Part shown: one piece after another, positions 1-64,000 of the stretch
Position numbering within the stretch: the stretch's first letter is position 1
Layout of the letters: every line of letters starts with the position of its first letter
Origin: Adineta vaga
Taxonomy: Eukaryota; Animalia; Rotifera
Direction: 5' to 3'
DNA: 64,000 bases
Assembly (NCBI GenBank): GCA_021613535.1
Contig: CP075492.1
Location: 11,346,001-11,410,000 of the forward strand
Notes under the pieces: model-generated
The model's database searches: none
Told to the model about the DNA's origin: nothing
What the model saw: the letters and a program-made list of their open reading frames with translations, nothing else
Made by a program: the position numbers and the translations under genes

Positions 1-1969
1 GAAAGAAGAAAAAAAACAATCAAATTCATTGAGATATTTCAATTGAGAATCAGTAGTAGGTTATCATACATGAATTGGAATGATGTGACTTGGTGACATC
101 ATTACTGGAAGACCAGCATCAATTAATTTCGATCGTAATTCACGAACATTTTCTTGTTGTTTAGATCGTAATAATCGACCTTCATCACTCATTGAAATCT
201 ATAATAAATCGATATTTTTTCTTTGTTATCTATTATCATTCCGTTCATACTTCAATTGCAGCTAAAGAACTAGCTAAAACCGTAGGTGGCATGGATGTTG
301 TAAAAATAAAACCTGAACCATAACTGCGAATAAAATCTGTCATTTTCTCATCACCAGCAATATAACCACCAATACTACCAAATGCTTTACCTAAGAAAGA
401 AAACAAAAAAAATTTCTTTCTAAAATACAAGAAGATCTACATACCAAGTGTACCAGTGATGATATCCATTTTGTGTAGAAGATGATCACGTTCACCAATA
501 CCCGCACCATTATGACCATATAAACCAACAGCATGGACTTCATCAATGAATGTAATTGACCCATATGCATGTGCAACATCAAGCATAGCTTCCAAATTAC
601 AAATTGAACCTAATGGAATACAAACGAGTGTTTTCTTCTTTCTCTTTTTCTATACAAAATTTTCATTCATACCATCCATTGAATGAACTGTTTCAAATGC
701 GACAATTTTCGGCAAATGTCGTGGAATTTTCTTTAATAATGCGTCCAAATGTTCGACATTATTGTGTCGAAAGATATGTTTTGGTACTTGACTATTTCGT
801 ATACCTTGAATCATCGATGCATGATTTCCACTATCCGATAGAATATGACAGTTAGGTAAACTTTTTGCTAATGTAAACAATGTTGTATCATTAGCGACAT
901 AACATGATGTAAATAACAAAGCGGATTCTTTTTGATGAAGACGAGCTATTTGTTGTTCAAGTTTTTCATGTAATGGACTGGTGCCTGATATATTACGTGT
1001 ACCACCGGAACCGGAACCATGTGCAGTAACTGCATCACTAATAGGAACAGGAATAAAATTATTACTTGGAAATAATTTTAATGGAAAAGTAGAACTATTT
1101 CCTTTCGATGCATGAAAAGGTTTTTCATTACATTTATCAAAGGGAAAAAAACAAAGATTTTCCTATTTTGTCTTTCACACGATAGAACTTTCAAGAAGGT
1201 ACTTACATGACGGATTGTTTCAATTTTGGATGTTGACCTAAACCTAAATAATCATTACTACACCAAACGGTTATTGTACGAGCATCGATATCATCATCTA
1301 AATTTTTCTTCTCTACAGCTTGCGGAAATTGACCACTTTTTCGTTGTACACGTTTGAAAATTCGATACGAGTTATCACGTTTTTTTGCTTCGATTTTTTC
1401 ATCAAAAAATGTATTGTATTCAAATGAATCTTTCGTATCAACAACCATGGGACGTGTTGTTGTTTTTCCTATAAAATATGTGAGAATAATTCGAACAAAA
1501 AAACGAAGAATTTACCTTGTGTACGATTCACTTCAATAATATCTTGATCCATAGTTAATCGACGAAGAGCAATGGGTGTTGTTTTCAAAAATGGACATAA
1601 AAGATCTGTACATTCAGTAGAAATAATAACTGCAAACAAAACAAATTATAAGAGAAATTTTGAAAGGAGAACACAAGTTTTATTCATACTTTCACCGTAT
1701 GGACCTGATGTCGTTGGTAATTTAATTTTTGATGTTCGTTTTTGTTCAGCAAATTTTTTATGAATAGTTTTGATTTCATCGAAACTAGGTGGTGGAGGTG
1801 ATGAAACATGCATTGATGTTACCTTATTCATCGTAATTGTCGACATTCGTCGTGCTAATTGACCAAAGATTGGACATGATTCCGCACCAGCACTGAGAAT
1901 ATACGGTGCTGATGTTCGAACCTGTTGTAACGTTAATTGAGCCAAATATGGACATTTTAAAACGGACAT
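1..1969 (-). CDS. ALAS: 5-aminolevulinate synthase, mitochondrial (multi-exon; 3' end lies beyond window start)
   Basis: Exons encode N-terminal heme-regulatory CP motifs (KCPYL, SCPIF, LCPFL), [63 protein letters not shown] (PLP lysine) and [10 protein letters not shown]. Confidence 0.97.
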
Positions 1970-2972
1970 TGCTTGATTCGTGTGACTGAGGAGAAAGAAA
2001 GGTTAATCTAAAAATATTCACCTGTTTAGGTTTTTTTTGATAAAAACAAGTTGTGACTTGTATTAGACATTAAGCAAACTTAGTGCTGAATGATTGTGCG
2101 TTTTTCTTTTTCTTCTTTTGTCTTGTTTGCGTGATGGAAGCAATTTTTTCTTTCTTCAGTACTTACCTGTGTGCTTCCTTTTGACATGCTAGATCCTCGA
2201 ATATCCACTATGAAAAGAATAGAAAATAAAGATCCATGAAGAGTTTCTCTTCTTTTTTTCAACGGATTTATGCATGAAAGATTCATTCTTAATCTATCTG
2301 GAAAGAAGTAGAAACGACAAATTTGAAGGAGAAAAAAACAACAGCAATAACCTAGATGATTGCCCATCTGATAATCATATAAGAACATAAAATGGCTGTC
2401 GATCTAATCACTATTTATAGATGAGAAAATGATATAGAATGTAAAAAAATAGATCTATAATTTGGACATGTGGGGAATTTTAACATATTTGTCAGCGAAA
2501 ATAACAAGTACAAAGTTTTCAACTAATCCTAACTAAATATAGAATGGTATTCAAAAGTAAAATGGAAAATAAACCAGATGTGTTTACAGATGCTGTTTAA
2601 AATGCAATGCAAATAAAGAGAAAATTTTCATTAGGTATTCCAGTCTGTTTTTTTTTATGTAAATTGACATTACTCAGTAAATGATAATGAAATGACTCAA
2701 TTCTAAAATAGAATCAAATGATGGAATACTGTCAATTCGATTTTCTTCGTCTTCATAATTCATATTCATAAACCACAAAAATTTATCATCAATAATTAAC
2801 GAATAAAAATCAATACATTAGCCTTTCTGAAATGAATTTATTTGACTAGATGGTGCTCGTAGTTGGAACGAATCTGACTGGTTGAATCAATCTGATTATT
2901 TATTTTCACCCACGGCCACGGTTCTGTCTGTCATGTCAGTCATTTATTTATTCATCAGGTCGTTAATCGAAT

Positions 2973-4514
2973 ATGTCTCATCAGTCTGGCATAACCGGTA
3001 TGAAAAATAATCATGAAACTCGTTTTGCAAATTCTAAAATGAATCTTCTTCTTTGTTTAGCGACGGATAAATTACGCGAAAAATTTGCTGATATGAAAGA
3101 TGGTCATATTCGAATTGTCGTCGTTGTTATTGAGAATGGTTTGATATTTTGATTTCATCTCTATTTAAAAACTAGTGTTTTATTGTAGAAAAACTTGTTG
3201 CTAAAGAAGAACATAATGCTGTTCGAACATTTACCGAAGGTAATGATTGAAAACAAAGAAAATACATTCAATATTTGTATTCATTTTTCAAAGATTTTGA
3301 TAAAATGATTCCATCATTAGTTGATACAAAACGTCCTGCTTATTATTTCGTTCGATTGGATACCATCAATGAATTAAGTGGACATGGTTGGTTATTAATT
3401 ACTTATATTCCAGATGAAGCGATAGTAAATCAGATATTTTTGTGTTGTAATTTAATGTAGATTTTGATTGAAATATTAGGTACGTGAACGAATGTTATAT
3501 GCATCAACAGTTGCAACATTAAAACGAGAATTTGGTTTCACTTATATCACACAAGAATTTCGAGCATCATCAAAAGTAAATTCTATTTCAAAAAAAACAA
3601 ATCAAATTAATAATTTAGTTTTTATGAATTAGACCGAAATGAATAGTCATTCATTTCAACAACATGTACGTACGCAAGCTGCACCACCACCACGAACAAT
3701 GCGCGAAGAAGAAATGCTCGAGATTCAACAACGAGAAGTACATCAGAATAATTAAACTATAGAAATGAAAATATTTTCCTTTTCTAGGCTTCAGCAGACA
3801 TTAGTGTTGATACTCGTCATCCTACCTTACAAGGTTTAAGATTTCCATTTGATGAAAATGTTATTGAAGCAATTCATCTTTTTAAAAATCATAAAGTTGA
3901 TTATATACAACTAGTAAAGATTTGATATTCGAATTGCAAAAACCTATATTTATCTATCGCTTTTTTTTAAAGGAAATTGATCATGAAAAAGAATGTATTC
4001 TTTTGTCTCATTCCGAATCTCATGTTACACCAGAACATATTCAAAAATGTTTACCAGATCAACAAGGAAGATATCATATCTACAGATTTAAAACAGATCA
4101 TCATCAGAAGCCTACCGATTCAATATGTAAGTTTTCCTACAAAAGAAATTTCTCATGAAGAATTATGTGCATTTAGTTTTTCTATATTCTGTTCCTGGTC
4201 ATGGTTCAAAAATAAAACAACGAATGCTCTATGCTAGTTGTAAAGAAAGTGTTATTGATACTGTTGAAAAGAAATATGGAATTAATTTTGAGAAAAAAGT
4301 AAGATTCAATGTTGGATTTGTTATGTATGATGATTTTCTTTTTGCCTAGTTGGAAATTTGTGATCCAACTGATTTGACAATGGATTATCTGATGCAACAT
4401 TTGCATCCAGAATTAGCAGCAAATACAACGAAATCAACATTTGCAAAACCAAAAGCACCATCATCACGAGGACCTCGTCGATTGTTAAAAACAACAGATG
4501 AAACCAATGAATAA
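2973..4514 (+). CDS. TWF: Twinfilin (two ADF-H domains), multi-exon
   Basis: Starts MSHQSGIT; contains VRERMLYASTVATLKREFG, IKQRMLYASCKESV and the C-terminal tail FAKPKAPSSRGPRRL; TAA at 4512-4514. Confidence 0.95.
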
Positions 4515-6424
4515 TCAAACATTGTCTTATTCTGTTTTTTTTGTAATATTCTCATATTGATAGTTTTTCTTAGATATATTATTAAACTACTCGGTTTATA
4601 TTGACAATAAAATTCTCGATCTGCTTCTTTTCCTATTCGAGCAAATCATCAAGGATGTTGTCAAGATTCTCTCTGTTCAAAAGGAACAAGAAGAGATGAC
4701 AAGAAATTCTAATTGAATCTTTTAAGATTTATTTGACACGATGCTAGAGAGAGGGAGAGAAAGAGAAAGACGGCATGTTCTTTTACAATCCAATTTGATC
4801 GTTTCTATCCAAATGAAATCTGAATGAATCGACTCGTCGATTGATATGACAGGAAATGTTGAAAATAAGTGAATTACGGAAGAAAGTATTCAATTGTTTT
4901 CTACAATCGAATTTTCAACCGGTTCGACCTTGGTTAGCCTCGTCATTCAACTAAACTATTAGCTTTGAAACTACATTCTACTGCTCAATTTATTGCACGC
5001 AAAAAACTTGTTATTGGATTTGTTCTTCTAACAAGAAAAAACAATTGTGATTTTTCTCAATAGGATCAACACTTTACTATGACCTTGTCACTAATTGATC
5101 ATTCAATACTTATTGAAAAAGAATAGATACGTTCATATATTCATTTTTCTCCAATTTAAAAAAATCATATATGATCGATCGTTTTGATATTCTAGTCATT
5201 GTCTGATTTTGTCATTGGATATTATACATATACAAAGGAAAAAAAAGCAAAGACAAAACGACTAGACTGATGTGAATATAAACGAGAATATGTAAGTGCT
5301 AACAATTAATTTAGAATAAGAAGAAAGAATTTCTTTTATTCAGATAAACTCTTCGTTGATCATAAATTATAATAAATGTTTATCAAACTTATCAATTTAT
5401 AGTCTTATTGTGCATCTAAAGTAAATCACTTGAGAAATGTATACTACCTCATAAAATTGTCTTCTTTCGATTGTCAATATAATTTAATTATCTGTTAAGT
5501 AGTTCAAGCAATTAATAAGATGTTATCTTCAGAAGAACGAAAAACTAATTCCATAATTAATGTTACATTTTTGTTAAATAATATGAATGTAGATCTAAAA
5601 GTCAAAATTGATAAGTAACATTTCGAAAATAGATATTACATAAAACAAAAGAGAGAGAGAGAGAGAAAGAAACAGACATTTTTTTCTTTTCGTCTGTTTT
5701 CTTGTTACTTAACAATGTGTAATGAAAAAAAAAGAGAGAAAGATTCAGTTATATGACTTGTTACTTTCAATTTCGAATAAGTAATCCGTTTAATAATGTC
5801 TAGTTTTCGTTTGAATATCATACGAGAGCGAGTATAGTACACGTATTCAACCGTAAAAATATTCGTGTTACGACACGCACGATAACGTATGATTTTTATG
5901 ACGAGATTTACTTCTATTAAATACTAACTGTTAGTTTACTTCAATAGGACAGACTTGTGTATTGCTTTTTTTCTTCTTCTTCTTTCTTTTGTCTCTATAT
6001 TCATTTGCCCAACATTAATTATATAGAAGACCAAAACTCGATGTACAAATAAGCGCATACATTGATCAAAAGTACTGAAGGATTTTTTTTGCATTTATCT
6101 ATTGCTGATGAGCCCATCTTTTTTTGATATATTCATTTGACAACATTCATTAGTTTTTTTTTCGAGACCAATTTGTGAACATCGAAGTTACTTTTTTTCT
6201 TCTTCTATTGCGATGATTAGACCGGAAAGAAATGTGTGCGGTTGCGGCAAAGAAGAACGCTGAGAAAAAAAAGAAGAAAAAAATTGTGCTCGACAAGAGA
6301 GAAAGTTCACCAAACTAGTGCTTGATCATTCTTTTTTCTCATTCTAGCCCGAGTCAGAACATAACTGGAGACACGAGACAGACAGACAGAGCGAGAGAGA
6401 CAGTGTATGTGTGTCTTATGAACA

Positions 6425-9400
6425 ATGTTGTCTCCATCATCATCATCACGACCTCCACGCATCCCACCCTCGATCGCTGATTCTCAATATGATACGGCAA
6501 CAGGTTATTCATCATCATCTTATACAAGATGGCCTCGAGCGCTTGCTAAAACTCCTAACATTGGACGAGGAAGTCATTCCATATCAGGACGACGTAATCA
6601 ATATCAAAATGAACCATTCTCAGACATTTTACATAGTCAACATCCTGAATCACGTGGTCCAACTTACGCAACAGTTCATCATCCACGACGATCACTATTA
6701 AGTAATCTTCTTCCGTAAGTAAACTATTCATTTGCATTTCTAATAGACAATCGAATTATCTCATATAAAATTAGTTTTTTTTTCGTCACATGAGACAACA
6801 TATTCATGCATAGAACTCTATTCCCATCTGATTATTAAAAAAGAAAAGAAAATGAATGACCTCTGAATGATATCGATATCTCTTACAACTAAGATCATCA
6901 ATTGATTAATATCCGAGCGAATCAATTCGATCTTCTGAAGAAAAATGATAGATAATGTAATCTGAATTTTTGTTTAATTTAGATAAAAAAACTTATCTTT
7001 TTTTTTGGTGATGTCCTTCATTTCATAAGACTCGCGTCTTATTTTTCTGCGAGTCATTACCGTTATATCATCCTCTATTTCTTTTTTTTTCTTTTTTTCT
7101 CTCTCTCCCTCTTCGTCGTCTTTTTCTACCGTTATATTGATAAGGTCATTGCCGGTAGCAAACTAAATACAACATATCAGTGTTCTTGACGACATTTGAA
7201 TCCAACAATCAATTGTTTTTTCTCTTTTTTTTTGCTTCTCAATATTTTACCGAACTATAAAATTGATGAGATCGATCAGGTATGATATCAATTCAATGTT
7301 TAATAGACCAAGCATTGTCCACTATATAGGAGAGGGGGGGGGAAAGAAAGAAAATTTGTATATAAATATTATTTCACCTGTAATAATCAATCTACTTTTC
7401 ACTTTTCGTTTTTTTTTCTTGCTTGTTCTTCTTTCTTTTTTCTTTCCAGTCAATCATGAAACTATCTATGTGTGCATCAATGTATTAAATACAGAGTCTT
7501 GTCTCATTTTTTTTTCCTCATACATTTATTCTACCTTCTTTTCCTTTGAAGCGTAAGGGTACAATTGAAAAAAAAAGAAATATTACGTCTGGCTTGTTTC
7601 ATTTGTTTGCACTCGATCTTATTTATCACCTGCTGTTTCTCTCATATCGTCACATTGTACTTTGACAGGGTAAAACTTCGAAGGCTCTTTTTGCGTTTTC
7701 ATTCGTGTGAAAATAACAGATCAAATAGACACTTATTATCGATTTTTATTATTCCATGCAAACGACTGTTTGATACATAATCTACGTATTTATTAAAATT
7801 TATATATATATTATTAACAAATTCGTCCAATATTGAACGATGGCATTTGGACAATTTTCATATCGAACACCAAAAGTTCATAGACAACGATATCCTGAAC
7901 AACATCGTTCACGTTCGTATGATGATTTACTAGCCGAGTAAGATATCGCGTAAACTTGCATGGTTTTTGATATGCTTTCAACTATACATTTTTTCTTTTC
8001 TTTGATAAGCGTGTAATAAAGTGCGTAATTAAAAATGTGAAATGATTTTTAGACCAGTCATTATTCGCTGTTTTCTCTTTATTTTTTACTTATTATTTCA
8101 GCGTAGACATAAATATATTATTGAGAATTAGAAACGAAACTTATTCACTTGTTCGATGGATTAGTTTAGTTAAGAGACGAAAGAGAAAAGAAACGAAAAA
8201 AATAATTAAAATTTACAATAAGAAAAACGAAGATGACATTTACAATGGTTACACTTGAGAGGTCATTGTATGTAGAGGATAAGAATAGAAATTCTTTATT
8301 TTGATTGTCTTTCTCCTTCACATTTTACTTGTGGTTTCATTTCGAGGCAAGACGAAGAAGAAGAAAAAATGAAGAAAAGACGTTGTCGTCGACGTGCTGC
8401 CTCGTCAAGTATCATTTCATATGTTCGTTTGCATTCGTATTTGTTAAGGCGAGTGTACATACGTGAAAAAAAACGAAGAAATTCGAAAAGAAAAATACTA
8501 AATGAAAAGAACGAAAGAAAGAAAGAAAGAAAATGATGAAATGCTATTTTCTGTTGTTGATATATAAAATCATCATCTGGCCAGTTCATTTCTTCTTCTC
8601 TTCTTTTCATCGTTATTCTCTCGCATACTTGTGCTTACTATTGCTTCAAAGATACTTCGTACCGATTACATAGACAACGCTGATGACGACAGAAGCAAAA
8701 GTTGTACAGAGATACGTTCACATTGAATAACTCTCCTATCATTTCTCTTTGACTATCTTCCTTCTTCTTCTTCTTCTTCTTTTCATACAAAAGAACATAC
8801 GCATCATAAGACATCGATATAGTTCATCTTATATTTTCGAGCATATTGAGTTATTATATAAGAAAAGAAGATTAGACAATGATTGCTGTACAAAGTTCTG
8901 ATATTGATTCAATTGGTTTTTCGGATTATTATACTCAAACATTAGGACATAGCAGGTAAAAAGAAAACCTTTGAATAAAGAAATGAACCATTTGATATTG
9001 TTCAATTGTTCATCCAATATAAAGATATAATTATTTTTTTTATTCATTGTGTACATAATGAATGTACCCATATATATTAAAAATCTAATTTCATCATACG
9101 CTTAATTAGCAATAGGCTTGTCATTTGCTTATATAATTGAAGGTTTCATTAATCATAGAGTATGAAAAATGAGACAGTTGAACATATAGATCCATCCATT
9201 GATTTTTTGTTATTATTATTTTGAAGGATATCCAATGGTGGTCCACCTGGTAGTGTACGTCAACGTATGCGTCCAACAAATTGGTCTAGTTTAGGAAGTT
9301 TAAATAGTTTTGGTGAGTCAACAACAACTCCACCATCATCACAAGAACATACAGGTAGTAGTGGTGGAAGTAATACCAATGGTAGTGGTGGACAACAACG

Positions 9401-12303
9401 TGAAACGTTACATAGTCGATTTGATTTTAAACAAACATTAGGCAAAGGTACATATGGAAAAGTGAAATTAGCATTAGATAAGCGAAAGAATGAACAAGTT
9501 GCAATAAAAACAATAAAAAAATCTCGTATTGAAAATCCACATGATTTAGCAAGAATTCGTCGTGAAATTGATTTTATGACAAGTTTAAATCATCCTTATA
9601 TTATACGAATAAAAGAAGGTAAGATAGATAATTAGTTTTATTGACATAAGTATATGTGTATACACAAATTTCTTTTGATTAGTTTATGAAAGTCGAGAAA
9701 AAATTATTCTTGTAATGGAATATGCAAGTGGTGGTGAATTATATGATTATCTCAATCGGATGAAACGTATACCGGAATCTCAAGCACGTGCTATTTTTCG
9801 ACAAATTGTTTCAGCTGTTCATTTTCTACATAAAGTATTCGAATGTAAAATGATTTCATTCTCTTAAATTTCATTTCTTTAGAATAATATTGTTCATAGA
9901 GATCTTAAATTAGAAAATATTCTAATTGATCATAATGGTGATATTAAAGTAAGTATCAATTTACATATATTCATAATTATGTCTTATTTGTATTTTTAGT
10001 TAGCTGATTTTGGTTTGAGTAATAATTGGTCACCACGTCGATTATTGTATGTTATAAATCGTTTCTTGTCATGAATATCTAGGATCTTCTAATTTTTTTT
10101 AATTAGACATACTTTTTGTGGTTCTCCATTGTATGCATCACCTGAAATCGTTTCCGGTATTCCATATTACGGACCTGAAGTATGATCATATATTCTTTTT
10201 TCTTTGAAGAAAATTGAATTGTATGTGCATCACTAGGTTGACTGTTGGTCACTGGGTGTTTTACTCTATACACTCGTCTATGGTTCAATGCCATTTCAAG
10301 GTGGTGATTACAATCGACTTGTACGGAATATAACATCAGGCGAATTTATTCAACCTCGTGAACAATCAGGTAATTAGATTTTTTCTTTTTCTTCTTCTTC
10401 TTCTATGAAATAGATAATAATCAATGAGCATATGTAGATATATTCATATCTATATATGTGAACATTGCACTCTATCAGTATTCGAATCGATTTGCATCGA
10501 TTCGAATGATGTCAGATATCGAAAGAGAATCGATCTATCCCTCTTCCACTTTTCGTATGATTTAATTTTTTTTAAAATCGAAAACGAAATCTATAGGCGC
10601 ACTCGGTCTTATACGTAAATGTTTAACGGTATTACCATCAAAACGTTTTACTGTTGATGATGTTGCCGCTCATTGGTGGGTTAATCTTGGCTATAAATAT
10701 CCACCTGTGCATTATTATTTATCACCAACAATGAAAAAAACTGGTCTATTTATTCCATCACATCTGCCAGCATTAACATACAATGAATCGAATCTCAATG
10801 CAATTGAATCCAATTCGAAAACAATCTCATCATCAACACCTGGTTTCTCTCAACAATCCGTTCATAATGGAGACATGACAGATACGTCAAACAAATATCG
10901 ACCATTAACGAATGGTTATCATTCAGTCCCTCGAACGCATCGATTAAATAGCAATAGTGAACGGACTTCGAATACAAGCCGACGGACATCTAAAGAACGA
11001 CATCATGATAAAACATCATCTAAATATCCTCCACATACACAATGATTGATTTAAAAAGAAAAGAATCTCAAATCATATTTTTGTTTTTTTTGTCTTTGTG
11101 TTTTTTCTTTTGTCTTTCATTCATTTCTATGCCAAATCTGAGACTAATTCACTCCTCTGCTTGAGCATGCGCGAATACAAAACTGAAAACCCTTATTTGG
11201 TGATGGATTGCTTATTTTTAACGTTTTTTTTTCTATTTTATTTCATTAATATCCTAGGTGCATTTTCACTTATTCAATATTGCTTGAAAGCAGATGCTAA
11301 TACACGTGCTACAACAAAGGATATTCTTCATCATGATTGGTTAGTTCATGGACCTGTACTTTCTGTTCGTTTGAATTCGACGGCGCCAACAGCAACAACA
11401 TTATCATTATTGTCTCATACCATTCCTGATCAAAAAACAAACAATGATTATGATAAAATACGTTTACGACCGAAATCAACTATAGAAAAATCTTTATCAC
11501 CAACAAATTCGCTTGTTGAACTTGAATTACATACAAGTTCTTTTTTTGATACTGCTCGATTACGTGATAAGACATCCGTAAATAAAGATCAACAACGACG
11601 TAATCGAGTATCAGCTATACCTATACCTACACGTTATCTTACATCAAATAACAACAAAACAATTTCTTCCTCATTAACTCGTCCAGTACAACGTCGTCCA
11701 GTTAGTTTAACACTTGATGATCAACATTCCACTGATGATACATCAACAATTCACTCGATTAATAGTCGACGTTCTCGACGAGCTGCTTCTCCAACGTCAA
11801 CAACGAAAAAATCAACAACGATAACATCAGGAAATCCTGATCGATTTCAAACTCAACGATATACTCTACCTGCTTCGACAGATACATCACGTTATCGATT
11901 TTCTTCCGAGTTAGATTCGGCATTAAATGATTTGAAATCAACTGGAATTTATAGATATACTCCACCAAAAAAACCTGTGGCACCAAGTGTATTTACAACT
12001 TCGACAATTAAATTTGCACCTGCACCTCTTCGACGAATGAGTCCATTCAAAGATCAAGAAGATTGTTCTTCATCTAGTACAGCACAGCTATTAAATACTC
12101 TAACTTCTAATCCATCTTGTCATATTGATGATAGTATTAATCATGCTTCTTCTTCTTCTACTACTACTACTACTAACAATAATAATAATAATAATCGACA
12201 TTCATTTTTAACTTCATTCGAATTACCAACCAAATATAATGCAGATAAAAATCATTTGCTCGATGATAACAATAATTTCGTTTCATTAAAAGTATATGAT
12301 TAG
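6425..12303 (+). CDS. NUAK: NUAK-family (AMPK-related) Ser/Thr kinase with alternative first and last exons
   Basis: [86 protein letters not shown]. Core exons at 9228-10368; first exons 6425-6714 or 7840-7937; last exons 10597-11045 or 11258-12303. Confidence 0.93.
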
Positions 12304-14007
12304 TAAGAAAAAATCTTTCGCTTTTTTTTCTTCTTTTTTTTATTTTCTCAGTTTTCTGTGATATTTTTTTTTCACCAACTTCACATTAAAAACAACAACA
12401 GTAGTAGATGTTCGTTCATTTTTTTTCTCCATTTTGTGTACATCTAATTATATTACACATTTTCTAATTGATCTCTTCCTTCTTTTTTATTTCAATAACA
12501 GTTTTCGTGTGTTCATCTTTCTCATTCAGATTGTACAAACAAAAAACGAAACGATATATATTGCTTCTATAAAAATATTTATTTCTCTCTGTGTGTGTAT
12601 GTTCAAAGGTCGATTTTCGTTCTTATTCTTCGTTTTTTTCTCACTTCTTCTTTTCTTTTTTGTCTTCTTTTGTATAGTGTGAGAGTGAAGGCGTAAACCT
12701 TGAAGAAAACATAATAGAACAATTGTGTCATTTTGTGCCTTCGCTTTTTTTTTTCATTTCAATACTTTAATTTTTGCATTGATAACAAGGTTAAGTTTAT
12801 TATGGTAAAAGAGAACAAATTTCAAGGAGATTTATTCATTTCTCGACTTAGATGGGAAAGAGAGAACAAATGAAAGGATTTTATTCAAATAATTCATTTA
12901 AGTCATCAACGATATGTCGAATTATGAAAAGAACAACTTGAGTTCATACGTAAGAATTAAGACAAATAAATATCATGGATTAATACGTGATATCTTGTTC
13001 TTTACAGAGATTATCCTTTATCATACTATATAAATACACATTGAGAAAGGAAATTCGAAGAATGTCTTCTTGATGATGTAAATGTTAAATGTTAAAAGTT
13101 AAACTATTACGTAGATCATTTTTCAAAAGTAATGTTTGTCAAAAATGACTTCACTCAATAAAGAATTTCATAACAAAAGTATTTGATCGATTTTTTTACT
13201 CTCATTTTCTTTTCTTTCTTCTTGTCGATGAACAACAAATACAGACGCGCGCATGCGCAAGAAACAAACAGATAGCAAAAACAAGAATTATACAAAAAGA
13301 AGAAGAAAGAAAAAAAACGAACAAACAATGTTTCATAACAACATCAAATTAGATAGAAGTTCATTTTCTTTCATTTCAGTATTATTATAGTTGTTGTTCT
13401 TCTAGAGAATCTACTAAAAACTGTTCCCGTAAAAAAATACAGACAGACAGGCAGGCAGGCAGAGAGAAAGGAGAACAATTGAATCAAGTACGTACATAAA
13501 ACAAAAATGATCGATATATCAATGCTCAGATTGACTTCGTCTCTCTCTCTCTACATGTGTATATTGTTTTCTTGGAAAAATTAACGTTATATACAGAACA
13601 ATAGAGAGATAGAAGAGGTTTTTTTAGACAAGGTAATCACTGCATTCGACGTCGAAAAACAAAACAGAAAACGTATACAACACCGAGCAAGTTGAGAATA
13701 CAACAATATGTACGTACGAATGAGAAAGAAAGAAAAGAACAAAGTAGGACATATACAAAATAAATCTAATTTTTATGTCATATCGACATGTTTAGTAAAA
13801 GTAAACCTATCGATATCGACTAACAATTTGATATTATAAAGAAAAAAACAAACATTAACACAATATGTGTCGTTTTTTTTCTTCAAGTCTATTTATACAT
13901 GTACATCGAAAGAGTTGAATTTTTATTTTTTATTTTTTAACAGAATGCATTCTATTCTTTATTTTTTGTTAATATATCAATAAATATATTATTGAAATAG
14001 AAATTAA

Positions 14008-17000
14008 TCACAAAACTTGTACACGTTGAAGACGTTGAGTTAATTTTTCCGAAAGTGTTGAATCTGATGTAGATAATCGAAATAAAAGAAAGAGACCGAC
14101 TTTGTCAGCGGAAGCAATCCAACCATGAGTACCTGGATTGGGATTAAAACGAATCTAGACAACAACAAAAAAAATAAAGAATGTCAACAATGTTTGCAAC
14201 ATGAAATTTGAATTCGAAATTGTAGTAATTACCTTACGATATGTATGCACTTTATGAGTTTCATCCTGTTGAGGATCAACATTAGTACTTGCGTATTCCT
14301 AAAATATTTTCAAATTTTAATTGATCTATTTGATATGACAATAATTTATTCTATGTCGAGAGGCGTAAGAATGTACAATGTTATTGAATTGCTAACGAAA
14401 AGATTTATTAGATTAGAATAGTTAGTATGCATTTCTAGAATATCGAATCATCATATGATCGTTTATTGATTCAATTCTTAACTAAATGATCTACTGAACT
14501 TTTAAAAATGAGACTATTCGAATTTTCATACCGTTCTTTCAATAGCAATTTGAACACAATATTGACCTCCTGGTCCTTGATTGTATTCTAAAATCAAGTA
14601 AACAATTATCCAATAGATTCATAGAATGATCAAAATATTTACGTTGTATAGAAGAAGAATCTGTAAGATTTCCAGCCTGTGCACCACCTGCACCTGTTAG
14701 ATATGTAGATAATTTTGCGACGCACTAAAATTGAATAGATATATATATATATATTATTTTCGATATCATTTCTATCTTCTTACAACACTCTGTCGAAATT
14801 TTGGATTAGTTTGAGCCCAAGTCGATGAATCTCCACGTGCAATCCAAACCGTTCCTAAATATTTACTTTGTTTTTAAACTTTTATTCTATTACAAATTCA
14901 ATTCTTTACCGTCAAGATCAGCATAACCAACTGAATCAATCCATTCAGAATAATCCGAACTAACAATTTGCCAGGCTGATAACATTGATGTTTGCATATG
15001 ATTCGAAACATGTTGACCAGGTAATAAAATCGATTGTAGCGGCACCGAAAGTAATTCATTTTGATTACTAAAATGAAACAAACAGAAAAAAAGATTAATT
15101 CTCATATCATCGATTGGTTTGACTTACTTGGGATGTGCACAACCAGCATATAATGTATCATGAAATATTGATGATGCAAATTCACTTGCATTTGACCAAT
15201 GACGATAACAAAAAATATTTTCATCTCGCGTCGTCCATACTCTATAGAAAATAGAGCATTTCTTTTCTCTTTCATCGTAAAAAATGTAATTACATACGTC
15301 CAAGATTGTTTATTTTTTAAACTGATTGCGATTAAATGTTCAGAATTTCTTAAGAATTTTACATCTTGTATCGGAGTGTCTTCAACAAAAAATCTTCTCA
15401 CAGGATAGATCAATGAACAATTCGTTGTCTAAATAACATTTTTCATCTGTGATTTTTTTTTATCTTTCATAATAAATCAACACATACTTGTTCAACTAAT
15501 GATTTTGAATTTACTTCCCACATAAGAACAAGACCATTTTCATAACCTGCACATAACTTATTTGGATTTTCATGACACCAATCCAATGCTGTACATGAAC
15601 CATATTCTGCACAACCAATACTACCATCTTTACGTCGATTTAATGGTGGAACAAGTTGAGCTCCACTATTGATTGTACATAAATTTCTTGATGCACCATG
15701 TGGAACACCGAATATCAATACAATGCCTTGACTTGTACCAATTGCTAAATAACTTAAATATGGATCATTAGCAGATGGACGATCAGGTAACCATTTTAAA
15801 CATGTCACTTGACCAAAATCTGCAGCAACAGTTACATGAAGATTTGGTACATGTAAACTTTGTCTTAAACGACCACAGTTAAGTATTAAAAGTAACGTTG
15901 AACCTGGCGGAGAACGACGATCAGGATTTGAATAATTTCCATGTAATTGATTATTAGTATCATAAGACCATTGTTCAAGTGCTAGAGCAACATATTGACT
16001 ACCGATAACATCAACAGCACGTGGTAACCACTCGATACAACGAATAGGACGGCCAACATTAAGAACAATAACATGTGAAGCAGCAAAACTATCTAACGGA
16101 TTGAGAAATCGATCGCAGGAAAGCATCTTGAATAAAGAAGAAAAAAAAGAGAAAATTAACAATTATTTTCCGTATGTATTTTACTTACTCGAACACGTAA
16201 ACAACTAGCACCATTGCTCAAACAAGCAGCTGATTCATTTTCAGGTATAAGTTGTCCTATAGTGGTTGATGGTGCTGAAAATGGTATTCGACCATTGATT
16301 GGAAATTTATATCGACCAAAAGCAGCACGAAATGCACGATCATTAACACGACATGGATCATCTAAAAGCAAAATAAATAACATATACGCGATATATTTGT
16401 TCGTTTTATTGTACCTGGAGATGTATCATGTGTATCATCATGATAAAGTTCTAAATGATCACATACAGTGCTTACAGATGAAAACGGAATGCCACAAAAT
16501 TTACATATTGCCATAACTAGAAGATAAAAATAGTTTTAGAAATAAAAAAAAAACATCAATTTATCTTACCAGGTCCAAGTGGACAATCAGTTTTCAAATG
16601 TTCTTTTAACTTTTTTAATGCTGTAAACTGTGTTTTCCCTCGACATCGATGACATAGAATGAAACCTTCTGTACGTAAACGTGCATTGATTTCTTGTTCT
16701 TGTTCTGGTAATAACGAATCAGTAGCAAATTCAATATGCTACAAAATCAAAAGATGAATATTTTAACATGAAAATCTATTTTCTTCTTACTTCTCGCATT
16801 CTTGAACGAGCAAGTTCAGCCAATTCACTACTGATATCAACACCACGTGGTGATCGCATAGTAGGATTTTTATTTTGATCATTCTAGAAATCATATACAT
16901 ATATAAACTTTGTCATTGAACGCAAATTTCTATGAATTTTATGATCTTTACTATATACTTTTTTCTCATAAAAGTAACATTTGTCATCTCATAAAATATC

Positions 17001-18447
17001 TCATTGACATTTATTAAAACACAATATTTACTTTTATCATTTGATCATTGATAATAACTGGATTATTCATTGTTGGAGTTAATGCTACACCCGTCGGATT
17101 CATTAATGGATGTTTTGCATAATTTAGTAGTGGTGCTGGACTTTCGGAGGATTTTGTTTTCGGTGGTCGACCACGTTTACGCTATACATATTCGAAATGA
17201 AGAATAGAAATAAATCATTTATTAGACTTCAAACATACTTTTGGATCATTGTCGTTTTGATCAGATTTAATAATTGGTAATGACATATGTTGATTTAACA
17301 TAGATGATTGAATACTATAAGTATCAAGTCCTCGTGGTGAAACACCTGATGTCATTGTAAGCATTTGATTCATAAGTTGTGGTGGTGCTGCTGGTGGTGT
17401 TACATCAATGGAATTTTTCTTTTTCTTCTTTTTTTTCGAATTTGGTGTTCCACCAGGTGTTGTTACAGCTGGTTTACGTGATACATCGATTTTATCTACG
17501 GATAGAGTACTACCTTCTTCCGTACCCTTGAAAGGAGAGGACAAGAATAAATAGGATCAATCGATCATTTATTTTGACTTACATGTCGAGCTAAATGTGT
17601 ACGTAATGAACTTCGATCAGCTAATTCACTTCCACACATTAAACAACGAAAAAATGCTTTTGGATATGGAGATTTTGTACATGAATTATATAAATGATAA
17701 CGTATGCCTTCTTTTGAAGCAAAATCAACTGTACAAAATGGACAAACGAAACGTCCTTCACGAAATGTTGCTTGTCGTATAACATTAAAATGTGGTAAAT
17801 CAGGATACGAGAAAAGACCTGATTGATGTCGTATATGAGACCATGCTTGTGGAATAGGGATTAATGTCAACATTTCACGATGAATTTCAGCAATGTCGTG
17901 TTGACTTTTCGTAGTTGGTTGTTGTTGCTGCGGCTGCTGTTGCTGTTGTTCTTGCTGCTGGTGTTGTTGCTGAGGTTGAGATTGATCAATATCTGTTGAT
18001 GCCACTGAGGATCTGTATCCATTGGAATTGAAGAGGATGAAGGTACAATAACAAGAGGTAATTGAGATGGTTGATCATCGGGAATTCCTTCGTCAAGTGG
18101 TTCTTCATGTGTGGGGATAGATTGTTCATCATGTACTTGTTCATCCGTTGGAAGAGCTCCAACCGATTCATCATTCGGATTCGTATCTACAGTTGTACCA
18201 CCACCAGTTGCAATTAAGTGCATTAAACCACTAGAATCGATTGCATTATGTTGCTGTTGATCATCAGTAGACCTATATAAAATATCATTAAAAGATTTAG
18301 ATAATGTGTATAACTATGTTTTCTGTCTCTTCACAAAATTATTTACCATGGCCAATCATTTGTAGATGATTCTTGTTGATTCGATGATGATTGATGTACA
18401 TCATCCACAGAAGACATATGATTTGAAGGCGAATCTGGATCAGCCAT
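14008..18447 (-). CDS. GTF3C2: TFIIIC beta-like (GTF3C2-like) WD40 protein with N-terminal polyQ, two C2HC+C2H2 zinc-finger pairs and an AT-hook
   Basis: WD region VGRPIRCIEWLP..SQYVALAL..FGQVTCLKWLP..LAIGTSQGIVLIFGVPH..GSCTALDW..LCAGYENGLVLMW and C-terminal RFNPNPGTHGWIAS follow GTF3C2 as recalled. AT-hook RKRGRPPK at about 17159-17183. Exons join in frame where I checked them. Confidence 0.82.
17915..17975 (-). repeat. polyQ-encoding CAA/CAG repeat inside the GTF3C2-like gene
   Basis: Encodes QPQQQHQQQEQQQQQPQQQQP. Confidence 0.9.
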
Positions 18448-19206
18448 AGATTTTGTTCGTCGAGTTTTTTACAACATTTGTATTTGATGAAATTCCTAAT
18501 AAATGATTGCATAATGAATGATAGAATCGTAGAAAAATAAGATAAATCAATGTGCTCAATGTATTAGAATAATGTATCTTTATTTTCTTCTTTTCTTTTC
18601 CTTCGTCTTTTTTTAATTTCTTCTCCTTCTTTTTCTTTGCGCATAATTTTTCCGAAAATCCAGAACATAAGAGATAGAGAGAGAGAGAGAAAGAGAGAGA
18701 GAAAAAGAAGAAAGAGAAAAAAAGGAAAAAGACTCGTGTTTTCGCTTCTACTTTTTCTTCTCGTCGTTTGGTTTTTGTCCCTCTTTTTCACTCTCGTACA
18801 GATGTTAAATATCCCTTTCCTGTCTCATTGCTGACTGTCATCCTTACTATTAGTATATACTTGTTCGTTCTTCTTCACCACGGAGGAAACCAAGAGAAGG
18901 ATTGAAAATATGATTAAAAAAATCAACACGAGCGAATAAAAAAAATATCTCACTTTTTAATGTAAATCAGTGAATAAACCGACGAAAGATACAGAAGAAA
19001 AAAAGCATGAAGAAAGGGAAGAAGAGAAGCGCGTAAAGGTTATTGTTTTGCCATTTACGTTAACATTGATACTCTTTATCATAAATGACAAATATATTTA
19101 AAAAAAAAATGAGTCAATTTCTTTTTCAATAAAATTAATAATAAGTTTTTAATTGTAGAAAATTCTATCTATACCACATATTCTTAATGCATAAGTGAGT
19201 TATTTA

Positions 19207-19233
19207 CTGATTGGCTTATTTTCAACCAATCAG
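19207..19233. promoter_or_regulatory. Inverted pair of CCAAT (NF-Y-type) boxes in the divergent GTF3C2-like / Kelch intergenic region
   Basis: CTGATTGG (19207-19214) and CCAATCAG (19226-19233) are exact reverse complements, about 260 nt upstream of the Kelch ATG. Confidence 0.55.
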
Positions 19234-19487
19234 ATGCTTGGAATTAATAGTACACCACACCTTTCTTTTGCTTACTCAAATCTGGACTGGATTTATCGGT
19301 GCTACATAGGATTCCAGATATGAAACAAATTCTATCAGATGACTCTTACAAGTGAACCGTTTCATGAGATACATGTCAAGTTTTGTACGTAATAGAAATC
19401 AACATAATTGTAGATATTTTGTGTCGATGAATGAAGACGAATATTTTTTTTCTTAAATTCAGTTGTTAACCTTCGTTTTAGACAAAA

Positions 19488-21303
19488 ATGCATGTGCCAT
19501 ATAAATCATCTACTTCTCAAAGCGATCTTTTTCATCAAAATTTATGTGAATATCTCGATTCTGGTATATACTGTGATTTAACATTTACAGTTGGTGATAA
19601 AAACTTTCCATGTCATCGAATAATTCTCGCTAGTGCATCTGCATATTTTCAAGCTCTTCTCACACAAACATTCAAAGAAAATAGTCTCAATTCAATTGAA
19701 CTACATGATATTGATTCAGAAACATTTTCTCTTCTTCTTCATTATATTTACAGTCGCAAAATTGAGCTTGATGATAACAATGTTCAAGATTTATTAATCG
19801 CTAGTGATATGTTTCAACTTAATGAAGTTGTACATTTCTGTTGTCATTATTTATCAATTAGTTTAAATGAGAAAAATGTTGTAGATGTCTGGAAATTAGC
19901 TAATGAATTAGTATGTTTATCGTTGAAAGCTGATGCTGAACATTATTTATTAACACATTTTCGAAATTTACTTAAACTTGATATGTTGAAAACGATTCCA
20001 CGTGATTTATTGATAAAAATTATTTCAAATGATGATTTAATTGTCGATAATGAACAACAAGTATTTGAAGCAATTTTAACTTGGTATAGTAATAATATGG
20101 AACAGTCAGTTGATCAATTACTTGAAAATGTTAGATTTGAATTTATTTCCAAAGAACATCAAAATATTATTCTACAACAAATTGGAATTGTATGTTATAA
20201 AGTTCTTCGATTTTTCTATACTTTAGAAGAAAGATAGATTAGAATGGATGAGTATGTAGTTTTCTTTATTTTTTTAGACAAATCCATCCACAATACAACG
20301 AATCGAACAAAGTATTTCTCAACGTGAACGTTCAATGAATACTGGTTCAGCTCGACGTAGTTTAAAACAAATATGTTACATATTTGGTGGTTATGGTTCA
20401 TATATTCACGATATAAATTCTCATCTTTTAACATCATCCTATAGTTGTCAACTTAATACTAATGATAATTTATCATCTTATTCAATTAAAATCGAACAAA
20501 TTCATGGTGATGAAATGCGGTATGCAAGAATGCATCATCAAGTTGCCGCACTTGGTAGTTTACTTTATGTTGTCGGTGGTGAAGATGGTGAAAATATTTT
20601 TAATTCAGTTGAAATCTTTGATCCACTATCAAAAATTAATAATAAACAATGGATACAAACAAGTTCAATGATGACTCCACGTTGTAATTTTGGTCTAGTC
20701 GCTTTAGATTCGAATACATTATATGTCTTAGGTGGTCATATCGGTGCTGATATTACATCAACGATTGAAAGATTTGATTGTAAAACTAGTGTATGGACTC
20801 TATTACCATATGGACTGAAATCACCATGTTATGGTTTTGCTTGTGTATATATAAATGGATTGATCATATGTATTGGTGGTTCTTGTATATTTAACTTGCC
20901 AGTTAAAACAACAGAAATATTCAATCCAAAAACTGGTCAAAGTTATCTGTGTACAGATATGTTTGAAGCACGTACATTTTGTTCAGCCTGTCTTGATGAA
21001 GAAAGTGGAAAGGTGTTTGTTTTCGGTGGTGCCGATGTCAATGGAAATGCATTACGTTCTGCTGAAGTTTATAATACTTATCAATCTCGATGGTCTTCTT
21101 TACCACCAATGATATTCAATCGTATTAGTCCATGTGTATATCGTTTTGGATATTTGATCGTTGTTTTCGGTGGACGCACAAGTCTTCAGCAACATTCCGA
21201 GATATTGCAAACAGCTGAAATTTTCCATATACAAAAAAATATTTGGATAAGAATCAATGATATACCTCTTCATGTATACGGAGCAGCAACTATTCTTCGA
21301 TAG
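19488..21303 (+). CDS. BTB-BACK-Kelch (KLHL family) Cul3 adaptor, 2 exons
   Basis: CDLTFTVGDKNFPCHRIILASASAYF (BTB), BACK region NEQQVFEAILTW, six Kelch blades with GG motifs (YIFGGY, YVVGGE, YVLGGH, CIGGS, FVFGGA, VVFGGR). Confidence 0.95.
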
Positions 21304-21944
21304 ACATCTTATGTGTTTCTTTTTCTTACGTATACATGTAAAACAAAAAGTTTTTATTTTTTTAATGTGTAAAAACAATTCTAGTTATAAATCGAAATAG
21401 AAGAAGTATAAGTTTCTTGTTTTTGACAAAAAATATCTCATTATTTCAGATCGTTTAATATGATGAGCGTAGGAAAATGGAAAACATACTCTAACCAGAG
21501 TATACTTAGCCTGTAAGAAATCTGATAGAATTGTAACGAAACGTTGATAGATGAAGAAGAATATTCTCGCATTAATCGAAGGCAAAAGAACAGAAAGAAA
21601 AGAATGCGTATTTTGCTCGACTTTGCTCGATGGGAGAGAAGAGAACATTCTGTGTCATGTAATGTCATAGCAAATAGGTTGTAGAGTGTTTCTGATGTAT
21701 GCATTGCTTTTCTTATGGTGCGTTTTGCGTTCTTATCGAAGTGAAGGGCGATGTACCGAGTGTTAGGCTTTCTACGCGATAAATATAAAGCAAGAAATGT
21801 TTTTTTTTTGTATAGCTGTTTTTTCGCCACAGAAGCGTGCTCTTCTCCACAATGATTCAAATGCTCGAATTTTACTTGAATATAATTTTTCTTTCTTATA
21901 ACGGTATGTAGATCAATAGATCGTCCAAATACAAAAGTTTATCG

Positions 21945-22933
21945 ATGAATACGTGTCCAATCTATGGTGTACCCTGCAACAATATAACAAAAATATGTTT
22001 TAATACTGCAACCATATGTGATGCTCAATTTTTTCCTGGAAAACTTTGTGTAGAAGATTTAACCAAAGACGCATCAGTGAATAGATTTAAAATAAGATCT
22101 TCATCACCACCACTGGCGATTCCTAGATTGAAATTAACTGATGAATGCAATGGCTGTAGTCCTACAACTCCAGATGAATCGATAAAAGTATTACAGCCAT
22201 CATTAACTTCAATGAAATCAATTATTGTTCCAAGTTATCAACGAAACAAGTCTCAATCCGTAAAATTAACACATATTGATCTCGTTGATTTATGCCCAAA
22301 GAAAGGCGTTCGTTTTGCAGATGATTATGGTTCAGCTTTAAATCAAATTAAATTAATTACAACTGATGAAATACCACCTATACGCAATGAAGCCTTTACA
22401 CACTTACAAATTGATAATCACGAAAATCCATCAACAACATCTCTGTCTGAACGAACAAGAGTAATTAATTATATGCAACCACAATTTAAAAATCCCGTTC
22501 ATACGTCTGGTTTTAATGATCGTCTTTCACAACAGAAGATTGTTCTTGAACAAGCAGGTAAGCTCGATCTATGTTTCACTTTTTTTGTCTCTGTAACAAA
22601 TCAATTCTAGATGCAATCGATAATCGAATATATGGAACTGTAAAATTATTTTCCTGTAGTTTACATAAACAAGTAAGAATTCATTTAACAACAGACAATT
22701 GGTTATCTTCGAGAGATTATAATGCAACTTATATTCCTAATTCTTATGATGGTACATATGATCGATTTACATTTACAATAGATATCGAACGTGATCGAAT
22801 ATGTACAGGAAATAATATTCAATTTTGTCTTTGTTACGATTCTCTCGGTGGTCCAGAATATTGGGATAATAATCATCAACAAAATTATCGATTCGATTGT
22901 TTATCAAGAACAATACCTGATTTTAGTCTTTAG
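21945..22933 (+). CDS. PPP1R3: PP1 glycogen-targeting regulatory subunit (PPP1R3 family, CBM21 domain), 2 exons
   Basis: RVxF motif KKGVRFADDYG; CBM21 motifs IYGTVK, YDRFTFTI, EYWDNNHQQNY. Confidence 0.92.
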
Positions 22934-23150
22934 CTCAAAGTAACGGACAGCATTTTTATCATAGAATTCCCTTCAACTCACGTGACTTTCCTCGTGATAG
23001 TTTCTAGAGCCTCATTTTATTTTTCTCTCTATTACATGTACAGATGTTAATCTTCTTTTGATTTCAAAAATATATATTGACGATGTCTTTTCTTTTTCCT
23101 ATTTTGCTTAGTATATTAAATATACAACAATGACAAAAACAAACATTGAT

Positions 23151-26100
23151 TTATTTCGACTGTTCAATTCGTGCAATGAGTGTGTCACATAAATTTTGAT
23201 TACGATGTTTATGTTTAACATTACGAGTCTCATTAATGAAACTTTCTGATGCACCTTGAAGTTTTGTTGCAAATTGAATGATAGTATCTGAACAAAAAGA
23301 AAACAAAAACCATTACAAAATCTTATTCTTTCAATAGATATTTTATTTACCAAAAACTGCATTTTGTATTTGATTATTTTGATCATCCATATGTATTAAC
23401 AAAACTTTAGCAATGTCTTCTAAATGTGCACGATATAATTCAACAGTAAAATCTCCATGAAAAGCTTGAACATATGCATTTAATGTTGAACATACAGCAA
23501 GACGAATATCATCACTAACATCATCTAAGCGTTTAATTAAATCAGGATAAGCTTTATGTAAACGATCGTTGTCAATAGTACGAATAGCATCATCATTGGA
23601 AAATAATGCTTGAAGAACATAACAACTATTCATTCGTGTTAGACGATCATCATCATCTAACATTCCCAATACGGAAAGAAGAATTTCATTTGTTGATGAT
23701 GAACACTAGAGGAAAGAAAAACAGTACGAATGAAAGATCAATTAAGTAGGTAATTACAGTTAATGATTCTATAGACTTCTGATGTTATTTATAGAAAAAC
23801 AAAAAATTTTTCTATAGTCTTTAATGATATCTTACTTGTTCAAAACTAAATGAGTTTGCTTGAAAAAGCGACCAAAGTGTTGCGATCGCTGTTGCTCGTA
23901 TGGCACCTGCTGTTCGACCTGCTTTCCATTGCATATTTGGTAGAATACATTCATTAATTAATACTATTAAATGCGGAGTAATTGATGTTGTTTCTATATT
24001 TGAATCTGGTTCATCAATGAATTGAAGTAAATTTGCAATGATTAGTAGACATTGATTGCGTACTTCAGGATCACGATCCGGATTCATTATTGTACGTAAA
24101 ATGTCAACAATATCTTTTAGAAAACGTTGATTTGATGCTCCTAAAGATAAAAACTTTCTTTTCTTCCTATATTCATCTTGTCGAGTGATAATTATCGTAC
24201 CTGCTTGCATTATAAATGTTTCAAATATAAAACGATCACGAGTACTTCGTAACCAATCATTTGATGTTTGTTTTAAATCATCAAATAATTGATGAGCAAA
24301 TTTTTCATGAAGATCATTAACGGAACTACTTTGGAATGTTTTTAATGCTAAATCCTCTAATGTTTGTTTACACTAGAGAAAAAAAAGAAGATCATATGTG
24401 GAAATAAAAGATAAGAATATACTTGTTGTCGAAGTTCATCATTTTCAACAATTGATAAGAGACTTAGAACACATTTGAATATTTGATAAGCATAAGGTTC
24501 TAATTGTTGTTGACATTTATCGATTAGAAGACGACATATTCGTAAAAGTTCACTTTGAATTGGTAACTAAGAAAAGTATTTCAAATAATCAAAAATGATT
24601 TCTTTTCGCAGGAAAAAAAACGATATTTTACTTGGAAATTATCAGTATATTCAGCTTTTAGAATTGTTGCTAGTAATTGATCTAATATAGTTTGGGATTC
24701 GATAAGTTCATCCCAGGTAACACCTGTTAGAAGAGGAGCAATCAAACGAAGTAAACCTAAACTTGATGTTTGTTCAAAATGTGGTCGTAGTAGATTGAAC
24801 CAGGTTTTAATTGGAACAAAATATCCAATGTAAATTAACGATTGATTTACCTGAATAAATCGACAGAAGTTTCCATAGACATGTAATTCACTGTTTTACC
24901 TGTTGGCGAACAATAATTTCATCATCAACAATAGCTTTCGAACAAACTTGAAGTGTATCTTCCAGATGTTGAGTAATCGTTTCTTCAGCTTGCCAAGTTA
25001 GAATCGCAAGTAACTGTGCAGCTTTTATGCGTCCAGAAACAACCCAATCAGTTAGATCGTTACGAATAGCAGGAAGAATTCGAATTAAATTTCGTTTGAC
25101 TAATTCTCGACAACCAATATTTGGACGCGTTACTAAATAGAAAAGCATATGACTCTATAATTACTATTGTCCGTTAATCTTTAGAACTGTTATTATATTC
25201 TATATAAGACATCTTTTACGTACAATTCGGTGGATATTTCTTTGGAGAATGTGGAAAATTGATTTGATCTTTAAGATCTTCTTCATTTTCTTTTTCATAT
25301 TTTAAACCTAAATAACAATTCTGTATTAGATATCGTTCGCTTCGACTTTCAGCACTTACCAACATCCCACCAGAGTGAATCTGCTGCTTCACGAATTTCT
25401 TCAATCTCATCTGTATAACCGGTTAATAAAAGTGGTAACATCATATGAAAATATGAATATCGATCACGTAATTCAAGCATCCAAATACCAACAACATTAA
25501 TAACAGCAAGACGTACAGTACTTGTATGATCAAAAAATCGCTGAGCTAATGGTGATACACTTTCTTCAACAGATTTATTATTTCCATATCGAACAACATT
25601 TCCTTTTTTTTTGAAAAAAAAACAAAAACAAAAGTGATATGTCTATACAAATATTGAATCGAATTAAACACTTACCTAAAGCATTGATAGCTTCTACACG
25701 TATTTTTGCATGTTGATGTTTCATTGTTTCAATAATTGGTTTAACAAAACTTTCAGACATGAGATGAAATTTTTCATGACATTTTGCTGCAAGTTTCGAT
25801 GTTAATTCACAGCTAAGTTTTCTTACTTCAGGATATGGATCAACAATTGTTCGTTTTAATATTGTAACCCATTCATTTAAATACAAGGCTAATTTATTGC
25901 CATTCGGATAAATCCGACAAAGTTCAAATAGAATTGATACCGATTTTAGACGAATTTCTTCCGATGGTTCAATAATATCATTCATACCGAGTCGTTGTAC
26001 TAAGGCTGGTATGATTGATTGTAAAACTCTATCAATACCACTTTCATCTGTACAATATTTAGTGATGTACATAGAAATATATGTTAATGCAAGATCACGA

Positions 26101-26303
26101 TTTTTTTCTGCTTGATCGGAGAGAATTTTCAAGATAGATTCGATGATGTCTGATGGAGGTTTTAGATGATCATCGCTTTCATTTGTTGTTGATAATGAAG
26201 ATTTAAGATCATTGCATAAACTTTGAAGAGCTTTTTGACGAGTAATTTTGTTTGGATCAGAAAGAAGAACAATACTACGATTCATTTCACTTTCAGTTAA
26301 CAT
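23151..26303 (-). CDS. DNAAF5: Dynein axonemal assembly factor 5 (HEATR2), multi-exon
   Basis: EPSEEIRL, TIVDPYPEVRK, RPNIGCRELVKRN..DLTDW, PNMQWKAGRTAGAIR, YPDLIKRLDDVSDDIR, LLIHMDD; last exon ends ARIEQSK*. Confidence 0.93.
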
Positions 26304-26422
26304 CCTGAGAAGAATTTTATCGTTTTCAAATAGAATGGAATGGACTATAAAAATGATCGTTATCGTTACGAAAAAATCCAGAAATAACCATGACTTTCAT
26401 TCACAACGGTTTCTTCTTACTT

Positions 26423-26436
26423 GTCGTCATGAAAAC
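26423..26436. promoter_or_regulatory. RFX X-box upstream of DNAAF5
   Basis: GTCGTCATGAAAAC fits the X-box consensus GTHNYYATRRNAAC at all positions, about 120 nt upstream of the ATG of a ciliary gene. Confidence 0.7.
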
Positions 26437-27292
26437 ATTCTTATTCACATCGTAGATGTCATTGTACAACTTGCAAGTCTATCAAGTTAGTTATGATGAA
26501 TGAATGAATTCTGTCATATCTTTTATCATGATGGATACTCTCCTTACAGCAGAATAATAACTATAACGTCGTATGTCATGACTATAATGAAAAACTACAT
26601 CGATTGTGAAAGTGAAAGAAAGTGTTCTTAGAATCAAGGAGGAAGCAGAGGATTTCCAAGATTCCAAACCTATGTGTGCACTGTAGAAATCATTGAGAAT
26701 GCTACGAGTATAGAAGCGCCCATATTAGAGCTCGAATATAGGTCCTATCACATGGGTTTTTTTTAGAAAAATCTTTAAACATTAAATTATCACCATCTTA
26801 ACGAGCATTTTGGTTTAAAGACGATATATAAAAAAAACTGAAGATTCGAGGAAGAAACAATAAATGCGAACTCTACATTATGAATCTTGTTATTCTTATA
26901 CCTTAGTCGTACTTGATATCTAGAATTTTACTTGATCAGTTTACATCGTGCTTTTAAGATTAAAAAATTGACTTAATGAACTATAGACAACAGATGGTAT
27001 GTTTAGCTCAGTTTTTCGAATACCATCGTTGCATTAGTAATACTTTCGACAACCGTCGACATCTATTCACTCATTATTTTATATGATTATGTGCTACCGT
27101 CTCTTACTAATTCATATCGAAAGTAGCGTTCAAAATATAAATCGTCTGCCTTGACTCAAATAATCATTAGCCAACATCAGTAAGCAATATCCATCAAGTC
27201 ATTAAATTCGTCGATTAAGAAACAGAAAGTCCGAGCGATTGTGAGCGAACAAAAGGCAACGATCAGTTCTACTTCCTCATCTTTCAAATTGA

Positions 27293-28930
27293 ATGAATCC
27301 GTATCCTAAAATATTGAGATCAGTATCGACTCGTTCGTCTAACAGGTATCATTTACTAACCTTCTAACTATTCAAATGCTTTTAATAAAACTAATCTTAT
27401 ACTAGTGACAGAGAATTAAATGTTGCTTCAAATCAATCAACTTTTTCTTCATTGCGTCGTCTAACAATACCGATCTATCCAAATCAACAAATACTTAAAA
27501 AAACATTTTCATTAATACTAAATAATGCTGCATCCGAAATGTGGTAAATGAGTCCTCTCAATATATATGAGTTTCTTATTTCGTGTCTTGATTACATTGT
27601 CTAGTAATACTCCGGACGAACATGAAATGCATGAATTTATACCATATACAAATAGTGATGAAAATCTGAATACAATTCGAACATCCGAGTTGAATACATC
27701 GGAGCGTACAATTATTAATCAACAAGTATATAAAAAGAACATTTTCCCACAATGAAATATTCATTTTCTTCTTTTTATTAGCCATATTCCACACATACCA
27801 ATCATCCGACAAGTACATTACCTCATCGACATTGTCTTTCGATGCGTCATACATTTGCACATTTAAGAAATAAAATCAAACCATGTCGATCTGTACATAT
27901 CGATGATGATGAAAAAAATCGTGGTTATATTTTCGTTGATAATATCGATTCAGAACTTATTCTTCGAACTGATGATAGTTTGGATCAATTAGCAACACGA
28001 CATGCTCAACCCTGTGTACAAATTAATGATCTTAATTTTGATTCGAATCAAATTCAATATGAATCAGCTATGACAGTCTCTTCTAATATCTTCTCAGCAG
28101 CACCATCACAACCATTCCTAGGATTATCAAGAATACTCGATGGTATTTATAAGACAAATTTAAATATCAACAATACTTTTTTTTTCTTCTCTCTTTTTTT
28201 CAGAAAAAAATTATGGACTAGACTTACAATCAACACGATCTGGCATTGAATGTGCCATACCTCGAACTGATTTATTAAATCTGAATGATTTTCAATTATC
28301 GGAAGCTATAACAACATCGCCATCGACAAATTCGTCTCATCATCAATACTCAGATGTTGATCGTTCATTACTCAATGATATGGAATATGGTAAATCATAA
28401 TTATTCAAAACCATAGAAGATCTCTTTGAACGAATGATTTTTATCTTTAGTCGAAGCACAAAAATTAGATCTGGAACGTCTTACAATACTTGAAATTCGA
28501 TTATCTGAAGAACGACAATATCTTCAATCAGATTTAGAAGTAAATAAGACAATAAATAGAATATCTTTCGAATAATTTCAAATATTTTTAGGCAGAAGTC
28601 GAATTTAATGATTGTTATGCACAAGCACTTCGAACTAATTTAATTCTGAAAGATGAATTACAACAATTAAAAGGTACGATTTCATACGAGAAATTATTTC
28701 CTTAAATTTCATATCGTTATGTTTCTTTTCTAGAAGAATATGATCATATCCATTCATCATGGTCATGTAAATCTTGCTCATGTGATAATGAACCTTATAG
28801 CATTACACATATGGATATTTGTTCAACATGTGAAAGTCCCAGTCCATTAAAAGAAGGTAAAAATCAATCTATTCTAGTGTTAATTATATAATCTCGTCTT
28901 TCTATTATTTTAGCAAGATTAATGAAATGA
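27293..28930 (+). CDS. Uncharacterised multi-exon protein with short coiled coil and C-terminal RanBP2/NZF-like zinc finger
   Basis: Spliced ORF starts MNPYPKILRSVSTRSS; a C-terminal exon encodes WSCKSCSCDNEPYSITHMDICSTCESPSP. Confidence 0.7.
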
Positions 28931-29134
28931 TAATACAGTGTATATTCTTATTTTCTACATGTTTATTTGAACCTATGCACTGCAAACAGTGAACAATTTC
29001 CATTCTTTGTTTTGATATTCTAATAATAGTTTTTTCTAAAAAAATACATATGTATTATGCATATCAAAATAAATCAACGATTTTCCTTATTAAATTGTTT
29101 ATTTTCAATGAAAATTTATCCATTCTAGATTATT

Positions 29135-31550
29135 ATGTCATCGGTGGCTGATGATACAACGAAAAATAACAGTGATAATTTACCAACACAAGAATCGTTT
29201 GATACCACTCAGCTAGGTAATCATACTAAATGAATACATAACTGAAACAAAAGGATTCTTTTTATTCTTCATCTATCATATAGACAATCGAACGTCTTGG
29301 AGTGATGCTGCAGGAAATCGTACAAGTTTTGAAGATGCACCACAACTTGAATATGATGAACATGATATTAATTTAATTGCTGACCGAGGTAAAGAATTAA
29401 TATCTATGAGAATAGATCTATTTCATCTCTATGTAAAGAAGTTGATGATTATGGAATCGAGTACGGTAAGTATCAAACGTTAAATTAATTGGGTATCTTT
29501 CGAATGCTTTGTTTTCTCATAATATTGACGGATGATAGATAACGCTTTATTATACTAATCGATTGATTTGTTTTATCTGATGAAATAAAACCATAGAGGT
29601 CATATTTAGATGCTCCTACTGTCAGTGTCGGTGAATCATCGAAAACTCAAGGAGCATTGAAAGGACATATTACATCGGATGGCATCATTGATGATGATTT
29701 TGAAACGGAATTAGGATATCGAGCAGAAGTTCGTTGAACGCTTTTCTAATTTTGAATTCATCCGAAATTTGATCTGATTAGGTTGTTCATGATACGGAAG
29801 ATCCAGATTATAATTTGATGAGGAAAATCGCTGAATATGGTATTGTTGAATTATGTGGTGAAGATAGATTTGGTCGAAAGACGATTATCTGTTCTGCCTG
29901 TCGTTTACCACATGAAAATATCATACGCAATAGTGAATTTCAAACAGTTGACAAATTTTATGATTGTTTATTGAAGTAACAATTTGTGAATTGCAAAACC
30001 AAGTTATTCTTTTATACTTTTCTTTCATAGATATATTCTCAGAACATTTGATCAGTATGCTGATATGGATTATGTGATTATTTATTTTCATCATGGTTTA
30101 CATTCTCATAATCGACCATCGTATAGTTGGTTAATGAGAGCTTATATGAATATTGATCGAAAGTATGATTTGAATTCCATCACTAATTAACAATTAGAAC
30201 ATATCGATAAAATTTAGATATAAGAAGAATTTGAAAGCATTGTATGTTGTTCATCCAACTACATGGATCAAATTTCTTTGGCCATTCCTTCGTTCAATAA
30301 TCAGGTAGATAATCCTATGCATTAGTTTGGTTTTCCAGAAAGAAGATTCTTTTTCTTTTTCTGCTAGTGTAAAATTTTCAAGTAAATTGATTTATATCAA
30401 ACGAATTGGACAATTGACTGAATATGTTCATTTGGAGAATATTAAAATTCCAAATGAAGTGAAATCGTATGTATATTGATATTGTTTTTATCGTATGAAA
30501 ATGTTTGATTTAGTATTGATCCAATTATTCCAATACCAATGTCAACGGAACAACCAAAACCTACGATGAAATTTAATGTTTCACTTCAATTGTAATTTAA
30601 GAGAGGAAGAGAGAGAGAGAGAGGAAATAATTTCATTAGGATTATCTGTCTTTTCTTGTAATTCTTGATCACGAACAAGGAGAAATGATACCACTTGTTG
30701 TTCGACAAACAGTTGATTTTGTGAAAAATTATGGTAGAAAAACATAAATTTGAAAAACTCACAAACAAAGTTTCTTCTCTCTAGGACTCAATGAACCAGG
30801 AATATTTCGTCGAACGGCTCCTGTAACATTAATTAAACAAATTCAAGAACGATACAACGATGGTAAAATTTATGAATTACTTACTTTATTTAAAAAAAAA
30901 GCTTTTATTGCCAGGACAATCAATTGCCTTTCAACAGTATGGCGATGTTCATTTGGCAGCATGTGTTTTGAAAACGTTCCTACGTAATTTACCGGAACCA
31001 TTGATGACCTATCATCTATATCCTGAACTTCTTGGTCTCTCAGGTAGTGAGTATTTTAATTAACATCACTTCACTATTGTGCGATCACTCTTCTTTGGCC
31101 AATCCTTCTCTTGCTTATAATGCGGTATACATGTGATTTAAGTTTATACTAATTCTTTTTTTAAAAAAAACAATATAATCCTGATATAAAGATGAATATT
31201 TTCTTATTCATTTAGCATTGAATACACATCATCAAATTGATGTTATACGAGATTTGATTATTCAAAAACTACCACCAGAAAATTATAATATTTTGAAATA
31301 TTTAATTGAATTTCTCAATTTAGTAAGCATTTTAGTGAGAGCTATAGATCAAGCACTTTGATGATCTTTTGTTTAGGTTTCTATTTATTCGGATACAAAT
31401 TTAATGACGACAACAAATTTATCGATTGTTTTTGGGCCGAATCTCGCTTGGTCTGATGATATTCAAATGAATACATTAGCAAATATCTCATTGATCAATA
31501 CATTTACTGAAACATTAATTGCTCATTATACGGAACTTTTTCTCAAATGA
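29135..31550 (+). CDS. ARHGAP1: Rho GTPase-activating protein with BCH/CRAL-TRIO and RhoGAP domains (ARHGAP1/8, Cdc42GAP-like)
   Basis: [55 protein letters not shown] (arginine finger), [28 protein letters not shown]. Confidence 0.93.
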
Positions 31551-31746
31551 TCGTGATCATCTCTCGTTTTTCTCTATCTCTTCGTGATAAACAATCTGTT
31601 TTCTTCTCTAATTCGCTATATATTTTGTATCTTGTCTTTCAATTAATGAATAAGTCCACTAATAAATAAACATTCCGATTCCGTATTGGTACTAAGTTAT
31701 TCAATAGTTTTATTTAGATCGAAATCTTCTTGTTCGAATATGAGCG

Positions 31747-33558
31747 ATGAATGCAGATGAGATTCGTTTTTTATCATATTATTTAATTCCAACTGATTGG
31801 AATATTCATCTCATTGATGGAAAAACGAATAAAAACCAACTTGAAGTATAACAATAAAGAAAAATCATTCATTCTCAATAAAAGTTTCTATTTATTTAGC
31901 AAATTCAACGAATCATTGAAAATGCTCAATTATTCGCTTTTGATACAGGTTAATAGACAATTTCCTTCAAAGGATTCTATTCTATCGATTATTATTATTT
32001 TAGAAACCATGCCATGTTTCTATCATCCGAATTTTCAACAAAATCAAAAATCGCGAAATGCTAATTGGCATTCAACACCTTATCAAACTCAATATAATTC
32101 GTATAGTAAGTAGACGAAGTTCTTCATTGGATTCCTTCGATTTATCTATATTTTCTAGTAAGTAAACCATCCCTTCTTCAAGTCGCTGTTTGTAATGAAA
32201 ATCGAAAAATTAAAAACGTTCTCCTATTTGACCTTCAAGAATTATTCGATCGATCGAATACACATTTTCGAGAATGTTCAACTATTTCTTTCATTCATCA
32301 ATTAATTCATTTGATATTTAATCATCCTTATGCACGAAAACTTTCTCAATCGATCTTTAATGATTTAGCACATTTAAAATGTTCATATGATGAAAGTTGT
32401 TTTCATCAATCGAAACTTCATCATGTTATGGAATTATCAGATATTTATCGAAAAGTTTTTCCTGATGAGAAAAGTCAACAGATTTATAGTTTACAACGTA
32501 TGACTGCGATGACATTGCATTGCCAATTGGATAAAAAACAACAATGTGCAAATTGGTCAAAACGACCATTAACACAAGCATTAAAAGATTATGCAGCAAT
32601 TGATGTTATTGTCATGATTGATATATATGATCGATTAAAGACTAGAATTTTGAATGAAAATAATCATTTGTCAATATGGTTCGTTCGTTGATTAGTTTTG
32701 AAAAAAGATTTGAATATTGAATTCATTTTCTTAGGGAAGATTTTCAAGAATCTATTGAAACTTTAATTGATCTATGTGTAATCAATCTTTATCCATGCAT
32801 CTGTGGAGAACGATTTATTACAACAAAAACTCGAAAAAAACATGGACGAACATGTCTTCTTGAACAACAACGTCTCGAACAAGAAGCAAATAAAATAATA
32901 GCTGAGAAAAAACATACGAATTTAAAAAAAACAAAGGATCCTTCAATGGCAGATGTAGTCTCATTACCTGAACGTGATTTCGATGCAACTCCTTCACGTG
33001 GTCGTGGATACATTCCTCCAGCATTAAAACGTGCTTATCAATCAATGAATCAAATATCATTCTATGAACAAGTTCGATCTTCATCGTCATTAGACGAATT
33101 TAATCGTATTAGTGAAAATCGTCCACCAGATGCACAATTTTTTCTTGAAGATGATGATACTGAAGTTGCACAAGCTTTTGGCCTTAAAACTACGAAGAAT
33201 TCTTCCATATCTAAACTTTTCAACAGAATAAATCGAAAAGAATCAACTGCATCATCAGCACCCATATCGAAATCAAACCTTAAAATAGCTGCTTATCCGC
33301 CAAAAACGACTTCTAGTATGCAAAAATAAATAAGGTCGAACATTAAAACTAGTTTGTTCTTTTCTTTGTTTAGTATCATCAAATATCGGACGAATATATC
33401 TTGACGAAAATGATCTACTCAATCGTTTACAAGATGATATTGATAGTCAACCTGAATTTCATTGTCATTTATTTGGTTTAGGTGGTCGTGGTCGATCATC
33501 ATCAATACATTTATCTCCACCCGATCCATTTCTCTATCGCCAGAAACATTATACTTAA
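31747..33558 (+). CDS. DEDDy 3'-5' exonuclease (EXD/mut-7/Nibbler-like) with C-terminal extension
   Basis: ExoI FAFDTE (spans an intron), KPSLLQVA, ExoII SIFNDL, ExoIII LDKKQQCANWSKRPLTQALKDYAAIDV. Confidence 0.85.
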
Positions 33559-34108
33559 TTATCCCTACAAAAACAAAGAATAGAATTAGAAAAATTCACT
33601 TTGATGATCCTGTTTTGTGATATGTGAACTAAATTTCATTATTTTATATGTTGTTTCTTCTTTCTTGTTGTTTTTGTTGTTGTTCTTGTTCTTGTTGTCT
33701 GTTGTGAGATGAAAAGTTTTTTTTACGCAACATGTATAGTTTCATTTTTGGATCTTTCTGTCAACGATCTTTATCACATTATATAAAATATATCAAATTG
33801 AAATTGCATTGATCGAAGTCAAGTCAATCACATGATGCAAATGAACAAAATGACATTTAAATCATTTTCTCTCTTTCTTATTCTATTTTTGACATTGACA
33901 AAACTTCATCATACATTAGTAGAGAAAAAAAAAGAAGTGTTGTGAAAGGACGACAAGTATGTTATTGTTTAACTTTTAAATGCATTCTTTCAACGACTGA
34001 AAAAAAAGACGTCCACATTTTATCGATAGAACAACATAGTTACAAAGAAAAACCATTCGATTTTTTCCTTCGTCACTTCCAATTTCATCTTCGACGTATA
34101 TCAAAAGT

Positions 34109-34750
34109 ATGTATCCAAGAGGTCAAAATGCTGATTTTCGAAATTATCCATACATACCACCATCTGATCCAATGACTTCATTAAATCCAATGACTTCAAT
34201 CAATTCTATGTCACATTCAAAGACAAATTTTCAATATCAAGCAGTACCACAACCATTATTGCCACAGCCAGAGCAACGTACAACACCGAGTTATTTTACG
34301 AATACGTCACTAATTCCAACATATACTTCGGAATGTTTTCAACGTTTCTATCAACCAACAACAACATTGAGAGATTTAGCTGATCCTGGCTGGACATATG
34401 ATGATTTAGCACCACCTGTCAACTATCAAAATAATATCAATGCTGTATTAGAAGGATATTCACCAACTAATCCAGTTCGACGTTCAACAGTTAGTGAAAC
34501 ACGTTTAGCAACAGCAGTTTCAATGCGTGAACAGTTATTAACAGATATTCTTCGAGATATGGGTGATATCAATGAAGAAATTAGTTCCATGGAAGGACAA
34601 CTATCGAAATCTCATCAAAGACCATATGGATTTACATCTATGGCAGATAGAGAACCAATTAATCCCGATGCAGATTTAGAATCAACTCAATACTTATCCG
34701 AACCAGTTGTATTTCCTAAAACTATGGGAAATGGTTCAGCTTGGAATTAG
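34109..34750 (+). CDS. Orphan 213-aa protein, short paralogue of the N-terminus of the next gene
   Basis: Single coding exon; shares NYPY.PP and GY.P.NP..RS.VS..RLATA..MRE.LLTDI with ORF 35782. Confidence 0.8.
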   Translation: MYPRGQNADFRNYPYIPPSDPMTSLNPMTSINSMSHSKTNFQYQAVPQPLLPQPEQRTTPSYFTNTSLIPTYTSECFQRFYQPTTTLRDLADPGWTYDDLAPPVNYQNNINAVLEGYSPTNPVRRSTVSETRLATAVSMREQLLTDILRDMGDINEEISSMEGQLSKSHQRPYGFTSMADREPINPDADLESTQYLSEPVVFPKTMGNGSAWN

Positions 34751-35781
34751 AAAGATGAATCTTAATGAGAAAGTTCTCTATAATCACCTTCGGTCTTTTA
34801 TATATATATATGTCTGGTATTAGTACAAACTTACTGAATACTTTCATTTTCTGAATCTAGAAAAATAATAAAAAAATCAGCAGACAAGTTTTTTATGTTC
34901 TACTGTTTATTGAAGGACAGATCTTCATTGAATTTGCTATGATTTCATTTCAATAAATAGCTGTGAACCATGAACTACCTACTCTCAAATGTCTTGTTAA
35001 GTTCATAAACATAAACAATCTTCAAACTTGTCTCACTAAATCATCCATCTCTTCTTTCGAAGGACATACCATACTTATGTGAATCAATTATATTCATCAA
35101 AAACAAACACCATACATCGATTTGCATTTTGTATGATCAGCTTCAAAACATGTATAGACAATATTACTTGAACAACTGTCCAATGATGATGCAGCAAAAA
35201 TATTGTTAAATTCAATCTGTTTGTCACATGTTTGTAGATGTATTTAAAATCTGTTTCTGAAGGATACGAAAAGTAGTTATTGACAAACATCAAGTTTTTG
35301 ATACTTGAAAAATATGTCGCAAAATGTTTTGATTTCTCGATCAATCGAAATTTCATATGAAAGATTTACTTCATTCAGTAAGTTTAGGAATATTTTCTAT
35401 TCCTAACTATTCATACGTATTAATGATAAGATTAGTTTTTTTTCTTCTATAGATAATTATACTGAAAGTACATACGACGCATTTAGAAACCTCATGATGT
35501 CTTAAAATAATGTAATGTTCAAATCCTTTTTGTCTGTTACATCGTTGAAATCCTACACATGCATTAGCTAAAAAACAATCGAAAGAAAAGTGCCGTAAAA
35601 GGACGATAAGTATGTCATTGTTTAGTTATTAAATGTATTTCAGTCAACGAAAAAAGAAGAAAAAAAAAAGAAAATGAAGACATACATTTAACATATACAA
35701 ACAGACTTAAAAAACAGAATCAATCATTTTTTCTCTTTCTTTTCATTTTTAACAGAGGATTGAAATAATAGAAAGAAAACG

Positions 35782-38700
35782 ATGTATCGAAGGAGTATAA
35801 GTACTGATCATAAAAACTATCCCTATGTTCCACCAATTTATTCAACACCTTCACAATCATCTCAAATTCGAAATTATGACCCAATTCAACATACTGAACA
35901 TGCACTCTATCCACATTCGAAATTGAATTCAGCAAATGTTCAAAACCAATCTCAATCCTTCCTGCCTTTTATTGATGCATCCGATCCATTAACAGTATTT
36001 GATGATCAGAAACCTCGGACACGTATGCGATCAAATACTAGTTCTCTATCATCGGGATATGTTCCACCGAATCCTTTACAACGTTCATCTGTAAGTGATT
36101 CACGTCTTGCTACAGCAAATGCTATGCGTGAACGATTATTAACCGATATTCAAGATAATATTATGGAAATTGAACGAGAACTTTCGACGTTCGATGTACG
36201 GCCGACAATTGCAAATTATGTTCCACCTCGTTATTCATCAACGAGTAGAAATAGTGGACAAGCAAAATCTATTCATCAACATACATGTAAAAATTGTCAT
36301 GCATCTATTCATGAACGATCTGATTCATCCACAGAAGAAGAACTAGAACGACGACGTAAGCCAAAGAAGAAGATCTATGAAATTATTCCAGCTACAGCCA
36401 GTACATCGGAGAAATCATTAAAACGTTCGACAACAAAAGTAATTGATCAACAATCGTATGTTGGTCAATATCATTATGGAGCTGAAATTGGTGAAAGTGA
36501 AATAACTGGAGATGTACCAGAAAATATCGAATTTGAATCTATTATTGAAGACATTCCTGAATTTAAATATGAAACGTTATCTACGGAACAATTTCTCAAG
36601 ACACAACCATCTTTACCATTAGAACGAGCATTGATCTTTGCTTTGATGTATGGTGATACAGAAAATGTGGGAGATAATGAAACTGCAGATGATTTTCGTA
36701 GAAAAAAATCGAAGATAACTAAAGCAGAAGAATTACTTGTGGCACCTCTATCTGATATTGAATCTTCTGATAAAGTTAATATTCAAAATTTTGAATTATT
36801 GATTAGAACAGCACCTGAACCTGAACCTCAAACTTTACCTGAAAACATCGGTGATCCTCCAGATCCAGAAGATATCAATGATGATGAAATGATCAGATCG
36901 ATGCTTTCTAAACCTCTAAAACACAATCGTCTTTCAACAAGAACTATGGAAACATTATCCGGTACTCGATCAGGAAATAAAGGTTCTGATAATAATGGTC
37001 CAAATGGTAACGGTTATTTCTTTAGTGATTTTGGCAATGAAGGTGATGGTGAAGGTGAAGAAGATCTTATTTCACTTGATCTCAGTAATTTTGCTGTTCC
37101 AACATCTTCTGAAATGATACCTGATGAGAATGCTTTATTACGACGATCTCAAATATCCCTACCGAATCCACATGCGAAACAAGCATCAACTACTCAAAAT
37201 GAACCAACGAAAGATTCCGAAAGTAAGAAGAACAGTGCAGAAACAAAAGATAATCGGAATGCATCGGGAACACAACAGATATCATCGAATTCAACTAATG
37301 ATATGACAAAAGTACAATCAGCAAAACCGAACGAAAGCACAATGAATAATCGACGTACATCCCGAAAAATGTCAACTATAAATGCAACTGAACCCGTGAT
37401 GAAATCGACAAAATCATCTTTCCATTTTGACTCATCTCTAATTGCATTAGAACATAAAGAGCTAACTAAACCACCAGCAAATCCACAAGAAAAAAGACCA
37501 GTTTCAGGTAGTAAACAATCTCGTTTAGTTCGACAACGATCTTCATCTCTACGACAAGACTCGAAAATTCCAGTACCAAGTAGCGTTACTCGTCGGCAAT
37601 CTATTATTTCGCCCGATGCTAATACAAGATCAATTAAACCCCCGACTCAACAAAAACTACCCACCGGTGCACGTCGTACTTCAGTACTTCCCGTTCCACT
37701 AAATCAATCTGCAATTCCTAACGAACGAATTTCAACATCAAGAACTCCATCGCCAGAACGAAGAAATTCAATTCCTGTACTCGATCAAAATGTTCTCTTT
37801 TCATTACTTGATATGGTCGATTTAGACGATCCTTCTATAGTTATCGAAGCGGATTATCAACAGAATGATGAATCAATGCCATCCGTTGTACCAGAAAGTG
37901 AACACGATCAACTAACAGATCAAATTCTCTCCATGAATAAAGAGGAAAATGAATGTTGGAAAGCTATTTCTTCATACATTATTCCATCAAATAATCCTAT
38001 ACATGAAAATTTATATCTACCTGATCTATTTGATACAAATGCTCTATCAAACGAAGAAAACTATACATTTCAAGGATCAACAACTTCCGATTCTACTATT
38101 ACTACTAATACTATTACTGCTGCTGCTGCTAATCAACTACAAACACATGTATGTTAATTTTCTCTCTTTTTTTTGAATAAGATTAGTCTTGATGAGAATT
38201 TCAAATATTAAAGACAGATGATTCGATATCAACAGATAATCCTCAAACAATCGATCGACAATTTTATATTGTATTTTGCAATAAGGTTACTCATCTTCCA
38301 GTGAATCAAATGAACAATTGGAATGAACATTTGAATACTTTCGTTAGAGAAAAAGTTTGTGAAAACTTTCATTTATCAATTTCATGTCTGAAACTCTTCA
38401 TTTCTAGCATATACTTCCTGATAAATATTCATTTTTGACACCAACTATCAATTTATCTGATACTTCCGATTATTATCTTGATAAAATAGAGAAAAGTACA
38501 TACACACAAATCTTATCTGAACAAGAATTACAACAAGCTTCATCTGTAAGGATCAATGAATTCAATGAACTTATTGTTGAAATAGATTTTTCAGATATTA
38601 CTTGGACAACCTAAAAGTTCATATGAACTAAAAAGTAGATCCGACACATTTGATAATTCTGATTCAAAAGTATATATTGATACGTAATTCTTTCCTTCCA

Positions 38701-39357
38701 ACTACAACTGCATACATTTAGATCTATTATACAAAATCCAAATGGCATAGTCTATCAAATCTCTCGAAACATACTATTTCAGATCATCAAACGAATACAT
38801 TACAATATTTATCGGATGCAACTCAACGTCATCAAGCATGTGAAAGTGAAGCTGAGGTAAATCTGCGTTCATAAATAGAATATTTCAGCAGAAAAGAACT
38901 TCAAAAGATCAGATAGTAGAATCTTTCAATCTATTTTTTCTTTCAAGATTTCTCAGCAAACAACTCGTCGATATACAGAACCCGATGTACGAAGTACTTT
39001 CTTTCTCAATGAAAATCTTCAAACAAAACTAATATCTTCATCAGAACTTGATCTTCATCAAACAACAGAACAGAAGACACATTCCTCTGTATGAGAAATA
39101 TGACTTTCCATGTCCGAAATAAATTCATTCGATTTTAGGACTATGATGGTTTCGAATCGAATACATTGACTGATATTACACTTAGCGATTATTCGACATT
39201 CTTTCTAACGCAAAATCCAAAAGTGAACGAAGAAAATTTCAATGACAAATCTTCCGTAGTGGTAAGATGATGGTTGCTATGTAGGAATAAATTGTTCTCT
39301 TCTTTTTTTCTATTTTATTTTACACCTGTTACTTTTCGCTTTAATCAGCAACAATAA
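35782..39357 (+). CDS. Large, mostly disordered orphan protein (about 790-aa first exon plus further small exons)
   Basis: 791-codon ORF ending at a GTATGT donor near 38149, followed by GT-AG-bounded exons to about 39261 and a probable terminal QQ* at 39349-39357. The 3' end is uncertain. Confidence 0.75.
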
Positions 39358-39949
39358 AAAGTGAAAAGAAGAAGAGAAATATATATATATATATAGATTT
39401 GAACATTCATAGAATAAGAGAAAGAAGAAAAAAAACTGACAAGTATAAGTGAGCTTTTAAATGCATAAAAGCGTGATGTGACTAAAGACATACTTTTCAT
39501 TGTTGTTAACGACTTAGATTTTTTCTTTTTTTTTCTTCAATTTTTAAACAAAACGATTGTCTCTTCTTTTTTTTTCCTTCAAATTTAATGTTTACGCGAC
39601 TATTATTTAAAGAACGAAAAAAGAGAAATCGACATCGTCATACTCTTCGATCATCTTCTTATAATATTTTATTGGAAGATCTTTTTCTTTTTCGGCTAAA
39701 ATTAAATTGAGAAGTACATATTTGTTTAACTACAAGTATGACGATTTACGTTCGTTAATAGTCCATACATTTCATTTTTCCTATGAAAGTTAATCGACGA
39801 TACGTTTTAAAATTCTTTTTTTCTCTTTAATTATAATTACTTTGGAGAGAGAGAGAAAAAAAACACTTTGTTTTACATTTATCATTCATATAAATAAAAA
39901 GAAAAACACCGATTCTTTTTCTCTACGGGTATATCTGAAGAGAAGAAAA

Positions 39950-41344
39950 ATGCATTCTGATCTTCGTCTTTCCAATGTTGCAGTGTCTCAGTTTCGTCGT
40001 GTGAACGTAGGTTACAATTTATCTATCTATGATCAATATCATACTTCTATTTTAGACACCACCTAATCGACCGAAATGGAATTCAGTCAGTAAAACACGA
40101 AGTGTTAATTTTATCTACAATCCAAGAGTTCCAAATTCCAATTCAGTAAATTCTTTCTTCCTATTTCGAAAACAATTGAATGATGAGGAAAACTGAATAT
40201 TTTCTAGATTCGAAGAGGATGGGATCATGAACTTCGACGAAAACGTGTGCATAAGGTTTGAACTATTCTGCACTTTTTTCTATGTTATGAAAATAGATGT
40301 TTTTGTATGTTGCAGTTGCCACCACTTGAACAATCAAGAGATAGGAATGAAAACAATCAACTAGCTATTGAAGCTCCACCATCTAATGGTCGATTAGCAA
40401 TTGAATATAGTTATGACAATTCTATGGTAATAAAGTCATTCAAGATGAAAAAAAATACATATGTGATTATTTTATTGACTATGTTTAGCATGAACGGTCG
40501 AATCGAACAACACCGTCACAACACTCAAGTCGACAACTTGTTCCAATCAATCGTTTTTCAGAACTTCAAGTGAACAATCAAGGCTTATATTTAGATCTTA
40601 AATATCAGTTTTATTTTTCTAGTTAGTCGCTGAGACACCACGGTCTCAACGGCCGGTTCATCAAGAATGGTATGATGATCTGAATAGATCTCATGTAAAA
40701 ACAAAAAACTCTATTCTATTTATTTTCTTCTTATAAAACAACATATAAATTTTTCACAATAGAGAACGGATGTTGAACGAACATCAAACAGTTCCGGTCG
40801 TCGAAAAAGTTTATCAAGAGAACTTGTACCGATAGTAAATGAATTTGAATAGAATTTATGTATTAATATATATATATTTCTTTTTTTAAACTATTTTAGC
40901 ATTCGTTGACTCATCATAGTCTACTCAATGCAACATTACTCGATCCATCTATTCGAACAAATCGAACGACGGAACTTCGACTATCTAGAGATATGGTACA
41001 ACATTAACATTTTAATTGATGATATATATTCTTAATATCAATTCTAGGATGAACATCATCATCATGCACACGATGTAGATCAATCTATGCCAATGGAAAT
41101 TCGAGGTTTTCATGTAAAAGGTAATCAATTAACTAGGCCTGATGATACTAAAATTCGTCCATTATTAAATGTAAATTATCGAATAAGTGAACGCGTGAAA
41201 ACTCGTCGAGTATATCCATTAGGAAATCCATTTCAACATAATTTTCCGGGTCGACGTAATTCTTTAATACCTATTGAAGAATTTCGACAAGCATCATTTT
41301 CAACGTCTATTATGGATATACCACAATCAGTTCATGAAGAGTAA
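39950..41344 (+). CDS. Uncharacterised basic, Arg-rich multi-exon protein
   Basis: Run of short exons separated by ~55-nt GT-AG introns from MHSDLRLSNV to ..SIMDIPQSVHEE*. Confidence 0.65.
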
Positions 41345-41617
41345 CCAAAGACTTTTCAATTATGAATTTATTGTTTTGTAAAATTTTTCGTTTTCATATT
41401 GCAAATAAAAAATGAGAGTATGGCCTTTTGTATTTCAAAATGTAAATTAACACAGATAATAACGATTTGTTTTCTAGAAAGTAAAATCCATTGACAAAGT
41501 GCGACCTCTTCTACTCTATTGGCGACATAAAATGGTCAATAGAATAAAATGTTAATGCTCTTAGAGAAAAATCACATCTCGAACTATTGATATTGATCAT
41601 TCAGATTTAGATGAAAG

Positions 41618-42181
41618 ATGTTTGATTTCGGATATTTTGTCCGTTCATTTGTATTATTTCAGCGATTTAAAGGCAAAGTAAAAACCAAGAAATTATTCGA
41701 TGAATCAATCATTAAAGGGCGCTGTTGGACAACGGATCTTGATTTCAATTGGCATATGAATAATGCAAGATATTTACGTCAATGTGATTTTGGTCGAATT
41801 GCACTGTTAGTTGAAACAGGTTTATGGGATGCTATTATGATTAGAAGAAAAAATGGAATGAAAGATGCTGGTATTTTAGTTGGTGCATTACAAGTTCAAT
41901 ATCGTCAGAGTGTTGAATTTGGAGATCGATTTGAAATTCGAACGAAAATTAATGGATGGGATGATAAAGCTCTTTATTTAGAACAAGCTATGGTACTTGA
42001 TAAAAATAAACAAATTGCTTTTTCAATGTTAATTCGATTTGGATTAACTCCACGAACCTTTACACCACAAATGTTAGTTGATGATCTTAATATTGGACAT
42101 ATTCAATCGCCAACACTTTCGCCAGCTGTCGAAATCTTTAAACAAAACTATAGAATAGATTATCAACCAGTCAAATCATGA
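41618..42181 (+). CDS. THEM6: THEM6-like hot-dog-fold thioesterase, intronless
   Basis: GRCWTTDLDFNWHMNNARYLRQCDFGR, VQYRQS, WDDKALYLEQ. Confidence 0.9.
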   Translation: MFDFGYFVRSFVLFQRFKGKVKTKKLFDESIIKGRCWTTDLDFNWHMNNARYLRQCDFGRIALLVETGLWDAIMIRRKNGMKDAGILVGALQVQYRQSVEFGDRFEIRTKINGWDDKALYLEQAMVLDKNKQIAFSMLIRFGLTPRTFTPQMLVDDLNIGHIQSPTLSPAVEIFKQNYRIDYQPVKS

Positions 42182-42553
42182 ATTTGATTTCTTAGTTAAT
42201 AAATAATATTTTTTTAATAAAAGAAAACGTAGAACTACTAGTTACAAACTTTTTCAAATAGTTTTATTGAAATCAAGAATGTATCAAATCGCTCGCCATA
42301 GGAACTCATTTAATCTTTGACTATACAATCTATCATTTTCAACTATTCTTATAACAAAAACTGTGTGAAATAAACATAATGTGTTCACGAGCGACATCTC
42401 TTTCAACACTGTCGACTATTGGTTCATAAGAATACCCTTGTTATAGCTATTTGTTTATCTTGTTTTGTCGTTCTGTCTATCTATCTATCTATCTGTATGT
42501 GTTTTCTTACAACGTGACAGTAACAAAACTTCAATTACTGAGAAACTATTCTC

Positions 42554-43516
42554 ATGACTGAAATTTCACCACGACGCTTAGAATTTGATCGTGAAAATAC
42601 TTTCTATGAACTTTTTATTTCATCCAATGATTTATCTATAATTCAATCCAATCGAACTAATACGGTACCTTGGTTAATGGCATTTGGTCGTTATCTTAAA
42701 ACAATTCGACTCGATTCTCATCCAATGAGTACAAATCCACTTCTTTATCAATTTGTTGAAAATATTTTGAATGAAAATCATCATCATAGTACTACTCGTG
42801 AATTACTTTTAATTCTAAAACAATGTATTTATCTTTATCCAGACAAACTCATCAATCTATCGTTTCAACATCATCTAACGAAAGCTTCATTAACTTTAAC
42901 AGATCCTTATCTTAAATATAAATATGTTCGTCTTCTTCGTTTGATTATCATTGAAATAGAAGTACAATATCTTCACGAAATTCTTCCATCAACTGACCAT
43001 CTTCTTGCTAATTATCATCAACTGGACGTTTCCATTATGATTGTTTTAGAAAATCTAGTTTTAATGAATACTGATTGTCAATTACAATCTCGATTGAATC
43101 AACTTTACAATCAAACCCTTATTGATTATTTCAAAATGAATGATTTCGATGATGATGAATTAATTGATCTTTGTCAAATTCTCTTTCAAATCAATCGAAA
43201 TCAAACACTTCATTGTTTATTTACTATTCCCAATCTTTTCAATGATCTATTAATCTATATTGATTATGATACAGATACAATGATGAATTGGTTATTAACT
43301 CCTGAAACTGGAGAAAAATTTCTCATATTTCTTCTTCGATTAATGAAATATTTTACATCAAATCGTGATGAATTTAAATCTGAAATTAAGAATGAAAATT
43401 ACAATAAATTCATTCATACGATCAAACAATTTCATGAACAATTAAAAAATGCTCATGAAAAATCTTTATTTCCTTACAATATCAAACCATTATTGAATGC
43501 TTTCAATCTATTCTAG
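42554..43516 (+). CDS. Lines/LINS1-like protein (compact, intronless)
   Basis: DDDELID.., LF..LL..IDYD...[21 protein letters not shown] and terminal [10 protein letters not shown] resemble the conserved Lines blocks as recalled. Confidence 0.72.
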
Positions 43517-43518
43517 AT

Positions 43519-43908
43519 ATGGGACGTATTTTTCTAGAACATATTGGTGGACAACGAGTTTTTTCATGTGCTCATTGTGATACACCATTAACAAATCGAA
43601 ATGAATTAGTTTCAACAAGATTTACAGGTGCAACAGGTCGAGCATTTCTATTCAGTCGTGTTGTAAACACGAAACAAAATACTGTACAAGAACGAGTAAA
43701 AATTCATTTCGATGGAGATTTTTAACATCTAATTTCATTCAATTAGATGATGTTAACTGGTCGACATTTCGTTCGAGATGTAACTTGTAAGAAATGTGAT
43801 GCTAAACTTGGTTGGATGTATGAATTTGCAACCGAAGAATCACAACGTTACAAAGAAGGACGAATTATTCTTGAACGTGCATTAATTAATGAAAGTGATG
43901 GTTTTTGA
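43519..43908 (+). CDS. YPEL5: Yippee-like 5 (exons 43519-43695 and 43747-43908)
   Basis: [91 protein letters not shown]. Confidence 0.97.
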
Positions 43909-44040
43909 AAAAGAAAAACGAACATTCTTGTTTTATTTGTTATTTGTTATTTGTAGATAGCTAGAGAGAGTGAGAGCTCAGATTAAAACGTTCATTTTTA
44001 TTTATTTCAGATTGATTTTGTTTGATTAATTGGAAATGTA

Positions 44041-46092
44041 ATGGTCGGAATTCGAGATAAGTTAAAAATTGAAATTGTTGAACATAATAATGAAGTAAGA
44101 GAAGTTTTTCTTTGGAAAAAAGAGAAATTCTTTTATTTTTGAAGGTTCTTCCAATATTAATTCGTGATATTGGAATTAATTTAAAAGCAGGAGAAGATGT
44201 TGCATTAGTTAGGTTTGATAGTTATGCAGATCTTTTGGTACCAAAGAAAGTCAAAGCGGATGAAATTCAAACATTAGATCATCTCGTTGAGTATGTTATA
44301 GAAATTTAATATTGATATTTATAAACAATATGTTTTATTTTAGCGCAATTAATAATCAATGTTGGATTCTTCCAGCTGTTTATCGAGGTTATATAACAAA
44401 AATATTCTGGTTTAAACCGCCATGGGCACATCAATTTCAAGATGGAAAATATCAATTGCAAGTTGGGAAGTGTCAAGAAACTGGAGTTTTGAAGTAAGTT
44501 AATTCTCAAACATTCATATGTACTTTATATTATTTGAGACTGATAAGAATGAATAGAATACGAATTTCTAATGGTATTCTCATAGATAAAGTAAAAAATT
44601 GATTTACAAGCAGAATACATCTGTACAATAGAAGGTAATGCTTTTCGTAGGATTTGACGAGTGTGATCTAATAGTTATCAATAGATTGATTACTAGTAAT
44701 TAGTTTTCAATTAACTAATTCTAATATGGAATGGAAAATGTTAATCAAAATTTATCTTATGTTTAGAGTTGTTTCAACTAATGCATATTTTACATCCAAT
44801 TGTGTTTATTCATCGAGTGATAGACTCAAGAATATACATACAGTGGATATTTATGTATCAACAGGTGGTTTAGCAAAGAATTATGCGACAACAATTGAAA
44901 AATCTCATCCTTCAATTTATGATCATGATAGTGGAAGTGAAAGTCTTGATGCTGATAATCTGAAAAAAGACAAATCATCTGTAAATGATCTTAATCATAA
45001 AAATGATCCAACAAAACAACGCGTTTATCCTCTTGATGCAACATTAATCGATCAATTACTTGAAACAAGACAATTTCTAATTGATGTCGATCTTTCTTTT
45101 TTCTCCACCGATGATTATATACGAAAACAATTTGATGAAAATGAATATGAAATTCTTCGTTATGTTTATACACGTATCGTACATGATCATTCAGATATGG
45201 AAATTCAACGTTATATAACAGCACGCGAAAATGCATTAGAACAAATTCGTACATTGATGAATGAATATGTCATTGGTCCAAAATCAGATCAACCGATCAT
45301 TATCGAGTAAAATCATCCTTTGTTTTTTTTCTTTATGAAAAGAATGTTGTATTTTTTTTCTCTTCTATTGTAGAAATCCATATCTTTCGGCATTGATTGC
45401 GATTATTCGTCATAAGAAATTAGATTGGCAAGCAGTTCATAATTATGGAATGCATTTATCAGATACAAGACCACCATTACATGTTTCTTCGGAAGAAATG
45501 GTTATTTATTTAACAGAAGCTATGGCAAAAATTTTACAATCGATTAAAAAAGATCCAATTCTAATTACAATTTCAAGGTAAAAAAATATGAATTTCTAAC
45601 TTATTGATTATACAATATAATAATGATGTAATGATTATCTTTAGATGTGTTGATGATGGTCATTGTTCATTAGAACAAGCTGATCTAATTCAACAATATG
45701 TCGAGAAGAAACTTCATATTTTATATAAAATTGATGAAACAATTGGAAAAAGTTTATTAAGAAATAATGAATACGAAGAAGAAGAGCCGAAAGATCGACG
45801 ATCTATGCTTATCTCTGATGATGAAAATAGTCCTTCGCCACCCAATGGTTTGCCCAATCGAGCACCACTTAGTGGTGATAGACCTCTTGCTACCGATATC
45901 ACCAATTCCAGCAAACATCTTGCCTTAAAAAAAGATGTTGATATTGATTTATCGCCACCATCGAATACAAATAATAGACTTTCACCGTCGCCATCTGTTC
46001 CATCACCTTCGAAAGAACATCTATCGCCAGGAGAAATTATTAAAACAATGTCACCATCATCACTTTCGGAAGGATCTCCTATATTAGATTAA
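44041..46092 (+). CDS. UPF0489 (C5orf22-like) protein with degenerate motifs and a Ser/Pro-rich tail, multi-exon
   Basis: IVEHNNEVLP, RFDSYADLLVP, WILPAVYRGY..WFKPPWAHQFQDG, FLIDVDLSFFS, ITISRCVDDGHC. Confidence 0.8.
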
Positions 46093-46402
46093 TTTTCTTT
46101 TTTGTATATAGCTACATATTGTATTATTGAATGAGGAAATCGAATTTCAAAAATTCGAGCATAGCTCTGAATGTATTATGTGCATTAATTAATCTCTTGT
46201 TGTTTGTATTTCAATGTTAAGTCAAACAAATTTGTGTTTGTTTTTTTTGTAGTCAAACTTTCTTTGTTTGAATGATATAGTTTATTAGACATTTTGGTTT
46301 GTAAATATAACATATTTCATGTGGTTAAATCTCTCTTTCTCTCATTTGAATACATGTGACACTTCATCGAATGATCAATGAATCATTATTGTTTCAGATC
46401 AA

Positions 46403-46606
46403 ATGTTTTTTTCGAGCGACAGTGGTTCATCGGGTCGTCATGCTGGTACAACTCGTTCTAATGCACCACCATCGAAATGGGACTATGTGAAAACTTTTTA
46501 CTACAATCAAACTAAATGGGATTTTGTCAAAAGTGTTGCTTTCTTTGGTGTTGCCGTTTATCTCATTCGAGATTTAGCATCAAACGATTTGCTTCCAATG
46601 GAATAG
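46403..46606 (+). CDS. TOMM6: Mitochondrial import receptor small subunit TOM6-like
   Basis: 67 aa with a single C-terminal TM segment, FVKSVAFFGVAVYLIRDLASNDLL, resembling the TOMM6 anchor. Confidence 0.7.
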   Translation: MFFSSDSGSSGRHAGTTRSNAPPSKWDYVKTFYYNQTKWDFVKSVAFFGVAVYLIRDLASNDLLPME

Positions 46607-46658
46607 AAACATAATTAGTTTGTTTTTTTTTCGAAATAAATATTGACAAAGGAAAAAG

Positions 46659-49462
46659 TTAACTTTTACTTATAATTGATCGTTTTGTTGGAATGACTCC
46701 ATAATAATTTGCATGTGACAGTGGACAACCATCTCCAGTTCGTCCACCTGTACCCCACCAAGTTGGAAAATCAATTTTGTTATTTTGTAAAACGAAAAAT
46801 ATAATCAGAATACCGACTGCAACACCACAATCCATTGCTGCAGAAAAGACATACGCATAACGTTTCCACCATGCACGTGCATAACGAGCGAGAATAAAAT
46901 TAAAAATAAAGCCAACTAATAACCATGAAGGAAAGTTACCAGGTGGAGCTGGTGGCATGATTGCAGTAGCTGATAACATGATAGGAAAATGAATATGTTT
47001 AAGCCATTTAATGTTAGGATATTTTTTCATCAATAACCAAACAGGAACAGGAAGAATAGCACCAATAAGAAAACCATACAGAAGAGATGAATAAGTTGAT
47101 CCAGGTCCAAACATTTTTACTGGACCTATAAGAGAAAACGTTAATTGTTCGTTGCGAAATGTAATTAAACTTACCAATTGCTCCCCAAATAATCGATGCA
47201 CTAAAGAAAGTATTTGCACCTGGACATGTCCATCGTGGATTTTCTGGCGTACATATGTTTGGAACTGTTTTAAGAAGATAATCAGCAGTAACGAAATTAA
47301 TTACTCCAGCAATAATTGTGCCGATTAATTGTGTAATAAACATAGCACGTGGAGGAATCTTTACAAAAATGTTTTCATCGAAACAACAAATATCAGGAAG
47401 CAAATTGAAATACTTACTTTCATATAATGACCTAATTTTAAATCCGAAATAAGTAGTAATGCTTGATTCTGACTAATATATCCATATGTTTTAAATGTCA
47501 CATTTGCTAGTGGATCACCTGGTATTGCTACACCAGCAACGAATTCAGTGATTACATTAAGTCCTAGGAAAATATTTAAAAATCTGATTGTAAAGAGCAT
47601 GTATCAAAATATCTTTATACCTATCGATTGATTTGTTACAGCAGCAACAATACCTGTCGGTAAAAGAAAGAAAAAGGCCATGGCAACAGCAACTATAATA
47701 ACATAATTCATTTCAATCGTATATATATATATTTCAACATGAAAATTTACCAAAAAGAAAATACCATGGCATCAATTCACCAAAATGGCAAACAATAGCA
47801 GCTAAACCAAATGCTATGAGAAATAGAATTGTATACCACCATTCAGGTGCTTCTTTATAATGAGACATCAATTTCGCATGAATATCTCCACTATTATCTT
47901 TTAATGATGATCGAAATTGTTTGACAATTGTCTTGCCTTGATAAAGTATTGTATGTACAATTACTGCTGCTATAGCTGCGAATGATATTCCATAAGCAAA
48001 AGCAAAAATAGGTGTCATTCGAATTTCACCTACAAAGATTTCAAGTGAATACATGATTAAATTAAGAAGACAGAAAAACAATGCATCAAACCATATTCTT
48101 CATAAGCAGTTTCATTTAAACGTAAATTAGGTTTTAATACTGCAGAAATATTATAAATATATCCATCGGTGCTGAATACTTGAGGACTAACAATTGGTAA
48201 AACTTTTGCATCCCATAGATTCGAATAATATGCAGCTGGTGTTATAATCCATGCTAGAACAACAAATCCAATGAGAATATTCACCTGTGCCCTAGAAACA
48301 AATAAATAAGGAATAAAATGAGTTGTATAATTTATATTGAAATTTCACCAATAGGGTACAACAATAGGTGATCCAAGAAATGAAACCCATGCATTCCAAT
48401 CTAATTCAATAGAACCAATACCTAATCCATTGATTCCTGTTACTTGAGATAGAACAACATTATCCGGTTTGATCATACATATCCAAGAAAAAAGTGAAAG
48501 AACAGGAAAAATATAACCCGGAAACCAATAATATAAAAATTGACAAAGAAATGCTACGAAAAAGAATCGTAATCGTGACATTTTCCAACGTGATTTTCCA
48601 TCTTCTGTTTTCCCATCATCTTCATTGTCTTTATCTTTATGTAGGGTTTGGAATAGTGCACAATTAACGAGATTAGCTGGCCATATCATAGATGCTGGCC
48701 ATACAAGAAATTTTCTCATGATACCTGCCATTCCATATCCTATAACTTGTGAAGTAACAACAAAGATAATACCAATGCCTGGATGCATTGTTCGTTTATA
48801 GAATAATCGTTGAATAGTAAGAACATCAATTGCATAAGCTGTACCCTATACAATTCAAAAGAAAGTCTTCATTTGAATTTTAATATACAATTGAAACTTA
48901 CACATCCTGTACTAGCCATGGTTGTAATAATACAATGTTCTTTAACAGTAAATGGACCAGGATTTAATGAAAAAGTCCATCGAAAGATTTTGAAATTTTT
49001 CTTTGGTAAAATTTTCTCAAGACATTTACCAGCTAAATGTGAAAGTAATTGTGCAACAAGTACACCAATAACTAAGGGTGAAGTTCGATACCAAAAAAAT
49101 TGATTGACAAATGAAAGAATAGCTGTAAATGCTACACCCAGAAATAATGAACGAACTGTTAGAACAGCTATAGATGGATCATCTTTATTTGAAACATTTG
49201 CAGCAACTTCTTCATAGGGTGATTGTTCATTTTCATTATTTTCTAATGCGGCAGTCGAATCTTGTCGTTGATCAACATCAACTACTATACTATCACGACG
49301 AAAGACAACACGATTACTATCCGGATCAATTGAAACTGTGTCCATTGGTTTATTATCGACATGAATATCATCAGTAGAAAAGGATTGATCATTTTCACCA
49401 TGCTTGCTCTGATTATCTTCTTCTCTATTCGATTCTTTTGGAGAGGAATTCGTCATTGTCAA
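46659..49462 (-). CDS. OPT-family oligopeptide transporter (fungal/plant type), about 8 exons
   Basis: [91 protein letters not shown]. Confidence 0.96.
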
Positions 49463-50651
49463 TAATGATCAATTGCTTGATCTACTTTTAAAAAGCATAT
49501 ATATATATATAATTTTATAGTTATGCATGATTAATTATCTCTTCTTTTTATCGTAATGAAGACCTTCATGACATCATTCGAGATAGGGTTTTTTCAAGGA
49601 AGGACGATTTTGAACAAAGGTTTAACCGTCTTACTTGCTTAGAATGACGAATGAAGTAGTAACATCCAATAGATATTTAAACAAATGATTTAATCGAAAA
49701 AAAATCAAAAAGAAGTAAGTTATATTTTGTGTGACTAAGACGCAGAACGAAGGAAAGGAACGATAAGATATAGAAGTCACGAATGACTAGAAAAATCTAT
49801 TTGGGGGAAGACAGCATATAGAATTTCATTGAAATATAATAAAACGTGTTTTTGTTAATCAATATGAAAATAAATGATATCTATATCTATATATATATAT
49901 ATATATTATCACTTGGTTACATATGATCGAAAAAGTGTATCCAATTGAATGATGATTGTTTGTCTGTTATGGTTTATCTATGTCCTTGTATATGTATCTT
50001 AATAGCATGGTTACATTTTCTTCATTAAATATTATTATTGAAGATAACTTTGAAGGTGAAAATAATAATTATATTATAATCAAATTGATTTTCTTAGCGC
50101 TTCGAAAATATCTGGTAGCTATCATTGATAATTGACCAAACTTTTCGTTTTTTATTCTCTACTATTGATAATTTGTTTATATCACCTTCATAGTGTTTTG
50201 ATTTCTTGTCAAAGTCTTCATACGTTGGCTGACATTTAATATAAAAATACACATTCAAACATAAGAAGAGTTATTGTTCTATGTGAAGGTGACTGGCTTG
50301 TCTAAAGAAATAATTCGTATTCAAATTTCAGTTGTATTGTCCTTGAAAATAGGCTTTCAATTTATTATTTTAATCAATAGTATGATCATGTAAACAAATA
50401 TTTTTTTATGTCTGAATATGGAAGAAGAAAAAAACGATCACAACTATGTTGATTTCTTCGCCTTCGTCTTCTCTATTCTTCAATAATTTAAATCTGAGAA
50501 AGAATGAAAGTGAAGGAGAGAAGAAAAATCAAGATTATTAACTTTTTCCCTTCGTTGCAAACATGAAAAGAAAGAAAAAGAAACTTCGCAATTCTTGTTC
50601 AGTTAGATAGAGAGAATTGATTAGTAGAACGAACAACACTTTAATAGTTTC

Positions 50652-52760
50652 ATGTTTCATTCAAAGAAAAAAGTAATGCTCACAACCTCAACACATCTCA
50701 TTTGTCCAGCATGTTTAACATCAGTAATTGGTCTATCAGATAAAATTCATTACGCACGAAAGGTAAATATCGATCGTTTTCTCGAGAAAAAAACTCGTTT
50801 CTGAATGATATTTTTTCATTTCCATTATTTAATAATCAAAGATTTGGCATAAAGTATGTTTCTGTTGTAAAGTATGTAGTTTACAATTAAATTCTTTGAA
50901 TGTAAGAATGCGAGATGATGATAGTTATTCTCTCTATTGCCTTCGGTAAGTATGACGACGAAAGGAAAGAAGAAAAATCTTGTTGGAAATGATTTCTTTT
51001 AGACATTATCCTGACGAAGATAATGTTTCCATGTATAGTGAAACGTCTACATTTATGTCTTCGTATGATATGAAAAGTTCTCGTACAGGACATACTGAAC
51101 ATGATTCTCCATTATATTGGACTGTTGATGATGTAGCAAGATGGTTGAATGACATATCATTACAACAATATGAAGAAATCTTTCGAAAACATAATATTGA
51201 TGGTTCAGTCTTACTTGATGAAATTGATGGAGTAGATAATGATATAATTCAACAATTAATTCCAGCTTTAGGTAGTCAATTGAAATTTCGAAAAGCATTA
51301 CGAATGTTACGAAAGTAAAAACAGTTTCTATCGAAAATTTTTTTTCGTAATTATTTCATTTTGTTATTGATTCTATTAGTACTATGCGTACTCCACAAAG
51401 ACCTAGTAGTGCAGGTAGTAATATACTTAAACAAGACTCAGAAGTACATTTAAAACTTTTACAAACAATTCATCAACAATCAGAACATATAACTTCACTT
51501 ATTTCAACTGTTTCCGCTCAGGTAATTAATTAAAATTATCATACATATTCTATTCATATAATTTTTATTCTTTTAGACAAAACATATCGAAGTATTAGTA
51601 ACGAAAATGACTCCTAATTCGAAATTTTCACCTATTGATGCATTTAATAAATCATCTTCAGTTGTTCAAAATCAATTACTTGATCTTCCATCCAATATAT
51701 CCAAAATACCTTTTGCATCAGCTGATACTCCTCTATCTGACGTTCCAGCTATTGATTCTTGGCACCATCTGTACTTTCTTTACCATCTAATGCTAATATT
51801 CCATCAACAACAACTCCTGTTCCAACTTCTGTCGATGGTCCACAAGGTTCAAGTGGTGTTAGTTTTCCTGCTGTGATTCATCCGAATATCGATGCCATTG
51901 CTATACAGCCAGTTATTGATGATAAATATAATTTTCAGAACTACGGTCATTATACCGTGACAATCTTTGATCAACAATCGGAAAATGTTCTTGTTCAAAC
52001 ATTAGTTAATGTTGTACCAGAAAATGAAATTTGTATGCCGAAAAAATTTGTTCTGCGTGATTCAGTGAATAATGTCTTAGTGGGTGCAACTGTAAAATTA
52101 AAATTACATGATCAAGTTGTTTTTACTGGAATAACAGATACAAATGGAACTATAATTATGCCAACATCATTACAAAAAAATTGTTATGAAGTTGAAATTA
52201 ATGCGAAAGATTCTCAACATAAACCTTCAGCATTTCGAATGATTGTTTATGAAAATCGTGGATCGGATGTTAATACACAATTCATATGTCGACAATTAGA
52301 AAGTGATCAAGTTGAAATTGTTCTGAAATGGGATCGTTTACCACGTGATCTTGATTCACATTTATTCGTTTCAGATGGGCGACATGTTTTTTATGAATCA
52401 AAAATTGAAGGAAATGTTTCACTTGATTATGATGTAACGAATGGTTTTGGACCAGAAACGGTCAAATTAACATTAGAATCAGGATTGAAATATCTCTATG
52501 TTGTTCATCGATATTCTCGTGATGGTTTTCTAACAAAATCAGGTGCAACAGTAACAATTAATAATGGTACTCAAACATCAACTGCTGATAGTCCATATCA
52601 AATTGTTCAAGTGCCTGTTGTTAATCAACCAGATGCAAACTTTTGGATTGTTTTTGAAATCGATGGTACAACAAAAAATATAACTATATACGACAATGAA
52701 TTCGAAGTTCATAATAATTATTCTTCAGATCAAATTGGATTGAAATATTTCAATCGTTAG
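50652..52760 (+). CDS. Chimeric protein: LIM domain + SAM domain + short coiled coil + beta-sandwich + YfaP/DUF2135-like C-terminal domain
   Basis: Spliced CPAC..WHKVCFCCKVC..YCLRHY (LIM); WTVDDVARWL..LQQYEEIFRKHNIDGSVLL (SAM); IVLKWDRLPRDLDSHL..LDYDVTNGFGPETV..YLYVVHRYS. Confidence 0.8.
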
Positions 52761-52941
52761 AACTGTTTAGTTTTCTTTTTTTGTAAATAGATTTTTAGAC
52801 GAAAATAGAAGTGAATGAATGATTACGGATAATTTAGCATACGATCAAATTTACAAATCTTTGTACAGAACGAAAGTCATCGACTTAAAGAGTATAGAGA
52901 GTTTTGAAGTGACATCTATGTTAAGCATTTAATCCCTTTCT

Positions 52942-53028
52942 GTTGCTATGTGATGTTTAATACAGTGTCAAGGTGAATGGGAGAGATGAAACAAACTTTT
53001 GAATACATTTCGAATTCTTTTTAGCAAC
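52942..53028 (+). promoter_or_regulatory. RFX half-sites upstream of DNAI1
   Basis: GTTGCTATG at 52942-52950 and TAGCAAC at 53022-53028, just before the ATG of a motile-cilia gene. Both are only partial consensus matches. Confidence 0.45.
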
Positions 53029-53029
53029 C

Positions 53030-56000
53030 ATGAAAGCTCGAACAGGCGCCGAAAAAAAAGCTGTAAATGTTTGTAGCATCGGACTTTATTTGTGCATTGA
53101 GATCGTTTTATTTTTAGGCCCAACCAGCTGCCAGTGGAGCAACGGCTCAACGACGAGTTAGTCTAGTTCATCGGGGTTCAACAGGAGGATACCGAGTACG
53201 GAAATGTACTTATTGATAGAATCGATATAAATCATTTTTTTTATAGGATGATGATCAAGAAGGTGGAAATATGCCATCGAGTTTTATTGAAGATGTAATT
53301 TTGCTTTATGAAATAAACATCAATGAATAACTGATAATTATGTTTAGGCTCTTGGTCGTTCTGATGATCCATTAAAACTAACCGATGCGGTAATTTATAT
53401 TTTTTCAATTGATCGATCATTTCGTTTATTGTAATGATTAATTTTAGGAATTGAATGAAGAACATACACGAATTCTCACTGCACGAAATCCTCAAGCAGC
53501 TGAAAATATAGTTCGATACAATTATAAAGTAAAGTCTACACTAAAATCCTTCTATAATTTACAATAAGAAATTATTAGGAACGAATCTATAAACCTATTC
53601 CACATGTCGATCAATTGGCTGTTCATTTTCAAATGGAGAGTAATATGATTCATAAAGATTCTGAAGATGCAAAACGACAAGCTACTCTTGATACTGGAGG
53701 TAATGAATGAAAATATTGAGAAAAATATGACTATGTTCGTTTTTTAGATCATACTACGGAAGAAGTTCAAACAGAAACAATAGCAGTTGGTACAGATGGA
53801 GTAAATCAAATTGATGAATGTCTTGTATATTTTGATGCCATATTCATCTTCATTTAGGAAACAACAGCAAGAGAAGGTGACGAAGAAGATGAAGATAAAC
53901 CAAAGAAATCAACTGTTGCTGGTGGTAAAACAAAGAAACTTACCAATCAATTCAATTTTAGTGAACGTGCATCTCAAACATATAATAATCCCGTTCGAGT
54001 ATGTATCATTTCATTATTGTATGATTTGAATTATTTCACATTTCTAAAGAATCGTGAAACATTTGTTGAACAAACTCCACGTGCTACTTTTACTGATAAT
54101 GTTTCACAATGGTCAATCTTTGATGCATACAATGAAGATTTTGAACAACAAGTAATAAATAAAATTGTTGAAGATATTCTCATCGAATTCAAATTGTTTT
54201 CCTATTTAGCAAAAATTAAAAGAAAAAGAATCAAAAAAACATACGGTGAAAAAAGATGATGATCGAAAGAAAAAGTTTGTTCCATCGGAACAACAAGTAA
54301 GATATGAATTTTTTATTCGTGTTTTCTCGATAGTTTTCATAGGCTGGTGATGAATTTGCAAAATTTGTTCGATCGAAAGCTGCAAATGTTTCATTAAAAA
54401 TACTCGAACGAATGATTAATCAAAATACATTCGATGATATTGCTCAAGGTATTTTCCAACTTTCTTTCTTTACATTAAATAATTAATTCCATTGTTTGTT
54501 TGTTTTTTGTATACAGATTTCAAATATTGGGAAGATGCTGCTGATGAATATCGTGAGCAACAAGGTAGTCTTTTACCATTATGGTTATTTCAATATGAAA
54601 TGGTAAAGAAACTTTCATGTACGAATCTGGCTTGGAATTCACAATATCCAGATTTATTTGCTGCTGCATTTGGTTCATGTCAGTTTTTGTAGATTGTTTG
54701 ATTGATGAAGTTTGTTACTGTTTTTTTTTGCAGATGATTTTCTCAAACAATCTCGTGGCATGTTTTTAATCTATTCATTGAAAAATCCAAGTTATCCGGA
54801 GAATATTTTTCAAACGGATAGTGGTGTTATGAGCTTGGATTTTCATCCAAAACATTCCAATCTTCTTTGTTGTGGTAAGTCTCTTCATATTATCTATTTC
54901 ATTAAATACAGCATAGTACAAACATTTGTTGATCCTATTTTCCAGTCGAAATATTGAAATAGATCAGGTAAATAATTATTGATGTTTGTATCAATACAAA
55001 AGTAGTACTGTTCTTCACGATTGCACGGTAATGATTATGAAAATATTCCGTACTCGAACACATATTTTATGCATATTGCACAGCTATCATATAGTTTAAG
55101 GACCAAATTATTTGTACAGATATTCTACTTAGAACTACATTTTTTCTTGAACGTTTGTCGGAATCCTTAATAAGATCAATTCGTGGAGTAATATCAGACT
55201 TCTGATAATGTATGTTTACTGGAAGATATCAGATCGAGACGACAGGGCCACTAAGATATGACCTTAAAACATGGGGGAAAAAAGCGTGATAGTACAAGGG
55301 TTAATGTCGATCAAACGACGTTTTTTCGTCCTTGAGGAAAAATTGAATATACACAAGTTTTGTTAGTCATCGTGAAACCCAGATTATATCCATGTAAATA
55401 TAAATTCTATACATATTAGAAAGAAAACAACCTTGAAGAGTTACAGCAAATAAAGAAACCTTATAATATAATCAAATTCAATGAATTACATATGAGCAAG
55501 CTTTATTTATATTTGTTCTTGTTCAAAAGGACAAGATTTATTAATATATATTTTTTTTCTATTTGTAGGTTTTTATGATGGCTCAGTAGCTGTTTACAAT
55601 GTTGCTGATGAAAATAAACGACCAAAATATCAAAGTACAGCTCGTAGTGGTAAACATACAGATCCTGTTTGGCAAGTCCGTTGGCAAAAGGATGATTTAG
55701 ATAACAATCTAAATTTCTACTCGGTATCATCCGATGGTCGAGTTGTTTGTTGGACATTGATCAAAGTAAGAAATGACGCTTCAAGAAAACAATGTATTCA
55801 GTTTTTTTGTTCTAAACTATAGAGTGATCTTATGTATACTGATATTGTTCAATTGAAATTAGAAAAACCAGCAATTGAAGCAGATGAAGGTGTTCCATTA
55901 ACAACACTTGGTATTTATTTACAATTCTTTCGTTATAGTTTCTGATCTATTCTCTTTCTCGACCGATAGGATGTGGTACATGTTTTGATTTCAATAAACA

Positions 56001-56663
56001 ACAAGATTATTTGTTTATTGTTGGTACTGAAGAAGGCAAAATTCATAAATGTTCGAAATCTTATAATAATCAATTTTTGGATACATTCGAAGCTCATCAT
56101 ATGGCCGTGTATGCTGTTCGTTGGAATACATATCATCCGAAAATCTTTGCCAGTTGTTCAGCCGATTGGACTGTTAAAATTTGGGACATTAATTACAAGT
56201 AATTTCAAACTTTTCTATTGCTCAATTAATTCATTTACCTCTCTCTTCTAGAGATCCTTTGTTTGTTTACGATCTTGGTAGTGCTGTTGGTGATGTTGCT
56301 TGGGCACCGTATTCTTCAACAGTATTTGCTGCATGTACTGCTGATGGTAAAGTTTATGTATTCGATTTAAATGTGAATAAATACGAACCATTAGCCGACC
56401 AAATTATTGTACAAAAGAAACGTACGAAATTGACACATATTGCTTTTAATCAACGTTATCCAATTTTACTTGCTGGTGATGATCGAGGCAATGTCACAAC
56501 ATTGAAACTTTCTCCCAATTTACGTAAGAAACCTAAAGTTAAAAAGGGACAAGATGTACCTGAAGGTCCCGAAGCTGAAAATGCAAAATTAGATAAAATT
56601 CTTGCACTTATTCGTGATTCAGATGCATCAAAGAATAAACCAACAACAACAACATCAAGTTAA
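53030..56663 (+). CDS. DNAI1: Axonemal outer-arm dynein intermediate chain 1 (WD40), multi-exon
   Basis: [97 protein letters not shown]. Confidence 0.96.
54907..55127. mobile_element. Possible degenerate MITE remnant in the long DNAI1 intron
   Basis: Left end TACAGCATAGTACAAA..GATCC is an imperfect inverted match to right end GGACCAAA..TTTGTACAGATATTCTA; TA at both ends; the host intron is about 690 nt versus ~55 nt for its neighbours. Confidence 0.25.
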
Positions 56664-58931
56664 CAATATCATTTTCTTTTTTTCTTTTTGAAATGTGAAC
56701 GCATATTTTTCATTTTGAACTGTGTGCTTTTATATCAAATGAATAACCTGTTTGAGTATTTTTTAATACTGAGAATGGCTATTAATATAGCGTGAAAGTA
56801 TTGTCAAATAAACTGCTCACATTTCTTCCACAAATGTTCGATACATCTACAGAGCAAGAGAGAGAGAGAGAGAGAGAAGGATTTTTTCGTGATTTCGAAA
56901 TGATCTATTATTGAATACCTTCTGACAGATAGCCCTTGATATAAATAGTATGAATTTAGTTGATTTTGATTTTATCGCTCAGATTAACCTTGTTCGTTTG
57001 TTCGATAAAAGAACTAAATGTATTCATTACATTACCTTGGCTTATGTCGCTTGAAACGGTTGTTATCATTGTCAAGGAAAGAAAACAAACATATTTCTAC
57101 ATATTAGTTAAAGAGATTTATTGTTTTATTTGTGGAAAAATAATTTTTTCAAGTCTAAACTTATCATCTTCAAGGCGAATAATAATTGAAGTGTGAAGAA
57201 AATAAATCAACTTTTTCGTTACATACATTAATAGGCGACACATCAAAAGAAACTAATGTCGTAATCAAAACGTCGTCTTTTACAAACGAAAAAAAGAAGA
57301 AAAATCGGTTGATTTTACAATTTCAATGTCATAGAACAAATCGGACAGAAGCAAAACTTACTTAACTTATTTATATTAACAATCTATTAGACAACATCGT
57401 TTTCTTTTTGGAAACTTCTGCCTTCTTGTTTTATTAAGTTATAACTTCATGCATGAAAGAGTGAAAAACGTAAGTCCTTAGTTTTTTAGTGGTTTTCTAT
57501 GGGTCACTGCATTTTGTATCTAATAAAGGGTACATATTTGTTGTTTTGTATGTCGAATAAAGAGATGATGGAGTATTATTAAATGTAAGATGTTTATTGA
57601 ACGATAAAAGCGAGAGAAAGAAAGAAAGAATGAAAGAAACGTCAGGAGTTTCTTTTTTCGATTTATTAATATTTCTGTCTGTCTAGTCAATGTGAAGTGT
57701 TGAAAATCAAAAAAGAGCAAATAATAATGACAATAGTTGTCGTTATGTTGGTTATTCATTAGAGTTTTTCTTTTTTAGAAACAATAATTGGCATTGAGAA
57801 AGAAAAATACGATGACCTTGTAGATTTTCATACAAGTAAGTAATGATTCTTTTGTGAAGAGTTAAAGACTTCTTTCAATTAATCTTTGAAGAATAGTATG
57901 ACAGACATTTTTCTTTCGATTCTCAAGAGATTCATGTAGAACAAGTATATTAGTACGATGTTTTACTTTTACTTTTCTATTATCTAGTGTTAAAATGGAT
58001 ACGATCACATTCAATTCGTTGGTTCCTGTTAACACTAGTTATGACTGATGATCTTATGTAGAATCGAAAGGCCACAGTAAATGTTAGTAGTATACTAACC
58101 ATTCTTATGACTATTCTATATGTGTCATAATGATGGTTCAAATCGTTATGTTCCCATCCGGGGATAAGCCATGATCATTATGTAAGAAAGATCATATGTC
58201 TCTCTATTGGGATGTGTGTGTGTGTGTGAGAGAGAGATCAACTATCTCATTTAATTTTTGTTCATTAAAATTCTTCTTTTGTTCTTTTTCACCTCTCGAT
58301 TTACTATCAAAGCTAATTACAATCTACAGTTGTTATATGCTTCATGCTAGTTTATGTCTCCTTTGTCTTCTCTCATTAATTATTACTGACTACTACATTT
58401 GTTCGACATACATCTGCGTGTATATATATATATGAATACAGATCGAGCGTATATCCATATATTCAAGTTTTACTCTCAAATATGATATTATCTTGAGCGA
58501 AAAGGAGGTGAAGTAAGTATAATATATCTTATAAGAAGAAAAATCCCTTTTTAGTTAGTAAAAGTGTCATCTCTAAAACACATAAGTTTCATGGACGATG
58601 TCCACTTTCATATAGAGATAAGATTCATATCAAAAGCGTTTGATATATCGATTTAATAAAATGATGAATATGATAATAGTTTTACGCGTTTTCTTCTTTC
58701 GACGTAATAGAAAAGAGTTTGAAGTTGTGTCATCGATATCGAACATAACTTTCAATGAAATCTCTAAAAATTACACAATAAAACGAACTCAATTCTAATC
58801 AGATTGATTTGAGACACGTCTTATATAGTCTAAGAATAGTATTAACGAAGATTATTCTAAGCTGATCTATACATAAAAAAAATCCCTGTTAAACAATGTT
58901 TTTCTATTTTCTAGATTTCTCTTTTACAATA

Positions 58932-61900
58932 ATGGAAAAATCATTATCTTATCGTCAATATTATCAAATTGTTCCTCCGGTTAGTTCAACAAAAATTCGT
59001 AGTAAAAGTTCTGAATCTTTACCAAATCCAAATCAATTACAAATTGATTCAGAACAAAAACAATTGAATAGAAAAGCAAAAATTAAAAAGTCTCAAACAG
59101 CATTACTTGATTTTCAACTTAAACCAACATCAAATTCAACATCGACTTTACGTCGTCGATTTAGTCTTTTCCGTACCAAACGTTGTCAACAAACAGATGA
59201 ACATACTGACATTCAAACTCTTCAACAAACGATTGATCAATTAAAAAATGATTTACTAATTAAAACTAATGAACTTCAAGGAATGAAAGAATTAATTGAG
59301 AATAGACGAAATACAATGAGACAAGCATCAAGTGAATCCATTGAACAAGCTATGCATCTTCAATTGATCTTACATACGAGACTCGAAGAAATGCTTCGAG
59401 AAAATGGCTTATTGAAAAAAACGATTCATGAACTTGAAACCTATGCACAACAACAAAGAAGTAAGAAAGAAAAAAAAAGAAGATTTTTATTTTACTATTC
59501 ATTCACTACTTGTCATATTGACACGAGAAATTGTTCAATGAATATCGGGTAGACTATAAAAAATTCAACGAAGGAGAGACATTTAGATCTATGTAATCGA
59601 AAAATAAACTATTTGTAATTGGACAGATTGATATTTGAAGTAGATGTACTTCAATATGAAATGAATTAAGAATCGATTTTTAAACATGATATATATCGAT
59701 ATAATAGGCTTTTTTCCTCTTACTTGATAATACTGTAATGAAGTCCTTTATCAGGGACATTGACGATCAGTGAAGCGTTATGTCATCGGGGACACACGTG
59801 CGGACAAGGATCGTTGTCTGAACTGACCTTGTTTGACGCATATTATGTCTCACACAAATAGTTAGAAAAAGGAGAAAACGAAAGACAGGTTTTTACCTTC
59901 CCTCTTAATTTCACTTCTTTTCCTCTCTTCTTCGTCTGCATGTAGATGTATACATTGTATTTCTTTCTTCTTCTTCATCTTTTTCTTCTTTCTCTTCTCT
60001 TCTCTTCTCTTCTCTTCCTCGCATTCACTATCAAAACATGCGTACAATCGAACAAAACATATATATCCATCGGTCGAAATAAAAGCTGATCAACCACACA
60101 ATTCTCTTTTCTTTCCTATCAGTATTAATCATCAAAAGCATTTTGTTTTGTTTCAATAATCAACTACAGAAATGCGTCTTTTTCGACGATTTCGAAAATC
60201 GAATTCACCAACAACTCCATCTCCTTCATTGCAAACAGTTGTGGTAAACAGAGGTAAAACAAACTTTTTCATCTTTTTTGCTCGTTTTTCATCATCATTG
60301 TTATTACATTTGTGATACTTATGTGATGACAAGTTTACATCAGTCATCTCTCTGGTTAACATTTACAAAAGGTATATACGTCACACTATTTTACAAAGTA
60401 AACATTAGTCTAATGAGATTTATCGTTTTCTTCAACTATCACGTATATGTCGATACATATTTCAAACATAGAACTGATAATGTTCATCCAATAAAAACCC
60501 TACCTGTGTGTACACATACTCAATGAAACAATAGTGAAACTGACCTTTTTTACCCTCAAGTAAAATATCCTTTCTGCATCGCAATATCTACGAGTTTGAA
60601 ATTTTCAAGTTAATGAACAAATAATAATGACGGTCAATGAATTCTCTTTGTATCAATTATTGTATCTATTCGATATATTTGTTCATCTGGAAATCTTTTT
60701 CATTCACCTGATTAGTGTATTACATCGATTTGAATGATCAGGGGTATGATATAATCATGCATAGATACACCTGTCTATTTGCTCAATTCAATCCGATGAT
60801 GAATGAGAAAAAACGACAGATAAGATATATATATATATATATATATATACGTTTACTTTGAAAGTAAACAGAAATTTCTATTTATTCATATGTTCGATAT
60901 TTCATACCTATGGATGATAATATGATTTCATTTTCTTTTCTCTTTCAAACAAAGAAAAAGTACTTGGAGATTTAATTGATGAAGAAATTCTGTTAAGGTT
61001 TCTATTTTTGATACAGTTGAACGAAGCATCAAAAAAAGACAGATGAAGAAAAATAGAAAATTGATTTCATTTTTTTCACATTATGAAAGACTTTAGTGGC
61101 TTTAGTTTATCTTATGTAAGAGTATTGAAAGTTCAGTTTAATGGAGAATATATTAAGTGTTTCTTTCCTTCTACTGTATCGAATTTACTTACATACATTA
61201 CTATCAAAAGTGACTCACGCTTCGTTCATATTCAAAGACATTTTATTGCTTCATCATTCGTGTACATATAAAAAATTTCTCATAGAATTTGTGAGTGATA
61301 CATACTATGTATGTATGTATATAGTTCCAATTCTAGTGCATCATCATTAAATACATATTTAGAAATCCTTGGATAGTTCATTATAATATCATGTCATGCT
61401 GAGGTGACAAATGAACATTTGTGAATCATCGAAGGTCATAGATAGACTCAGTGTGCTAATGATTAGACAGATTTTCATAAGTTAAGTAAACTAATATTGA
61501 GCAAATGATTTAATTAGAATTCAATTGAGTCATATGAATTGAAAACAAATAAAGACAAAAAAAAATGAATCTTTTCGACGTATTCCTATTGAAGACAATT
61601 TGAAGGGTAATTATAAATATTTTGATAGGCAACTCTATATATAGCTCATTGTACTTGTCTATCAAGGTTTACTATACACCTTAAGTGTAGAAGCACATCG
61701 AAATAGTATGTTGTAATTATTTTGACCTTATGATATGTTATACTTATATTTATATTCTTATGAAGAAGTCGAGGAAAAAGAAAAGAAAAGAAAAGAATCA
61801 ATCGTTGACCATGAAAGAATTGAGATGACGACATATGATAGGAAGAATATATCATCGAAAAAAGAGTCAATTAAGAGTTACATTTTGATAGAATGATGTT

Positions 61901-64000
61901 CAACAATACTTTAATATCACTATCCGATTATCATTCATTAGAATTATTTCGATTGAAATCGAAAGAATTTGAAAAATATCTAGAGTATCAGATCAAACGA
62001 CAACGACAAGATAATGGTAAAAAGTTCCGAATGTAATACTTCTCTTAGAACATCTTGTTGTTTTTGTTAAGTGACTTTCATCTGTATAGAAATCTTCTTT
62101 CTTTTTTGTAGCACCAAATTCACCTTCAAATCATTCTCTTCTTACATCTACATTTTCTGAACCAAATAATCATTCAAATAGTAAATCAACGAATTTTACA
62201 CATTCAGTACCGATTTCTCGCGCAGAAATACGACATAAAAGTGAAATAGAAGTTGAAGTCAAACACCAACAACAACAACAGCAGCAACAGCAACAGCAAC
62301 AGCAACAACAAATTCGAAATGCATTTCATAATAATATCTCTCCACAATCTACGTCATCTTATCCTCCGGTGATACGTCCCATAGGTATTACAAATAATCG
62401 AGTACCAGCTATATTTTTCGATGAAAATACGCCTTCACAACATTATCAAATACCAAAACGTCGTATTCTAACAAATTCCATTCAAACTCAAACATTCCAT
62501 CAAAATGATCATTATCTTCAACAATTAAAAGTATTAAATGAAGAAACAGTATTAAAAAATGAAAAAATTCATATACTTTTACGTGAACTAACAGACTGTC
62601 AGGTGAATATTGTATACACACTGCAGGTGTTTGATTTTCGTTTCGTTTTCTTTCTACTATCTTCTGTACAGGCAATAATCAAACAGCAGGAACAACAATT
62701 GGTGAACGGTAAAAAAGAACGCGATCAATTGTGTTGTATTGTCGATGAGCGATCGAACGACTTACGTAATCTTAACCAAAAGAATGAACAATTGGAGCAA
62801 ATGATAAGAAATGGTAAATAATCCAATATATACACACTCATACATAGCGAGAAAGATACACGCACATACCATCCGAATAAGCCTTTTTATAACAATCGAT
62901 TTCTTTCTTTGATTTAGAACAAGAATATAAAAACGACGAAAAGAAACTTCTTTCCTTATTACAAGAATCTCAACACGAACGTGATCAATTAATACATCAA
63001 CAAGTAGACTTAGTTCAATGTTTTGAACTCTATTTAATTTATTTGTTTCATAGAGACAAACACATGATCGTATTTATAAATTTGAAGAACAATTGAAATA
63101 TTATGAAAATGATTCAACAAGTATGCGTGATCATCTTTTAACTTCGAAAGTAAAATTAGATAAGAAAATCGATGAAAATCAATGTTTAACAAATGAATTG
63201 ACAAATATGAAAAAATTCTGTGATCGTCTTGAACAAGAAAATCAAAAATTAAAATTACAAGTTGATTTCGAACGGAAAAAAGTAAGCTTATCTTTTCATT
63301 CAAGTTCAACATTCATTTCTTTTCGTAGAATGAAGAATGTACGAAATTAAAATCATTAGTCGATATTGAATTACAAAATTCTCTCGAAAAATTTCGTTCA
63401 CAACGTTATGAATATGAAAATAAATTTACAAATCTAGATGAAACATTGAAATATTCTCAAAAACAAAATCAAATTTTTCAACAAAATCAACGTTTAATTG
63501 ATGAAAAACATGGCGAAGAAGTTCAACAATTAAAACATCATATCAATGAATTAGAAATTAAAATCGAAGAAGTTATTAAAGATAAAGCTTTATTATCTAT
63601 ACGTTGTGGAGAATTAATGGATGAAAATCATAAATTAGAAAAAGTATTAACCAATAAAGAAGATGATTATGAAGAGAAGATTAATTGTTATAAAAAGAAA
63701 AATTTAATTTTATCAACACAAATCGATGATATGGAAAAGAAATTAAATGAAACAAGAAAACAATTAGAAATAGTTATAATGGAAAAAGATGAAACATTAG
63801 CTGATATGTTAGTTGCTGTACGTGTTGCAAGTGAATTGAGATATGGTAAGATTTTTGAATGTATAATGATTGTAGAAGAGAACGTTTTTCATTTGTTTAG
63901 ATGCAGAAGATCGTCTGAATAAAGCGAATGATGATTTAAAACGAGTAACGGAACATATTGAACAAGAACGAGCGATGAATAAAGTAGTTCAACGAAAACA
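58932..64000 (+). CDS. Long coiled-coil protein, probably cytospin/SPECC1-like, with alternative first exons; continues past window end
   Basis: Extended heptad-rich exons at 62112-64000; ADMLVAVRVASELRYDAE resembles the cytospin block ADLQTAVVIANDIKSEA as recalled. The expected CH domain is not in the window. Confidence 0.6.
62268..62312 (+). repeat. polyQ-encoding CAA/CAG repeat in the coiled-coil gene
   Basis: Uninterrupted in-frame caa/cag run. Confidence 0.9.

Follow-up and report, generated by a model that had tools for sequence, protein, structure and literature searches.

A Lines-like gene and the gene for YPEL5 in the Adineta vaga genome share one conserved unit without a gap between them, and the conservation of their junction supports the view that the AG of the Lines stop codon acts as a selected splice acceptor. 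On balance we favor the reading that the two genes form a spliced-leader operon without a gap, comparable to those of Ciona or to the SL1 type of C. elegans, with this AG as the putative trans-splice acceptor of YPEL5. Our judgment is evenly divided on the fuller claim: that the Lines stop is the YPEL5 spliced-leader acceptor, that Lines has no 3' UTR of its own, that each precursor is processed in an either/or manner in Adineta, Rotaria and other lineages down to 51% identity, and that rotifers have a class of gapless operons to which the locus belongs.

The Lines-like gene and YPEL5

The window (the whole 64,000-nt stretch of DNA that was analysed) lies on contig 3 of the 100.8 Mb, six-contig A. 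vaga genome and has a G+C content of about 30%. Table 1 lists the features of the locus. A preliminary description of the window had reported an intronless 320-codon ORF that ends in TAG (43514-43516), with AT and then the start codon of YPEL5 (43519) right behind it, and each of these coordinates is correct; the two ORFs are out of frame as it said (965 mod 3 = 2), and the GTATGT that it pointed out as a donor candidate upstream of the Lines ATG is present. Its remark that the TAG sits in an acceptor-like pyrimidine context also holds: the context is ctttcaatctattcTAG, with 12 pyrimidines in 15 positions, which falls in the range of five RNA-confirmed acceptors nearby (10-13 of 15). A sequence scan found no poly(A) signal within 40 nt upstream of 43517.

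Table 1. Features of the Lines-YPEL5 locus (positions are those of the window)
Feature	Positions	Strand	Basis or remark
Putative promoter and 5' UTR of the Lines-like gene	42239-42553	+	Promoter predicted; includes (TCTA)n repeat
Candidate cis donor GTATGT	42495-42500	+	Letters present; no junction listed from 42495 in four runs
Lines-like ORF, intronless, 320 codons and TAG stop	42554-43516	+	ORF list, LINES_C homology, RNA contigs, dN/dS
Proposed 3' splice (spliced-leader) acceptor, pyrimidine-rich last codons and TAG	43500-43516	+	Acceptor use proposed
AG of the proposed acceptor	43515-43516	+	Inside the Lines TAG stop (43514-43516)
Two-base spacer AT, stop to start	43517-43518	+	Read from the sequence
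YPEL5 exon 1, 59 codons, ATG at 43519	43519-43695	+	Junction 43695 to 43747 in four runs; homology
YPEL5 intron, 51 nt, GT..AG	43696-43746	+	Spliced out in RNA contigs of four runs
YPEL5 exon 2, 53 codons and TGA stop	43747-43908	+	Pfam Yippee-Mis18 match; RNA contigs
YPEL5 3' UTR, ATTAAA at 43982-43987	43909-44010	+	Ends in pyrimidine tract and AG at 44009-44010

The neighborhood includes an upstream thioesterase-like gene (4HBT_2; 41618-42238) that has AATAAA signals and whose poly(A) end is at 42238, and a (TCTA)n microsatellite (42464-42508) in the presumed promoter/5' UTR of the Lines-like gene, which was masked in read mapping. The gene order of thioesterase, Lines, YPEL5, a gene of the PF12640 family and an opposite-strand OPT gene is also found in A. 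ricciae (L008).

The upstream ORF is, by its sequence matches, a short and divergent Lines-like protein, since LINES_C is found in its homologues, its family profile matches Lines proteins, and it is the sole such gene in the genome. The window ORF itself scores 22.4 bits against Pfam LINES_C (below the 27-bit cut-off). An exact search for its protein in assemblies returned no record. Its 36 homologues, which share 47-73% identity with it, come from Adineta, Rotaria, metagenome and Logan sequences; all 26 of the 26 aligned bdelloid homologues match LINES_C (best E 4.5e-07), and one of the 26 matches LINES_N (E 0.001). When the family profile was searched against 1.8 billion representative proteins, it found proteins of 500-825 aa in which the C-terminal ~100 residues align; LINES_N is present in 8/8 and LINES_C in 7/8 of the eight profile-matched proteins that were scanned, and the last ~100 positions of the profile align, in true Lines proteins, to LINES_C together with the end of LINES_N (E 4e-8 to 1e-3). 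The bdelloid protein has 320 aa, as compared to 600-825 aa for true Lines proteins. According to the genome search, the gene is single copy in A. vaga, and neither a second Lines copy nor any LINES_N match was found in that genome.

Synonymous divergence (dS) of the Lines-like ORF between lineages runs from 0.6 to saturation, and pairwise dN/dS among ten lineages is 0.09-0.30, so the ORF is clearly under purifying selection. The preliminary description had made its reading depend on such selection, and it is present.

Over its full length, the YPEL5 protein shares 76-80% identity with annotated YPEL5 from many animals, and its exon 2 matches Yippee-Mis18 (PF03226) with 30.6 bits, above the 26.6-bit cut-off (the spliced protein sequence is the stored database protein P0001:272-383). 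Its 51-nt intron is absent from the contigs of four RNA runs from four studies.

The stop-to-start junction across bdelloids

Genomic and transcript loci that carry the junction were fetched by homology. The junction from the Lines stop to the YPEL5 start has TAG in 9/9 linked lineages, including A. ricciae and Rotaria magnacalcarata, and the spacer is 0, 2 or 3 nt long. It reads TAG, AT and ATG in the window, in L008 (A. ricciae), L009 (Rotaria magnacalcarata), L010, L018 and L022/L023 (a G+C-richer lineage with 51% protein identity); TAG directly followed by ATG in L011 and L016; and TAG, ATC and ATG in L012/L013. The preliminary description had suggested looking for conservation of TAG-NN-ATG in related rotifers, and of this pattern the TAG is invariant while the spacer takes the three lengths above. 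Since the same stop-to-start junction is found in nine diverged lineages, the arrangement is more than chance. A fusion of the two proteins by frameshift or readthrough was also considered and rejected, since the varying spacer length means that the frame relation of the two ORFs is not conserved.

Besides the TAG, the last 15 Lines coding bases contain 9-12 pyrimidines in all nine linked lineages. As controls, YPEL5 at these loci stops with TGA in 7, TAA in 4 and TAG in 2 cases, and 22% of open frames of at least 80 codons in 264 kb of the A. vaga genome end in TAG. TAG in 9/9 would arise by chance with a probability of about 1e-6 if the lineages were independent, a figure that is a rough guide as the lineages share ancestry. 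The most divergent Lines copy (L021, 412-1450; 47% identity) has no YPEL5 behind it, and its stop is TAA; 17 nt past this TAA lies the acceptor-like ttattttcAG of a PF12640-family gene. YPEL5 may have been deleted there, or L021 may be the other ohnologue.

It is the combination of TAG in 9/9 linked lineages, TAA in the unlinked copy and a YPEL5 stop that varies freely that makes the AG of the Lines stop look like a selected splice acceptor. No role other than splicing would account for the fixed TAG, the pyrimidine-rich last codons and the TAA where YPEL5 is missing, and the invariant TAG points to RNA processing rather than a translational mechanism at the junction.

RNA contigs and competing explanations

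The A. vaga RNA data consist of assembled contigs of four runs (X1, X5, X6 and X18) from four studies; spliced junctions are found in all four runs, so the data represent RNA. The Lines ORF is covered by contigs in all four, with pieces of it in X1 and X6, a contig spanning 42552-43517 in X5, and a contig in X18 that aligns at 42509-43349 and has 20 further letters in the masked repeat, which put its start at ~42489. The X18 contig thus probably starts at or just upstream of the GTATGT donor, and is unspliced. Between 42239 and ~42488 there is no RNA contig in the four runs; given this gap and the poly(A) end of the thioesterase mRNA at 42238, the transcription unit probably starts within 42239-42488.

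The preliminary description had proposed one precursor for both proteins, from which the whole Lines ORF is removed either as a cis intron or as an outron. In its cis form YPEL5 would be a gene with a Lines gene nested in an intron that runs from GTATGT at 42495 to 43516. The donor-like GTATGT and the acceptor-like TAG are both there, so the letters permit such an intron; we consider it scarcely credible, as no such junction is found in the four runs while every other local intron is recovered, the X18 contig shows no splicing from 42509 onward (~42489 if its 20 masked letters are colinear), and the donor sits in a microsatellite region. The shared precursor itself fared better, in view of the gapless unit, the acceptor-like AG of the stop codon and the Lines-YPEL5 contigs of two other bdelloids described below; its cis-intron version did not stand.

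A cis intron is also implied by published gene models in which Lines and YPEL5 are fused (I4U23_014402 of A. vaga, one protein of A. ricciae and several of Rotaria), with a donor inside the Lines CDS joined to the AG of the stop codon. Gene predictors built such models in at least five genomes, all of them with the stop-codon AG as acceptor, which speaks for a real fusion protein; the donors, however, differ by genus (for A. vaga the Lines part ends ..FTSN, for A. ricciae ..SIV and for Rotaria ..TPET), the four runs show no junction of this kind, contigs run through the A. vaga donor at 43366, and the fusion would remove the LINES_C motif, the most conserved part of the protein. We regard a true fusion as very improbable and the published models as probably artefacts, since predictors cannot end one gene and begin the next without a gap.

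More generally, no junction into 43517 from 42495, 43365 or elsewhere was found in the four runs, in which six other local introns were recovered. The search for leader-bearing sequence at this site, which the preliminary description had also suggested, returned no leader-bearing loose end at 43515-43517 in the contigs of the four runs; contigs seldom keep a 23-nt leader. With neither an observed junction nor a conserved donor for cis-splicing, trans-splicing is the best reading of the acceptor. The published bdelloid spliced leader is GGCTTATTACAACTTACCAAGAG (23 nt; PMC3795323), and more than half of bdelloid transcripts carry a spliced leader (PMC1925144). By genome search, A. vaga has 42 copies of spliced-leader genes that end in CCAAGAG followed by a GT donor. 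These genes are located on C1, C2, C4, C5 and C6, many of them as inverted pairs ~156 nt apart (L004-L007), with clusters on contig 5 at 9.88-9.93 Mb and 10.91-10.93 Mb. Two scans of JGI contigs for a leader-YPEL5 pattern, run without a positive control, gave no true match (two matches in the wider scan were in unrelated sequence and were discarded as chance), and leader fragments in the fetched loci matched the leader genes themselves only.

At the boundary itself, none of the A. vaga contigs listed for the four runs bridges 43517-43527, and depth arithmetic gives almost nil over 43518-43634 in X1, X5 and X18, for which allelic breaks (e.g. a branch at the 43665 variant) or the mapping filter are possible causes. 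The X5 contig ends exactly at 43517, which a poly(A) branch, an allelic variant or a coverage gap could each produce; as this end has no A run, it is not counted as evidence here. A loose end at 43596 in X18 was dismissed as noise (chance 18-nt identity with an unrelated C2 gene). RNA does cross the Lines-YPEL5 boundary in two other bdelloids: L016 (Logan run SRR22100215) and L018 (JGI sample 3300056981) contain the Lines ORF followed by an intron-free YPEL5, and such contigs could merge reads of precursor and of mature YPEL5 mRNA (the contigs examined from the source sample of L018 are without introns). The expectation in the preliminary description that Lines RNA runs on into YPEL5 agrees with the assembled contigs of these two bdelloids; none of the listed A. 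vaga contigs shows it.

Contigs that hold both ORFs, together with the conserved stop-to-start distance of 0 to 3 nt, are also what a truly bicistronic mRNA would give, with termination at the Lines TAG and reinitiation 0 to 3 nt further on at the YPEL5 AUG. We consider this improbable. Eukaryotic ribosomes reinitiate inefficiently after an upstream ORF as long as 320 codons unless a special element helps them; reinitiation requires no particular stop codon, yet the TAG is invariant; and most YPEL5-bearing RNA seems to be without Lines, a point that relies on contig depth and is weak.

The depth in question is that YPEL5 contigs are about 4-6 times deeper than Lines contigs in X1, X5 and X18 (contig depth being a weak measure). 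The same difference fits two overlapping independent transcripts, with a YPEL5 promoter inside the Lines CDS and a Lines mRNA that reads on into YPEL5, and so does the failure to see the leader in the contigs, the JGI scans or the fetched loci. A YPEL5 ohnologue on contig 6 (L002, C6:4265726-4269126, minus strand; 83% nucleotide identity) is another point for it: this copy has no Lines upstream and the same next gene downstream, lies ~400 nt from a divergently oriented gene and is driven from this upstream region of its own (an AG is found 1 nt before its ATG, catttaaAG t ATG). Another YPEL5 copy, in L014, L015 and L017, has an ordinary 5' UTR without Lines and no leader in its contigs, which speaks against the operon reading. 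An internal promoter would leave the invariant TAG, the pyrimidine-rich end and the TAA of the unlinked copy unexplained. Moreover, synonymous-site identity in the 3' part of Lines is not raised (0.56-0.60, versus 0.58 overall), so that an extended embedded nucleotide element is not evident there from the alignments, and the lack of raised synonymous conservation over the last 300 nt argues against a conserved embedded promoter. We therefore hold an internal YPEL5 promoter to be unlikely, and return to the spliced-leader operon as the preferred reading.

Proposed processing and comparison with known operons

Under the spliced-leader operon reading, transcription would start from a single promoter in the ~250 nt upstream of the Lines ATG, and the AG in the Lines TAG, preceded by pyrimidine-rich codons, would accept the 23-nt bdelloid leader at 43517. 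The predicted join of leader and YPEL5 is ...CTTACCAAGAG to ATATGGGACG, and reads across the leader acceptor are predicted to have ...ACTTACCAAGAG directly before ATATGGGACGTATT. The product would be a leader-AU-AUG YPEL5 mRNA, with the Lines part discarded as an outron, while precursors that escape trans-splicing would be the mRNA for Lines and carry YPEL5 as a trailer; any one precursor would yield Lines or YPEL5, never both. With the acceptor inside the stop codon, the Lines message would have no 3' UTR of its own, and the most likely template for Lines translation is the unprocessed RNA with both cistrons, extending to the poly(A) site of YPEL5 (ATTAAA at 43982).

The closest known counterparts are the operons of Ciona intestinalis (Satou et al. 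2006, PMC1488885), in which cistrons are exactly juxtaposed and AATAAA is mostly absent. As in Ciona, the genes here are on the same strand and directly juxtaposed (2 nt apart in the window, 0 to 3 nt in eight other lineages), and the organism performs spliced-leader trans-splicing (42 leader genes; PMC3795323, PMC1925144). Ciona also has one leader, which serves single genes and operons alike; the boundary is marked by the acceptor AG of the downstream gene, a canonical AATAAA is often missing from the upstream cistron, and a precursor has been proposed to become the mRNA of one cistron or of the other (PMC1488885). The two systems differ in that the Ciona boundary follows a normal 3' UTR, whereas the Lines-YPEL5 acceptor AG lies in the upstream stop codon with no 3' UTR; an acceptor within the upstream stop codon is thus what is new as compared to Ciona-type operons. 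Leader-bearing cDNAs and poly(A) ends have been mapped in Ciona, whereas neither was seen for Lines-YPEL5.

In C. elegans, the SL1-type operons are a minor class without an intercistronic region (cited in PMC1488885 and PMC7986045). In these, the upstream poly(A) site adjoins the downstream trans-splice site, similar to the arrangement proposed here, and the two processing events are mutually exclusive; unlike Lines, the upstream genes have AAUAAA and a 3' UTR, and ordinary operons of C. elegans use a leader of their own, SL2, whereas one leader is known in bdelloids. The dicistronic mRNAs of Drosophila stoned and Adh-Adhr (see references in PMC2776167) resemble the present case in having two unrelated ORFs with a very short spacer on one RNA, but they depend on reinitiation or internal entry and need no acceptor at the boundary.

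We found no characterised rotifer operon in the searchable literature. Should leader addition take place at the stop codon, the junction would be the tightest in any animal operon known to us, and the coding sequence of one gene would supply the splice signal of the next. The locus would then document operons in Rotifera, and would show cleanly, in a natural setting, how one precursor can be processed to either of two unrelated proteins. For annotation, public models join Lines and YPEL5 into chimeras, through introns that are probably invented, in A. vaga, A. ricciae and several Rotaria species, and trans-splicing-aware annotation would correct these and similar loci.

The unit probably extends to the PF12640-family gene downstream of YPEL5, whose ATG is at 44041 and which is preceded by an acceptor-like pyrimidine tract and AG at 44009-44010. 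The X18 contig of YPEL5 stops at 44011, and the contig of the next gene begins at 44009 in X1 and X18. This looks like a second operon boundary, for which the AG at 44009-44010 is the likely acceptor. Three JGI environmental contigs, L014 (1-2136), L015 (1-2002) and L017 (1-1224), carry YPEL5 and the next gene, both spliced, at a distance of 112-142 nt.

In 264 kb of the A. vaga genome we counted nine tight stop-to-ATG junctions (3 TAG, 6 TAA), too few to speak of enrichment. One more TAG stop, at L025:3519 (C1:3003519), comes after a strong tract of pyrimidines (tttttctctctttctttttcTAG), and 5 nt further on an ATG begins a frame of 69 codons. This site may be either a further gapless junction or the acceptor of an intron.
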